Below are positions 1-64,000 of a stretch of DNA of 64,000 nucleotides, piece after piece (positions within the stretch are counted from its first letter, which is position 1; every line of letters begins with the position of its first letter). The stretch comes from Guillardia theta CCMP2712 (taxonomy: Eukaryota; Protista; Cryptophyta). The stretch spans positions 946,333 through 1,010,332 of the forward strand of contig NW_005434666.1 of NCBI RefSeq assembly GCF_000315625.1, read 5' to 3'. The translations under genes were made by a program, and so were the position numbers. Under the pieces are notes generated by a model. It made no database searches, was not told where the DNA came from, and worked only from the letters and a program-made list of their open reading frames with translations.

Positions 1-698
1 TCCAAGAAGCTGTTGAGTACTACAGGAGGACGCAGAGGCAGTTGTACATCCAAGTTGCCAACATGCAGAAGGAACAGGACGATGATGTCAGGAAGCTGGC
101 AGAAAGGGAAGCGACGTTGGGATTCTTTCACCAGGACCTCGTTGCTCAGGTGTTCGTCCTGTATGCCATGGCGCAGGCGCAGAGCTACAGGGGCTCGGGA
201 CCAGCGACGTCAAGGCTGCTGGAGATGATGGAGCAAGAAGAGTCAGCTCAAGCGTTTGTGTTCCTGGGGTTGTCGAGCCTGTGTGAAGATCAAGACAGGA
301 AGGAAGCGGTCTGCAAGGAGTGTGATAGGATTCTCCCTCAGTTGATCAAGGTTATGAACGGAGGAGGGCTGAGGTCGAGGAGGTACGCAACGCTGCTCAT
401 GATGAGCCTGTGCAAGACGGATCAAGGGAGGAGGCGGGTGTGCGATCGGAAGGAAGTCGTCCAGATGGTGCTTCACATGCTGTCCGATCGAGATGCTCTT
501 ACTGTGAAGTATGCAATCCATGCACTCTGGTGGCTCCACTCCGATCGTTCCCTCAGGAAGAAAGCTGTCGCTGCTGCCAAGGACGTGAATGTCTATGAAG
601 CTCTGCGCGACCTCAGAGCACAGGATGACATCACGACGGCCCTCGCGTTGGAGGTGAGGAGGTTATACAACACAGATGAGAAAGTTTCCGACGTTTGA
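1..698 (+). CDS. ARM/HEAT-like helical repeat protein, 3' part (5' end probably outside window)
   Basis: Open frame from the window edge to TGA 696-698; ARM-like segments (ILPQLIKVMNGG..RRYATLLMMSLC, VVQMVLHMLSD..VKYAIHALWWL). Confidence 0.6.
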   Translation, partial: QEAVEYYRRTQRQLYIQVANMQKEQDDDVRKLAEREATLGFFHQDLVAQVFVLYAMAQAQSYRGSGPATSRLLEMMEQEESAQAFVFLGLSSLCEDQDRKEAVCKECDRILPQLIKVMNGGGLRSRRYATLLMMSLCKTDQGRRRVCDRKEVVQMVLHMLSDRDALTVKYAIHALWWLHSDRSLRKKAVAAAKDVNVYEALRDLRAQDDITTALALEVRRLYNTDEKVSDV

Positions 699-822
699 TC
701 GCGCTCAAGGCGATGTAAGAGAATGTTTACACCAAGTGAAGAAGTCCCTTCTGTCTGTCTCCAAGGTATGACAACATTGACATGTACCATCTATTGACTA
801 TCAGTGAATAAATTGTTGATCT

Positions 823-1780
823 TCATAATGTGCACCCGGCCTGGAGCAAGGTCAAGAGCAGAAATCCCGATTTTGTCGTTGTGTTGCGACTTGACATCTG
901 ACCTTGTTCAACCGGCGCTTCCCCTTCGTCAAGACTCGTCATCATCCTTGTCATCCTACGATCTCGGTCGTTGAGAGCCTCCTGGGTGGCTGCAGCGACG
1001 TCAGGGTGACAGCGAGTCTCACTTGCACACACCTGTCAACGATTCCTGCAGCCTTTTGATCTCCTGCTGCATGACTTGCTCTCTTCTCTACATCCTCGTC
1101 AGGTCCTCATCCATCGCCGAGCGCGACGTACCTGAAGGCTCTCACGGAACGCCGCCACCTCCCCCTCGAGCAAGTCCGTCACTTCATCGCGCTGTCGAAC
1201 TTGTCTTCGCAGCTCCTCAATCTCTGCATTCAGCTTCTCGTTCTCGCTCTTCATCTTCCCATTCTCCTCCTCCAGAGCTTCGCATCTGGTATTCTTCTGG
1301 TCCAGCTCCTCTGAGAGCTGCCTGCACAACCACGTCAACAGCGCAAGGAGCGCGGGGCAGCATGGCGCTACCGCAGACTGTCCTTGGCCAGCCTGAGGTT
1401 GTTGTGGAGGTCGTCAGCTTCATCGCACTTGGCTTGTAGGAGGTCACGGAAGTGCGCAAACTCAGCAGCCGACGGCGCCTGCAGGCGATGAGCGGGAGGG
1501 GAGGAGGGGAGAAGGAAGGGAGGAGCACAGGAGGAAGGGAGGAGGAGGAATGGAGCAGATGAAGTGGCGGCGAGGAAGGGAGGAAGAGGGACGGAGCAGA
1601 AGAAGTGGATGCGAAAAGGAGAGGAGGGTTCCAACCTTGGCCGGGGTAGAGCTCTTGACGCTGGCAGGGGAGTCAGGAGCCTGTCAAGGATGTCAAGGTA
1701 TCAGAATCTGAGGGAGGAGCAGCGATTTGCCCGACCTCGTTCCCTCCAGCTTTGCCGTCTTTCTTCCGCTTGCTCCACAT
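823..1780 (-). CDS. Multi-exon coiled-coil hypothetical protein
   Basis: ATG at 1780 (MWSKRKKTAK); GT-AG introns link exons AEFAHFRDLLQAKCDEADDL and QLSEELDQKNTRCEALEEENGKMKSENEKLNAEIEELRRQ (heptad pattern). Confidence 0.6.
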
Positions 1781-2107
1781 GATGGCAGACTTCCCAGGAA
1801 CTCTTTCGATTGCCGCTCACTCCTGTCTCACCAGCACGAGCACATCGCTCCTTTCATGGCTCGGAGCTCCTCTTCCCTCCTCACTCTTCTCCTCCACTCT
1901 CCTCTCCCCTCCCCTCCCCTCCCACCTTCTCCTCTCGTCCCCCTGCTCTGCTCCACTATCCCCTCCTCACGCCCTCCCTTCCCTTCAGCTCTACAACCTC
2001 TCTCCTCCTCTCGCTCCTCGTCGCGTCTCCTGCCCCCGCGAGCGCCCGATGGACATTTCCGTTTTTACTTTTTCTGTCCCGCCTCAAATCCCTCGCCTCA
2101 GGTCGGC

Positions 2108-3037
2108 ATGCGCGCAAGCAGCATGATACTGCTCTCGCTCATGCCCTCCCTCCTGAGCTGCTCCAGCAGGGTCGCTGCCTTCACTCGCCCTGTCCTCTCC
2201 TCCATCCCCACCAGTCAGGCACGTACGCGACTTTCCACAAGCAGCAGCTCCATGTGCTCAAAGATCGAGACGTTCCACCCTCGGCAGACGGTGAGAGGCT
2301 TTTCTTCATGGCCGGCGGCTGACGTGCAGCATGGCGCCTCCTCGCATCTAGGCTGAGTCCTCGCTGGATGTCAAGTGGAAGAATCCAACGAGCATCCATG
2401 TTGTGCTCGGATCCAAGTCGTTCACGCGGCAGCTGCTGGTGGGACATGCTGGTCGTGAGCATGGCGAGAATAGACTGACGGCGAGCAGCTCAAGGAGATG
2501 GAAGTGGAGTACGAATGCTTCCCGCCAACATTGACGAGAAGGCCATCCGCTCGGAAGATCCTGAGGTAGTATGCTCCTGTCCTGCTCCTCTCAACGTCTC
2601 CTCCTCACGTCTCTTCCTCCAGAAGCTGGTGCTGGCGCTGGCAAATGCCAAGGCAGACGCGCTGTTACAGCGTCACTGCAAGGATGGGAAATGGTGAATC
2701 TTGATGGAGGTCTGGCGAGAGAGGTGCTCACAAGCGCCATGCTCCCCGAACAGGACCGGAAGCGAGCAAGTGGACGAGAGCAAAGTCACGCTGCTGCTGA
2801 CCAGCGACCAGGTTCGATCGCATCCTGACCAGCGTCACCAACTGAGGCTGCGAAGGTGGTTGTGCATGAGGGAAGGATACTCGAGAAGCCGGAGGACCAG
2901 GAGGAGGCGAGGTCTTTCATATCGGGGTATGGAAGGAGTCCTCCCTCCACAGTGGGTGCGATAGCGGTCACCAACGTTGCGACGGGGAAGCGGGTTACGT
3001 CGCTTGACAAGGCGACGATAGTTTTCAAGTAGGAGAT

Positions 3038-3086
<49 letters not shown>

Positions 3087-3251
3087 GTGATGGTGATGGT
3101 GATGGTGGTGGTGGTGGTGGTGGTGATGGTGGTGGTGGTGATGATAATGATGATGATGATGGCGATGATGATGATGGCAATGATGATGGCGATGATGATG
3201 ATGATGGCGATGATGATGATGATGATGGCGATGATGATTATGATGATGATA

Positions 3252-3295
<44 letters not shown>

Positions 3296-3663
3296 AGTAG
3301 TGACTTCTGACGGGTGTGTAGCTCAATCCCCTCCGACGTGATCGAAGAGATTGTGAAGGATGACATGACGCTGCACTGTGCTGGTGATCGCGACCAGTCG
3401 TCCTCCCTGTCCCCTGCCTCTGATCCTCCTTGCAGGAGGGCTCATGGTTGAAGATCCCAGGATCCAGCCCTACCTCGTCAGGATCGAAGGAGGTGGCGGG
3501 TAGGGTTGAGGCAAGGAACAAAGTTCTGACTGTGGGAGTGTCCAGGAATGGACTCTGTGATGGGTTTGGGTAAACGGACCACAAGGTTTTCCGAAGACTC
3601 TTCTGGTCACCAGTGCGACTGACAACTTGTTCTAGGTCCTTGTTAGAGTCTGTCTTGCAGTGA
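2108..3663 (+). CDS. maf: Maf-family nucleotide pyrophosphatase (YceF / 7-methyl-GTP type) with bipartite plastid leader; apparent 1-nt frameshift near 2520
   Basis: Spliced exons give VVLGSKSFTR, PANIDEKAIRSEDPEKLVLALANAKA, LLLTSDQVVVHEGRILEKP, CAGGLMVE, GMDSVMGL. The N-terminus is a signal peptide ending in VAA-F followed by an S/T/R-rich transit peptide. Confidence 0.9.
3036..3295. repeat. (GAT/GGT)n microsatellite inside a Maf intron
   Basis: Direct reading; bounded by the GT donor near 3029 and AG acceptor near 3321. Confidence 0.95.
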
Positions 3664-3689
3664 GAAGTTTGTTGCTGACTAATAAACCA

Positions 3690-3940
3690 CCGTCACCTGC
3701 GGCGGGCAGCGACTACCCGGTGTACCGGCCCGGGTCCGATCAATGCCGCTGCAATTCGACGAAGCGCGCCGTAGCGGAGCAGACTCGGCAGGCATTGGTG
3801 GCTTAGCCGGCGGCCGCCCGGCCCGGCCGGTCCCGGTGCCACCGTGACCACGGTGACTCAGTCGGACCGGACGTCCGACCCGGCGTCACTGGCGGCCGCG
3901 GCCGGCCGAGACTGACTGGCCCGAGAGTCTGGGGCCAATT
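3690..3940. promoter_or_regulatory. GC/CCG-rich island with TGACTCA (3854-3860) upstream of TFIIA-gamma
   Basis: Dense CCGG/CCCGG and GTGAC/GACTCA motifs ending about 50 bp before ATG 3994. Confidence 0.5.
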
Positions 3941-3993
3941 GTAACGGAAAGCAACTGTGAGAAGAGACCGTAACGGGTGCAACGGCAGCTGCT

Positions 3994-4961
3994 ATGGCAG
4001 AGGACGGCGTCAATCTGCAGCACTATCAAGGATGCGGTGAAGCAGCTTTCTCCTCCTACCTCGCCGACTCCTCCTCCTCCTCCTCCTCCTCCTCCTCCTC
4101 CTCCTCCTCCTCCTCCTCCTCCTCCTCCTATCCTTCCTCTCCTCCTGCTCTCCCTCTCCATCCCTCGTAACTGTCTCATCCCCCACATCACTGTTTCCCT
4201 CAAACCGCAATGCCTGACAGTCGCTTCTTGGCACAGCCCTTGGACAGGCGTTGAAGGAGGCGATAGATGAGCTCAGGTAACTCAGCATGCAACTCTATCA
4301 AGCTAGGTGATCGTGAACTCCTGCTGGTACTCACGTGGAGCCTTGCTCCTGCTGCGGTACAGGGCGAACGGGACTATGGAAGATCACCATGAGAACATTG
4401 TGCTCGGATGTTTCGACAAGTCGATAACCGATTCTCTTGGAGGAGGTAATTGGAGCAGACTCATTGCTTCTCCTGTGCTGTAGCTTCTTCAACTCCATGC
4501 TGTTCCACACCACCTTGTCCAACTTTGCAGTTTTGCCGCGATTTGATCATCTGATAACATTCCAGACGGCATCTTCAAGAAATCAGAAGAGTTGGAAGAA
4601 TGGTTCTTCTCTATCCTTGGTTTCTCATTGAGAGATTGATGATGGTTGAAGGTATGGGAGGACAAAGCTGACCATCAAGGGTCACCTGCAAATGTTTCGC
4701 GGGGTGGACAATGTTTGGACCCTGGTGCGATGTCGCTGAGATCTCCTCCTCTTCTTGATCCTCCTTGCAGGTGCTGACAGAAGGCAAGACGGGAAACAGA
4801 GCAGGAGACAATCGCAAGGTGCCATGGCTGACAGCGTTTCTTCACGCGAGCTGCTTGCTCATACGACCTCTTTACAGGTCTCAATACGCGTCGAGCCGGG
4901 AGACACCGAGTACAACGTCGATGCTCTAAAGATCGTTGCGATGCAGAGAGCTGAACCTTAG
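3994..4961 (+). CDS. TOA2: Transcription initiation factor IIA gamma (small) subunit
   Basis: Not in ORF track. Spliced exons give MAEDGVNLQHYQGCALGQALKEAIDELRANG..IVLGCFDKSITDSL..TKLTIKGHLQMFRGVDNVWTLVL..YNVDALKIVAM, matching TFIIA-gamma motifs (LG.SL.ESLDEL, FDKAI, G.L.TYRFCDNVWTFVL, VDKVKIVAC). Confidence 0.88.
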
Positions 4962-5095
4962 GATGCGATGGTCGTTTGTTGTGGGCTTGCATTTTCTAGT
5001 CTGATATCATAGAGTCCCTTGTCAGTGTAGCCGAATGTAGGGGGTGACACAGTTAGTTTTGTCTTTACAGGTGGTTTGGAAAAAATCCTGTTGCT

Positions 5096-5769
5096 CTAGA
5101 ACCTGTTGTTGTCCAGTGCGCCGTATGATACAGTGATTGACCGCAAGATGTACTGCACTGCCATGAGCAGGAGCACAGGAAAGGATTTGCATCGCACCTG
5201 TCCTTCGTTGGCGAGCGCTGGTAGGATGTAGGGGTAGATGGGCTGTGGGTACGTTTCACTTCGCCCGCCAAAGGCCGAGTCAGAGTTTCACCTGCACCAC
5301 TGTTCCTTGCCAGCTGCCTCCGTACTGGAGAGTTGAGGTGAGAAGAGGACGCAAACTGGTCGAGTTACCGTCGTGCAGTCAACCTCGGACAAGCTCCCCT
5401 CGCAAGTCGTGTTGTGGTTGGAGCAGAAGCAGCTCCCGATACTGCCTGCTGTCAGACCCTCTCGCATTCATGCTGAAGAGCTTCACCTGTGAGCCTGGAG
5501 GACAGAGTTCCCAACTCCCCGGACGACCTGTAGGCTGTTGCCCTCGTACGCCACTACTTGCATGAGCTCGGATTCCACCAGCACGTAGAAGCTGCGAGTG
5601 AGTGTGACAGAGGAACACAAACACGTTCACCCTCCCGCTCACCTCTCGCAGTCTCTGCAGATTGTCGTTTGATCGATACCCGCGACTGAAGCATTCAAAA
5701 CCTCGATGCTGGTCTGGCTGGAGTTGATGTTTTGTGCCTGAACCACGACATAAGACACAAGTCCTTCAT

Positions 5770-5859
<90 letters not shown>

Positions 5860-8800
5860 ACCACAGTCCCTCATGCCTCCCATCTGCTCCTGGCCTTGCT
5901 CCTGCTCCTGCTTCCCTAAAAGAAAAAAATGGCCCCACCAGGTAGGTGTACCCCGATCCTCTGAGGAACTTCGATCGAGCATGTTCTTCAGAGCCAACCG
6001 CGTCGAGGTAGGGGAAGCAGCGAGGATGCTGCGGGTGAAGAGCACAACTGAAGGGAAAGTTCAGAGTTGCTGCAGCCTACAATCTCTACCTCTCAGCTCT
6101 CACCTGAGCGCCTGCCGGGGCTCGTCGATCTCGATGAGGATTTCAAGGAGGTTGTCCGACAGAACGTCTCGTGCCAGCTCGAAGGGGAGACGGACGCTGT
6201 CGATGATAGGCTTCGTTGAATCATAGCCGTCGTATGAGTCTCTGCACTGGAGCAGCAGTCAGCTCATGCGTCCATCGTCTCTCCTGTTGACCCTCCTGTT
6301 TCCCTTCCTCTCTCTCTCCCTCTTCTCACACTCTCTGCCTCCTCCTCTCTCCCCTCCTCTCTCCTGCTGTTCTCACCTGCCAGCTGCAGTCAGGGGATCC
6401 GAACAAGTGCCCCAGGGTTCGCATATCTCCTTCTCCCAGCCGGACTCGCAGCCAGTTATCGCTGCGGAAGGGGAAGGGGACTGTGGCTTCGACGAAGATG
6501 GTGACGTCACTTGCAGGAATTCCCTTGGTGGAGATGGAGAACGGATAGCTTGCGTTGATGGGAGAGCGGATGCAAGACTTGGAGCTGCGGCAGTAGCAAG
6601 TGCCGTCTGCCTGCTTCCTCGCCTGGCCGGCCACGCAGGAAGCTCTCCCCTCTATGCTACAGACACAAGCCTCTGCCGGGTTGGCGCACGTGCCGTCGGC
6701 GATGAAGGGCTGGTAGCAGACGCCGGGGGAGGCGGACATGGAGGAGAAGCTCCAGCACTCGGTGCGGCACTTGGCCACTGAGATGAACTTGCGCTTGTTG
6801 GCCGGGCCAACAGCGGAGCACTCCCACCAGTCGTCGCAGTACTGAAGCTCGCGCTCTATGGGCCTTCCCATGAGCCCGAGCACCCCCATCCCCTCCTTGA
6901 GGCTGGTCACCGAGCAGGAGAGGGGGGGGTAGAGGATGGAGGCCTCGTTGAGGACTAGCTGGTCGGGGTGTCCGCTGGCATCGGGCTCTCCCCGCAGGAA
7001 GACGTCGATCTTGGTCCTGGCGTGGAACTGAGCAGCCGTAGCCTGAGCCATAAGGAGGAAGTTACTGCGAGAGATCCGACTCGTTTCAAATTCTGTCACG
7101 CTCCTTACAGGACCCGAGCCCAACACCTGCCCAGCTCCGGCGAAGAGCATAGCGACGAGGGAGGAAGGGCTCCCCGGGCTGGAGGCGGAGGAGTTGATAT
7201 AGACGCCGACCCAAGTGTTCACAGGCTGCAGGACACCAGTAGCATTCATCGTGATCGCCCCGTCGTCTGCAGCTGGGATCACCTTGGGAATACTGAGGGT
7301 TTCGAAGTATCCAGAGGTTCGGTCGGGGGCCCTGGCGATGCCGGGGAAGCGGACGGCGCTGTAGGAGTAACACCCTCCAACACTGAACTCGATGGTAGCA
7401 GAAACGAGCCTGACGGTTGTAGCGAGGTTTGAGGCAGCTACACCCAGTCCGATCTTGAGTCGGCGGTCCGCGGAGTAGACAGACATAAGGGAGCGAGGGA
7501 CGACTACCCCGTCTGTGACGACATAGGGTTCAACAACCTCATCCTTCATGAAGATGGAGGCATTGGTGCTGTTCACATTCGGAATGTTTGAGCACTCTCC
7601 CGAGCCGTCGTTGCCACATGCACTGGCAGTTACAGAGAAGTCATTCGCAGTAACGAACAGCCTTCCGAGCTCCTCCCCCTTCTCTCCGTAGACAGAGACG
7701 TACTTGTCCTCTCCCAGCAGGTCCCCTGAGGCCTCGATCACTAGGGATGCATCAGAGCAAATCTGCGGGATGCTGGGGAACTCAATGTACTCTAGCCAAG
7801 GTCGGATCAGGTCCGTGTTGAAGGTCGTGGTTGCCACTGCCGGCCTTACTGTCAGCCTGGACTTCAACTCGGCCGAGCAAGTTGCTGTGCCTATAGTTTG
7901 CTGCACGTTCGCTGACTGTTCGGAGGGCGGCGAGAGAGGGGCAAGACCTCCTTCCAAGACCAGAGGATTCTTCAACCAAGACCGTTCCTCCACCCCGTCA
8001 TAGTATCCGGCTCGGATTTTCAACCCGCTCAAGCTCGTCAAGACCTGAAGGATCTCAAAGTTCTGGGCAGGTTTGCCTGTCTTCAGGTTGTACCATCTTG
8101 CTGGCCCTCCAACACAGTTCCTGTCGCAGCAGTCTTCGTTGGTCTGACATCTGTCGTTCATCCCAGCGCAAACGCTTGAACTTGACCCACTCTTACAAAA
8201 CTTCTGGAAAGGCTCCGCAGAGAAAGTCACGTTGTACACTCTGTTCATTGAATCCCCGGTGTACACATACCTTGCTCCGAGTTGAATCTTCTTCTTCTTC
8301 GACTCTATGATCACATCAGCCTGCTTGCTGTTGTTCTTTAACTCGCCATTGAAGAAGTAGTGACCAAAGTTATACTGCAGTACTCCATTCATGAACGCTC
8401 GCTTGTCCCCGAGAAACTTGGCAGGAGCTGTGAAGTACCAATATACATTTCCCTTGTCTACTCCCTTGATCCGCTGCGTCACTCGATCTACGTCGAGCTG
8501 TATCGGATTCCCCACAAGCTTCCCATCCCACGTTGCATACCATCCGTCTGCATCACGAAAGAATGCACTTTCAACTAAAATATCACCTGGCGCTCCACGT
8601 ACAGGTGATACAAGCATGCAGTGCATCACAGCTAACAACGACAAAGTCGCAGGTATGGTTTGAAAGCAGCATGTTCGTTTCTTAGTCAAGATATTCGATT
8701 TGACGGCTGAATGGATGTTCGTAGTGTGCAGCACAAGGTCTGTTGGACGTGTTGTGACATCGTGGAGGTGCATTCCCCGGTGACGAGAGATCTTCGGGTA

Positions 8801-9076
8801 TGAGCGTCGGTCAAAACTTTCGGATCCGCTTCTCTTCGCAGATGATCCATTGAAGTCGATCGAACTTTCTCCTGCGGCAGCCCATTGACGGTCGTCACCA
8901 AGGCTCGACCCTGCGAGGGTTCGAGATGACGAGCAGGATACAGACGATGCACAGGAGGAGGAGGAGGAGGAGGAGGAGGAGGAGGAGGAGGAGCAGGAGG
9001 AGCAGGAGGAGGAGCAGGAGGAGGAGCAGGAGCGATGGTGCGACTTCAGTCGATTTATCAGCGCCATCGGGATCAT
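5096..9076 (-). CDS. Large secreted/surface protein: laminin IV (laminin B)-like domain, Cys-rich segments and repeated beta-rich domains
   Basis: 929-aa open exon with hydrophobic signal/anchor (LSLLAVMHCMLVSPVRG) and YWYFTAPAKFLGDKRAF..LQYNF..ADVIIES..LQVLTSLSGLKIRAGYY (laminin IV). Further small exons run to a TAG at 5096-5098. Start codon uncertain. Confidence 0.7.
5771..5858. repeat. (CTGCTC)n microsatellite, intronic
   Basis: Direct reading. Confidence 0.95.
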
Positions 9077-9144
9077 GTCCCAAACCGACGTAACGGCTCG
9101 AAACGGTCTGTTCAACCACCATCAACGGTCAAAAGGAATTCACC

Positions 9145-11418
9145 ATGGCGATGCTCGGGGAGGAGGAGTTGGAGGCTGCGCTAATGGCGTACTGCAAGAG
9201 CGTGGGAGGAGGAGGAGGAGGAGGAGCATCTGAAGAGTCTTTCGCCAAAGGTATCGGTGGGTCGAAGGAGGATCACATAGCAGAGAAGGTTTGCCCCTGC
9301 TCCCTCCAACACATTCATGACTGATCCGCTCCTGCGCAGGTGGCAGGGGAGGTCCTGCGAAGCGCCGGATCGCAGCCCTCGGACGAGGCTGGCAAGGAGA
9401 GCAACACTACCTTGTTCGAAAAGTGGATCTATGGCACATCAGCAGCAGCGAAGGAGGCGCTGAAGGGGAAGGCGGCTCCCCCTGCAGGAGAGTACTCCAA
9501 GGGGAGGTGGATAAGGACACTGAACAATCAAGGGACGTGCTACCTGTACATACACACCTCCACGTACCAAATGCAGGGGACAAGGCCGGAGGACTTCGTC
9601 GATGATGGCAAGCAAGAGGAGGCTGAGGATCCTTACGAGAACTTCCCCTCGTGCTACAAAGACGATATGGATGACGCTGTATGGGCTGTTTACGCATCCC
9701 TTGCCCTGCATCCCCTGCCCTGCCTCCACTCCCCTCACCGTCCTGCCCTGCCCTGCCCTGCCCTGCCCTGCCCTGCCCTGCCCTGCCCTGCCCTGCCCTT
9801 CCCTGCCCTGCCCTGCCCTTCCCTGCCCTGCCCTGCCCTGCCCTGCCCTCCCTCCTCTGCCTCCCCTGCCTCCCCTGCCTCCCCTGCCTCCCCTGCCTCC
9901 CTTTCTCTCTGTCCTCCGCAAAGCCTCCAGAAGAGAGCTTGACAAGTTCTGCTGTAGATTGCAAAGCTTTGGAAGTCCGGGAAGGTGCCTTTGCTGTTGT
10001 GCTGCGGGGACCAGGGGTACGATGAAGTGAAGGTCAGAGCACGAAGAGTTGATCTCGCAGTCTGAGGTTACAGCTGCAGAAACTTCTAACGTCCAGTCCC
10101 AAGAATCAGTTGCTAGACGTTGCCCCTTTCGTGAAGGGAGTCATCGCTACTAAGGTGAACGACTGGCAGGAGGAGGAGACCTTTCACTCAGACCCATCCT
10201 TCCATGCAGATCAAGTTCGCCGACCATGTCGAGACAGCTCGCAAACTTGCGGTGCAGGCGATGAAGGCAGGAGGGATTCTGGTGACTTGTAGCTGCGTTG
10301 TCAAGATGCTCAGGCTTTGGGGCAGGTAATCGACCTTTCGACTATTGGCAGCCCAAACTGGAAAGAGAAGATCTGCCAGGTGGAGGAGTACAAGAAGGTA
10401 AGTTTGAGGAAGAGGAAGTTTGGTGTCTGGAGGAAGAAGGGAGGAGGAGGGAGGGAGGGAGGGAGGGAGAGAGAGAGGGAGGGAGGAGGAGGAGGAGGCG
10501 GATTCTTACAGGATGATATTATCTTCAGTCATTTCCGATCTGGGTCTTGGATCCGAACGCCCACAAGGAGGTTGACAAGCACGGGCAGATCTTTAGGAAG
10601 GAGGAGAAGAAGGACGTAGGAGACAAGGTGAGCCTCTCTCCTCTCCTTGCCTTGGTGATGCCATCCTGTAAGGACTGGGACGAAGCGCTCGCCGAGTCTC
10701 TCCCATCCTTCCGTGCGACTTTTGGGGGATGGAGGCGAAAATTGACGATAAGGGACAGGGATCGTTTACCTGTGCGCGTTCGGTCCAGACAACTATGAGA
10801 AGAATGTGCAGAGTGAGATGCTTCCGCAGGTGAGAAGTTTTTGACTTGCCGCGGGTGAGGATGTGAACTGACGATGATGATGGGTAAGGGGAAATGGAGT
10901 GCTTTGAGAGTGAAACAAGAGGTTTCTTGCTGCTGCCCTGCGTGCTCCCGTCCAAGTGAAGTTGTCCTTGTCCAGTTTGATTCGAAGAGTATCAACCTCA
11001 AGTCTCTCATCGACACTCTCGATTCCATCATTCACGAGAAGGTTGTCTCGTCTGTCGTCACGACTTGATCTGTCTGCATGTTTGCCTGCCTGACTCTCGT
11101 CTCGTTGTTGGATCGAGTTCCGTTAATCTTTATCTTGTGTTCTCTACTCCAGGGCAAGATACCCGTCATCTCAGATCCCACTGAGAACACCGACACCTTT
11201 TTCGCCTTTCAGAACAGCAACGTGAGCTGTCAGTGTTTGCCTGGCTACCCTGACCTGCCGTGGAAGATCATTGAGATGAAATCTGTCATCGTTGCCAAGA
11301 GCTCACAGGGTCTTGAGGTCAGTCGCCTCTCCCACCTCGATCGACTTTTCTTCTGAAGGGATTGCATGCCCCGCTAATGCGCATCTGTCAATGTTTCGTC
11401 TGCTCGTGCTCGTGCTCG

Positions 11419-11506
<88 letters not shown>

Positions 11507-12202
11507 TCTTCTTACACCCGCTTCATCCCTCATGGTTCTGTCAGAGCGCCCTTGAGAAGATGAGGCAGAAACTCGTAGCAGCGCTCAAATCAGGTTCCTC
11601 TCATGACCAGAGGAGGAGTGTAACCTGTGGCAAGGGAACACGCTTGTCCTCCGACTGTCCAACTCTACTCCCGACCTTGAAGTCGTCTCCTCCATCTCCT
11701 CCTCATCTCGTCGCTGATGGATCTTGACAGGCGTACAAGTCCGACGAGTTCTTTCCCTCAATCCTCTTCGACTGCCACGTGGAGGAGGTAAGGGGCTCAG
11801 CCTCCTCAGCCCTGCACGTAACGACTGGCTCCAGGTTGAGGAGCAGGCCGAAGAGCAAGTCTACGGTGGATTTGGAGGGAAGGCGAGCGAAGGTAAGGAG
11901 GAGAAGGTGGAACGGAGGGTGACAGCGAGCAAGGGCCAGGAAAGAACCGTCTCAAGACGAAGGCTGTGTTCGACGTGTGCGGGAAGGAATGGCTGAACAA
12001 GCTCTTCCGTGAGCAGGACAAGGAGTCTGGCATAGCAGTGGTAGGATCATGCCATCGCGTCTTGCTTCCCTGAAGCTCCTGACAGAGTCGAGACGGATTC
12101 AAGATCATCGTTACCACCAACCTCAGCCCGGCAGAGATCAGCAGCAAACTCTCTTCCTCCCTCCCTCTCTCCAAGTGCATGATACTTGAGGTGAAGGAGT
12201 GA
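9145..12202 (+). CDS. Multi-exon protein with a WW-like segment and two copies of an IQANK1-C-terminal-like alpha/beta domain
   Basis: ATG 9145. WIRTL..YLYIHTSTYQMQGTRPEDF is WW-like. Repeated module GKVPLLL / GKIPVISDPTENTDTFFAFQ..LEKMRQKLVAALKSGNTLVLRL..FFPQILFD..FKIIVTT..LPLSKCMILEV; TGA 12200-12202. Confidence 0.55.
9742..9900. repeat. (CCTGC)n / (CCTCCCCTG)n microsatellite, intronic
   Basis: Direct reading. Confidence 0.9.
11400..11505. repeat. (CTGCTC)n microsatellite, intronic
   Basis: Direct reading. Confidence 0.95.
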
Positions 12203-12325
12203 TGATTAGTTTCAATGATTATTTTCAAACTTCTTTAAACCAAGAGTTCGGTGCCTCCATTGAACTTTTACATTTGACAACTTACCCCTGTTACCTTTCG
12301 TTTCAAACTAACACTTGCGTTGCCT

Positions 12326-14776
12326 TCACTTGGGAAACGAGGGACGACGGGATATGTCGAAGGGGTTGATAAAATCTGTAGGCAGCATCCCAAACGTAGG
12401 AGCTCCGGCTGATCTTACTCCTGTCGCACCAAACGATGAGGCTCCACCAGCCGCTGCCGCAGCAGCCGCCGCCGCCACAGTAGCTACCGCAGCAGCAGCT
12501 ATATCGCCATGCTGGTTCTCTCCCTCTCCCTCGATGTGGGTGAAGCGATTGTTGGGCATCAGCGTTGAAAGTCGAGCTTGATTCGCATACAGCCCATGGA
12601 ATGCCCCGAGAAAAGGTTGAAGCACCGGAGGCTGCGGCGGCAACGCCACCAAACGAGAGGGAAGCGGCTGAATGTCTACAGCTGGCTGCATCCGACCCTG
12701 CACGGTGCTGAAGGCAGAAGGACCGGCATCCGCCTGTCCTCTATCTCCTGAATTCAGGAAAGACTCGCGAATCTGCTGCAAGGAGGAGGCGAGGGAGATA
12801 GATTCAGTGTTCAAGGCCTCGGTGCCTGACCGGGGCATCATGATCCTGTTGGCAGCGCCTGTCAGTTGTTCTGGCTCCCCTGAGCTGAAGGTTGCGAGCT
12901 GCTCTTTGGCACGTGACATTCGCACAGCTTCCGCCGCCTCGACCAGCGGCGCAAACCTCTTTTCCAACGCCTTGGCGAACAGGCTCAACTTTTGTCGTCC
13001 TGCATCTGTCTTGACCATGGAAGCGATAGTTTGCTGCCATGAGATCAACATCTGGTATTCTTTCTCCTCTCAATCTCACCATGTCATCCTCGGGAGCGTC
13101 CTTCAACAGCGTGTCACCGTCTCGGTAATCGCCCATATCATAAGCAAATGGTCGGCACGTTGCTGGATCTATCTTTTGTCTTGCATTGTATTCTTCTGGC
13201 GTACACTGCAGACAAGGCATTAGTAGCTATGAGGGAGGGTAAGTAGACCATCTATTACCACTATCATAAAGTGTCGAATGGCTTCTGACCTTCCTAACCA
13301 ATCAAACTGCTTCTCGGTGACATGTCGCACCCTGGCTCGCAGCAGGTGAGGAGACGACAGATCAAAGTACTCACTAGTCACTCACAAGGCATATCCCGAG
13401 GTCGGACCGATACATCTAAACCTTGCATACCTCGTGCATGTATGTTGCTTTGATCGAAGTATCTGAAGATGAGAGTCAGAGCGAGTTACAAGCTCCCTTG
13501 CGTACATCATCCATGCAGTAGCACAGCCAGTCGAACTGTGACATGTGCAATGGAACCTCGCGATTCGCAAGACGAGCAAGCATTTCCTGTAGCACTCAAC
13601 TCAAACCCTCTGGACGCGTTCAGGTCAAGATCGGCTAACCTCTTTGTGCATGCCATTCAGTTTTGCCAAAGTGTTAGAGACGAAGACATCGTCCCTTTTA
13701 TCCGATGTCGGATTCCACCTCAATCTCAACACTCCGGCATGCTCGGAGCTTTCCCAAATCTTGTTTTCCAAATCTTCTACGATCTCTCTGTCAGAATTTA
13801 TCTTGGATGCGTCGCTGAGTTGAGTGATCTCTTTGGGCACTTTCCTGGCCATAGCAGCCTACGAGCTCAACATCAACATGGCTCCGAAAGCCAGCGGGAA
13901 TCATATTCATACCATTCTTTCTTTCACGAGTACATCTAGAGCTGACAATCCTCGTCTCATGACCGCTTCCAAATCAGGCGGAAGATTTGCAAAAATGTCT
14001 AACAAAGACTTTTGACAGGTTCCAAACTCCCAACACCTGCATCATACTTGATCAGTAGATCTCCAACAACGAGTCCGTTGACCTCCTCAAAACACCATGC
14101 GCCCAACCACGGTCTTTCATCACTTCGCTAAGCAAGCACTCCTGCTTCAAAAACTTTTCGTCGTAAGCGAAGGAGAGATTTCCTCTGAACCTGATCGAAG
14201 ACCGTCAATAGATTATAGAACACCTCTGAGTTGCTATCACCCTATCGGCCTTTCAATCTCCCCACTGTCCTCCTCTCGCACATTCCGAACGGCAAGAGAT
14301 AGTTCATCGCCCCTCGAGTCTGCCGACTGCAAACACGAGTCTCCCTTTCCCAACCGCTTGCATCTCCCACATGGTCGCGACTCATCACATTTCACTTTGG
14401 ATCGACGGCACTGCAGACATGCACGCGAAACCTGTTTCCTCTTCGGCTTTGACAGCAAGAACGCGCTCTCTTGGTCGTTCAGGTACCAGTTCTCGTCCTC
14501 ATTCGGAGCGTTGGGGTCTGAACTGGAGGACCGGCAGGTCACTGCATCTCCATTGCGCACACAGAAGCTGCATGGCCGTCTATCATCGCACTTCACCTTG
14601 GACTTTCTGCATGCTTCACATGCTTTCTGCACATGCCTCCTCTTGTGCTTTCTTTGTTCGTCGCCGGGCCCATCCGTCGGAGAAAGTTGATCAAGAGACA
14701 CTGGTACCCTCGCACCCTCCTGATCTGCCGCACTTCCCCGTGCTTGCTGGGTCTCCTCGAAATCAGATTTGGCCAT
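12326..14776 (-). CDS. Zn(II)2Cys6 (GAL4-type) transcription factor with two tandem zinc clusters
   Basis: ACEACRKSKVKCDDRRPCSFCVRNGDAVTC and ACLQCRRSKVKCDESRPCGRCKRLGKGDSC. Downstream minus-strand exons end in an Ala/Pro-rich tail. Internal exon structure only partly resolved. Confidence 0.85.
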
Positions 14777-15331
14777 GATGCGCCTCCCCTCTAAATCAAA
14801 ACCATGGCCCAGCGATCTGGACAAACCGCGTCAAATAAGTGTCGTACAAAGAAGCAAAGAAGCATTGGGCTACAAATTTCAAAGGTTATCAACACCAAGG
14901 TTCTTGGACTAGCGGGCAAACAGAGATTTAAGTTCGCTAAAGAAAACTTCATCCTTTGGACGATCTGCCCTGATGATTCCAATGTTGACAACATTTCTCA
15001 GTTACGCCTTGGGAGAAATGATGAAGGAGGGAGCGCGCGTGCGTGCGGGGGGGATGCGTTTTCTTTCGCCTACTGCATTCTTTCCCTTTTGGCACTCACG
15101 AGATCAGTTTTCTACCTTGCTGCTTTCATCTTCCTCCCAACCATTCCCATCGCTCTCCTGCTTCTCCTCCATCAGGTGCATGAACTGCACTACCCCGCCT
15201 TCAGTCACCTGTACCACCCCACCCTACTCGGAACGAACGGATATTCCCCCTCTCCTGATTTAAAACCAACTTTGAGTAAAATGGAATGAGTTGTCAACAG
15301 GCAGCTTTGTTGATGTTTTTGAGGATAAAAC

Positions 15332-15498
15332 AGGGAGGGAGGGAGGGAGGGAGGGAGGGAGGGAGGGAGGGAGGGAGGGAGGGACGGAGGGAGGGAGGGA
15401 CGGAGGGACGGAGGGAGGGACGGAGGGACGGAGGGACGGAGGGAGGGAGGGACGGAGGGAGGGACGGAGGGACGGAGGGAGGGAGGGAGGGAGGGAGG
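15332..15498. repeat. (GAGG/GACG)n microsatellite
   Basis: Direct reading. Confidence 0.95.
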
Positions 15499-16693
15499 AT
15501 GACAGCGGAGAGAAGGAGCATGATCGGTGAGGGAGGGAGGAGATATGGTGAAGCATTTTTCTTGAGAGCAGACACTTAGATGCTTTCCACTGTTTGAACC
15601 TGCAGATTTGGTTCGTTGCTGTACGAAAAATAGTTGAGCAAAACGTGACATGTTACTTGAACCTAGAACGTACCCCTTTGATACTTGACTCTTAATATTC
15701 CTTTGCGAAATATGCTCATGGAGAACCTTGTTTGCTCCACGTGGCTTGTTTCGGATCATGGATATAGTCATAAATTGATGGGAAGATCAAGGAGAGAAAC
15801 GTGAATACTGACGAGGGCAGCAGTCTTGACCAAAGAAGGTGGCTAGGTACTTCGTTCTTGCACACGATCAGGCAGAAAATCATTTTTTTTTCCAAACATC
15901 ACCTTGAAAGCTCGAGGGTGGCACATACCCTAACTTCGAGGCTGGTTGATGTCAAAGACCATATGTGTCAGCATCAACCATTCTATCTTTAAGATGCTCC
16001 GATCCAAATCCGCAAAACAGGTTTGTGTTGTCGTATTTTCTTTTTGGAGCCAAAAACTCAAAACGCCATATTCGCAGCGTGAGCAGAAGTGGGTTGATTC
16101 GGTTCCTGTTTTCTGTTTATTCTTCTTTTCCGATTAAAGGATTGTTTTGTTTTGTCTCGTATGGCCACAAACTGAGATTTAGAGCACTATTGTTATCTCC
16201 TTAACTGCATGCATGATTCACCTGGCATTACCAAATCTTGCCACAGGATGGACGATGAACTTTTAATCTTGTTGTTTCTTTTACCTGAGTGCAACTCGTC
16301 CGACTCTTGATGAATAGAAGTGCTGCTTCTAGACATATTTTCAAATGCAAACTCTTGATTCCTGCTAGTCTAATGCGTCAATGAAGGGAAAAGCGTGGGA
16401 TAGAGGAGCAATCTTTGTTTTTGATCATCGATCTAGTTGGCTTTTTGACCAGTTTACAACAAAATGGCCATGCTATGCGCCAAGAATAAATTTGAGGTTT
16501 GTAATCAAAACTTTTTTAAAACGACAGAGACGCTCATATTTTGCAAGGATAGAAGTATGATAGAAGAATTCTTGTCCAATGAGATGCTGACGACGATCAA
16601 CCAATCATGACAGGTGTGATAATGTACAACAAAGGTCCACCACACAGGCGGATTTTGACATAGATACTGAGGTAAGACTTTGCCTTCACGTGA

Positions 16694-17149
16694 TCATGTC
16701 TTATCTGTTAAACAGTGGCTGCAACAAACGGGAAACTTCATGCTTTCTGTTCTGCATGAACTAATCTTGAAGTGATCAGTATTTCCCACCCGCAGTGAAA
16801 GTGTATCTTCTGGTTCATCCTTGAATGAGGGCGATTCTGCCCGTGTTGCATAGTAAAGGTTTTCAGCAATATCCTGCATACTCTGTATGCTAGATCTGCG
16901 AGAAACAGATCGACTACGATCACCTCCAGTCTTCTTGAGAATAATCTCTTTCGCAAGCCATCTTACAGCTTCGTCCTTTCCGACTGACTTGGCAAGTTCC
17001 AAAAACAGGTACAAATCCGCGTTTGACAACGGGCCATTTAGCAACTCTCTTGCCACATTTCCGTTGCATGCTGCCTCCTTCTGCCCCTTCTTCATCCCAC
17101 CGGTCTCTCTCGCCCGTCCTCGGCTGTTGGCTCTTTCGTTCGGCGCCAT
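16694..17149 (-). CDS. Hypothetical protein, first exon (probably continues toward ~15600)
   Basis: ATG-started 151-aa frame with protein-like composition; no family recognised. Confidence 0.4.
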   Translation of the reverse strand: MAPNERANSRGRARETGGMKKGQKEAACNGNVARELLNGPLSNADLYLFLELAKSVGKDEAVRWLAKEIILKKTGGDRSRSVSRRSSIQSMQDIAENLYYATRAESPSFKDEPEDTLSLRVGNTDHFKISSCRTESMKFPVCCSHCLTDKT

Positions 17150-18099
17150 GAGTGTTATGTGCCCAAAGACGACCTTCTGCGGCTGTCCTTGTTTTTTGCT
17201 TTTCTAAAATGATGATTTATGATTATTACCCATTGTAAGTTTATAAATCAATAACCTTTTCACACCACCCGTAGTTTTCATATTATGGTACCCCTCCCCT
17301 CTGTAAGCATTGTCCTCCGGACATTTTTGAATACTCGTCCTACCCCTTCGTCAATTCCGACTGGTTGAGTTCTTGAGATCAGAACCCCTTCCTTTTCCAC
17401 AATTAGTGTGCAAACATATACCCCTCCTTCGCAACATGACCTACCCACCATCCATCTATATGGTATTTCAAAAACTCATTTTAAAGACTGGTCCTACCAT
17501 GGATCTGCGCAACCTGATCCAATCTCGAGCTGGAGCAAACATCGCTCGACTTTTTGGGCCCCCCTCCCCGACGTGCACCCTCACCCCCCACCCCCCATCC
17601 TCCTGATCAAAAGCAGGAACTCCAGGGGGTACATTAAAGCAATGTCCGAACCAATTGACATGTCCAGCATTGAGATTACCACATGTCAGCAAGGACGGAG
17701 GACCGGCTGTAGTAAAGACAATCTTCCAACGAAGAAGCTCTGTAATACAACGTTTCGGAACGTTCTGACAGAGCAGTGCTGAAAACACTCCTTTCACATC
17801 AATCTTGCGGTGCAATCAAGGTCAGCCAAGGGGTTCACCCTTTTATAGATGATTTTCTACCCCAACTCCCACTCCGAAGAACCAATGTCAATTCAGTACC
17901 CGTCTCGTATCCATGCATCCCCTCTAAATAGTACGGGTCCGCGTTGCTCGACCTACCCCCACCCATCAATCTCTTGAAGAAGAAAAAGTCGCACAAAAAT
18001 AACCCGCCTCAGTGGCGTTCGATCGTGCCCAAAAAAACTTCAACGCCGGGAGTCCACCGTGTATCTAGCATTTTACTCAAAAGTCAAGTCCGGTACTGA

Positions 18100-18650
18100 T
18101 TGCGCCGTGCGCAGCCCCGGCGACTGATGACTCGATGATCTTCACAATGACGGTCTGTCTGGTCACGGCGCGGCTCGACCGAGTTGCCCGGCCGGTCGCC
18201 GCGGGCCCGGAGTCGGCGGCGTCAGTCACTCACTCTCATTTCTGGTGGGCCCGCCTCAGTTGAAGGAGTCAATTTACTCAAATCATGTTTGGTTCTCGCT
18301 GTCTTTTCTCTTCTCGCCGTTTGGCCTGTGCGACAGTGTCAGGGGCAAGCCCGCGCGCCTCCTCGACTCCCTTGACGATTGTCCTCGTGAGTGATTTTTA
18401 ACTTACTAGTTAACTTTGAGTAAAGAAGACTGAGTCAGTGATGATAGAGCGGCCCGGCGATGATTTCCACTGCCGTGGGACTGTTTGCCCTAGGCTACTG
18501 TCACTGAGTCACGGCCCGGGCCCCACGGACCGTACCGGTACTAGACTGAGTCGGACCATGCGGACTCAGGGCCCGGTGAGCCTCGGAGTACCGGCCTGGC
18601 CGGCCCGGCGGCCGGGCCGAGCGGCGGGCGCCGGCGCTGCTGGCAACTTG
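18100..18650. promoter_or_regulatory. GC/CCG-rich island with TGAGTCA motifs (18431, 18505) between divergent genes
   Basis: Same motif vocabulary as the other islands; lies upstream of the BRO1 gene. Confidence 0.5.
18287..18425 (+). repeat. Dispersed ~140-bp repeat, copy 1 (matches 53528-53639)
   Basis: GTTTGGTTCTCGCTGTCTTTTCTCTTCTCGCCGTTTGG..TGTGCGACAGTGTCAGGG..GATTGTCCTCGT..GATTTTTAACTT..AACTTTGAGTAAAG is shared with the 53.5-kb copy. Confidence 0.9.
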
Positions 18651-19178
18651 AAGGTATGATCGATAAGTGAGAGGTATAGTTGATACATGATCGGTTTTAC
18701 ACAGCCAACTTTGCTGCTACAGCGACTGGTGGATAGACAAGACGAGGCTGAGAATGCGGAGGAGGCACGATGAAGCAAAAAGTGGAAGGGTGCTCGATGA
18801 GAGCGAGAGCATGCATGCGGAGATGAGATGAGAGATGAGATGAGATGCGATGATGAATGTAGGAGACCGTTTTAGGACTAGGAGGAGAAGAGAGGCAAGG
18901 AAGAGGTTTTGGATTCAACACACAATGAACAAGGTTGAGAAAGCAAATTAGCGGATATGAAGAGGAAGATGGCAGGGGATCATGCAATGAAATGCAGTTT
19001 GAAGGGGAGAGCAGGAAAAGTAAGTCACTTAATCCGAATGAGTTCGGTTTTCGGCAAACACAGTTCTCAAACAAGGCGTAGTGCAGATCAAATAACTGTT
19101 TTGTTCGCAGGAGCTCCCGATGGCTTAATTCGTGGAACGGGTACCTGCACAAAATCTCTGGAGGCTGCGAGTGAAGAC

Positions 19179-20663
19179 ATGCCCACGGTCGAATGTCCTG
19201 CGTATACGAGGATAGCAGAGGATGTGGAGCTGGGGAAAAACTTGATGAAATTGTTGCCGCCTTCAGAGTCAGTGTCGCGCCAGTTCATCACAGCATGCAA
19301 CACCTTGAATTTGCAGCGTCAAGAAGTTCGCAGGAGTTTGGATCGAGATTGGAATCAGCAGGTTCACCGAGCAGCAACTCAAGACAGCCTCGTCAAGTAT
19401 TATGCCCACCTCACCACCCCTCCCCTTTCTGTTGTTGACTTAGCAAGGCTCAACGTGAAGTTCAAGTGGAAAGACAGCATTGGCTACTCTAAAGCCGCCA
19501 GAGACATCTCTGGTGAGCTGGAGAAGAACAATCTCATCTACAACATCGGCGTTGCTTCTTCCTACCTCGCTACAGAGGTGTTGGTGAGCAATAGGTTGTG
19601 AGCAGCTCGCCCTCTGACTGTTGCTCGTATCCCCAGCAGCAGTCTGACAATGCATCTCGATTCGTTATCGCTAAGCGACACTTCGAAGAAGCTGCAGGAG
19701 CCTTTTGGCATGTGCGGCAGCGCATCATGCACGAGTCGGCTCCAGCTGGCCTCACAGCCGACAAGATGAATTTGGAGCTGAGGATAGAGAGCCTGGACGC
19801 GCTGATTGCTGTGATGCTCTCTTATGCTCTTCGATGCGTCTACGAGAAGGCAAAGATGGACAACAGCCCCCCAAAGATCTTAGCTCGACTTGCACATAAG
19901 GTCAAACAGATGCACTCTCTTTGGTAGAAGTTGACTGGTATGAAGGTTGCTGCATCCTACAATGCATCTGCAGGCTGCATGCAAGAGGCAGTGAGGATGA
20001 AGCAAGGCTTGGACAAGATGTACACGAGTTGGCAGCAGGTGATGCAAACTTTTGTCTCTGTGATGCAAGGGGACGCTGATGGGATTGTGTGCGCAAAGTA
20101 TCTTGAGTTCGAGTATGAGTACTACCTAGCGCAGGTGAGCTTCTTCGAGGCAGAATACTTTCAAGAGCTCATCATCTTTATGCAGGCACGTTTGCATTCT
20201 GCAGACGTAGATGAGCCAGCGATGTTCCCTGCCAAGGTCTTGCTTGAACGTTCAAGATTGTGCTGCAGAGCAATAAATGTTGGTACAGCATCGAGTTCAT
20301 GTTCAGCTTGCAAAAGAGATGATGGAAAGACTCTACGCTGCCTCGAATAGGTTTTGCGACCCCTGGGTCTTCTGATCTTCTGATGTTGTCATGATAAGTA
20401 CATCATCCAAACTGGTCTGTGCTGCCAAGATCTTCAAAAAGGTATTTGATGCAATACATCGTTCTTGAAGTTTGTCCCCTGAGAGGTATGCAATGTGCAG
20501 CATCGGCCTGATTTGCTGAAAGAGAAGACTGCTGTTGAAGGTATTTGGAGTGGGACATTTATCTTGCATGGAATGATGTTGACGACGACGACGACGACGA
20601 CGACGACGATGATGATGATGATGATGATGATGAAGATGATGATGATGATGATGATGATGATGC

Positions 20664-20742
<79 letters not shown>

Positions 20743-22884
20743 ATTGAGTGATAAGAAATCAGCAGAACGTATCTCCTACAGTTCAAAAGCAGAAGATGAC
20801 ATGAATTTTTGCAGGACGGTACAACAACTTTGAGAAAGATGTTCGAGGGATGGTTTATGGAATGGTGGAGGTGACGAGAATCTCTGCCTCATCATCTCAG
20901 AGTTTTGAAACAAACCCGTCAGAAGTTGGACGTGTCTCAAGTCGAGCTCTACCCTCCTGCTTCTGTGAATGCTACCCACAAGGTTCGACCTTCTCATTCC
21001 TCTCTACCACCAGATTTGATCTGTTCATGCATTGGCAGCCTTTTGAAGAAACTTTCAAGTTCGAGGGGCCCGTGCTCTTTGAGGGTGCCGATACTCAACT
21101 TTCGAGGATTCGGATTGACCGTTTCGAACGTAGGGGTTGTCTTTGTGGAAGGGCGGGCAAGGAGGGAAGTCAAGATCGGTAGGAGCATGAGAGCTTGTTT
21201 CTTGTTTTCGATCTGCCGCTGACAGTTGTTGTCGTCCAGAGATTTCGGATAGCAGCGAGGAAGAGATTCAGGAGAACGACAGAGAAGATGTTGATTGACA
21301 GATTTCCGCTAGCATCCAGTGATTCATCTTCACAGAGCGAACCGGAGGAGGATGCAAACAATCAAGAAGAAGTTGCTCGTCCTGCTGTTGAGAGAGATCG
21401 AGAGCTGCTCGCCATCCCGCAAGGTTTGTTCCGACATGATCTGAAATGTTGTTATGCTCCAAGATCTCGTTGACACAAATCCCCAAAATAACTTGTTGGA
21501 AGTCAAGCTGACACATGAAATCACTTGCTGTGTGGCTTTTGTCTCGTTGTTCGTTGAGAATGGAACTGTTTCTCACCCGCCTCTACGAACAGAAGACATC
21601 ATCGGATCAGAGTTGCAGAGAGCTGGGCTGATAGGTGACGAGCATACCCCTTCCTCCTGATCCTCACCACTGACATCCCTCTCGTGGCAGACAAGGAAAA
21701 TTCCGAGACACAGTAAGGGGACTCTTCCTCCCCTTGTCTCAGACTCACTGGTCAGCAGCACAAGCTCGTCGCCCAAACCGAGGTACGACCCTGCAAGAAG
21801 CAGCAGAACCTTCGGAGGGAAAGGACATGTTGTAGCGGACGACGACGATGACCCCGCGGTCATTAGCGACAAGGTGAGACAACAACAAGTTGCTGTCCTC
21901 TCCTCTGATTGCATCTGCCCCGCACCCCCCTCTCCCCAACGCACTCTCAGACTCGGAAGGCTGCTGAAGAGGCGGCGGCGGCTGCAGCGGCGGCGGCGGC
22001 GGCGGCAGCAGCAGCAGCTGAGCGAGGAGGAGGAGGAGCAGGAGGAGAAGGAGGAGGGAGCGCTGTGAACCGGACACATGATCCACACGAGTGGAGGGTG
22101 AGGCACGTCGGAGGGTCTCAAGAGGAGTGAACAAGTGGCAGAGCGAAGCGACAGCAAGACGCGAGCGAGTCGAGCAAGACAGGGCCAACAACTCGCGCCC
22201 TCCTCCAGCGTACCAGGAAGAGCAAGTGCCGCAGCCGCAGCCGCCGCAGCAGAATCAGCAGGGTGAGTTTGATGCGGATGTTTGTATTTGGGAATGACGG
22301 ATAGACGAAGCAGAGCAAGTGAACAGGTCAATCACTCGGTGATGACGGCGATGCTCGAGAAGCTGTTGCGTGACTGCCTGACAGTGAACCTCCTGCTTCC
22401 TCTTCTGCCTCCGATACCCGCAGGAGAGCCGTGCGTATCGACGTGAAGCGTAAGTCCATGGTGGTTCAGAGTGAGGGGAAGAGTGAGGGAAGAAAGAGGA
22501 GGAGGAGGGGAGGAAGGGGAGGGGAGAAGAAGGGGATGGACAAACATTTTAGGAGGATAAGGTTGAGAATAATTGAGAAATGGGAGGTAGATGAAGATTT
22601 ATCCGAGTTTCTGAGGATGCAGAGGAGGAGAAAACCCTGACAAGCTGTTGGTCTGAGCAGAGATAGACATGCAGCCGGGGGACATCGCAGCTCCTGGTTA
22701 CGTCTTCGGAGGGATCGCCCCCTGTGGGATTCCCTTCTACGTTTGTCAGGCAAGGCTTCCATTGATGCTGAGCTGTTTGGTGACGTCTGTCTTGCAGGCT
22801 ACCAACCAGTCAGTCTGGGAGTTGCCATCTCCTTCTCATCTAGTTGCAGGTACCATGAACAATGGTTGTAGTGATGATGATGGC

Positions 22885-22925
<41 letters not shown>

Positions 22926-22986
22926 GGAGGAGGAGGAGGAGGAGGAGGAGGAGGAGGAGGAGGAGGAGGAGGAGGAGGTTTTTGAT

Positions 22987-23028
<42 letters not shown>

Positions 23029-24911
23029 GGTNNNNNNNNNNNNNNNNNNNNNNNNNNNNNNNNNNNNNNNNNNNNNNNNNNNNNNNNNNNNNNNNNNNNN
23101 NNNNNNNNNNNNNNNNNNNNNNNNNNNNNNNNNNNNNNNNNNNNNNNNNNNNNNNNNNNNNNNNNNNNNNNNNNNNNNNNNNNNNNNNNNNNNNNNNNNN
23201 NNNNNNNNNNNNNNNNNNNNNNNNNNNNNNNNNNNNNNNNNNNNNNNNNNNNNNNNNNNNNNNNNNNNNNNNNNNNNNNNNNNNNNACTTACCTCCCTCC
23301 CTCTGTTATCCCCCTCTCTCTCGCTCTCTTTCTCTCTTCCCCTCTCTCCTCTCCCCCTTCTCCCTCACTGACGTTTCTCGCCTCTAGATTCTCACATGTC
23401 ACAAGAGGACAAGGACAGAGAGCTTGCACAGAGGTCGAGCAGATGACGCCATGTCTCTCCCGACTGAAGTCGACTGAATGAATGTCGTTCAGACTGCAAG
23501 CAGAGTTCGAAGCGGAGGAAAGAGAGATGAAGAAGCAGGAGGAGGAACGGTTTGTGACCCCTTCCTCTCCTTAGCCCTCTCCCACCCTCCCTCCCTCCCT
23601 CCTTGCTAACCCTCCTCTTCCTATCCGACCGTCCCTTTCAGCTGTTGCAATGCTTTTGGTTCCACTTCCATCAACTTTGCTGAACAAGCTTCGCAGGATA
23701 CAGCAGGAGCAGCAAACCCTCCTTGAGCGGCAGCTGCGTGAGCAGGCCCGGGGGTAAGGGAGACGTCGGAGGGACTAGGATCAGGACTGAGAGGAGACGT
23801 GCAGACAAGGACGGCAAGAGGAGCAGGCGAACAGCCCGAAGGAGGAAGTCAGCCGAGAAGTTCGGGAGGAGGAGAAGAGGAAGGCTCTAGAGCTACAGCA
23901 GAAGGAGGACGAGGTCCATTCAACCCTCCTCCCTCCTCTACTCATGCTGAGCTGCCCTAGGTGAGGAGGAAGGAAGAGCTGCTCAGGAAGCAGGAGGAAG
24001 AGCTGCGGAAGAGAGTGAGGGAGGTGAAGTTTCCGCTGACCCCTTGCTCCTCTTCTCCTCTCCTGCCTTTTACCCCTCTGGTCTCCTCCGCTTCCACCTC
24101 CGCCTGTTTTCCTCCTCATTCAGTATCTTGTTGTTCTGCTGGTCCCTCATGTCACATGCAGCTTGAGGAGCTTTCGCTGAAGCAGAAACAAGAGCAAGAG
24201 AACAGAAACTCGTCGGACGACATTCCCTTCGAATATCAGTGAGAAGCGAGACAGACATGAAGGGGGGGGGAAGGAGAAGCGGGAGGGAGCAGGCGAATGG
24301 GAAATGGAGGATGGGAGGATGAGGAGGTGGAGGATGATGATGGAGGCGGAGTGGACGAGGAGGACGAGGAAGACGAGGAGGAGGAGGATGGAAGGACGGG
24401 GGAAGGACGAGGAGGAGGAGGAGGAGGAGGAGGAGGAGGAGGAGGAGGTTTCTTACTTATCTCTCAGGTGTCCCATCACCATGGACGTTATGACTGATCC
24501 TGTCATAGCAATGGACGGACACACATACGAAAGACAAGCCATAGAGAGCTGGTCACCCTGCCCCCACCCCTGCCCCTGCACCCCCTGCTCCTGCTCCTGC
24601 ACTCTCTGCCCATGCTCTTGCACTTGCTCTTGCTCTTGCTCCTGCTCCTGCCCCCGCCCCTGCTCCTGCCCCTTCTCCTGCTACTGCAGTCTTTCGTCTA
24701 CTAGTTTTCTCCTTCCCGTCATCGCAGAGCTCACTCCCGAGCAGGTTGAAGAATCACAAGAAGAGTCCCAAGACCAACCTGCCGCTCCCTTCCAACATGC
24801 TCATCCCCAACCACGTGCTGCTGCTGGCAGCAGAGGCAGCGACTGACATGTCGGCAGGCCCTCAAGAGCATGATCATCGAGTGGAAGGAGAGCAGGAAGA
24901 AGAAGCGATGA
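19179..24911 (+). CDS. BRO1-domain protein with WW-like, MIU-like, coiled-coil and C-terminal U-box domains (putative E3 ligase)
   Basis: BRO1: LVKYYAHL..VKFKWKDS..ELEKNNLIYNIG..AKRHFEEAAGAF..MLSYALRCVYEKA..ILARLA. WW-like: GIPFYVCQATNQSVWELP. MIU-like: DRELAQRLQAEFEAEE. U-box: [61 protein letters not shown]. Intron phases are consistent from ~21000 to 24911, including across the N gap; one junction (20560-20990) is unresolved. Confidence 0.7.
20574..20741. repeat. (GAC/GAT)n microsatellite, intronic
   Basis: Direct reading. Confidence 0.95.
23032..23286. other. Assembly gap (255 N) preceded by GAT/GAG/poly-T repeats, inside an intron
   Basis: Run of N. Confidence 1.
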
Positions 24912-25097
24912 AGCAGGACGCATGCGCTAGAGCAGGAGAAACAGAGAGAATAGGAGGAGGAAGGATCGGGTGGGTTGGGGGAGGAGAGGAGGAGGAGAAG
25001 GGGGAGGGAAGAGAGGGAGAGGGAGAGGGAGAGGGAGAGGAGGAGCAAAAGGAGCAAGAGGAGGAGGACATCATGGGATTTCAATATTTGAATAACA

Positions 25098-28000
25098 TCA
25101 AGAACGGCTCCAAGATTTAGGAGAGGGGCAGGAGGCGCCAACAACCACCATCGACCCCCAATCTCGAGAAGTGAGAGCAGGAGGCCCAGCAGCAGGCGGC
25201 CTGTCCAACCTCCCGCGATCCGTCGAGCTAGAGGACAAGGAGCAAGGGTTCGCTGCCTGCAGGGAGCGCTGAGCATGGAAGAGTGCGTCCTCTACAGCCT
25301 CTCCTTCCTCCAGCCTCCTGTAAAACAACTCCATCAGCGTCCTCTGGCTCCCGTCCCGGAGGTCCCACAGGGAGCACACGACGGTGCTCGCTCCTGCCAT
25401 CAGGAAGGCGCGGGCAAGGCCAATGACTCCCTCCTGCTTCACCGCTCCCCTCCCAGAGCTGCACGAGCTCATGACAACCACACTGCCCTTGACCACTTCG
25501 GAGGCACAGACCTCTTCAAGGGACAGGATCACGCTGCTCCATGGCAGCCCCGTCCTCCGCTCGACGTTGGCAAGGAAGATGGCGGAGGTGTGCGGGCGGA
25601 AGAGAGCAGCTTCGCGCGAGATCAGCCCCATTCTCACGTCAGCTGCAGTGTGGCAGGCGAAGTGAAGCCAGGAAGAGTCTTCCATCCTCCTCAGCACCGC
25701 CTCCTTGCTCGCTTCCTCCCGCAGCAGCAGCTCCGGCTCCATCGCCATGCTCGCCAGGCTCCGCGCTACCGCCTCTGCCTCCCGCTCCGCTCCCTCCAGC
25801 TCCTGCGCTCCTCCCCCTATCACCCAGGGAACAGGGAGAGGATTTCCCACCACCATGGCCTGCAAGGCTCCGCCTGCCCTCTTCGCCTGCCCTCGCGATC
25901 TGATCGCCATCAGGAGGGAAAGGGAGGGAAGGAGAAGCGGGGGGGCGTCAAGGCAGGAGAGCAGACAGTACCATGGGAGGAGGTAGAGGGCGGAGTGAGG
26001 AACGATCATTACTGCCACTTGCTTTCGGAGCAGGTGCTGGATGGGTTGCAGGCAGAGCTGGAAGAGAAGGGAGATGGCGTCTTCAGAAGCTCTTCTTGCC
26101 TCCAGCTCAATGTCGCGGATCAGATTTTCCACAAACGTTTGCAGCTGCTGCGATGGGTTGGAGGAGGATGAAGGAAAGTTGTGAGAGGTAAAGAACTGTT
26201 GCAGATCCGTGCGAACGAAGTGCAGCTGACCTGATTGCACAAGTCAGACGTATCGGAGGCCAGGTGGACACCAAGAGGAGGGAGAGTATGACGATGATGA
26301 TGATGATGATGAGATGATGAGGATCATGAGGATGAGGATAAGGATTACGATGATGATGATGGTGTTGTTGTTGTCGTCGTCGTCGTCGTCGATGATGATG
26401 ATGATGATGATGAGGATGATGATGATGATGATGATGACGATGATGATGATGATGATGACGATGACGATGTTGTTGTTGTTGTTGTTGTTGTTGTTGATGA
26501 TGATGATGTTGTTGTTGATGATGATGATGATGACGAGGAGGAGGAGGAGGAGGAGGAGGAGGTGGTGGTGGTGGTGGAGGTGGTGAAGGAGGAGGAGGAG
26601 GGAAGGGAAAGAGGTGGAGGGAGAAGGGGCGGAGGGTTGGAAAGAGGAGGAGGGCGGGAAAGAGGTTCGAATGGTTCAAAGAACGTCAAACAGGTCGAGG
26701 ACAAGGACAAGAATGTTGGCAGCAAGAGGGATGAGGATGAGGATGAGATCATCAGTCAGCAACAGTTTCACCGTCGGGTTGAAGCATCCAAGTCAGGAGA
26801 TGTTGAGAAGTCACGTAGAACTCAATCATCGTTTTCTTCTCTCCCTTCACGACATCGACCAGCTCATCCCAGCTCAACTCGTTCCAGGTCGACAGAGATG
26901 TCGAAGTTTCCTGCTGCTTGAGGACGATTGTGTCTGTCAGTGTCCGAGCCTTGCTCCTCTCTGCTACAAGAAGGGCTCTCCTTTGCATATCCACATCCTC
27001 CCTCGCCAGACTAGCAAGGAGGTCAACCAGCTGGTTGTACGTCGCCTGCTGCTGCTCGAAGAAGGAAACCCTGAGAGAGTCTCCGACCTTGTGGATTGAC
27101 TTCTGAGCCTTCTCGGACAAGGTCAAAGATTCTTCAAGACATTTCATCGCTCCCTCCAGATTCCCAGCCTGCCTGTACAACCTGCCGAGCACGTCGAGCG
27201 AGACCGACAACTTTTCATCCGCCGACATGTCCCGGTACACGCTCACACACTCCTCTGCCTGCTCGATCTTTTCATCCAGCCCCTCCTCCTTCAAAGATAG
27301 AGAATGCAGGTCAACATCGGCTATCAACATCTTATCATCGATGCTCCTTGATATCTCCACAGCGCACCTGCCGTAGAGGTCCGCTTTCTCCGCGTAAATC
27401 TCACACGTCTGATCTGAGAGCGGCATGTTGCTGCGGATGAGTCTACGATAGACTCTCTCCAAACAAGAGCAGCTCGCTGCCATCGACTGCCGATCTTCAC
27501 AACGACAAGACAGTTCAAAGTACTTCTCATAGTAGTGCCTCGCCATCATAAGGTCATTCTCCACCTCACAGATATCTCCGAGCCCACCGTAGAGCTTCGC
27601 TTCATTCGCAATCCTTCCCAACAGCCGGCAAAGTTTCAACCCCTTGGCAAGAAAGTACTTGGCACTGATGTTGTCGTTCAATTGCAGGTACATCTCTCCC
27701 AAGTTGCTCAACGCCATCATGTGAAGCTCAAACATCTGAGGATCCCCGTGGTCAAGGAGGGAAGTCTTCTCCACCGTCTCCTTGCAGCGCTCAAGTGCAC
27801 TTCCTAGATTTCCTCTGTCTGCAAGGATAGCCTTCAGGTACATCATGATCTTGATAGCGTTTACGCCATCGACGTTCGGATCTTCAAGTGCGGCCTCCAG
27901 CTCCCGTTCTGCAGCCTCGTACTTGTTGTCCTCGAACAGACACATCCCTCGAACATAACCATCCTGATCGACTTCTTCGGGCAGGCACTGTATCCTCTCA

Positions 28001-28688
28001 TATCGGTCCTCTCTGTTCACCACCACTACCAAAGACTGCAGTTGAACCGCTCTCTTGCTTGGCTTGTGCACTACCGTCGCACCTGCGTCCTTCCACCAAC
28101 AGCACGAGCTGCTCGATCTTGTCACCTCGACATCGCGTCGCAAGTTTTCGCCCCCGAGGATAAGACGCACTCGTAGATGCGCCCGACGCAGTTTCGAAAG
28201 GCCATGTTGGCAGGCCGAGGATTGTTGACCAGTACCTTCTCGCAACCCATATACCATGGATTGTTCGTGTCATGACGGCTGCGACCTGAAGGTAGATCCC
28301 CATGCTCTGCAGTTGTTCCTCCTCTATCGTCCCGCTGGGCGACAGAACCGGCTCCGTGTCCTTGTTGAGCATCGTCGGGTGAGCGAGCGTTGCGATGCAG
28401 CGACTGTTCTTGTCCTGGCGCTATGTTCTCGTCAACAGCAACAAGCATGAACTTGTCAAAGCCGCCTGTAAGATAGCATCCTTCCTCTCCAGTCACATCC
28501 CAGCGCACAGTAACGAATCCTTTCCCTACCAACGACACGACTGTCCCGCGTTCCTGAGGCAGTGAAGAACGAAAGCCATGTCCCTGCAGAATCGCTTTGC
28601 CCTCGTCAGAGAGCTTCACCTGCATGCCGAGGAAGGGCGATGGTCCTCGGACGCCCTCATGGTCTACACGCTCTTCCAATCTCAGCAT
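25098..28688 (-). CDS. TPR + CHAT (caspase-HetF-associated) protease, TTC28-like, with N-terminal Mib/Herc2(SH3-like) segment
   Basis: TPR helices (ALSNLGEMYLQL, LYGGLGDIC, SLDVLGRLYRQAGNLEGA), ALLVAERSKARTL, IVPHSALYLLPW, VVGNP, LEGAEREAEAVA, LHFACH (His), VVMSSCSSGRG (Cys), GVIGLARAFLMAGASTVVCSLW. N-terminal RGTVVSLVGKGFVTVRWDVTG..YLTGGFDKFML. Start approximate. Confidence 0.88.
26290..26600. repeat. Compound GAT/GTT/GAG microsatellite in the intron between TPR and CHAT exons
   Basis: Direct reading. Confidence 0.95.
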
Positions 28689-28924
28689 GCTGACGATCCA
28701 GACACAGCGGCAGCCTCCTGCATCGTCGTCCTCCCCAAGGAGGCTGTGTACTGCGCCATGTAGGGCTCCATATTGTAGGTTTGTATCAAGACCCCATTTA
28801 ATTGTATATTCATAATTTTACTTATTGATATTGGTACACAAATGAATGCTTCGTTGTAAGGTAAATTTTAGTCACATCAGAAAATGGATTTGGACATAAG
28901 CCCTGAGGAAAGCTCTCTGGTACC

Positions 28925-29008
28925 GGTGGCGTGGCCGAGCGGTCTAAGGCGGGAGACTCAAGTTCTCTTCTTCGTATGAAGGCGTGGGTTCGAACCCCAC
29001 CGCCACCA
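28925..29008 (+). tRNA. trnL-CAA: tRNA-Leu(CAA), intronless, long variable arm
   Basis: GGTGGCG acceptor pairs with CGCCACC; D-arm TGGCCGAGCGGTCTAAGGC; anticodon loop CT-CAA-GT; T-loop GGTTCGAACCC; TTTT follows at ~29013. Confidence 0.97.
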
Positions 29009-29258
29009 TCTCTTTTGCACGAGCCGATGAAAGAATGATCGTTGTGTTCACGACAAGTGTTATGTGTTATGATTCAACAATTCAAGTGTTTTTCTTGTTG
29101 CAACCTCAGTACCATAGGATGCTGTGAACATGACCGATTTGATAACATCCATATGTCTTGGAACGATCCTCGACGTTCGATTGATCGAAGTTTCAATGTT
29201 TTATCGTAGATCGAAAATTTACACAAGCAGATCTAAGTTACACATCGAGAGTATCTCT

Positions 29259-30419
29259 CTAGATGGAGACAAGCTCGGATAAACGAATAATCTCCTCAAT
29301 GTCAGACTCGGAATATTCAATCGCCTCATTCACTTCCTCCTGGCGACTCAACCCGGTTCTGATTTCCTTGAGTGTCGCAACGCTGACAATTTCATGGCAA
29401 GCACCAGACTCAACGTATGAGGAGACGACTTCCATGTTCGACTTGTTGAGAACCATCAGGCGGCAGATTAGCTCAGCAAACACGTTCTTCTGACCCGAGC
29501 TGTGCCGGCGAGCTTTCCTCGACAGATCGCACAAGAGCTTGAACGACTCGTTGCACAAGCACACGTCACCACAGCTTGAATCCAGCGCGGACTGCAGGAT
29601 GTTGGCCGCCAGCTGCTGCACCATCAAGACGCCGCCATTGGAAGCCGCTCTGAGTGCAGTGTGCCACACGTCTGACGCTGACAGCATCTTGACCCCGTCC
29701 TCGATCTTGGTGAAGGGAAGCAGAGCTCGAAGCGCGTCCACTTGGATCTCAGTCTGCTCCAGCTGAATCAGCCTCTTGATGCATTCCAAAGAAGCCTGCT
29801 GACACAGCAGCTCTCGATGCTGGCTGCCAGCTCGGTAAATGAAGATCGCGAGGGTGCGCGCTGCTTGTCTCCAGTGCCCGGATTCGAAATTGGCCGCGTT
29901 GTTCCTCAACGTTTCTACCAAGCATCTGTTATTGACCAGCTTGGGGATAAGGTCCTTGTTGGTTGCTAAACGGCATATTGCCATGCATATGAAGCGTTGG
30001 ATGCACTCGTCTTGAGCTGAAATCAAGCATTGCACGAGTCGATCCAGCAATGGCTCTGTCGACATCTGCTGCTGTAGATCAGGGCGCAGTGCCAGGTTTG
30101 AAAGCTTGCTCGCAGCAGAAACTTGATCTTCAAAGCTTGAGGTAGAAGCCTCTTCAAGAATATCCAAGGATGCGCTGATCATACATAAATGCGTGGGTTG
30201 CGACGCATTCTTCTCTATGAGGCATGCCAGAGACTGTCCAGATGTTTGGGCGAACTGAAGTTTCTGATTTTGAGAAAAAATAGATGACGCTGGGAGTGGA
30301 GACGATGAGAGGACAGAGCTGAGAGAGATGGTGCTGGACGCCGCCGAAGTTTCTTCGTTGCTGGCGAAGCCAAACAGCAGTTTAGGGCGGGTGGCCCCGC
30401 TCCGATCTGAGATTGCCAT
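29259..30419 (-). CDS. ARM-repeat protein (intronless)
   Basis: 386-aa ATG ORF with ARM-like repeats (QVSAASKLSNLA, IQRFICMAICRLAT, IQVDALRAL, VQQLAANIL). Confidence 0.75.
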   Translation of the reverse strand: MAISDRSGATRPKLLFGFASNEETSAASSTISLSSVLSSSPLPASSIFSQNQKLQFAQTSGQSLACLIEKNASQPTHLCMISASLDILEEASTSSFEDQVSAASKLSNLALRPDLQQQMSTEPLLDRLVQCLISAQDECIQRFICMAICRLATNKDLIPKLVNNRCLVETLRNNAANFESGHWRQAARTLAIFIYRAGSQHRELLCQQASLECIKRLIQLEQTEIQVDALRALLPFTKIEDGVKMLSASDVWHTALRAASNGGVLMVQQLAANILQSALDSSCGDVCLCNESFKLLCDLSRKARRHSSGQKNVFAELICRLMVLNKSNMEVVSSYVESGACHEIVSVATLKEIRTGLSRQEEVNEAIEYSESDIEEIIRLSELVSI

Positions 30420-31599
30420 TGCACGTTAAATTGATGACAGCTTCTCTCAATCAGATGGGAAACAGGGGGAGAGAGATCAAGGCAAAGGTGGTAGCAGGAA
30501 CAGGTCAGGAGGACAAGTACTGGTGTGAAGTGTGCTCGAGGAACAGTAAAGAAGGCAACGAGGGCGGGGAGGGGATATAGAGCCAAAGTTGGAGGACCGG
30601 AGCACAATACATGACTCCATTCGTGATTAAAATTGAAATGACGTACTTTCGATATTTGTAGACAGGCAAATGGAGGTCACGGATCCCTGCTGTGGGACTT
30701 ATTAGTAAATTCATTCAGATCCCTCAGTAGTTTGAAATATTGAGGTGATTTTTCAAAAGCTGCCTTCATATTGTGGCATCGTGACAGATGAAACCTCTTC
30801 CTTACTGTTTGAATAGCCGAGTTATCGTGATCTAAAGCATGACTGCTGTAACTCAACGCTGTGTAGTAATATGATTCAAATGTAATGGGGGAATAATCAA
30901 AACTAAATACTGGAATTTGAAATGTTCAGTAATATATTCGGATATTGGAAATGTCTAAAGGTTCGTCGTGTTTTGGGGAAAGTTATAAGCTTAATAAAAT
31001 CTCTGGCCGGGTTACTGCAGTAAAGTCCAAGAAGCCATAACGGCTATAACGTCTATATCTCAACTGTAACGGATCCTGATTTTGACCTCAAGGTGGCTCT
31101 GTTGAATGGTGCGCGTGCTGAATGTCAAGGTAAGTTGAGGAGTAAGGGAAGGGGGAGGAGAAGCAGAGGGGGAGAGAAGCTGAAGAGGAGGAGCGGAGGA
31201 GGAGGAGAGGAGGAGGAGAGGAGGAGGAGAGGAAGAGGAGAGGAGGAGGAGAGGAGGAGGAGAGGAGGAGGAGAGGAGGAGCGGAAGAGGAGAGGAGGAG
31301 AGTTGGTTGAGGATAGGTAACTTACAGGAAGATACAGTGCGGTAAACCGAGCAAGAGCAATAACATTATAACATTTGGTAGCGTCACTGAATGGCGACGA
31401 GGGTTTCAACTTTTACTGTAGAATTGCCATGACCCAACATATCAACTTTAAGCTGCCCCTCTGACTATCAGCTTCAAAGGTACCTGCGATTGTGTCTAGC
31501 AAGCCAAGTGCAGGCAGGAATCAGAGTGAGGTAAGGGAGACGATCAAAGTCTTCCTGTGTCTCTATCGTTTGATTGAGTGATGTTGATGAGCTCAGTTG

Positions 31600-32243
31600 A
31601 AAGGAGCTGTAAAGCGTCTGAGCAGGAATGACAAGATGTTCACGGACCTGACTTTAGCATGGGCACTGATAGCGGACGACGGCTGTAGACAGGTACAGGC
31701 TGCATGTCTTTTCTCAATCCGTCAGCTTTAGCTGGTGACTCGAGACATGCCGCAGTTGTCTACAAGCCTCATCTTCAACACAGTGCTCACTCGGCTGGAC
31801 CTTCACTACAACGACATAACTCAGATTGGCGCGACGTCGTTGGCTCAGATGCTGAAAAGGAATTTCACTCTTGTCACTCTTGACTTGAGCTACAACAGTG
31901 AGGGCTGCATGCTTCTGTTGCTTGAGATGATGATGATTGATGCTCAGGTGTGGGGGACGCTGGAGCAGAAGCCATCCTGAGGGGTCTGAAAGAAAACACA
32001 TCGTTGACCAGTTTACAATTGACAAACAACGGGGTTTCTCACTCAGTCCGTCAAGCCATTGACGAGTGTCTTGAAGAAAGAAGTTCGAGGAATACTACGA
32101 CCGACATGAAACAGAAGGAGGTGAAGGCGGTAAAGATCGTCGCTAAAAACGACAGGTTTCAGGAAGCTTTTCTTGCTGCTCCGGTCGCGCGTCGCAAGGC
32201 TCCTCTTGCAAAGAACAAGTACAGCTTCGACCTTTGTGCTTGA
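31600..32243 (+). CDS. RNI-like leucine-rich-repeat protein (5' exons unresolved)
   Basis: NTVLTRLDLHYNDITQIGATSLAQML, NFTLVTLDLSYN, GDAGAEAILRGLKENTSLTSLQLTNNGV; TGA 32241-32243. Confidence 0.8.
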
Positions 32244-32350
32244 ATGTACAAACAACTTTGATCCAATCAGAATCATGTATATTATTTGTATTACGCAGCA
32301 AATGAAAACAAGATGTGAAACGCAAGAAAGTCTCAACTATAAGAAACTCC

Positions 32351-35300
32351 TTACGAGTCGCCACTGCCTCCTTGCCCTGCTCCTCCTTCCCCTCCTCCCG
32401 CCGCCGCCGCCGCCGCCGCTGCAAGCTCCTCCTCGATCGAGATCAGCTGCGTTACCCCGTCGATCATCTTCTGCACGAGCTCCACCTCCGAGTACCCGAT
32501 CCTCTGCTTGTTCGAGATGTCCCACTTGGCTCCCACTGCCGCGCTGTGCTCCCCAGACGACCCGCGAGGCTGCAGGTCGTACTTGCGGCAGATCTCCTCA
32601 AGCCTCTTCGGGTCCTTGTTCAGCTCTGGTAGCACGATCATCACGCTCGCTCGCAGCCCCGTCCCGAGGTTCGACGGGCACGTCCCAAGGAAGCCCAGAC
32701 GCTCGTCGTACATCAGTGCCTGCCCCTTTCCCTCCGCCGCCGTCTTGATCGCCTCCGACAGCTGGCAGAACCGCGAGAACACCCCTTTCACGTCCCCTCC
32801 TTCCTCCATCGCGATGATCCTGCACTGGTCCTCCTCGTTGCACCAGCATAGTACCGTCTTCGCGTCGTTGTGGAAGATGCCTCGTCCTTCCGGCCAGTCC
32901 CGCCCTGCCCCTGCTGCTCCTAGTAGCTGCATCGGCCCTGGCTTCTGGAACAAGAAGCCTCCTGCCTGCAGGTCCTGCTCCTGCTCTGCCGACAGCGACC
33001 CAAGCGGGTAGTACGTGCCTTGCAGCGCCTCTGGCAGCGCCCCGAACGCCTCCTTCAGTACATCCTCGACCGCCAGACGGTCCTCTTTGCTGGACCCCGC
33101 CGGCAGTGAGTACCCGGAGATGTTCCGCGCTGCTCGCACTCGCGTCGACTTGACGTACTGGCTAAACTTCCCCTGCTGCTCCTCCGTGAACACAAGCTTC
33201 GTCGCATCCAGATCCGATCGGTGCTCCTGCATCTCCGGGTCGAAGCCATGCCAGCCCTTCACGATCGGGTAGATGATCTCCTTGAAAGCCTCGAAGCACT
33301 CCTGGTCTCCGCACGTGAAGCCTACTCCAAGGTGAGGCCGCAGCACCCCCGCCTGCATGCCGTTGGACAGCGAGTAGCCCTTGGAGGTCTTGACGCCCTT
33401 GAGCTTCTCGAACAGCTCGCTCGTCATGTGCTTCCGCATCAGCACCTGATGCTTCTCCGTGAACGGCGGCAGCTCAGTGAACGTGATGTACTTGAAGTCC
33501 TCCGTGTCCTTGGCGTCCGGCGACGAGGCGGCAAGCTGATCGGCGAGCCATCGGTCGAAGGCGGCATCGATCTCCGGCAGCTTGAAGCCGTCCTTGGACG
33601 ACCCATGGCTCTCGCCTGCTGTCGGTTCCGATCCTCCCCCTCCTCCTGCCTCTCCCTCGCCCTGAGCTTCTGAAAAGGATCCCTGCTGCACCGGCATCCA
33701 CGTCACTACAGACGGCTTAGACATAAAGTCTCCTTGCACTTCGCCCGCATGCCCCTGGTCTGCCCCTCCCGACCCTACGGGCCCCTCGCCCGATGCGGCC
33801 TCAGAGGCTTGCTCTCCTGCTCCCGACCCTCCTCCCGCCGCCGCCGCCGCCGCCGCCGCTGCAAGCTCCTCCTCGATCGAGATCAGCTGCGTTACCCCGT
33901 CGATCATCTTCTGCACGAGCTCCACCTCCGAGTACCCGATCCTCTGCTTGTTCGAGATGTCCCACTTGGCTCCCACTGCCGCGCTGTGCTCCCCAGACGA
34001 CCCGCGAGGCTGCAGGTCGTACTTGCGGCAGATCTCCTCAAGCCTCTTCGGGTCCTTGTTCAGCTCTGGTAGCACGATCATCACGCTCGCTCGCAGCCCC
34101 GTCCCGAGGTTCGACGGGCACGTCCCAAGGAAGCCCAGACGCTCGTCGTACATCAGTGCCTGCCCCTTCCCCTCCGCCGCCGTCTTGATCGCCTCCGACA
34201 GCTGGCAGAACCGCGAGAACACCCCCTTCACGTCCCCTCCTTCCTCCATCGCGATGATCCTGCACTGGTCCTCCTCGTTGCACCAGCATAGTACCGTCTT
34301 CGCGTCGTTGTGGAAGATGCCTCGTCCTTCCGGCCAGTCCCGCCCTGCCCCTGCTGCTCCTAGTAGCTGCATCGGCCCTGGCTTCTGGAACAAGAAGCCT
34401 CCTGCCTGCAGGTCCTGCTCCTGCTCTGCCGACAGCGACCCAAGCGGGTAGTACGTGCCTTGCAGCGCCTCTGGCAGCGCCCCGAACGCCTCCTTCAGTA
34501 CATCCTCGACCGCCAGACGGTCCTCTTTGCTGGACCCCGCCGGCAGTGAGTACCCGGAGATGTTCCGCGCTGCTCGCACTCGCGTCGACTTGACGTACTG
34601 GCTAAACTTCCCCTGCTGCTCCTCCGTGAACACAAGCTTCGTCGCATCCAGATCCGATCGGTGCTCCTGCATCTCCGGGTCGAAGCCATGCCAGCCCTTC
34701 ACGATCGGGTAGATGATCTCCTTGAAAGCCTCGAAGCACTCCTGGTCTCCGCACGTGAAGCCTACCCCAAGGTGAGGCCGCAGCACCCCCGCCTGCATGC
34801 CGTTGGACAGCGAGTAGCCCTTGGAGGTCTTGACGCCCTTGAGCTTCTCGAACAGCTCGCTCGTCATGTGCTTCCGCATCAGCGACTGATGCTTCTCCGT
34901 GAACGGCGGCAGCTCAGTGAACGTGATGTACTTGAAGTCCTCCGTGTCCTTGGCGTCCGGCGACGAGGCGGCCAGCTGATCGGCGAGCCATCGGTCGAAG
35001 GCGGCATCGATCTCCGGCAGCTTGAATGAGCTTGTTGACTGCTTGTTGTTGGAACTTTGCCTACCATTGTTTCCTTTCTCTTCTGACGGTACAATCTGTA
35101 CAAGATTGTAAGTATGCCGTTGAAGTTGAACAAGAATTATGGTTTTATATTACCTTGTGCTGACGTTCAAGACTCTCCTTGAGTTCTGCATTCTCTTTTT
35201 CAAGGATCTTGATTCTCTCTAGCAAATTTCCCTTTTGGGAGAAAGTGAGTCACATCCTTCTATCCTCACGATCCTCACCTTCTCAGTTTCGTTGTGCGGT

Positions 35301-35946
35301 GCTTGGCTGTTTGCATCAGATTCGTTGTTGCTGTCATTGTTGGCTTGAACCACAACATCATGCAGCAACGCCGACGCCTCCTGCCCAGACTCCTTGAGAG
35401 GCTCCAACATAGAACGAGCGATGTCAAAGTTCACCTTCTCCCATGCAGAGAACAGAATGTTGTCTGCATCCTTCATGGTAGCACGGCGTATGAAATGAAC
35501 GCGACCAGCATGCGCTCTCCCGACGCACTCCACGTGCATCCTCAGGTAACATGTCTTCTCACCCTTAAGGTCCTCCTTGTTGTCCTCCTCCTTCTGTTCG
35601 AATCCGAAGAAGTTGCCAAGTTTGTGATACAGGTACCTGGGGAAACTCAGTCCGCCGATCCTACCTCTCACGACCTACTTCTTGGGATCGGAAGGTTGGT
35701 TGATGGCCAGATCTGACGTCAAATCCTGCAAGATCTCTTTGACCTTGTGCTCCTGCATTGAACCGTTTCAGGAGCTACGAGGACGAGCAAGCCTGCAGAA
35801 GGTCGCACCTCGAAGAAACTTTGAACAGCAGCGCGTGAGGTCGCGCTCTTCTTCTTGATGGGAGTCAACCTGTCGAGTCTGCATCACAAACACGAGATGC
35901 ATGAATGTATTTCCGACCTCCCAGGTTTCGACTTGGGTGATTCCAT
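32351..35946 (-). CDS. Phosphagen kinase (ATP:guanido phosphotransferase), two catalytic domains, N-terminal D/D (RIIa/Dpy-30-like) docking domain and short coiled coil
   Basis: Each domain has STRVRAARN, WPEGRGIFHN, WCNEED, GFLGTCPSNLGTGLRASV, RGSSGEHS, DISNKQRIG. Five upstream exons splice in frame from ATG 35946 and include FFEEHKVKEILQDLTSDLAINQPSDPKKYLYHKL. Confidence 0.92.
32394..35026. repeat. Tandem direct duplication, ~1190-bp units at 1440-bp period (32394-33586 vs ~33834-35026)
   Basis: Line-by-line identity, about six mismatches seen. Confidence 0.97.
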
Positions 35947-36479
35947 CGCTAGCTCTCTTTGATCTCAGAAGTTGCAGGGATACTTCGACGTAGCTGCTCC
36001 TTCAGAAAAATCTGTGCATGGTCCCTGAAAGGGACGTGAATATCCATGGAGAAGAAGGCTCAAAATCCTACAAAGCAGGCCACTGTTGTGCGAATCAGTC
36101 TACCCTTGCTTATTTCAACTGTTCGGCCCTCATCTCATTTTTCGACTTCATGTACACTTCTCGAACTCTCTATCGTCTCTTTGCTGCCTCTTCCCTCCTC
36201 CTCCTCCTCCCTCCCTCCCTGTAAAACCTCCTTCAATCCTCTACCCTCCATCCTCTCCGCATTGTCGGCCCTTCCATCAAAACAATGAACCAATCAACGG
36301 TCCACCCCACCATTTGTGGTAATACCCCCTTCTAAAATAATCAAATATACCGGTGTTCAAAGAATTAATCGTACCCCCCACCCCCTCAAAAGATTCTTGG
36401 CAGTTGATCAACACCACTGCGGCTTGTTTCAATTAACGGATCCTTGTGCTTTACTCACAAGTTGCTCAGTTAAACTTGC

Positions 36480-36810
36480 CCAGCCCGGCCAGTTATCACA
36501 GGCTTGTCTCCGAGTGACCGTGAGTGACGGCCCGGCCCCGCCCAGGCCACCCGGCAGAACTCCCGGGGCTCGGGGACTCAGTGACTGGGGGGGGGCGGGC
36601 GCCCTCCGTCCAAGTTAGTCTCCGAGTGCAGAACTCCGAGTCGGAGTGACTCGGAACGGTGTCGGATCGGACCGCACCGTAGCACCGTGACCGGCGGCAG
36701 TGCCGCAGTGCCGCTGGTCACCGGGCCCGGGGTGGGCCTTGGCCGGCCCCCGCCGCATGAAAAGTTTGAAAGCCTCAGGCTGGCAAGGGAGGTGACCGAC
36801 CGTGACTGGG
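36480..36810. promoter_or_regulatory. GC/CCG-rich island upstream of the phosphagen kinase gene
   Basis: CCCGG, GACTCAGTGACTG and GAGTGACTC motifs. Confidence 0.5.
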
Positions 36811-36913
36811 CTTTGAGCAAATTAGGAGCCAGATCGGACTGGTTGAACCGTTGAACTCGGAATGCAGGATACCGTAGTCGGGCCAGGTATCAACCATTAG
36901 TGTGCATGTATTG

Positions 36914-38059
36914 CTAAAGGTCATCAACAGGGGTAAACACAACCTTTTCTCCTGGTTTGAACGGAGGCATTCCCTTGTAAGGGCAACCATCGCATCGGAA
37001 CCTGTCAACATTTGTTACTAGGCGTATGGCGCACAGCCCGAGCTTACGCATCTCCCAGGTAACAATTTCCGCAGGCTGATTTTGGCGCCTCAGTTGCTCC
37101 ATCCTGCTAAAGGTTAAATCTCGGTCACAATAACGAGGAAGAAGAAACCTCAGCCTGTTGTTTTGCCAGGCCGCACGTGCAATTCTTGCAAGCTTTCTTC
37201 TTTCTCGTTGGGTTGCAATTGGACGCATCGCCAGCCTTTGGCTGCGAGCGGCATCATTCGATGATATTTGAACACGAAAACGAGGAGCAGTGTGATGGAT
37301 CTACCTGATTGGGCTGCTGTTGACGCAGCGATTCGTCTGGCATCAGCTATTCAAGTTCACTAAGTTGTCGCTAAAACAAGATCTCATAGTTACCTCATTT
37401 TCGGAAACAAGATCATTTGAATCGAGGTCCTCGTTCATTGTGTTGCTTGTACGTGTTGCATCTGATACCTGTACAGGTTGGATTTGTGGCAGGAGTTTGT
37501 GAAAATGCTCAATCTCAGCCATGAGTCCACCGCTTTCTGCCAATTCCTATCGAAAATTTCAATCTTCAACTGGTATCAAATAAATGGATCATGCATACCT
37601 TAACAATCGAATGGTCTCCGACGAGTCTTCCGTTGATATGAAGCTGAGGGAAACTGCCCACAAAATCAACCTACAATCGTTGACATGCGCGACCCACAAC
37701 CTCTTCCATTGAACCTCGCGGGCTATCCGGCTCATCAGCAATGGGTCAGCCCCGACGTCATGCGACGTGTATTCTATCCCATGATCCCTCAAGATGCCTA
37801 CCAGCTCCCTGCTCTCCTGCGTCGTGGGCTCCTCGGGGGTACCATAGATGTAGACCACCGCAGTCTGCAATTGGCCCCCATGACCTCCTCTCAGGCACAG
37901 GGTCCTGCAGCGAGCTCCTGCGAGCATTCTTCCCTGGTGGAGACTGCTCTCCTTGCTGCTCCAGCTTCTCGTCTCTCCTCGCACGCAAACCAGTGCCAGC
38001 GCCAGCGCCAGCGCAAACCAGTGCACAGACCCCGCCATAGCCATAGCCAGGGCCCTCAT
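36914..38059 (-). CDS. DRE2: Signal peptide + LRGG leader + Cys-less monothiol-glutaredoxin-like domain fused to the Dre2/anamorsin (CIAPIN1) Fe-S domain
   Basis: Seven exons joined by six GT-AG introns with consistent phase: [168 protein letters not shown]. Confidence 0.9.
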
Positions 38060-39673
38060 ACAGCCCCTACCCCTCAGCCGGTCCAACTTGCGGTCCAACA
38101 GGGTTTGCTGCAAGGTCTACGTGATCGCTGCCGCCGTCCCCGTTGCCCGCTGCTCCGATCAATGATGCACAGGGAAAGTTTGAAGTGGAGGGAGATGAGA
38201 TTTGACTAAGAACCCACACATAGTTTGCAAAGCCACGCCCCAGGAATTAAGAAATCAGCTGTCAGGTGCAGGTACGAGATGAATTCTTTGGGATGAAATG
38301 TGTGGCAGGTGGGGGGCTTGACATCCACGGGGGGAAACTATGAATTGATTGCTCAGATGACGAAACTGAAACAGGAGAAGACAATCCAAATGAAAGCATC
38401 GGAATTTCTCGACCCTGAATATGATACTAGACAGGGCGATGGGAGAGCACTGGTTGAACATTTGCTGCAGAGACAAAGATGTGATTGAAGAGGAGACTAT
38501 GTCTTGATATCGCTAGGAGGTTGTTGATCTGACAAGAAGCCATCTCAATCGTCAACGTCTCCACCTCATCAGCCCTTCCCTTGAAGAGCAACAGTCAAGC
38601 CACAAACTCGAAAATCCAAGCCCCCACATCTGTAAAACTTAAAAAGGGGGAATAAAAGTTTAATACAACTCCTCAAATATTTGTATCGTTACTGTTTAAG
38701 TTCGAAATTTTGAGAAGGTCTTGAACTTATTGATTCAAAAGGCAATTTCCAGGGAAAAGGAATGTGGCAGGGGGGTAGAAGGCTGGTGGTGGGGGGTGGA
38801 TATCACCCGTGAGGGGGGTGAAAGATATCAGCAAGGGGGTACTAATGGACAACGATTGGAACGAATCGTCACAGGAGGGTTATTGCAATTTGGGAGGGGT
38901 GGGGGGTATGATCCACGACAACATGAGTGGGTGATTGACAGAGATTTGTTTTCAAAAAGATGAGGTAGGGTACTCTACCCCACCCTCGAAATTAACACAT
39001 CCGCCTCAGATTCTTGTTGGTACCGGTGACCACTTTCACTACCCCCTTATCTGTACCGCATTTTGCTACCCCTACCCCGTCCGATAGGCGGCGATACAAG
39101 GTCGGGTCCCCAACATTTACCACCCTACCACGAAAGAAAAAGTTTTGTACCCATTGTGTACATCCCCTGGCGACTACCCGTCCATGAACCATCAAAGTAC
39201 CCCTTGTTGCTGATATTGGTGCCAACACAAAAAAGTACCCCACCCTACCTCTTCACCACCCCTTTGGTACAGGTACCCCCCACCCCCAAAACGTCCCCAT
39301 ACATCTGTGCCCCGGATCAGCTTCCTTTACTTCCAGTCGCTGCGTCCCCGTTTCCGTCCTCCCCCTTCCCCCCTCCTCGCCCTCAACCCAGTCGATCCTC
39401 CTCCTCTTATCTTTCCCCTTCCATCTGATAGTAGCTCCTCTGCCCCTTGTGCAGTGCTCATTCCTATTGCCTGACATCATACGGTGCCTGGAATACCTTG
39501 GAAACTGAGAACAAGGACAGTTGCATTCCGAATACTTCCGAATCTTTGGGTATATCATGGGAAAGCTATGCATGAGATAAGGTTGATTTGGGTGTGATTG
39601 ATTCAGAACTGTTGTGTCATGATGCACAAAGATACAAAACACATTTATCGGGGTTGAAGCGTTTTAGGGAAGT

Positions 39674-42373
39674 ATGCAACATAAATCAAGGCACAAGTCG
39701 GACAAGAGAAATGTAAGCCCGACGGGTCCAGACAAACTAGATGTAGATCCTCATGATTGGAGTTTGAAGAAGACTTTTTGGATGTTCATCATCTCACAAG
39801 CTGTTTTGTTGTATGTCTTCTCGCACATCATATGCCAAAGTGATCCAGAAGAGCACAAGAGATTGCTCATGGAGATCAAGCAGCAGTTCATCAACAAGCA
39901 GAGCTCCATTTCATCTCTTGATCCCAAGGCAGTATCATTGTCAGTTGGAAAATCCGCTACGAGCACAAGGATGGAGGCTGCCAAACCTATCGTAAGCAAT
40001 GTTCGACTTGATCCGATCATGCCCAACTCTCAGGCAAAGAATGAAGTTGTTCGATCCAACGAAAGTCCGGCGATACCACGTGTGGACGTCAGTACGAACA
40101 AGCCCGACGGAAAGTCAAGTCCTCTTGTCAACGCACCTCTTGTTAACGCACCACTCGCGAGCAAGGCTGAGCAGCCAGCTCTCGCTGCAGCTCCGAAGGT
40201 GCAGCTGGAACCAAGTCTGCAAGTCGCACCAGCGTCGGGGGGCGTGCGGGCACCTGATGAGCGAGCAAAGTCGGGACAGGGCGTGTTTCGTCTGATGGTC
40301 CTCACATGCAATAGACCGGAGGCTCTCAAACGCCTGCTGGCCTCGCTCAAGGGCGCGGACTATATGGGGCGTACAGCCAACCTCCACGTGTTCCAGGACC
40401 TCCTCGTGAGTGGGACGGCAGACGCGGACACTAAGAAGATCCTGCAGGACTTCCAGTGGCCGTTTGGATCTAAGAATATTGATGTAGCGAGAACCCGACA
40501 AGGCCTTCTCCTGTCCTTTGTGAATGCGTGGAAGCCGTCTGGGCCGGCCGATGACAACGATGTCGCAATTTTCTTTGAGGACGATATTCAGGTGTCTCCT
40601 TTTTTTGCCAAGTGGTACCTTGAAGCGCATGAGAGATTCCGGTACGATGCGTCTGTTTGTGTCTTCTCGGCCATGCGAGCACAACTGCGAGCCAGCGATC
40701 CCCATGGAGAAGGAGAACTCGGAAATTCCTTACCTGGCGATGTCAACGTTTTCAAGTACAGACTCGTAGGGACGACATCTCTATCCCCTCTGGCAAGTCA
40801 GTGGATCGAGTTCAGAACTTGGTTTGAACAGGCCTCCAAAAATCCCAACTTCTCCCCTGTTGTCGAGGGGATTCAGCCCACAATCTGGTACTTGGACTTG
40901 AAGAATACCGGGAATGAAGACAAGATGTGGGTCATGTGGTACATTAAATTCATGTCAGATCGCAACTACTACTGCGTGTATCCTTGGATACCCAGCAGAC
41001 ATGCTCTCGTGGCAAAGTGGAACGATGCAGATGCAAGAGCGGGGAACCAGCTGTTTGCCGACAACAGGCTTGTTGATTCTTGGGATCGAAACTTGGTCGT
41101 CTGGCCTTCTTACGTCCCAACACTTGACTGGAACGGTCATGACAAGATGCTGCAGCCGCAAGTGTTGAGGCAGAGGCTGTCCTGCGATGGCAAGACATCC
41201 ACTCTCAACCTCCCGAAGTTGCAGGCGGCCATGCAGGGCATGCCCAAGGATGTCGTCATTCTGCATTTCATCAACAGTGCATTCATGCCATTCATGCTGT
41301 CCTGGCTCTGCAACACGCAGCAGATGACAGGAGTGCATGAAAGGACCCTCGTGATAACAACTGACGCTGGGAGCGAAGAGAGAGTCAAAAGATTCTCGAG
41401 CAGAGTTCATGCCATGTACCTGGAAGGATACAACGGCATCAATGGCAACTTGGATTTTGATTCTTTGGGTTATCGCAGGATGCTGAAAGCTAGAATCGAG
41501 ATCATCATCTCCGTGCTACAGAAATCCGATCTCTTGTTTCTCACCGAGCCAGACGCCATCTGGATGAACAATCTTTTGGAGATCAAGGAATTCGTTAACT
41601 CGCCGAGTGATCTGATAGGATTCGACGATGAACAGGGGGGGAAGGGAGCAGGGTTTGTGCTCATGCGTAACAATGCGGCAATCAGCTGCCTGTGGAGGAA
41701 GCTGCTGGAGAGACAAGAGTTAACGTTGGCGCCCTACGAGGGTCAGCCCAACGAGATTGTAACGTATGACGACAACGACCAGAAGTACTTCAACGCCCTC
41801 ATCCAAGACATGGAGGCCGCGGGCATGATGAAATCATCTACCATGGACACGTGCAAGTTCCGAACGGGGAAGTGGTACAAGAGGGAGGAGTGGAAAGACT
41901 ACATGACGTGCCTAAACATCGTCCCTGATATCCTCAACTTCAACTGGATGGTCGGCAACCAGCCAAAGATCCAGCGAGCGAAGCTGTACGGCCACTGGTT
42001 CCTAGAGGAGGACGGGCAGACTTGCAAGCCCATCCAAGAAACTCTAGCGCGAGCAAAAACTTCCTTCACTGGCGGTTTTTCAGCGGGGCAGGTGGCCTTA
42101 CCCTCGCCCCAGATTCCTTTTTCCCAGCCCGCGATACCGGGAAACAATTTCGCTCCCTCGCAGTTCAATTTTGCCGGGCAAGGGAACCCGTCCAACTCCT
42201 TGGGGCTGGGCTATCAGCCCATGGTCAACTCACAGCAGGTACAGCAGGGAGGGCAGTCGAACAACCCGTACGGAAGGTTCCGGATCAACCCGGCGGTCCA
42301 CCAGAGGATCAACAGCCTTCTAGCCGAACGATTCCGCCGTGTGGGATCTGTACGGCATTCGACGAAGCGATAG
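39674..42373 (+). CDS. Type II membrane glycosyltransferase with two catalytic domains (GT-A/GT2-like + GT77 nucleotide-diphospho-sugar transferase)
   Basis: N-terminal TM (FWMFIISQAVLLYVFSHII) and Pro/Ala stem. Domain 1: VLTCNRPEALKRLLASL..FFEDDIQVSP. Domain 2: FINSAFMPFMLSWLCN..TEPDAIW..GFVLMR..NDQKYFN..NWMVGNQPKIQRAK..HWFL. Intronless 899 aa. Confidence 0.85.
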   Translation: MQHKSRHKSDKRNVSPTGPDKLDVDPHDWSLKKTFWMFIISQAVLLYVFSHIICQSDPEEHKRLLMEIKQQFINKQSSISSLDPKAVSLSVGKSATSTRMEAAKPIVSNVRLDPIMPNSQAKNEVVRSNESPAIPRVDVSTNKPDGKSSPLVNAPLVNAPLASKAEQPALAAAPKVQLEPSLQVAPASGGVRAPDERAKSGQGVFRLMVLTCNRPEALKRLLASLKGADYMGRTANLHVFQDLLVSGTADADTKKILQDFQWPFGSKNIDVARTRQGLLLSFVNAWKPSGPADDNDVAIFFEDDIQVSPFFAKWYLEAHERFRYDASVCVFSAMRAQLRASDPHGEGELGNSLPGDVNVFKYRLVGTTSLSPLASQWIEFRTWFEQASKNPNFSPVVEGIQPTIWYLDLKNTGNEDKMWVMWYIKFMSDRNYYCVYPWIPSRHALVAKWNDADARAGNQLFADNRLVDSWDRNLVVWPSYVPTLDWNGHDKMLQPQVLRQRLSCDGKTSTLNLPKLQAAMQGMPKDVVILHFINSAFMPFMLSWLCNTQQMTGVHERTLVITTDAGSEERVKRFSSRVHAMYLEGYNGINGNLDFDSLGYRRMLKARIEIIISVLQKSDLLFLTEPDAIWMNNLLEIKEFVNSPSDLIGFDDEQGGKGAGFVLMRNNAAISCLWRKLLERQELTLAPYEGQPNEIVTYDDNDQKYFNALIQDMEAAGMMKSSTMDTCKFRTGKWYKREEWKDYMTCLNIVPDILNFNWMVGNQPKIQRAKLYGHWFLEEDGQTCKPIQETLARAKTSFTGGFSAGQVALPSPQIPFSQPAIPGNNFAPSQFNFAGQGNPSNSLGLGYQPMVNSQQVQQGGQSNNPYGRFRINPAVHQRINSLLAERFRRVGSVRHSTKR

Positions 42374-42483
42374 CGAAGCTAGGTGGGCGGGGAGAAGGTG
42401 TTGTTGGGAGAGGATGGACATGAAGTGTGGTGGTAACGATGGAGAAGGCAGAGGAGGAGGAGAGGAAATGAATTTCAATCGTG

Positions 42484-44221
42484 CTAGAAGCTGTCTACCG
42501 GCCATGTGAGATGTCTTGACTCTTGCAGCAAGACGTCAAGGCAGCAACCATCTGCGCTGCAGTCAGCAACTTTCCCCTTGCAAGGCCATGTGCCGCACCT
42601 TTCGCTCGGTACATGGTACCCAGGTCTGCTTCACCCTCCACCACCTTGCACGCGCCATCCCCCCTGTCTCCTCGTCAGCCCGAGCAACACACTCAACTTC
42701 TTGCCACCTTGACAGCTGCGGCATCGTCGCTGCAACCTGCCTGACCTGGTCAAAGTTCTCCCTCCCCTCCTCTCGGAGATCGCTTGCGAGACACTCACGC
42801 TCGCTGGAATCCTAACAGTCGCTTCCTCCACCCCTTGCTCAGCAAGCGCGTGCGCGATCAGCGTCTGTCACATCAAAGTCACTCTCACGCTCCTCCGCCC
42901 CTTCCTCCCACCAAGAGCGCGTGACACCCTCCGTCAGATGTCAGCTCCTCCGACCCGACGAAGAAATCCGCGAGGAAGAATAGGTCTTTCCACTTGTCGT
43001 ACCCTAGACTCAAGAACCCTCTGACCTCTTGCCCGTCCTCCTCCTTCGATCTGCTGCGCTGCAGCAGGAAGCCGCTGTCCCGCATGTTGCAGGGCATCCA
43101 ACGCTGCCAGTACTCCACCTGATCCCGAACGATGGGCCCGTCGAAACGCCCACGATGAAACTCCTCGTGCATCCTCATGAGCAGCTTCACCGTCGCCTCA
43201 TCTTGCAAGTCTGCCGGAGTGACGCGATAGAAGAGGGGGACAGCTCCGACAAGGTCTTGAGAGACTCCCTCCAGCTCTGCTTCGTCCAGGATGCCATGGA
43301 AGTCAATGTAGCGCTTTGCTCGCACGGTGACGTTCTTGAACGCCAGGGGTACAGACTGGAACCCACAGGATCGATACACCTGCTCCCTCGTCACTCATGC
43401 TCGACACATCGCATCCTCCCCGACCGCCGACATGCTGGACGTGTGGAGGCTCAACAGTTGGAAGTCCGTCTGACCCTCAGCATAGGTCAGGAGCTTTCTG
43501 CACAACCCTTGCTTCCTTCGATCCGGACGCGTGCAGACTTCACCAACTCCTCCACATCTCAGCTGATCAGCTTGCGAGTAGCTGCAGGAACGACGTCAAC
43601 GCAGTCACACTCCGGTATCAGCAACATTCTTCTCTGAAATATGCGCAGGGTGCTCGAGTACTGCCAGCACGTCAAGCGGTCAGGGGGTGTGGGAAACATT
43701 CATCGATGGTTCACCATCTCTTCGCAAGATCGCTGAGAAGCTTCAGGTTGATCTTGAGCTACGAAGATAGTGTCTGCTTTCAGCGCTCAGGACCCCTCAC
43801 GGTACAGATCTTCTGCACCGCTGTTCCTCCATGGATCATTGTGATAGTGCTTGGCGAAATGATCTCTCAGCACACCCTGAAGAACATCAGGTGGTGAAGC
43901 AAACTACGACAACAACACAAGACCTTGAAGGCAAACATGGAGGATACAAAATCAAGCCAAGACTCCACCTCCTCAACTTGGATATTTCGGATTGTGAGCT
44001 GATGTTATTTGTCAGTTTCCAACTTCCTCTTGCGGCCAATCCCCCCACCCTTCCTGCAGCCTTCCACGCCCTCCCTCTTCCTCACCCATCGCTCATCTCC
44101 TCCCTCTTCCTCACCCATCGCTCATCTCCTCCTTCTGCTCTCCCTCCCTCCCTCCCTCCCGTACCTGGCCACAGTCTTCAGCCATGGTGACGACGATGAT
44201 CGAGTCCACCTCAGAACTCAT
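42484..44221 (-). CDS. GNAT-family acetyltransferase (Eis-like)
   Basis: Spliced exons: LTIRNIQVEEVESWLDFV..HFAKHYHNDPWR, GGVGEVCTRPDRRKQGLCRKLL (acetyl-CoA motif A), VYRSCGFQSV, GPIVRDQVEYW; ends LTWPVDSF* at 42484. Confidence 0.8.
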
Positions 44222-44269
44222 CACTAGTGAGGACCAAAGGAAGACACTTGCCACTACGAACTCCGAAAC

Positions 44270-44460
44270 TCAGTTCGGGGACTGCCACTGCCGAGCGGGC
44301 CCGGGCAGCAGGGGACCGGGCCCCGGGCCGGCGGGCCTATAACCGTGAACTCCCGGAGCCTGCACTTAGCCGTCCGATGGCAGCCGCGGAGACTTGAATG
44401 GCCGCAGTAACTGACTCAGCGCCGGATGCGCTGCCGGCGACTCGCGAATGCTCCGCGGGA
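44270..44460. promoter_or_regulatory. GC/CCG-rich island with TGACTCA (44412) between divergent genes
   Basis: Motif content and position. Confidence 0.5.
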
Positions 44461-44691
44461 GTTGCCAGGCACATTTAAAACTAGCTTACTTTACCGTAGC
44501 CGCTGATAATAGGTGAAAGTTTAGTTACACGAGGAGGTCAAAGGTGTTTAACTCGGATCCTTTAGATGTTGGTGGGCCCCTCAGATCCGAGGAGGCTTTA
44601 TACTACTCTGAGCCCTACAAACTTGCTCGATTCGCATGCTTTCCAACTTGACATCTAGGGCTCTCTTCCTCCTTCCTCCTCTTCCTCTCCG

Positions 44692-45093
44692 ATGAAACTC
44701 ATGGCTGCTCCTCCCACATTCCGCGTCCAGTTCATCGCCTTCTCACCCCTCGACTCTAGCCCTCCTCCAGGACCCCGACAGTCTTCGTTGGAGATACTCC
44801 CTGCTCCTCCTTCTCAGTCCGCCCACCGCCCTCCCTCACACCAAGATCCCCCAGCACCCAAGTCCCAGGCCGATGGCGGAAGCTGCTTCGTCCTCGACAA
44901 CATCCTCAAGGCCAGGCTCAAGGCCCGGAGCTGCGGGTTGCGAGGAGCGAGGAGAGAGCGCGGCTCGAGGCTGTCAAGGAGAGATATGGAAACTTTTCAT
45001 GGTGAGCGCGGATTACCAGGCCCCGATCTGTCAAGCCCGACCGAGGAAGGAACGAGCGAGAGCTCTCCCTCCTCCTCCCTGCCGCCCCCGTAG
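44692..45093 (+). CDS. Small orphan protein, NILKARLKAR family member 1
   Basis: ATG ORF of 133 aa; TATA-like TTTATA about 95 bp upstream; shares CFVLDNILKARLKARSCG with 47776-48045. Confidence 0.55.
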   Translation: MKLMAAPPTFRVQFIAFSPLDSSPPPGPRQSSLEILPAPPSQSAHRPPSHQDPPAPKSQADGGSCFVLDNILKARLKARSCGLRGARRERGSRLSRRDMETFHGERGLPGPDLSSPTEEGTSESSPSSSLPPP

Positions 45094-45920
45094 ATCTTGC
45101 CCAGGGGGCGTGTACACGCGGAGGCGGGAGTTGCTTCTGATTGTGTGCTTGCTAGAACAGAAAGAAGAACGAGCTAGTAAACATCCTGTACAGACTCCGT
45201 TCGTGACATGCTGAGAGGATGCAGAGAGGACTGCTGCATTCCTCTCACAGCCAATGTCCGCCTCTCACACACATACATAAGGTTTCAACTAGAGTGCTCG
45301 AAAGGCCTCTACAACAAGGCAAAGATCATTGACGAAGACAGGGCAAGAGCTCAGCCTCGTTGACAACTGACGTGCATGTGGACTCTTGGAGAGCATTGGT
45401 TGCCGCAAAGAGCGGTAGCCATGGCGCTGATACATCAAGCAGCATTCTAAAAGACCTAGTACGCGCGTGCTAACGTAGATGTTTGCTCTGGCAGAGGCCC
45501 GTGTTTCGTTCTTTAATGTGAATGTGTCGTTCACGTTACAGCTGTACACAGACCATCGTTAGTCTGCCTTCGCCGTGTCATATCAGCCGCCGAACAGACT
45601 CGTTCCATCGTGTTGCCATCACTTGGTGCATTGTAGCGGATGTGTACACTTGAGAGGTTCGAGACAGATGACTTCAAAGCTCGCACCATGACCCAGCATC
45701 ACTGCATCCACCCGCGACCATCACTGCCTGATCTCCCTCAGTCAAGGAAAAACTCACTCACTGTCGTATTTTCACACATAGAGGCATTGTCTGTCTTGCC
45801 ATCACAAAATGATCTGTTTGGTTGCTTCCGCTTTCAACACATACTCGTTATGACCATCTTGCTAAACATATCGTGACAGAAGGAGAGGATCGCAAAAATA
45901 CCTACCAACCCACAACACTT

Positions 45921-46462
45921 GCCGCGAGGTACCTTGCCTCTCGGCTCCTCGGAGTCTCTCTTGCCTGCATCAGAAGCGTCGCTGCCAGTGCTTGTCAAGG
46001 GGCTCCTGCCGGGGTCTCAAGGACAACTCGTAGCTCGTTCCTGGCTTTGCCTTCTCCCAACTGAGCCAATCTGGTCTCATGGAAGCTACAGGTCGCTACA
46101 TGGTCCTCGCGCTGTGTCAGGGCTCTCGTTCTGTTCAAGGCGAAGGGCTCCTGCTGACCCGCCTCCTGGCTCAAGTCCGAGCCTCGCGAGCCGCAGCTCC
46201 GGGCCTTGAGCCTTGCGACGCGGATGAGCTTGGAAGGAGGGGCGCGAGGGGCGTGAGAGGGGAGCTTCATGGAAGGAGAGGGAGGAAGTGAAGCCTTGTG
46301 AACCTTGCCAAGGAGCAGCACAGGCGTGTAGCACTCTACAACTTTTACGGAGATTTGAGTCAAGATCGTTGGTAAGACCCAAAGAGCCCCTTGACAAGCA
46401 GCGACGCTGCGGATGCGGGCAAGAGAGACTCCGAGGAGCCGAGAGGCAAGCTACCATGCGGC
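45921..46462. repeat. Imperfect inverted repeat, arms 45921-46017 and 46375-46462
   Basis: 33-bp perfect core CTTGCCTCTCGGCTCCTCGGAGTCTCTCTTGCC (45933-45965) is the reverse complement of 46418-46450; pairing continues on both sides. Confidence 0.92.
45995..46270 (-). CDS. Small orphan protein, family member 2 (divergent), inside the inverted repeat
   Basis: MKLPSHAPRAPPSKLIRVARLKARSCGSRG; start context (pyrimidine tract + ATGAAGCTC) resembles member 1 (ATGAAACTC). Confidence 0.4.
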   Translation of the reverse strand: MKLPSHAPRAPPSKLIRVARLKARSCGSRGSDLSQEAGQQEPFALNRTRALTQREDHVATCSFHETRLAQLGEGKARNELRVVLETPAGAP

Positions 46463-46764
46463 CACCAGGTGTAGAGATGCAGAGATAGCGAAGTTGTATA
46501 AGCATGAAATGAACCATCGATATTCATCTGGGAGATGAGTGATGGTATGTTAGAGTGTTTTGAGCATGCAGTGACTATGGATGCTGCCCTGAGCTCTTCA
46601 GGGCCGTACCAGGGGTTATGCGGAGGAAAGGTGGAGGAATGCAGATCAGCATGTGGTACATCTGTTGAGCATGCCTTGCCTGCCATGACTCGTGATTGCT
46701 CGAACGTATTTCCCTTATTTACAAAATCGTGAAAGCAATACAAATATAATGCGATACAAGCGTA

Positions 46765-47446
46765 CCTACACGCCTCATCTCAGTCTTCATTCCTCACCTA
46801 CACGCCTCATCTCAGTCTTCATTCCTCACCTACACGCCTCATCTCAGTCTTCATTCCTCACCTACACGCCTCATCTCAGTCTTCATTCCTCACCTACACG
46901 CCTCATCTCAGTCTTCATTCCTCACCTACACGCCTCATCTCAGTCTTCATTCCTCACCTACACGCCTCATCTCAGTCTTCATTCCTCACCGTACCTACAC
47001 GCCTCATCTCGCTGAGTCTTCATTCCTCACCGTACCTACACGCCTCATCTCAGTCTTCATTCCTCACCTACACGCCTCATCTCAGTCTTCATTCCTCACC
47101 TACACGCCTCATCTCAGTCTTCATTCCTCACCTACACGCCTCATCTCAGTCTTCATTCCTCACCTACACGCCTCATCTCGCTGAGTCTTCATTCCTCACC
47201 GTACCTACACGCCTCATCTCAGTCTTCATTCCTCACCTACACGCCTCATCTCAGTCTTCATTCCTCACCTACACGCCTCATCTCAGTCTTCATTCCTCAC
47301 CTACACGCCTCATCTCAGTCTTCATTCCTCACCTACACGCCTCATCTCAGTCTTCATTCCTCACCTACACGCCTCATCTCAGTCTTCATTCCTCACCTAC
47401 ACGCCTCATCTCAGTCTTCATTCCTCACCTACACGCCTCATCTCAG
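46765..47446. repeat. 32-bp minisatellite (CCTACACGCCTCATCTCAGTCTTCATTCCTCA), about 21 copies
   Basis: Direct reading; a few units carry CCGTA or GCTG insertions; no spacers. Confidence 0.97.
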
Positions 47447-47775
47447 GCCTCTCAAGTCTTATAGTCTACCGGGTCTCCGACACTCAGCGCTGAGCAGTCG
47501 GCGGCCCGAGTAACTTGTGCCACGGTAGTTGTCGGCGCCGCCGGGCCGGGGACCGTATGATTTCTCTCCGAGGACTGTCGGACTCCGGGACTCCGGGATC
47601 AGAACTCTGAGGCGGGCCTTTGTCTTCTACCAGGGGTGGTGGATACAAGTACCTCCTTGACTGGTACCGTGACACTCGTATCTGACCTCTTGCTGCTTCG
47701 CGTGCTCCTCGTACTCCCGTCCTGCTCTGGTCCTCGAATTGGCTCGCTACACTTTCCTCCCTTCCCTTCCCTCCT

Positions 47776-48045
47776 ATGCTGCTGACCTCCCTCCCCTTCC
47801 CACCTATGCAGCTGACCTCCTCCCCCTTCCCTCCTATGCAGCTGACCCTCCATGACTTGCCTCGTCTCCCTCCTCCCTCACACCAAGATCCCCCAGCACC
47901 CAAGTCCCAGGCCGATGGCGGAAGCTGCTTCGTTCTCGACAACATCCTCAAGGCCAGGCTCAAGGCCCGGAGCTGCGGGTTGCGAGGAGCGAGGAGAGAG
48001 CCCGGCGAGGGCTCGAGGCAGGAGCGGGTGAACAGGAGCTCTTGA
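47776..48045 (+). CDS. Small orphan protein, family member 3 (recent duplicate of member 1)
   Basis: About 130 bp (47870-48000) nearly identical to 44830-44960, plus a further match at ~48068-48105 vs ~45035-45072; preceded by three 30-bp repeats (MxLTSxPFPP). Confidence 0.5.
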   Translation: MLLTSLPFPPMQLTSSPFPPMQLTLHDLPRLPPPSHQDPPAPKSQADGGSCFVLDNILKARLKARSCGLRGARREPGEGSRQERVNRSS

Positions 48046-48441
48046 CTTTCAAGCTCCTTTCTGCCATGCCCGACCGAGGAAGAAACGAGCGAGAGCTCTC
48101 CCTCCTGCAGCCCTTGGGGAAGGCGCGAGCATGTAAATTTATCTTGTACTTACTCTACTAAGATTTCTCGTATCCTGTTCCTCGTCCGTATGCTGTCTCT
48201 CCCAGCGCAATCTCTTCCTCCCCTTCCCCCCGCCACCTCCTTATTGCCCCCTCCGACAAGAATGTCGCCTGCTCGCTCACAGACAAACAATCGTTTCCTT
48301 TATGTCTCCCTACAAACGACCAGCTTGCCCTCGTGGCCTCTCAACTTTAGCGCAATACAGAATCATGCCCTCGCGCCCTCCCCCGCTGCGTCTCCTCGTT
48401 CGTTGATACCTTCCTCCCCTCGTCAAGAAACCGAGGGCTTT

Positions 48442-50618
48442 CTAGCGACCTGAAAAGTGCATCGCTCCAGCATCGCTCTGAATGTCCTTGAACTCCCATC
48501 GACACACAGACGTCTGAGTGATCGCGTGTCAACAGCTTTCACCACACTCCAACACAAACCTTGATCTGAGTGTAGAAGTGCACAGAAGATTTGCCTGCAT
48601 GCCCAAAGATTCGTCAGAGCACACACCGGCAACCCATCACAGTCTGCCGACCATAGAAGTGATGCTCTCCAAGGATAGAACCCTTCGACGAGCTCCAGCA
48701 GAAGAATGGGAGGGGAACAGGAACGGGCACATTGATGCCGATCTGCCCGACCTCGATCTCATGCTGCCAAGTTTCCCTTAGTCAAAGTCTCAACCGTCGT
48801 GCTTCTCTACCTGAAACTTTCTGGCGGCCCCTCCGTTCTGCGTGAAGAGAGCGACTCCGTTGCCCATGTCGTTGGCGTTTACGAAGTGGATGGCGGCTTC
48901 CAGCGAGTCCACGCATACAACGCTCAGCACGGGGCCGAAGACTTCCTCCTACCAGCGAGCAGAGCGTGTCAGCAGGCAGGTAGAGCTCAGCGTCTGCAAG
49001 GACCTTGTAGCAGGGCATGCTTGTCGTTACCCCAGAGATGATAGTCGGCCCGATGAAATTTCCCTTGTCAAATCCTTCCACCTTCATCCTTGCTCAGTTC
49101 CTGCAACATGCACCGCAAGCGCCTCACTTTCACTCCTCGCCCGTCCAGATCTAAAGTGGCGCCTGCGTCCACAGAAGCCTGCAAGTCCACCGTGACATCC
49201 TTGCTCCTTCTGTGAAGAGAGAGAAGCGAGGGAAGGGAGTAGAGGCCGAGGCAGACAGACAAAGGAGGGGCTGGGAGCGGGAGCTGGAGGCTGAAGCGCC
49301 GGAGGCAAACGAGAGACCTGAATGATCTGCTCGATCCTCTTGAGAGAGGCTTGACTGATCACAGGCCCGATGTCCGTGCCCTCTGCCGCTCCGTGCCCGA
49401 CCCGGTACTCCTTGGCCTGCACTGCCCATTACCGATCGCACCTGTGTCTCTTCTCCTTTACCTTAGCTACGAACTCTGGGAGGAAGGAGCTCGCAGAGCC
49501 CACGAATACGCACACGCTGATCGCCATGCATCTGTTTCGCTCACTTCAGCATTGCCCAACCTAGGTTTCTCTCTACTCCACCTTTGACCAGCCGCTCCGA
49601 AGGCTGCTCCCAAGATTCCGTTGATGGCCTGAGCCGCAGCAAGTGAGAGACCAGGAGGAAGCGCAAGGGAGTCAGGAAGGAGGAGGGAGAGGAGAGGTTC
49701 GAGGCAGACAGCACCTGCTCCTTGTTAGCATCAGGCATCACCACCGCGTGGTTCTTAGCTCCCATGTTACACTGCACCCTCTTCCCCGCCTGGCGTCAAA
49801 GAAGAGTCAGCTCATCCAGACCTGTCCAGCTGAGCATCACCTTGGTGCACATGTCGTAGATGGCTCGGCCAACTAGGCTGCTTCCCACGAACGAGACTGC
49901 CCTGATCGCAGGATGGTTGCAAATGAAATCTGCCGCGTCCTTGCCGCCATGGAGGACACTCACGATCCCCTTGGGGAAACCGGCTTCGATAGCTAGCTTC
50001 ACGATCATCATGCCCGCCGAGGGAACTTTCTCAGAAGGCTTGAGGATGAACGCGTTGCCTGTTCCCAGCGCGATCGGCATCATCCATAGAGGAATCATAG
50101 CAGGAAAGTTGAATGGGGCAATTCCACCGACGACGCCGAGGGGTTGACGGATGGTGAAGGTATCCATATCCCTACTGATCTGCTCCACTGCCTCTCCCAT
50201 CATGAGCGTTGGCATCCCGAGACAGTGCTCGACTACTTCGATGCCTCTAGTGACATCTCCCAGTGCGTCGACCTTGGTCTTCCCGTTTTCTCTCACGATG
50301 ACGTCAGCAATCCTGTCCTTGTGTTCCACCAGCAACGTCTGGAACTTGATCATGACCCTCGTCCTCTGCTGCACCGGGACTTCTCTCCATTTCTTCTGGG
50401 CCTCGCTGGCTGAATGCACTATCAGCTCCATCTCCTCTCTTGTCGAGCATGGCACCCTGTAGAAATCGATCATCTTTGTGTAAAGGTCGAATTCAAAAGC
50501 AATTTGGTTGCCTGCAAAGCACTTGTTGTGTACTTGGGTCCACGACATCAATCAAGTCACTCGAGACCGACGAAACTTCCTCTCCATTGATGATCAGGGG
50601 CAGTACTTTGACGTCCAT
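48442..50618 (-). CDS. ALDH6A1: Methylmalonate-semialdehyde dehydrogenase (ALDH6)
   Basis: [91 protein letters not shown] (catalytic Cys), [24 protein letters not shown]. Confidence 0.95.
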
Positions 50619-51094
50619 GTTCGCTCTGCTGAGACATGAAGGCTTAGTGAGGTTCAACCTTCCAGCTGCCCACTCCCCCATACCATTAGAACATTTGGTT
50701 CAAAACTTCTACAGCCATTCCTCATCATTCAACCAATCCTATCATCGTATTCCCTCTTGTCTCCGCCCTTCTCCTTTCTGGCTTCCTTCATAAATCCATT
50801 TTCCCTTGACGATCCTCCCTTTTCTGTATCGCTTCCTCACACCCATCACTACCACCCTCCCTTCCCTCTCCCTCCCTCCCTCTGCCCTTTGACTCTCTCA
50901 TCTCTCCTCTCCTCTCTCTCCTTTCTCTCCTCTCTCTCTCCTTTCTCCTCCCTCTTCTCTATTCTCTCCTTCCCTCCCTCCCCTCTCCCTCCCTCCCTCT
51001 CCTGCAACAAACTTGCAACAGTGCTCTTATAACCTCGACCCACCCCCTATCTTCACCATTATGAGACCCTACCCTGCCTTGGCTGCTGCAACGC

Positions 51095-51300
51095 CTCAGT
51101 GATCACGCCGGCGGGCCCGGCGCCCGGCCGGGGCCGCCGGGTCGGGCCGGGCCCGGGCCGGGATGAGATCACACGGCCCGTCGGCGACGGTCACCCGTAC
51201 AGTTGACTTGTAGTACTACAATGGCGGCGCCCCGTACTGTAACGCCGGTTTCAATGGCTCGGCCCTCGGCCCTGAAGGCCGCAGTCGGAGCCCTCAGCCA
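51095..51300. promoter_or_regulatory. GC/CCG-rich island upstream of ALDH6, containing 14-bp palindrome TTGTAGTACTACAA (51208-51221)
   Basis: Direct reading. Confidence 0.5.
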
Positions 51301-52187
51301 AGCACTGCCAGACTGACACCGAGGCTGTGAAACAGTCTGATGACCGTAGGCTCAAGTGATGAAGGGCGTGCTCCGAAAGCCTCGGATCCAGCAGGAGTCG
51401 AGCGAGAATGGACATCATTCAAGAACTGTTCCTGACACATCATGGCATCCGCTGGCATCATGGCACTGCCGCATGTAACTAGTAAGCCTGCCAGGCTGAG
51501 TGCAGAGGATATTGGAGCCTGAGGACTCCGAGCGAAACCGTGGCATATGCTAGTGGAGAACGAAGAGGAGAAGGAGGCAGAGAATCGGTTATGGCAGGGA
51601 AGGCCAAGTAGAAGCATCGGCCCGGACCTCTCGAGGAGCCAAGTTGACTCTCGTACCGTGACAGCTAGGATAGCCTGATCCGCTCCTCCCGCAAGTCACG
51701 AGTCGTCGAGGAGAGCCTGAAGGTTGCGCTCTAATTGCATGTCCTCAGAAGCTGCCGATACGCACAGCCTCCTCTCTCCTCCCACGACCGTGGGGGTCAA
51801 AGAGTTGAGGGAGTAGCTGCGCACTACCTCTTTGAGTCGTACCAGACAATCTCCAGCATGACTCGACCTCTCCTAGTCCTTCGAGCCCCGTCTGTTCTTC
51901 TCTCCGTCTCCTGTCTGCGATCTCGAGCGTAATGTGCCCACTGGTCTACCATCGCATGCATACACCGGATGATCGACCTTGAGTCAGATACTGTTAGATC
52001 CCTACCCTTCAATCATGAGATTTCGGATGCTCGCGATATGCAATGTGGTGAGTGACACGGTTGAGGGAAGGAGTAGATCAGGGAATAGTCTTTCCTTGTT
52101 GCTTTGACACCATGCTTTAATCCACACAAACTAATGTACACGTCTTCAAAATATCAGTAAACAAAATCGAAAATGTCTAATGCTGCG

Positions 52188-52424
52188 CTAGATAATACTC
52201 GGGGCCTCCCCAGGGCGTTCCTGAGCTTTCTGTCTTGCCTTGAGGATGTTCTTGAGAACAAAGTTGCTGCTCTCAAGGCCGTTGGGTTTCGCGGTCATGG
52301 CTGAGCGATGCTGCAGCGCGGCGGGGGCAGCTTCTTTCACAGGGCGTTGTTGAGGCTCGGCGGTGTTGCTATCCGCATGGAGGTCGACGATGCGAATGGA
52401 TCTTGAGGATTCGACGAGCTGCAT
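52188..52424 (-). CDS. Small orphan protein, family member 4
   Basis: 78-aa ATG ORF with SNFVLKNILKARQKA; the motif is conserved at protein level despite nucleotide divergence from members 1 and 3. Confidence 0.6.
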   Translation of the reverse strand: MQLVESSRSIRIVDLHADSNTAEPQQRPVKEAAPAALQHRSAMTAKPNGLESSNFVLKNILKARQKAQERPGEAPSII

Positions 52425-53310
52425 TGCAGATTTGTTTCGAGAAGGAGAGGAGGAGAAACGAGCTAACAGAGGTCGTGAGTATTTGCAGGACGTGGGAGCA
52501 GGACAGGCGCGGGGATGTAGCGGAGGGATGCTGGACAGCTCCTGTAATAGCCAGGGAATGCTCTAGAACCCGTATTTTAAAACACTTTTCAAACTTAAAA
52601 CTAATTTAAATTCAAGTCCGTACTCCACGCCGTTTCGTTTGTAGCAAATTGTTTACTTAAGTTTGTTCAGTGGTAAAGAGCTCTTTACTGCCAGGTTGCG
52701 TACCCCTCCTATTCAAGCAACTACACCCGTACCCTCTTAACTGTCATGGCATTCTTTTTTCCTCATGCACCCGTAACCCTCGTAATCGCCCAAAACCGTG
52801 ACCCCTTCCACCCCTCTGTTGGCCTCTTGTGGCGCACGGACCGCATAGTGCCATGACCCGGAGCTCCGAGATCGCTCGCGAACATGCAACCCTTTACTCC
52901 CCTTACTCCGGGAGCCATCAACGAACCGTCGCGATAAATAGCCGTGGACCTGCACCCCCACTTTCGTCCTATCTGATGCACCCCCTGGTATGACTGCAGT
53001 GACCTGCCAGTACGTCTGGTACACTTTTGCAACAACATCAATCTCGGGAGGGGTGGGGTGCAGTTGGGCTATTACAGGCAAAAGGTAGGGTTTTATTAGG
53101 GCCATTTCCCAGTGCGGTGGGGGGTGGGGTTGGAGCATTGTTATGCCGTAAAGTGGAAGGGGTCCCTTTGCCGTGTCACTGCCGAGACGTGATGAAAAGG
53201 TCGTCGGTGCTGCCGTGACCCAGAGCGAGTAATAATAGTAATAAAAGTCCATGGTGGCCGCTGAGTAGTATTTTGGTTAGTAGTAAAGGGACGCAGCTCG
53301 TTCTGATAAG

Positions 53311-53712
53311 TTTAACTTAACTTTGAGTGAAGAGAACTGCCAGTGAGTTTGACCCGGCCGTGTTTGACCAACAATTTATCTCCTGATTGTCCTCGTACTG
53401 ATTTTTAACTTAACTCTTCGGCGGAGGCCACCGCGACATCGCTGGCACGGCCGCGCGGGGACTTGTCCTGCGCGCCGTTAAGTGAAGGTATCAGTTAAGT
53501 TTGGGGGACAGCAGTCGGCCGGATTGGGTTTGGTTCTCGCTGTCTTTTCTCTTCTCGCCGTTTGGTCTGTGCGACAGTGTCAGGGTCCTCGACTCTCCTG
53601 ATTGTCCTCGTACTGATTTTAACTTAACTTTGAGTAAAGCACTGCCGTCAACTTGCCTCCTCGTCTCTCCTGATTGTCCTCGTAATGATTTTTAACTTAA
53701 CTTTGAGTAAAG
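53311..53712 (+). repeat. Dispersed repeat copy 2 (53528-53639) plus three partial copies of its 3' half (53311-53332, 53379-53414, ~53655-53712)
   Basis: Repeated TCTCCTGATTGTCCTCGTA.TGATTTTTAACTTAACTTTGAGTAAAG. Confidence 0.9.
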
Positions 53713-54181
53713 GCTCCTTTTCAGTACCGCCGTGCCTCATTCGCCCTAGCCGGGCCCGGGCCCGGAATCAGCCCCGGCGGGCCCGCCGTGCACTGGTGAT
53801 CGGACTGACCCGGGCCGGCCCTCCGATCCTTCGCCGGGACCGACTCCGGCGGCGAGTTTTACTCGGCGAGTAGTCTTCTTTACTCGGCGAGTGGAGTATG
53901 GTCAGCCGGCGTTCGCGGCATCCGGAATGCGACTCCCGCATGCCCGGGAATTTAATGCGTGGAAGCGGAAGGGATGAGGGAAGAGCAGAGGGTGCGAGTG
54001 TTTGCTGAGAGAGAAGCAGGAGAGGATCAGGGAAGGGAAGGGAAGGGAAGGGAAGGGAGAGGAGGGGAGGGGAATATTGGTGTGTACAAGGATACATGGA
54101 GGAAGGAGCTATCGCTCATTAGCACCCCTGGAACGGAAAACACGATACTGTAGTTAAGGGCAGCGCGCTTGCTCGCTGAAA

Positions 54182-57067
54182 ATGCCTCAGAGCCATCAGG
54201 CTATTGGTTTGCAATGCTTGCTTGTTGCCATGAGCGTTCTGATCCATGCGAATGATGGGATGGGTCAACGGGGTATGACAACACCTTTGTCGCTCCCTCC
54301 CCGTGGCAAGGCCTCAAGGCCATGCTGGAGACCAGCCCTCCGGCTGTCAATGCGGGGAGGGAGAGAGATTGAGGAGCCCAAGAAGGGCAAGAAAACCAAG
54401 GAGAGCAAGAAGAAGGTGGAATCAAAGATCAAAAAGAAAAAGTCGTCGGGATCCGCCAACACAAAGTCACTTCACAAGGAGAGGTCTTCCAAGAATCGTG
54501 AAGGAATTGCCAAGAAGTCAAAGGAGACACATGAATCATCTACCAAGAAGTCAAAGGAGAAACATGAAGCATCTACAAAGAAGTCAAAGGAGAAACATGA
54601 AGCATCTACCAAGAAGTCAAAGGAGAAACATGAAGGAACTGCCAAGAAGTCAAATGAGAAACATGAAGAATCCGCCATGAAGTCAAATGAGAGACATGCT
54701 TTGCAACAGGCAATGCTCCATGATTGGGTACTCAGACAGCTTGCTCGGTCGCACATGGTGGTCCCCCCGAACACGACGAAGGCTGAGATCAGCAACAACA
54801 CGTTGAATCGCGCTACATCTGAGTTGAAAGCTGAGGAAAACAAGACAGAGGCTGAAAACTTCTCCTCCTTGACCTTGTTTGTTGGCAATCTCCCAAAGAA
54901 CGTGTCGAACAGTGAGTTGAGAGAGTTGTTCTCCTCCTGCTATCCTCAGAACTCCGTGACGATCAACTTCCGGATCCCCTACAACAAGGAAGGGCTGGGG
55001 AAGGGCTTCGCATTCGTCACCATGCCAGACCGCGAGACGCGGCTCAAGTTCATGGCAATGGCAGGAACGAAGTTTGCGGGGAGGAAGATATGTGTAAAGG
55101 CCTCGAAGAAGCCAGTCCCTTGTGACACAGTATTTGTTTCCAACTTCCCGGTCGGTTTTGCAGATGCTGAGCTGAAGGAGTACTTTTCAGCCTGTGGCGA
55201 AATCGTTGAGATTCGATCGTCAAGCTCGTACGCCCAGCACGAAACCAGCTCCCCTTCAGCTGAAGAAGCTGACTGGCACTTTGTCAAGTTCGCTGAAGAG
55301 GCAGCTGCAGAAAAAGCCGCCGGCATGCACGGAGCTGTGCTACAGGGTCGTCCGATCATCGTTGACTATGCTGAGAGTCTACGAGCACTGCCTGAAGCTG
55401 AGGGAGGCAAGAGCAGGGGACAGAGCGACAAGAAGATGGGGGATGGAGGAGACGCTGAGGGGGAGGAGGAGGACAGGAGGTTCGAAGGCCTGACAGACAC
55501 ATTGAAAATCTCGAATCTCGACTATGGGATCAAGGAGGAGGAATTGAAGAAATCGTTCGCTGACTGCGGGGAGATCCGTGGGATCGAGTGGGGGCTGGAC
55601 ATGAGGAGAGGGCTATTTCTTGGTCATGCTTTTATCATCTTTGCCGACCCTTCCTCCGTATCGACCGCCATGGCCGTTCCGCGGACCTGTCTGGGGAAAG
55701 AATTGTTTATGGACCCTGTTGAAAGCAGAGCATTCCTCTTCTCTGATATGGAGGAAGGCTCCAAGGTCACGAGGGGGACGGTGGGACGGAGCGCCCCGGT
55801 AGACTGCAGGACAGTCTTCGTGTACAACCTTCCTCCAGGCACTGAGGAGGAGGAGATCCGCTCGCTGCTGGAGGGCTGCGGGAACATCCAGGGCGTTCGG
55901 ATCAACCAGACGGCTATCTCGCGCACCGGAATCCCTTCCTCTTTCGCCCATGTCGACTTCGAAACGCACGAGCAGGCGCTGCGGGCGATCGAGCTGAGGG
56001 GGCAGGACGTGGGAGGGAGGAGCGTGGGACTGACCATGTCGCATGCCCCCAGTATCACCAGGTCACACAAGGACTCGTTCTTCCTCGCTGGTCAGAAGCC
56101 CCCGGGCTGCCGGACGATATTCATGGGGAACCTGCCGTTCAGCGTCAAGGAAGGAGAGGTCCGAGCGCTGCTGGCTGACTGCGGGCCCATCGAGTCGCTG
56201 CGGTGGGGGGAGCAGGAGGGAGCGTTCAAGGGGTTTGTGCACGTCGTTTTCACGCACTCGGAGGCAACAGACATGGCGGTGAACAAGTCTGGGAGCTTGC
56301 TGAAGGGGAGGAGGATCAAGATCGATTACGGAGTGGAGGAGAGGAGGAGGAGGAGGAAGGAGGAGAAGCCTCCAGTCTGCCGGTCAGTGCACGTGTCGAA
56401 CCTGCACCATGGGGTGAGCGAGAGGCTGCTGAGGAAGCAGTTCGAGCAGTGCGGCGACATCGAGAACATAGAGCTCAGCCACGACAGGAGGACGGGTGAG
56501 TTCCGAGGGTACGGCTTCATCAGGTTCGAGGAGGAGGACGCGGAGGAGGCGGCAGAGAAGGCCTTGAAGCTGTCAGGGACAATGCTGCTGGGGAAGGAGA
56601 TAGTGGTGCGGTACAGCAGCAGGGACTGGCTGGAGCAGAAGACTGTGTACAAGGACGCGTACTCCATCTCCCTGACAGGCCTCACCAAGGCGATGAGCCG
56701 GTCGGCGATCCAAGAGGTGATGAGCTGTTATGGAGCGATAGACGACTTTCGGTGGTCCAGCAGCAGGCTGGCAAGGAAGGGGTCCAAGGACTTGCCTCCT
56801 CCAGGGTTCAAGGGGAAGGCGTATATCCGCTACGCTAGGAGGAAGAGCGCAGCTGCGGCGATCGCAGACGGGACGGTGCAGATTGGGATGGAGGAGGTGA
56901 AAATAGGGGCAGCGCACGATAGTCAGCGAGACTTTGTGAAGAAGCCCAAGATAGGCAAGACTCGGCTGCCGCACTGGCACCCGCAGTCGGTCTACAGCAG
57001 GAAGAAACGAAGGAAGAGGATGATGGAGAGTGTGCAAGGGCGGCCTGGGGAGAGGGCAGGGCAGTAG
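54182..57067 (+). CDS. Nucleolin/Gar2-like RNA-binding protein with 7 RRMs, Lys-rich repeats and N-terminal signal peptide + RGG leader
   Basis: RNP2/RNP1 pairs LFVGNL/KGFAFV, VFVSNF/HFVKF, LKISNL/GHAFI, VFVYNL/FAHVDF, IFMGNL/KGFVHV, VHVSNL/RGYGFI, ISLTGL/KGKAYI. Leader IGLQCLLVAMSVLIHA..PALRLSMRGG; basic C-tail RKKRRKR. Intronless 961 aa. Confidence 0.88.
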   Translation: MPQSHQAIGLQCLLVAMSVLIHANDGMGQRGMTTPLSLPPRGKASRPCWRPALRLSMRGGREIEEPKKGKKTKESKKKVESKIKKKKSSGSANTKSLHKERSSKNREGIAKKSKETHESSTKKSKEKHEASTKKSKEKHEASTKKSKEKHEGTAKKSNEKHEESAMKSNERHALQQAMLHDWVLRQLARSHMVVPPNTTKAEISNNTLNRATSELKAEENKTEAENFSSLTLFVGNLPKNVSNSELRELFSSCYPQNSVTINFRIPYNKEGLGKGFAFVTMPDRETRLKFMAMAGTKFAGRKICVKASKKPVPCDTVFVSNFPVGFADAELKEYFSACGEIVEIRSSSSYAQHETSSPSAEEADWHFVKFAEEAAAEKAAGMHGAVLQGRPIIVDYAESLRALPEAEGGKSRGQSDKKMGDGGDAEGEEEDRRFEGLTDTLKISNLDYGIKEEELKKSFADCGEIRGIEWGLDMRRGLFLGHAFIIFADPSSVSTAMAVPRTCLGKELFMDPVESRAFLFSDMEEGSKVTRGTVGRSAPVDCRTVFVYNLPPGTEEEEIRSLLEGCGNIQGVRINQTAISRTGIPSSFAHVDFETHEQALRAIELRGQDVGGRSVGLTMSHAPSITRSHKDSFFLAGQKPPGCRTIFMGNLPFSVKEGEVRALLADCGPIESLRWGEQEGAFKGFVHVVFTHSEATDMAVNKSGSLLKGRRIKIDYGVEERRRRRKEEKPPVCRSVHVSNLHHGVSERLLRKQFEQCGDIENIELSHDRRTGEFRGYGFIRFEEEDAEEAAEKALKLSGTMLLGKEIVVRYSSRDWLEQKTVYKDAYSISLTGLTKAMSRSAIQEVMSCYGAIDDFRWSSSRLARKGSKDLPPPGFKGKAYIRYARRKSAAAAIADGTVQIGMEEVKIGAAHDSQRDFVKKPKIGKTRLPHWHPQSVYSRKKRRKRMMESVQGRPGERAGQ
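54509..54706 (+). repeat. 33-bp coding tandem repeat x6 (TKKSKEKHEAS)
   Basis: Direct reading. Confidence 0.9.
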
Positions 57068-57202
57068 GGAACAGAAGAGAGTTGTGGTTGAAGTGTTTTC
57101 TTGCACCGTGATGGACCAAAAAAGTAGCTCTGACTACCTGTGAGGACTTCGCCTCTGCTCTCCTACTCTGTCTCCTCCCGTTTCCTCCCTCTCCGCTCCT
57201 CG

Positions 57203-59481
57203 TTATACCATGGCCTTCCTGTTGATGGTCGTGGTGTACTGCCAACTCATCAGTACCTTCGTGCCTGCGAGAGGAGGACAAGGGACATGCGGAGGTGGTG
57301 GGGATGGAACTCAGGGGACTCAAGGACCAGGACATTATAGGACAAAATGAGTCAGGAGGAGGAGGAGATGGCGAAAAGGGAGGGGGGAGAGGAGGAGGAG
57401 GGAGAGAGGAGGAGGAGGAGGAGGAGGAGGAAGAGGGAGAAATCACCATCTCTCCGTTGCTTCTTTCAAGCTCCAGACGCACGGGAGTTCCTTCGATGCC
57501 CTGGATGAGCGAGAAGACTGCGTCGAGAGGGAGCGACTACCAAGATGGTCAGAAAAGAAGTAGAGGAGGGGGAACAGGAGCAGATGATGATGAGGAGGAG
57601 GAGGAGGAGAAAGAGGAGGAGGAGGAGGAGGAGGAGGAAGGCAACCTCAACGTGCTTTCCGTCAACTGTGTGAAGGATGTCGTTCACAGAGACGTGCCCC
57701 TGGTCGCTTGCTGCTCCTCCCGTCACAACCTCGAGGATGTAAATCTTGTCCGCGTGCGTCCGATGATCGTCCTGCGCAAACCTGAACCTCCGACAAGCTC
57801 GTTCTCCCTCTTTCCCCCTCTGCCCCTCCCCGCATTTCGTTTCTTCCTCCTGCTCTTGTTCCCACTCCAGCTGATCCTCCTCCTCTTCCTCCTCCTGCGC
57901 CTTGCCCTCTTCATCCTCCTCCCCCTGCTCCTCCTCCACCTCCCCTTCTTCCTCCTCGTTTTTCCTGCTTCCTCTATCGAGTTCTCACCTCGAACTTGCC
58001 CAGCAGGAGACCAACTCCTGCGCGCTTGGGAGGAGGAGCTGCGAGCTTCGTGCGATTCTTTTCCAGCTCCTCAAGCTTCTTTCTGCTATGACGGTAAAGA
58101 GATGCCGAAGGAGGAGGAGGAGGAGGAGGAGGAGGAGGAGGAGGAGGAGGGGGTAGCAGGTGAGAGTGCAGGTGAGGAAGGGGGAATAGGGACAGAAAGA
58201 GGGAAGGGAGGATGTGGAGGAAAACACAAGAGAAGAGAAATGGAGGAAGGAAGAAGGAAGAAGGAAGAAGGAGGGAGGAGGGAGGTGACCTCAACGCAGC
58301 TAGCTCCTCCTCACATCCGCAGCTCTTGTTCCGGAGGAGCTCTTTCTCAGCTGCTTCCCAGCTTAGCCCAAGAATCAGCTCAGAGAAGCAGCAGACCTTG
58401 AAGATCGCGAAGCTCTCTGTCCATCTCCGCGATCTTTTTCTGGAGTGCTGTAAGAGCGGCGTCGAGCAATGGGAAGCAGGATGGTGGAATAATGAACAGG
58501 AGCAGGAGGGAGAGGAAGGGGAGGAGCAGGAGATGTGGAGGGGACTGAGGAGGAGCAGGATGAAGGAGAAGTAGAGTAGCGAGAGAAGATAACCTTGAGA
58601 TCTTCGGCTTGTCGGCGAGCGTTGTCCCTCTCTTGCTCTGCTTTCTTGAGAGCCTCTTCCTGCGTGGATGAAGGTGAACATCAATGAACTCGATGAAAGT
58701 GAAGAGATGAGAGCGGGGGAGGGAAGAGGAATTAACGACAGCAACGAGAGGGAAAGAGGTGAAGAGCCATGAAGGAGCAAGGGAGCAAGATGAAGGAGGA
58801 AGGAAGAAACGCAGAAGGGAGGAGAGGAGAGGAGGGGAGGGGAGAGGAGACGAGAGGAGAGGAGAGGAGAGGAGAGGAGACGAGAGGAGAGGAGGGGAGA
58901 GGAGAGGAGAGGAGAGGAGAGGAGAGGAGAGGAGAGGAGAGGAGAGGGGAGGAGAGGAGGGCAGGAGAGGAGAGGAGAGGAGAGGAGAGGAGGGGAGAGG
59001 AGAGGAGAGGAGAGGAGGAGAAGAGGAGGGCAGGAGAGGAGCAAGCCGAGGCCTTTCCTCTTTCGTACCAGTGAAAGAAGTTTCGCTCGGAGTTTCTCAA
59101 GAGCAGACGAAAGATCCTCGACTGATTTCGCCAGACTGGGAAGAGTGAGAAGAAAGCAAAGAGAAGCTGACATTCCTTCAACCAGCTCAAGGCATCATCT
59201 CCATCGACAACCGATGTAAACATGAATGATATCATCATCATCACCACCACCACCACCACCACCACCACCACCACCACCACTACAACCATCGTCTTACCTA
59301 TCTTTCTCCAGAAGGACAGCAGAATATTTCGCGCTGTTTGTCATATTAGCCAGGCAGCGAAACGTTCATCTCAATCAAAGTGATAAAATTTGTACAACTT
59401 TTCCTCCTCCTCCTCCTTGTCCTTCTCCTTGTCCTCCTCCTTGTCCTCCTCCTTGTCCTCCTCCTCCTACAACTACTACAA

Positions 59482-59540
<59 letters not shown>

Positions 59541-62500
59541 ACTACTTGTCCATCGCTATCCTACGACATTCTCACCTCAGCTCGGACAACTCTTTCTTCA
59601 ATTTCTCCGTCTCCCTCTTCGCGGTATGGGCTTCTGCCTCAAGCTTGTTCGCCCGATCGTTCGCTGACGAGATCTGCACGACCCCAGCTCAGCCCCAACA
59701 GAGCAGCAGCTCGAGAGCCTTGCCTGACGGTCACAAGAGAGATGAGCAGCTCTTATGTCGTCCCGCTCTTTCTCAGCTCTGCCCGATGTCAGCTGGAGAC
59801 TTCAGATCTTCTCCTCTCTCACTTTGTGCAGTTTGCCTCCTCTTCTGCAGCCTTCACCTTCCACCTCCTGGCCTCATCCTCGAACCTCGCGCAGTCCTTC
59901 AGCAGCTGTTGCATCTGCGGGAGAGGTTGAGAAGGAGAGGGAAAGGGAGCGCAAGTAGCGAGAAGAACGCAGGAAGGAGGAGAGGAGGAGAGGGGGAGAG
60001 GAGGAGAGGAGGAGAGGGGGAGATCGCTCAAAGGAGCTAGGAGGGGTATGACAGCACGTGTCGACCTTGGCCTCAGACTCTTTCAGAAGCTTCTCAGCTT
60101 CTTCCTTCTGCTCCCTGCGATCACTCCTGTCAAAGTTTCCCACCTCCCTCTCCCCTCCCCGTCCTCCTCCTCCTCCTCCTCTTCAATCTGACCTTATGAC
60201 CTCCAAGTTCCGCTCAGCAATTCGCTTCAGCTCAGCTTCCTGCCTCCAACGTCAGCATCTATTTCTCCGCTCCTCCTCTCCTCCCTGCCTCCCCTCTCCC
60301 CGCCTTCCCCTCCTCCTCCCCGAGCTACTCTCTTCCTGCAGCCTTGGCTCTCACCTTAGCGACTCTCTCCTCAGCTTCTCTTCTCGCCATCATCTCGCTC
60401 TGCGTCGCTTTCTCGGCTGCTTTCCTCCTCTCCTCCACCTCTGCCTTTGACTTCTCCGCAGCATCTGCTCGATCTGTCGCACTTCTCAGCTGCTCCTCGC
60501 ACTTTCTCAGCTTCTCGTGCTCGTCGTTCAGCCTGTCGATGGACTGCTGCAGCTTCCTTGCCAGCTCCTGGGCCATCCCCTCCGCCTCTCCCTTTGCCTT
60601 TCTCGCCGCTACAAGTTCCAGCTCCATCCTCCTGAGCGACTTCACCGCCTCCTCCAGCTCATGGCTTTCCTTTTCCAGCTTCCTCTCGAGCTCCCTGGAG
60701 ATCTTCTGTGCCTTCTCCCTCTGCTCTTTTGCCTCCTGTAGCTCCTTCAACATCTTTGCCAGCCGCTCCTCAGCTGATCGGAGCAGAGAGCTCTCCTGCA
60801 TCAGCTTCTCCTGAACCTTCCTCCTCTCTTCGTACGCACTGTCCCTCTCCTTCTCCACCTCCAGCCGAGCGTACGTTGCTGCTACTGCTGCCTCCTCTGC
60901 CAGCAGGCACCGAGCTGCCTCTCTTCCAGTATCCTCCTCCGCCATCCTCCTCGCCTTGGCCTCTGCAGAGCACTTTGCCTCTGCCACCTGTCGTGCGTCC
61001 TTTTCCCTCCCCAGCTCGTGCTCCAGCTCCTCCAGCTTTGAACGGAGGTCTGACAGCGCCATCTCGAGCTGCTCGACCTTGGGTCGCAGGTCGGGGTAGG
61101 AGGGCGCCGACGCACCGAGTCGCACGGGTCGCTTTCTCCTTAGCTCCTCTAGTTCCTCCAGCAGCTGGGAATTCTCAGCTCGCAGCTGGACAAGTGTCTG
61201 CTGGGCATCCCCCAGCTGCTCCTTGGTGGCCCGATGGCTCGAAACCTCTGCGAGGATCTGCTTCTCAGCTGACATCCTCTCAGCGTGCTCGTTGTCCCTC
61301 TCTTGCTGGAGCTGCTGCTGGAGCAAGACTGCCTCCTTCAGCTCGACCCGAACGTCTTCCAGCTGCTGCGCAAGCTCTGCATTCTTCCTTTTCAGCCTCT
61401 CGAGCTCCAAGAGCAGCTGGGCAACTTTCTCCTGCTCCACCTGGCGCAGATGTCAGCTCCCTTGAGTCTCCAGCAGACGCCCACCTTGACTTGATTGAGT
61501 GCCTCTTGCAAGTTCGACTTCTCCTGCAAACGACGCAATGGGGTGAGGGAGAAGTGAAGGAACTTGCGGGTCGAGAGAGGAGAGGGGGAGAGGGTTGAGC
61601 ATCAAGGAACAGCAGTAGCGGGATCAGAGAGGTTTAACTAGTGGATGGGAAGAAGATGAGGAGCAAGCCGGAGACAGAAGGGTTGGGAAGGAACGGGTTG
61701 ATCTCACGATCTGGAGCTGCTTCTTGGCTGAGGAAGCCTCCACTTCTGCCTGCTGCCGGAGATTTTGCTGAGCACGAAGATCCACCTGGAGCTTCTTCAT
61801 TTCCTGCAAAGATCCATCAGAGCAAGTCAGACGAGAGGAAGAGGATGAAAAAGAAGGCAAGAGGAGGAGAGTCCGAGAACCTCGATCGCTGCCTGTCTAG
61901 CTCGCTCAGCTTCTTCCTTCAGCTGCTCTGCTTCTTTCCTGCTTAAGGATCAAGGAGATTGCATGGAGAGAGAGGAGCGAGACAAGAACAAGAATGACAC
62001 AAAAGGGGAGAGAAAGAGGAGACAAGAGAGGGGAGCAGAGCAGAGCAGAGCAGAGCAGAGCAGAGAAGAGAAGAGCAGAGCAGAGCAGAGCAGAGCAGAG
62101 CAGAGCAGAGAGGAGAGGAGAGGAGAGGAGAGGAGAGGAGAGGAGAGGAGAGGAGAGGAGAGGAGAGGAGAGGAGAGGAGAGGAGAGGAGAGGAGAGGAG
62201 AGGAGAGGAGAGGAGAGGAGAGGAGAGGAGAGGAGAGGAGAGGAGACAGGAGACAGGAGACAGGAGAAGAAAACTCACGTTCTTGTTTCCGCAAGTGTCT
62301 TGGCATCTTCTGCCTTCTTGACCTTCTCCTCAGCAGCTCGAATTTCCTTCAATGCAACCTGCAAGGGCATAAGGGAAACAGCAGAAAACCAAGAGGAAAG
62401 GATAAGAAAGAAAAGATATGGTACGCAGAGGGAGGAGAAAATGAAGACAGAATAGAGGACGAGGACGAGGACGAGGAAGAGGAAGAGGACGAGGACGAGG

Positions 62501-64000
62501 ACGAGGAGAAAACAGGACAGTGGTCAAGGTGGGCAACGGAGGACTACAACAAGAGACCTCCAACTCTCGGATTTTCTCTTCTGCTCTCTTCTCTGCCTCA
62601 ATCTTGCGTTCAACAGCAGCTGCTTGTGCCTCCTCGGCTTCCTGCAAGAGAGTGAGAAGGAGGAGGACAAGAAGGTGGTGGAGGAGGTGGAGGAGGAGGA
62701 CGAGAAGGGGGTGGAGGAGCTGGAGGAGGAGGAGGAGGAGGAGGAGGAGGAGGAGGAGGTCAGTGCAGATGCAGAAACGGACCTTCTTCATTTTCTTCTC
62801 CAGCTCCATCATTTCCTCGAGCTTCTTTCTAGACTGGAGCTGAAGGAGAATTGGGGAGTTAGAGATGTTATGGAGAAAGGTTAAGAGAAGGAGCAGGAGG
62901 AGCAGGAGGAGCAGGAGCAGATGCAGGGGCGGTAGGGAGACAGGATTGGTGTTAGCGGAATATCAGCATGACTCACATCAGCCTGGATCTTGTCTTTCAA
63001 GTTCTGTATCTCCGTCATCTTTGACCTCAATTCCGATTCTGCACAACTCCCATCAAAACGCACATGACGACGATCTCATGATGTTCTCACGGAGTTCGTT
63101 GAGGTTGTCAAGAGCATCTGATCGCTCTTTCTCCGCCTACAAAGTGCATCGTTACCTATTGAAGGCAAGAACACTCTGTGTTGCACCTGAGCAAGTTTTC
63201 TGCTCACTTCCGCGAGGTTCTCTTTCATCCAGCTCTCTTGCATCAGGGCCTGTCATGATCATCATCTCTCTCGTCATCGTTTCTATCTTGTGAATCCTCT
63301 CCTCTCACCTTTTTCTTCGCATCTTCAGCTTGTTCAGCTCTCAGATCAGCGTCTTTGACCGCCTGCATGACATGAATTTACCACCCCTCTCCTCAAATCT
63401 TCTCCCATAACCAGCACCGCCATATCATCATCATCACCACCACCACGCGCAGCACCACCACCAACTCCTCCTGCTCCTCCTCCATCGTCAACAGAAACAG
63501 CTATATCAACACTTTACTTGATCATCACCAACACCAACACCAACACCAACACCAACACCAACACCAACACCAACACCAACACCAACACTGTATCATCGTC
63601 ATCTCAATCATCATCAAATGAACTACCTGTTCATGAAGTGATACAACTTCCTCGGCCCTTCTCCTTCCTTCCAGTGCAGCATCCGCCTAAAGCAAAGTGA
63701 GAAGACAAGGAGCGAGAGCAAAAGAGATAGAATCATTCAGATCAGCAGCAGCAGCAGCAGCAGCAGCAAACTGTTGGAAAGTACAACAGAAAACCTTCTC
63801 GTCGGCGACTTTACGAGCCTGTCGCTCATCATCGAGATTCTTCTCGGCATGAAGTTTGAGATCTTGAATGACAGAAATCTACTCAAAAATTGATATTCAT
63901 ATCATCATCATCTCCTCCTCCTCCTCCTGCTGTTCCTCCTCCTCCTCTTTCTCCTCCTCCTCCTCCTCCGCTTCTTCCTACTTCTCCTCCTCCTCTCGCA
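57203..64000 (-). CDS. Very long coiled-coil protein with C-terminal PDZ domain (5' end outside window)
   Basis: Many E/K/Q/A-rich heptad exons (e.g. 60325-61440). PDZ: RAGVGL..RFAQ..IYILEVVTGGAASDQGHVSVNDILHTVDGK..LIQGIEGTPVRLEL..YTTTINR. Confidence 0.75.
58820..59040. repeat. (GAGAG)n pentamer microsatellite, intronic
   Basis: Direct reading. Confidence 0.95.
62035..62262. repeat. (GCAGA)n(GAGAG)n microsatellite, intronic
   Basis: Direct reading. Confidence 0.95.
63528..63588. repeat. (ACCAAC)n microsatellite, intronic
   Basis: Direct reading. Confidence 0.9.

What the first reader, a model, noticed from the sequence alone, without database searches (positions are those of the whole stretch)
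35030..35946. Phosphagen kinase carrying an N-terminal D/D (RIIa/Dpy-30-like) docking domain
Seen: five small exons absent from the 842-aa ORF splice in frame to the kinase. They encode FFEEHKVKEILQDLTSDLAINQPSDPKKYLYHKL and a coiled coil LLERIKILEKENAELKESLERQ. Established: the Y/F-L/F..H.I..LL..L...L....P.DP..F/YL...L pattern is the AKAP-binding D/D fold, used by axonemal adenylate kinases and radial-spoke proteins; multi-domain phosphagen kinases buffer ATP in flagella. Inference: an AKAP-anchored phosphagen shuttle on the axoneme, a combination I do not recognise from known phosphagen kinases.
Basis: partly seen in the sequence, partly recalled or inferred. Interest (0 to 1): 0.72.

Follow-up and report, generated by a model that had tools for sequence, protein, structure and literature searches.

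The report
Docking-domain phosphagen kinase, split by annotation
In the alga Guillardia theta, two annotated genes are really one gene that puts a small dimerisation/docking domain, of the type that tethers enzymes to flagellar scaffolds, in front of a double energy-buffering (phosphagen) kinase; this architecture has not been described for these kinases.

Summary
On the minus strand, five GT-AG exons (35946-35154) join in frame to the exon that holds the 842-aa kinase ORF. The result is one stop-free CDS of 1114 codons.

The reference Guillardia theta annotation splits this into GUITHDRAFT_133733 (exons 1-4) and GUITHDRAFT_92286 (kinase from an internal Met). A related metagenome contig (L022) carries docking helix II, a small conserved middle domain, the coiled coil and the kinase start in one uninterrupted ORF. 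The fusion therefore does not rest on a splice guess.

The N-terminus is a divergent RIIa/Dpy-30-clan docking domain:
- Pfam RIIa is below threshold (15-20 bits against a cut-off of 22.4).
- The best single-stretch PDB sequence match is the radial-spoke protein FAP385 (E 0.002).
- The nearest Atlas structure models are mostly docking-domain families or proteins.
- The exon is under purifying selection (pN 0.19, pS 0.65).

Both kinase domains keep the conserved catalytic motifs.

A second G. theta gene has Dpy-30 + coiled coil + a degenerate kinase, and a Hanusia transcript confirms that as one ORF. The scan had already noted this second gene on other DNA.

Anchoring to the axoneme is inference only. 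No RNA reads could be laid. I found no paper describing this architecture. I rate it a new variant of a known kind.

The parts
35918..35946 (-). Exon 1, start codon at 35946-35944; start of a basic N-terminal tail
   Evidence: First ATG after an in-frame stop. GT donor at 35917. The E1|E2 junction is the same in reference model P0125 and in Hanusia transcript P0122.
35809..35869 (-). Exon 2, basic tail and the short helix before the docking domain
   Evidence: GT-AG borders. No substitutions against close relatives L020/L021. The tail motif is conserved in L019/L022 exon A.
35679..35752 (-). Exon 3, docking-domain helix I and the Q-P-x-D-P turn
   Evidence: Pfam RIIa 19.8 bits, E 6e-4, profile positions 3-22. 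hhalign to G. theta RIIa domains E 2.9e-4. pN 0.19 against pS 0.65 versus L019. The phase-2 donor is conserved in L019 and L022.
35279..35636 (-). Exon 4: docking helix II, acidic linker, conserved beta-hairpin middle domain, low-complexity stretch
   Evidence: Four related clusters, and no others, among 1.84 billion representatives. Aligns to the L022 ORF at E 7e-28. AF2 gives helix 53-66, strands 83-93 and 98-108, and helix 109-120, at low confidence.
35381..35434 (-). Probable extra intron inside exon 4 (54 nt, GT..AG, in frame, no stop)
   Evidence: Its 18 residues are absent from L019 and P0124. Hanusia P0122 diverges there and then ends. Coordinates. Against: the two substitutions versus L020/L021 would both be synonymous.
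35154..35231 (-). Exon 5, 26-residue coiled coil
   Evidence: AG acceptor and GT donor are kept in L020/L021. In L019 and L022 the coiled coil lies in the same exon as the middle domain. Only weak coiled-coil family hits.
32351..35095 (-). Exon 6: linker, then two tandem phosphagen kinase domains, stop at 32353-32351
   Evidence: PF00217 424.5 bits and PF02807 130.2 bits, two stretches each. There is no Met between the acceptor and the conserved kinase N-extension.
33866..34897 (-). Kinase domain 1 (Pfam span)
   Evidence: Residues 67-410 of the 914-aa translation. The conserved catalytic motifs are intact.
32426..33457 (-). Kinase domain 2, a near-identical tandem copy (period 1440 nt)
   Evidence: About 1.2 kb nearly identical to domain 1, with 5 internal mismatches. 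The conserved catalytic motifs are intact.

Best explanation
This is one Guillardia theta gene, wrongly split into GUITHDRAFT_133733 and GUITHDRAFT_92286. It encodes a protein of about 1100 residues with these parts in order:
- a basic N-terminal tail;
- a divergent RIIa/Dpy-30-clan dimerisation/docking (D/D) domain, closest to the radial-spoke protein FAP385;
- a small conserved beta-hairpin domain restricted to this lineage;
- a coiled coil;
- two near-identical, catalytically intact phosphagen (guanidino) kinase domains.

Shown here: the gene structure, the collinear single ORF in a relative, purifying selection on the docking exon, and the intact catalytic motifs.

Inferred: the D/D domain and the coiled coil make a homodimer with four kinase domains. 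The D/D groove would clamp an amphipathic helix of an anchoring protein, most likely in the flagellar axoneme (RSP3-type radial-spoke or similar scaffolds). ATP would then be regenerated from a phosphagen next to the dynein ATPases.

My estimates for the separate steps: single gene about 0.9, D/D fold about 0.8, axonemal docking about 0.5.
For: Single gene:
- All five introns are GT-AG and short (42-58 nt), and the joined CDS has one terminal stop.
- The kinase N-extension is conserved in cryptophyte kinases and in two G. theta paralogues. In E6 it has no Met upstream, so an upstream exon is needed.
- In metagenome contig L022, one 203-codon stop-free ORF matches P0125 residues 56-122 (E 7e-28) and the window's kinase start (E 2e-27). 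The D/D exon and the Met exon lie upstream, and the intron sits at the same phase-2 position.
- L016/L019 show the same order of parts.

D/D domain:
- RIIa 19.8 bits on E3 and 20.6 bits on the L022 exon.
- phmmer against PDB sequences: FAP385 E 0.002, EFCAB10 E 0.088, PKA RI-beta D/D E 0.46.
- The nearest Atlas structure models for residues 20-68 are mostly D/D families or proteins (RIIa, C8orf34/DUF5586, EFCAB10, TPGS1), plus ciliate enolase and adenylate kinase clusters.
- hhalign to G. theta RIIa domains E 2.9e-4.
- pN 0.19 against pS 0.65.

Precedent in the same clade:
- Locus C26 has Dpy-30 (23.6 bits, above the cut-off) + coiled coil + a kinase. The Hanusia phi transcript P0131 has all of this in one ORF.
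- The two N-termini align at E 4e-5.
- P0058 joins AK, two ADK domains and Dpy-30 (49 bits).

Possible anchors: RSP3 genes are present in the genome. Adenylate kinases of Tetrahymena are assigned to radial spokes, and FAP385 resembles the Ak8A N-terminus (PMC12399478).
Against: - The E5|E6 junction in G. theta itself is therefore not shown by transcripts.
- The reference annotation keeps two genes.
- Pfam RIIa is below its gathering score even on the spliced model P0125 (15.1 bits), and it aligns only helix I.
- My AF2 model is of low confidence (pLDDT 50) and Foldseek found nothing.
- The assembled Hanusia transcript P0122 joins E2 to E3 out of the D/D frame and appears to retain intron 3.
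- GC3 differs between the parts: 0.62 in the upstream exons and 0.81 in the kinase exon.
- An unchecked earlier scan note (s1-437014) says cryptophytes also fuse D/D domains to glycyl-tRNA synthetase. A D/D domain therefore does not by itself imply a flagellar location.
Confidence: 0.65

Rival explanations
1. It is one gene, and the D/D domain is real, but it docks the kinase to a non-axonemal scaffold or serves only for dimerisation. The enzyme would then buffer ATP at some other cell site.
For: An unchecked earlier scan note (s1-437014) says cryptophytes and haptophytes attach D/D domains to a glycyl-tRNA synthetase. A tRNA-synthetase cluster, commonest in haptophytes, also appears among the structure neighbours. 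No localisation data were obtained. The conserved middle domain has no known partner.
Against: The best single-stretch PDB match is a radial-spoke protein, FAP385. The kinases that share D/D tethering (AK7, AK8, NDK) are axonemal (PMC12399478). Phosphagen kinases in several flagellates are targeted to flagella (PMC4517888).
Confidence: 0.25
2. There are two separate genes, as annotated: a small FAP385/RSP11-like D/D protein (E1-E4 or E1-E5) and an independent kinase gene that starts at the Met at 34879.
For: The reference models are split. If intron 5 is retained, a stop follows two codons after E5. In L016 the kinase frame holds Met codons upstream of the kinase start. GC3 and intron density change sharply at E6.
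Against: The ORF in L022 is continuous from docking helix II into the kinase. A start at 34879 would remove the conserved N-extension and six residues of the Pfam N-domain. The 3' end of model 133733 reads into intron 4, and that stretch changes non-synonymously in close relatives. In the relatives the coiled coil is in the same exon as the middle domain.
Confidence: 0.07
3. It is one gene, but the N-terminal helices are not a true D/D domain. They would be a generic helical extension of the coiled coil.
For: Pfam is below threshold and aligns only helix I. hhalign gives a probability of 40%. AF2 pLDDT is 58-66 in that region. In the genome-wide scan the RIIa match has E 0.8.
Against: Three solved D/D proteins are among the six PDB hits. 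Most of the nearest Atlas structure models are D/D families or proteins. The Q-P-x-D-P turn and the helix II pattern are conserved in the relatives. The N-terminus is similar to the paralogue's Dpy-30 domain, which scores above its threshold.
Confidence: 0.1

Closest known systems
D/D-tethered axonemal nucleotide kinases (adenylate kinases AK7 and AK8, NDK/RSP23; FAP385 of the Chlamydomonas radial-spoke neck)
   Same: A small RIIa/Dpy-30-clan docking domain is fused to an enzyme that balances nucleotide phosphates. The best single-stretch PDB sequence match of the window's N-terminus is FAP385, which PMC12399478 reports as similar to the Tetrahymena Ak8A N-terminus.
   Different: The catalytic part here is a two-domain phosphagen (guanidino) kinase, not an adenylate or nucleoside-diphosphate kinase. 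A conserved middle domain and a coiled coil are added. The location has not been tested.
Flagellar phosphagen kinases targeted by lipidation (Trypanosoma brucei AK3; multi-domain flagellar creatine kinases of marine invertebrates)
   Same: These are phosphagen kinase isoforms with an added N-terminal targeting module, and they are often multi-domain.
   Different: Those enzymes use N-terminal acylation and the membrane. The window protein starts M-E-S-P, with no Gly at position 2, and carries a docking domain instead. The lipidation pattern fits the G. theta paralogue on contig C144, which starts M-G-C-G.
G. theta locus C26 / Hanusia phi transcript P0131: Dpy-30 + coiled coil + divergent phosphagen kinase
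   Same: The order of parts is the same (D/D domain, coiled coil, kinase). The N-termini align at E 4e-5.
   Different: It has a single kinase domain in which conserved catalytic motifs are changed (NEED to NGED with R to K, GLRASV to GFTCQV, the GEH motif lost), so it is probably a pseudo-kinase. It lacks the middle domain, and its D/D domain is of the Dpy-30 type.
P0058, a metagenomic AK - ADK - ADK - Dpy-30 chain (40 member sequences)
   Same: It is a cryptophyte-like phosphagen kinase (77% identity) in one chain with a D/D domain.
   Different: Its D/D domain is C-terminal and of the canonical Dpy-30 type (49 bits), and it sits after two adenylate kinase domains. It has one phosphagen kinase domain.

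Membership tests
Phosphagen (ATP:guanidino) kinase | N-terminal helical domain (PF02807) plus C-terminal catalytic domain (PF00217), above the curated cut-offs | tested here: met
   PF00217 424.5 bits and PF02807 130.2 bits, two stretches each.
Phosphagen (ATP:guanidino) kinase | Conserved catalytic motifs (NEED..R, CPSN..G..R, R-G-x-x-G-E-H) | tested here: met
   Both window domains keep the motifs shared with other cryptophyte kinases. The C26 paralogue does not. The roles of the residues are from my general knowledge of the family.
Phosphagen (ATP:guanidino) kinase | Identity of the guanidino substrate | not testable with these tools
   Sources name the homologues variously as arginine or creatine kinase. 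An enzyme assay is needed.
RIIa/Dpy-30 clan dimerisation-docking domain | A Pfam RIIa or Dpy-30 score above the gathering cut-off | tested here: not met
   RIIa 19.8 bits on E3 alone and 15.1 bits on the spliced P0125, against a cut-off of 22.4. Only profile positions 3-22 of 38 align. There is no Dpy-30 hit.
RIIa/Dpy-30 clan dimerisation-docking domain | Significant sequence similarity to solved D/D domains | tested here: met
   FAP385 (7jtk_u) E 0.002, with EFCAB10 at E 0.088 and PKA RI-beta D/D at E 0.46 following. hhalign to genomic RIIa domains E 2.9e-4.
RIIa/Dpy-30 clan dimerisation-docking domain | A helix-turn-helix of about 40 residues with the fold of known D/D domains | tested here: inconclusive
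   AF2 places helices at 22-31, 34-48 and 53-66, but pLDDT is about 60. The Atlas model gives TM 0.54-0.61, mostly to D/D families or proteins. Foldseek on my model found nothing.
RIIa/Dpy-30 clan dimerisation-docking domain | Homodimerisation and binding of an amphipathic anchoring helix | not testable with these tools
   This needs a multimer model or a pull-down.
Lipid-anchored flagellar phosphagen kinases | An N-terminal acylation motif (Met-Gly...) | tested here: not met
   The window protein starts M-E-S-P. The C144 paralogue starts M-G-C-G.
Axonemal (radial-spoke associated) enzymes | Presence in the flagellum or axoneme | not testable with these tools
   There are no proteome or localisation data. 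The only related check is that RSP3 genes exist in the genome.

The most novel reading that the evidence does not exclude
Cryptophytes wire a phosphagen system directly into the axoneme. An active four-site kinase dimer (this gene) and a Dpy-30-bearing pseudo-kinase paralogue would dock by D/D domains onto radial-spoke or central-apparatus amphipathic helices. A lipidated paralogue would serve the flagellar membrane and a plain one the cytosol. This would be the first case of AKAP-type anchoring of a phosphagen kinase.
Probability: 0.4. Interest if true: 0.7.

Novelty: new variant of a known kind. Interest (0 to 1): 0.55.

Why it matters
In the papers found here, flagellar phosphagen kinases reach the flagellum by lipid anchors or targeting peptides. 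Docking by D/D domains was described there only for adenylate and nucleoside-diphosphate kinases.

A D/D-tethered phosphagen kinase would show that the AKAP-like docking system of the axoneme also positions the phosphagen shuttle. It would also give a simple handle for experiments: delete about 70 residues and test whether ATP regeneration at a fixed site matters for flagellar beating.

Practically, the finding corrects reference gene models in G. theta. Two models should be merged. The models of the C26 and C144 paralogues are also truncated at the N-terminus. The finding also shows that this alga has four differently addressed phosphagen kinase isoforms.

Tried and rejected
- The look-up of encoding contigs had no record for P0001 or P0122. 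The contig of P0124 had no DNA.
- Only its length, stop count and GC3 were computed. Searches used single exons by reference and the database model P0125, which already joins E1-E4.
- A word search with P0125 found only the cluster that holds it (P0121) and Hanusia P0122. No full-length transcript-derived protein is in the collection.
- AF2 with a six-row alignment gave pLDDT 50. Foldseek against the PDB gave no match with E <= 0.001.
- The Atlas search for the middle domain gave Enolase_N at 0.76, which is noise level, and I rejected it.
- MAFFT placed short exon fragments in the wrong register in A1-A3. I used A4 instead.
- Substitution counts against the close relatives L020/L021 were too few to be informative.
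- The radial-spoke structure paper PMC7855293 is not held.
- There is no paralogue of exon 4 elsewhere in the genome.
Full report
**What is in the sequence.** The window comes from Guillardia theta CCMP2712: the 842-aa ORF is 99% identical to GUITHDRAFT_92286. The kinase lies on the minus strand. Reading upstream on that strand gives six exons with GT-AG borders:

| Exon | Coordinates | Content |
|---|---|---|
| E1 | 35946-35918 | start codon, basic tail |
| E2 | 35869-35809 | basic tail |
| E3 | 35752-35679 | docking helix I |
| E4 | 35636-35279 | docking helix II, middle domain |
| E5 | 35231-35154 | coiled coil |
| E6 | 35095-32351 | linker and both kinase domains |

The introns are 48, 56, 42, 47 and 58 nt. 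The joined exons make 3345 nt with a single terminal stop. I computed only statistics on the join. The first spans E2/E3/E4 and the second is E5.

**The reference annotation splits the gene.** A cluster look-up showed that E1-E4 are annotated as a separate 193-aa protein, GUITHDRAFT_133733 (P0125). It uses exactly these junctions and then reads on into intron 4 to a stop. The kinase model (P0001, 752 aa) starts at an internal Met at 34879.

That start is not credible. Every cryptophyte relative and two G. theta paralogues carry a conserved extension of about 50 residues before it. The Pfam N-domain already begins six residues upstream of that Met. In E6 there is no Met between the acceptor and this extension.

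**Evidence that it is one polypeptide.** The middle part of E4 has only four related clusters among 1.84 billion representatives. Their contigs were informative.
- Tara contigs L016 and L019 show the same order on one strand: a Met exon, then the docking exon, then helix II with the middle domain and coiled coil, then the kinase start. The intron inside the docking domain sits at the same phase-2 position.
- JGI contig L022 is decisive. From helix II onward, one stop-free ORF of 203 codons runs to the contig end. Its front aligns to P0125 residues 56-122 (E 7e-28) and its end aligns to the window's kinase start (E 2e-27).

In that relative, therefore, no splice has to be assumed between the docking region and the kinase. 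Close relatives L020 and L021 keep all splice sites and frames, but they are too similar to say more.

**Is the N-terminus a D/D domain?** The evidence is mixed but points one way.
- Pfam RIIa matches E3 at 19.8 bits (E 6e-4) and the L022 exon at 20.6 bits.
- On the spliced P0125 the score is only 15.1 bits, it covers only helix I, and it is below the 22.4-bit cut-off.
- In a six-frame scan of the whole genome the hit has E 0.8.
- phmmer of residues 20-75 against PDB sequences gives the radial-spoke neck protein FAP385 at E 0.002, then EFCAB10 (E 0.088) and the PKA RI-beta D/D domain (E 0.46). The nominal top hit, a lectin, is a repeat artefact made of many weak stretches.
- The nearest models to the ESM Atlas model of residues 20-68 are mostly D/D families or proteins: RIIa proteins, C8orf34/DUF5586, EFCAB10 and TPGS1. 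Ciliate enolase and adenylate kinase clusters also appear.
- hhalign to three bona fide G. theta RIIa domains gives E 2.9e-4 at 40% probability.
- The exon is under clear purifying selection in this frame: pN 0.19 against pS 0.65 versus L019.
- My own AF2 model has helices at 22-31, 34-48 and 53-66, but pLDDT is only 50, and Foldseek found nothing.

I conclude that this is a divergent member of the RIIa/Dpy-30 clan, with probability about 0.8.

**The other parts of the protein.**
- Between the docking domain and the coiled coil lies a conserved segment of about 45 residues, modelled as a beta-hairpin plus a helix. It has no Pfam family and no credible structural neighbour.
- A 54-nt in-frame GT..AG stretch (35434-35381) is absent from two relatives, and the Hanusia transcript leaves the frame there. 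It is probably a sixth intron.
- The two kinase domains are tandem copies with period 1440 nt. About 1.2 kb is nearly identical, with five internal mismatches.
- Both kinase domains keep the conserved catalytic motifs.

**A second case in the same clade.** Genome-wide family scans found a Dpy-30 match about 0.9 kb upstream of a divergent phosphagen kinase on contig C26, on the same strand. That match scores 23.6 bits, above its cut-off. The locus reads as a Met-initiated Dpy-30 exon, a coiled-coil exon and then the kinase.

A transcript-derived protein of the related cryptophyte Hanusia phi (P0131, 582 aa, 81% identical) holds all three parts in one ORF. That is transcript-level proof that the D/D + coiled coil + phosphagen kinase architecture exists in this clade. 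In that kinase the conserved catalytic motifs are changed, so it is probably a pseudo-kinase.

Its N-terminus aligns with the window's N-terminus at E 4e-5. The scan had already noted this locus on other DNA (s1-450911).

A metagenomic chain, P0058, also joins a cryptophyte-type kinase, two adenylate kinase domains and a C-terminal Dpy-30 domain.

**How it most likely works.**

Shown: one chain with a docking-type N-terminus, a coiled coil and two intact kinase domains.

Inferred: the D/D domain and the coiled coil make a dimer carrying four catalytic domains. The D/D groove binds an amphipathic helix of an anchoring protein. The most likely site is the axoneme, for four reasons:
- The best single-stretch PDB match is the radial-spoke protein FAP385.
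- Adenylate kinases of Tetrahymena are assigned to radial spokes, and FAP385 resembles the Ak8A N-terminus (PMC12399478).
- G. theta has RSP3 genes.
- Phosphagen kinases are targeted to flagella in other protists, there by lipidation (PMC4517888 and bioRxiv 10.1101/2020.05.07.083568).

G. theta appears to have four differently addressed isoforms:
- this docking-domain enzyme;
- a two-domain paralogue starting M-G-C-G, which looks like an acylation motif;
- a plain single-domain enzyme;
- the Dpy-30 pseudo-kinase.

A caution: an earlier scan note, not checked here, says cryptophytes also attach D/D domains to glycyl-tRNA synthetase (s1-437014). A D/D domain alone does not prove a flagellar address.

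**Novelty.** Full-text searches that combined phosphagen or arginine kinase with RIIa, Dpy-30 or docking terms found no description of such a fusion. Among the 120 best kinase relatives, only P0058 carries a D/D family in its precomputed Pfam list. That search was limited by protein length, and no tool here can query domain architectures, so absence elsewhere is not shown.

I rate this a new variant of a known kind: known docking logic with a new catalytic passenger. It also corrects a gene model.

**What remains open.**
- The assembled Hanusia fragment P0122 joins E1 to E2 as predicted. However, it enters E3 out of frame and appears to retain intron 3, which I cannot explain.
- The substrate, the dimer state, the binding partner and the location are all untested.

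Noticed in passing
L009:1438-1635 (-) and L015:1468-2616 (-) = G000 contig C26, about 370.7-372.3 kb: This is a second D/D-kinase gene: a Met-initiated Dpy-30 exon (23.6 bits), a coiled coil and a divergent phosphagen kinase with changed catalytic motifs. Reference model GUITHDRAFT_69639 (P0130) starts only at the kinase. Hanusia transcript P0131 carries all parts in one ORF.
   Followed up: yes
L013:721-3531 (+) = G000 contig C144: This paralogous two-domain kinase has a 936-aa ORF that starts M-G-C-G-T-S, a likely myristoylation/palmitoylation motif. Reference model P0010 (589 aa) starts in the middle of a domain and looks truncated.
   Followed up: partly
window 35381-35434 (-): An in-frame, stop-free 54-nt GT..AG stretch inside exon 4. 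Two relatives lack its 18 residues, and the Hanusia transcript leaves the frame there and ends. It is probably an unannotated intron, although its two substitutions against close relatives would both be synonymous.
   Followed up: partly
window about 33490-33760 (-), the linker between the two kinase domains: Reference model P0001 removes 90 codons here as an intron. This deletes the conserved N-extension of domain 2, which related two-domain proteins keep. That intron looks doubtful.
   Followed up: no
window 32387-33592 versus 33827-35032: The two kinase domains are near-identical at the DNA level (five internal mismatches in about 1.2 kb). The paralogue on C144 and the relative P0002 likewise have internally near-identical domains. 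This suggests concerted evolution or gene conversion within each gene.
   Followed up: partly
window 32351-35946 (-): Composition and structure change sharply at exon 6. Upstream there are five or six introns in 0.85 kb with GC3 0.62. The kinase exon is 2.7 kb without introns, with GC3 0.81.
   Followed up: no
P0122 (Hanusia phi transcript fragment): It joins E1 to E2 as predicted, but it continues into E3 in a shifted frame and appears to read through intron 3. It could be an immature transcript, an assembly error or an alternative splice form. This is unexplained.
   Followed up: partly
P0058 (ENA metagenome cluster, 40 members): One chain holds a cryptophyte-type phosphagen kinase, two adenylate kinase domains and a C-terminal Dpy-30 domain (49 bits).
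   Followed up: partly
window 39674-42373 (+): An 899-aa single-exon ORF with a nucleotide-diphospho-sugar transferase domain (PF03407, E 1.7e-11) in its C-terminal half. The N-terminal half has no family match.
   Followed up: no

Follow-up and report, generated by a model that had tools for sequence, protein, structure and literature searches.

A single spliced gene joins a glutaredoxin fold to Dre2

The window analysed is a 64,000-nucleotide stretch of contig NW_005434666.1 of Guillardia theta CCMP2712 (positions 946,333 to 1,010,332), and the locus GUITHDRAFT_161264 lies on its minus strand (Table 1). Seven exons and six GT-AG introns give an in-frame product of 281 aa from a CDS of 846 nt, which runs from an ATG at 38059 to a TAG ending at 36914. 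The first-pass annotation, made from the sequence alone, had joined the open reading frame (ORF) fragments in frame through six canonical introns, and the spliced model agrees with it. Transcript contigs from runs X1, X2 and X9, belonging to three studies, each cover all seven exons with exactly the six modelled skips, i.e., single contigs carry the very junctions that the annotation had proposed checking in RNA, and each spans both the glutaredoxin (Grx) and the Dre2 parts that it had placed on one transcript. The stranded raw reads of run X22 fall on the expected strand and include junction reads for introns 3 and 6 (six reads for the latter). The gene is real and expressed, and one mRNA encodes a leader, a class II Grx fold and Dre2. 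Single contigs that cross all junctions rule out a chance neighbourhood of three unrelated ORF fragments. Furthermore, exon 3 encodes both the last part of the Grx fold and the acidic Dre2 motif of the linker, which makes the fusion a property of the DNA and not of exon adjacency only.

Database proteins matching the locus are P0001, P0002 and P0004. P0001, an MMETSP transcript product of G. theta, equals our model over residues 1-203, after which intron 4 is retained. P0004 (277 aa), from a Hanusia phi transcript, backs the model through its C-terminal ...VDDL. The NCBI model of GUITHDRAFT_161264 (253 aa) has errors at two places relative to the transcript-backed model; for instance, a later acceptor chosen for intron 2 removes 26 aa of the Grx fold. 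The transcript contigs rule out the 253-aa model as correct.

Table 1. Features of the Grx-Dre2 fusion gene (positions within the 64,000-nucleotide window; aa, residues of the 281-aa product)
Feature	Position	Strand	Details and basis
Whole coding region, locus GUITHDRAFT_161264	36914..38059	-	7 exons, 6 introns, 281 aa
Exons 1-4	38059-37701, 37653-37599, 37546-37394, 37346-37305	-	spliced model and transcript contigs
Exons 5-7	37241-37149, 37103-37048, 37001-36914	-	spliced model and transcript contigs
Intron 1	37654..37700	-	47 nt, GT-AG; spliced model and transcript contigs
Intron 2	37547..37598	-	52 nt, GT-AG; spliced model and transcript contigs
Intron 3	37347..37393	-	47 nt, GT-AG; spliced model and transcript contigs
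Intron 4	37242..37304	-	63 nt, GT-AG; spliced model and transcript contigs
Intron 5	37104..37148	-	45 nt, GT-AG; spliced model and transcript contigs
Intron 6	37002..37047	-	46 nt, GT-AG; spliced model and transcript contigs
Signal peptide, aa 1-28	37976..38059	-	hydropathy and -3/-1 rule; orthologues share the design
Transit-peptide-like stretch, aa 29-59	37883..37975	-	net basic composition; disordered in structure model
LRGG leader end, aa 56-59	37894-37883	-	motif check
Cys-less class II glutaredoxin-fold domain, aa 66-152	37505..37864	-	introns 1 and 2 lie within it
Degenerate active-site loop of Grx-like domain	37843-37811	-	alignment
Disordered linker, aa 153-205	37236..37504	-	low pLDDT; alignment to orthologues and canonical Dre2
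Conserved acidic Dre2 motif in linker	37429-37326	-	alignment; spans intron 3
Dre2 cysteine motif I, C-x8-C-x2-C-x-C, aa 212-226	37173..37217	-	exon 5; motif check; Pfam CIAPIN1
Dre2 cysteine motif II, C-x2-C-x7-C-x2-C, aa 245-259	36983..37073	-	split by intron 6; junction reads; CIAPIN1

A leader of probable periplastid type

The cryptophyte periplastid compartment (PPC) has a second, mitochondrion-less cytosolic Fe-S assembly (CIA) pathway that serves the nucleomorph, and the leader of the fusion protein has a design of the periplastid type that the first-pass annotation described: hydropathy and composition point to a signal peptide with a probable non-Phe +1 residue, followed by a transit-like segment ending in LRGG. 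The signal peptide has a hydrophobic core, and its likeliest cleavage by a crude -3/-1 rule falls between VRG and E, leaving a non-aromatic +1. The same crude rule favours Glu at +1 in Guillardia and Hanusia and Ile or Ser in the other orthologues, and an alternative site in G. theta puts Trp there. All orthologues whose N-terminus is present keep an LRGG-type leader end.

A periplastid Dre2 of G. theta is already known as a CIA factor. Grosche et al. (2018) amplified from cDNA a PPC Dre2 with a bipartite leader (JGI ProtID 199508) and found its full-length GFP fusion in the PPC "blob" of Phaeodactylum (PMC6105332). We infer that this protein, from the same organism and likewise with a bipartite leader, is almost certainly the product of the gene at 36914-38059, since the genome search found CIAPIN1 at no more than two loci, of which this one bears the leader. 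On that identification, the leader-GFP experiment in Phaeodactylum suggested for this locus has in effect been published, with a PPC signal. The main text of PMC6105332 mentions no glutaredoxin domain, fusion or missing N-domain. The first-pass annotation knew of no description of the Grx-Dre2 fusion, and we likewise found none in the literature searched.

A glutaredoxin fold without its cysteine

Several lines of evidence place the domain that follows the leader among the class II Grxs. Pfam Glutaredoxin (PF00462) matches the fusion proteins at 27-34 bits (cutoff 22.9), in an alignment that leaves out the active-site positions, and the best NCBIfam match, TIGR00365, reaches 50-54 bits, below its cutoff of 117.1. 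Sequence matches in the PDB were class II monothiol Grxs in 13 of 13 cases, at 26-35 % identity. The structure model gives the domain a pLDDT of 94-98, with the rest of the protein predicted to be disordered, and Foldseek superposes it at about 1 Å rmsd on GLRX3, GrxS14, Grx5 and Grx3; its best 12 matches are all class II Grxs (rmsd 0.8-1.6 Å for most). Judged by sequence, the domain is clearly derived from this class. With the CGFS proteins Grx3/PICOT/GLRX3, Grx5 and GrxS14 it shares the fold, the W-x-x-x-PQL cis-Pro loop (WKSFPQL in G. theta) and the overall length, but it lacks their CGFS Cys, their GG-x-D motif and the N-terminal helix before strand 1.

The active site is where the domain departs from its relatives. 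In place of the canonical PxCGFS, G. theta has PTTQES, with Thr at the position of the active-site Cys, and GDHSI stands where canonical proteins have GG-x-D. The "monothiol-Grx fold" first assigned to this region is therefore right as to the class II fold and wrong as to the thiol. Among the seven orthologues compared, the CGFS Cys position holds Thr in G. theta and Hanusia, and Ser, Leu, Ala or a deletion elsewhere; P0124 has a 4-residue active-site deletion, and the manner of decay differs from one orthologue to another. The domain contains 0-1 Cys in these seven, none of them conserved, and zero in G. theta and Hanusia. GG-L-D-I is replaced by GD-H-S-I, GD-Y-E-I or GD-L-x-x, i.e., the glutathione site is lost in all seven, and the alignment has no Lys or Arg ahead of the Cys position. 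Because the CGFS Cys and GG-x-D are lost throughout and no Cys is conserved, the domain appears on these residues to be a pseudo-glutaredoxin, for which neither ligation nor donation of a [2Fe-2S] cluster by the canonical route is possible. Ligation of a cluster without Cys, through His, Asp or Ser together with glutathione, is nevertheless conceivable. Glutaredoxin folds of the SH3BGRL3 type likewise have no redox-active Cys and use the fold for a non-redox purpose; they are weaker structural matches to our domain (Foldseek ranks 21, 22 and 35) and have no specific sequence relationship with it.

Loss of the active site has gone together with conservation of the domain. Its identity to G. theta across the orthologues is 72/51/49/42/31/39 %, in contrast to 51/25/23/13/15/21 % for the linker, and the conservation is concentrated in surface-loop motifs, among sequences that are 31-51 % identical. 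The same layout is found in Hanusia (P0004), in Geminigera (P0122) and in the environmental sequences P0005, P0006, P0123, P0124 and P0133, and in P0005 one ORF runs unbroken through the fusion on an environmental contig of 10.5 kb. The fusion was found solely in cryptophyte-type sequences (Guillardia, Hanusia, Geminigera and environmental).

The Dre2 half and other Fe-S assembly loci

Canonical Dre2/anamorsin is an electron-transfer component of the early CIA pathway that binds Fe-S clusters ([2Fe-2S]/[4Fe-4S]) through the two Cys motifs of its CIAPIN1 module and takes electrons from Tah18/NDOR1. Both motifs had been noted as intact, after an acidic linker, and both were verified in G. theta and are kept in all orthologues in the alignment; motif I fits the family pattern C-x(5-14)-C-x2-C-x-C. 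Pfam CIAPIN1 (PF05093) scores 71.6 bits in the G. theta protein P0002 and 72-82 bits in the orthologues (cutoff 22), and in the genome search the profile matched the locus exon by exon. The fusion thus has in common with Dre2/anamorsin the CIAPIN1 module with both of its Cys motifs, the DL-x-(D/S)-x-x-L sequence of the acidic linker and the C-terminal PY-x-G-x-P-x-FKPGEKV. In contrast, where Dre2/anamorsin has Anamorsin_N, the G. theta protein has the Cys-less Grx fold, and it begins with a bipartite leader of the PPC type. The absence of the methyltransferase-like N-domain, also pointed out in the first-pass annotation, holds in all seven fusion proteins, in which PF20922 (Anamorsin_N), PF08241 and PF13847 have 0 matches, whereas canonical anamorsins carry them in the same search.

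The second CIAPIN1 locus of the genome, on contig 16, has canonical-type pieces and looks like the separate Dre2 for which a check had been suggested. Its N-domain signals are weak and at the level of exons (Methyltransf_31, E 0.05; tblastn, E 0.27), and a genome search with Anamorsin_N (PF20922) returned three unrelated methyltransferase-like loci and no match at this Dre2.

On contig 42, a separate CGFS Grx is fused to BolA and carries a PPC-type leader. Its BolA domain is split by an intron and is supported by the genome search and by P0277; it went undetected in a Pfam scan of the frames of this locus (L009), owing to that split. The PPC most likely has an active CGFS-Grx-BolA fusion of its own. 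Grx-BolA fusions, of which G. theta has this one, are a Rosetta-stone precedent for joining a monothiol Grx fold to an Fe-S partner, but they keep CGFS, whereas the Grx half of the Dre2 fusion is inactive and its partner is Dre2. A search of ESM Atlas features yielded no usable match; one row of the search was a bacterial cluster with the Grx-BolA layout. A second Nar1-like locus, on contig 271, gave a match so weak that no leader could be read from it.

Proposed function and alternatives

We propose that the gene encodes a PPC paralogue of Dre2 in which the N-domain has been replaced by a pseudo-Grx with a structural or docking role and not that of a cluster donor, a reading to which we assign a probability of roughly 0.7. 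The methyltransferase-like N-domain of Dre2 would have given way to a class II (PICOT/Grx5-type) Grx fold, and the C-terminal CIAPIN1 module would accept electrons from a PPC Tah18 and then support [4Fe-4S] assembly on a PPC Nbp35. A PPC localisation of Dre2 (PMC6105332) and a PPC CIA pathway exist in the literature. A structural or docking role is suggested by the conservation of the Grx-like domain well above that of the neighbouring linker; as one option, the pseudo-Grx might tether Dre2 to the PPC CGFS-Grx-BolA or to another CIA partner.

It is also conceivable, if unlikely, that the Grx-like domain has no partner at all and is a relic or a folding and solubility cap, left by an ancestral fusion that lost its Grx activity and kept for a fold that stabilises a disordered Dre2. 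The predicted disorder of the remainder of the protein would suit such a history, as would an active site that decayed differently by orthologue, up to the deletion in P0124. A complex prediction for the pseudo-Grx domain (A3) with one partner, the BolA module of P0277, gave a median of 0.31 against a mark of 0.34 and 0.46 for one control, and so speaks neither for nor against docking. However, conservation of surface-loop motifs across sequences only 31-51 % identical goes beyond the usual maintenance of a fold, and the N-domain of canonical Dre2 is reportedly, in work of Banci and colleagues from 2015, the site at which Grx3 docks.

The first-pass annotation had read the protein as a donor fold fused to its acceptor. 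A Grx domain acting as an active [2Fe-2S] donor in cis to Dre2, i.e., a self-loading module for a compartment without a mitochondrion, is in our estimate very improbable. Its class II fold and ancestry and its conservation would be expected of such a donor, and the physical interaction of Grx3 with Dre2 is conserved and has been seen in many organisms (PMC11126956). The delivery of clusters from Grx3 to anamorsin, which the annotation had taken as established, is contested, however, and human cells can mature CIAPIN1, and load it, without GLRX3 (PMC11126956). The sequences themselves argue against a donor, given that the CGFS Cys and GG-x-D (now GD-x-x) are gone from all seven orthologues, that the G. 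theta and Hanusia domains are Cys-free and that the Pfam match passes over the active-site positions. Moreover, a Grx of the active CGFS type with a PPC-type leader is encoded separately on contig 42.

Lastly, it is scarcely credible that the Dre2 fusion is not periplastid and that its leader directs it to the ER and secretory path or onward to the plastid stroma: although the leader was assessed by simple rules alone and cleavage at an alternative site would leave Trp at +1, a stromal signal, the full-length GFP fusion of the G. theta PPC Dre2 went to the PPC in Phaeodactylum, the likeliest +1 residues are non-aromatic, the LRGG-ended leader design recurs on the candidate PPC Grx-BolA and Nbp35, and we know of no role for Dre2 in the ER or stroma.

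The LRGG leader end and implications

The (x)RLRGG/CLRGG motif sits exactly at the boundary between leader and mature domain, and the LRGG end is conserved in five species-level PPC-Dre2 sequences down to 37 % identity. Within the G. theta genome, MRLRGG ends the leader of the candidate PPC Grx-BolA and IRLRGG that of the candidate PPC Nbp35 on contig 39; LRGG is absent from the contig-33 Nar1 frame, where we also looked for it. Tentatively, and with the odds somewhat against it as a whole, these observations can be read jointly: the LRGG end would mimic the C-terminus of ubiquitin and mark the maturation site, the pseudo-Grx and Grx-BolA would dock to each other, and the PPC would have swapped the Trx domain of Grx3 for BolA and the N-domain of anamorsin for a pseudo-Grx. 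SELMA is an ERAD-derived translocon. If a PPC peptidase of the deubiquitinase type cuts at LRGG after SELMA import, that cut would be an undescribed step in import into complex plastids.

With the 281-aa model, the public annotation of this gene can be put right. For the biology of the PPC, our proposal would mean that its CIA pathway is not a simple copy, with a dead Grx fold in place of the Grx3-docking N-domain and an active monothiol Grx on which BolA has replaced the Trx domain. The natural fusion of Grx to Dre2 also provides independent genomic support for the physical link between Grx and Dre2, the function of which is debated (PMC11126956), and the loss of Cys from the fused Grx argues that binding, and not cluster hand-over, is the conserved part of that relationship. 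Finally, an LRGG end found on three CIA proteins and across species offers a testable handle on the maturation of periplastid pre-proteins.

Gene model and transcript

The fusion gene of Guillardia theta CCMP2712 lies in nuclear DNA (genome contig 8, locus GUITHDRAFT_161264), as placed by protein match and genome position. Donor and acceptor sites were located and the gene was spliced by script, giving a minus-strand frame from the ATG at 38059 to the TAG ending at 36914 that is open only once six short introns are removed. The coding sequence of 846 nt yields a 281-aa product, here called the PPC Dre2 (PPC, periplastid compartment). The exon structure and coordinates claimed in the first-pass annotation were reproduced exactly, its observation holds in full, and all seven exons are found in single Logan transcript contigs from runs X1, X2, and X9, which belong to three separate studies. 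These contigs omit 46, 45, 63, 47, 52, and 47 nt exactly at the predicted introns, with skip ends that read CT..AC on the plus strand, i.e., GT..AG on the minus. In the stranded raw RNA-seq run X22, reads occur solely in the orientation of a minus-strand transcript, junction reads cover introns 6 and 3, and read depth within the introns is near zero. Sampled words were present at ~0.6 in RNA-type runs versus 1.0 in DNA runs, as expected if intron words are absent. The gene is expressed as one mRNA. Separate transcripts for the Grx-like (glutaredoxin-like) and Dre2 exons are excluded by the seven-exon contigs, by exon 3, in which the final Grx-fold helix and the acidic Dre2 linker motif are encoded together, and by an environmental orthologue (P0005) encoded whole, as a single unbroken ORF, on a 10.5 kb contig.

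The public 253-aa NCBI model of the locus (P0002) is mis-spliced, and RNA backs the 281-aa model. A later acceptor for intron 2 deprives the public model of 26 Grx-fold residues, and a spurious extra 3' intron replaces the C-terminal VVFTPVDDL. The MMETSP transcript product of G. theta (P0001) equals the 281-aa model over residues 1-203 and then retains intron 4, and the Hanusia phi transcript product (P0004, 277 aa) agrees with the model through the final residue (...VDDL).

Upstream of the ATG, the X1, X2, and X9 contigs carry on without splicing for over 240 nt (up to ~560 nt); this stretch represents either a long 5' UTR or overlap with the transcript of a divergent neighbour. No in-frame ATG lies upstream of 38059 within the open frame. 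Both neighbours are unrelated to the PPC Dre2 gene. The phosphotransferase gene is an 842-aa open frame made of two whole ATP:guanido phosphotransferase units (arginine/creatine-kinase type), one after the other, which stem from a near-perfect internal duplication of ~1.4 kb; antisense ORFs 32508-33011 and 33948-34451 have the same sequence.

Features of the window and of related loci in the G. theta genome (G000; C, contig; L, locus)
Feature	Position	Strand	Basis or remark
PPC Dre2, seven exons	38059-37701, 37653-37599, 37546-37394, 37346-37305, 37241-37149, 37103-37048, 37001-36914	-	spliced model and transcripts
PPC Dre2, six introns (GT-AG)	47, 52, 47, 63, 45, 46 nt (introns 1-6)	-	spliced model and transcripts
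Upstream transcribed stretch	38060-38300 and beyond		transcript contigs of three studies
LRGG, PPC Dre2 leader end (CLRGG)	37894-37883	-	orthologue alignment
Two-unit ATP:guanido phosphotransferase gene	32351-34879	-	unrelated neighbour
Nucleotide-sugar transferase-like gene	39674-42373	+	unrelated neighbour
Second Dre2 locus (L001/L004)	G000:C16:220801-221093	-	CIAPIN1 genome search
Contig-42 Grx-BolA (L009/L034)	G000:C42:568435-569212	+	monothiol-Grx search and open frame
Contig-42 Grx-BolA, leader ending in MRLRGG	L009:1069-1491	+	open frame
Contig-39 Nbp35, leader ending in IRLRGG	L026:938-1200	+	locus reading
Monothiol Grx, APQCGFS (L015)	G000:C53:530801-531176	+	open frame continues into rhodanese-like sequence

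A glutaredoxin fold in place of the N-domain

Pfam assigns CIAPIN1 (71.6 bits in G. theta and 72-82 in orthologues; cutoff 22) and Glutaredoxin (27-34 bits across the fusion proteins; cutoff 22.9) and no other domain, i.e., neither Anamorsin_N nor a methyltransferase family, which canonical anamorsins in the same search do carry. The Dre2 half is intact in motif I (C-x8-C-x2-C-x-C, aa 212-226), motif II (C-x2-C-x7-C-x2-C, aa 245-259), the acidic linker motif, and the PY[12 protein letters not shown] tail. For the N-terminal domain, NCBIfam ranks the Grx4-family monothiol Grx model first, and the 13 PDB sequence matches are without exception monothiol Grxs (T. brucei 1-C-Grx1, Grx3/GLRX3, GLRX5, and GrxS14). 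In an exhaustive HMMER search the next-best matches after the orthologues were multi-Grx PICOT/GRXS17-type proteins, each matched three times. The AlphaFold2 model of the Hanusia protein has a pLDDT of 94-98 at residues ~61-152 and is otherwise disordered, and Foldseek places GrxS14, both GLRX3 Grx domains, Grx5, Grx3, and GLRX5 at the top, with an rmsd of about 1 A. In ancestry and fold, every measure makes the domain a class II glutaredoxin, and the architecture proposed earlier (leader, Grx fold, and Dre2 without the N-domain) is correct.

The Pfam Glutaredoxin match is limited to profile positions ~12-60, with the active site outside it, and the NCBIfam score, ~50 bits, falls short of the 117-bit cutoff. 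When aligned to domains with the canonical KGTPxxP-C-GFS ... WPTFPQL ... GGLDI, the active-site Cys position holds Thr in Guillardia and Hanusia and Ser, Leu, Ala, or a four-residue deletion in other orthologues, and GG-x-D is replaced by GD-x-x-I. The Guillardia and Hanusia domains contain no Cys at all, each other orthologue has one non-conserved Cys, and in the AlphaFold2 model the fold begins at strand 1, the N-terminal helix of class II Grxs being missing. Because Cys and GG-x-D are lost, no Cys is conserved, and the helix is absent, the domain is predicted to be dead, in that it could not bind a glutathione-ligated [2Fe-2S] cluster as known Grxs do.

Identity to G. theta in six orthologues is 72, 51, 49, 42, 31, and 39% for the Grx-like domain, 51, 25, 23, 13, 15, and 21% for the adjacent linker, and 84, 67, 67, 57, 71, and 68% for the CIAPIN1 core, and motifs such as WK[ST]FPQLH-NGRL-GD are kept across the alignment. 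The Grx domain is not freely decaying, and we read it as a pseudo-glutaredoxin (pseudo-Grx) kept for a non-catalytic role.

Distribution and the second Dre2

We searched 5.8 billion clustered proteins and exhaustively scanned 1.84 billion representatives. On present evidence the architecture is rare and cryptophyte-specific rather than widespread, since two-domain relatives come only from Guillardia, Hanusia, Geminigera cryophila (P0122, MMETSP0799), and a few environmental sequences that are 37-54% identical, all remaining CIAPIN1 hits are canonical, and no ESM Atlas cluster of at least 50 members combines Grx with CIAPIN1.

A genome profile search found only two CIAPIN1 loci in G. theta. The second Dre2, on contig 16, has both Cys motifs and pieces typical of a canonical N-domain and linker, and its methyltransferase-like N-domain signals are weak. 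The intron within Cys motif II lies at different positions in the two genes, which suggests an old paralogy.

Localisation and leader

The PPC Dre2 N-terminus has a strong hydrophobic core and plausible -3/-1 cleavage sites (likeliest VRG|E by a crude rule), followed by a net-basic stretch of 25-35 residues. Orthologues share this design, the likeliest +1 residue by the same rule being Glu, Ile, or Ser. Grosche et al. 2018 (PMC6105332) found that the G. theta PPC has a second, complete CIA pathway, amplified "PPC Dre2 (ProtID 199508)" from cDNA, and localised full-length Dre2-GFP to the PPC blob of Phaeodactylum, together with Nbp35, Nar1, Tah18, and a "Grx3". ProtID 199508 is almost certainly the gene studied here, because there are only two CIAPIN1 loci and the one on contig 16 has canonical-type pieces. 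The first-pass annotation is very probably right about the compartment. The gene is almost certainly already known as PPC Dre2; the replacement of its N-domain by a pseudo-Grx is an undescribed variant. The main text of Grosche et al. mentions no glutaredoxin domain or fusion, and full-text searches (glutaredoxin/anamorsin/Dre2 fusions; CIA surveys citing Tsaousis 2014) found no description of it, although automatic two-domain annotation exists in databases, e.g., the UniRef "Anamorsin homolog" for Hanusia.

The more surprising feature of the locus is the end of the leader. Every orthologue with an N-terminus has CLRGG, LRLRGA, MRLRGG, or LRLRGG just ahead of the Grx fold, and the motif is conserved in Hanusia, Geminigera, and four environmental sequences; in the AlphaFold2 model, LRGG is in a disordered region ~14 residues ahead of strand 1. 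LRGG is the C-terminus of ubiquitin. The contig-42 Grx-BolA has MRLRGG three residues ahead of helix 1, and the contig-39 Nbp35, with a ferredoxin-like Cys motif, reads as signal peptide, intron, and ...GFIRLRGG. As judged from sequence, three CIA-pathway leaders end in a ubiquitin-tail-like motif at the leader/mature boundary, against a chance expectation of ~0.002 for LRGG in a 60-residue leader. A literature search found no paper coupling LRGG with Guillardia.

Possible docking partners and proposed function

Five monothiol-Grx loci were found in the genome. At the contig-42 locus, a periplastid-type leader (signal peptide plus S/P-rich stretch, with MRLRGG at its end) precedes an intact CGFS domain (QPQCGFS, GGLDI), whose last helix runs into a BolA domain in the same open frame; the Trx domain of PICOT is absent. 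NCBI splits the locus into P0278 (a partial Grx starting just after MRLRGG-S) and P0277 ("BolA-like protein"). Its product could well be what Grosche et al. call "PPC Grx3". The contig-53 locus is possibly a Grx-rhodanese fusion; an Atlas cluster with that layout is bacterial.

Banci et al. reportedly defined, in 2015, the canonical docking pair as the Trx domain of Grx3 and the N-domain of anamorsin. Neither half is present in the PPC proteins: unlike Grx3, the candidate PPC Grx has a BolA tail and no Trx domain, and unlike anamorsin, the PPC Dre2 has the pseudo-Grx in place of the N-domain. BolA proteins are known partners of class II Grxs, and Foldseek ranks the GrxS14-BolA2 heterodimer first for the pseudo-Grx.

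The first-pass annotation had the Grx half donate a cluster in cis to the Dre2 acceptor, as Grx3 was held to do for anamorsin. This is unlikely and mistakes what the Grx half can do, as Cys and GG-x-D are lost. The premise is also weaker than claimed: physical Grx-CIAPIN1/Dre2 interaction is conserved, but human CIAPIN1 gets its clusters without GLRX3, and yeast CIA function withstands loss of cytosolic Grxs (Braymer et al. 2024, PMC11126956). A fusion retaining the fold but not the Cys fits a situation in which binding matters and hand-over does not.

The best-supported reading, from family membership and the published PPC pathway, is that after import the CIAPIN1 half would act as Dre2 does elsewhere, as an Fe-S-containing acceptor of electrons from PPC Tah18, and that PPC Dre2 would then support cluster assembly on PPC Nbp35. 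The pseudo-Grx, conserved without catalytic residues, would on the best-supported reading take over from the N-domain in a stabilising or docking role. The Fe-S and complex-plastid fields should find this substitution moderately interesting.
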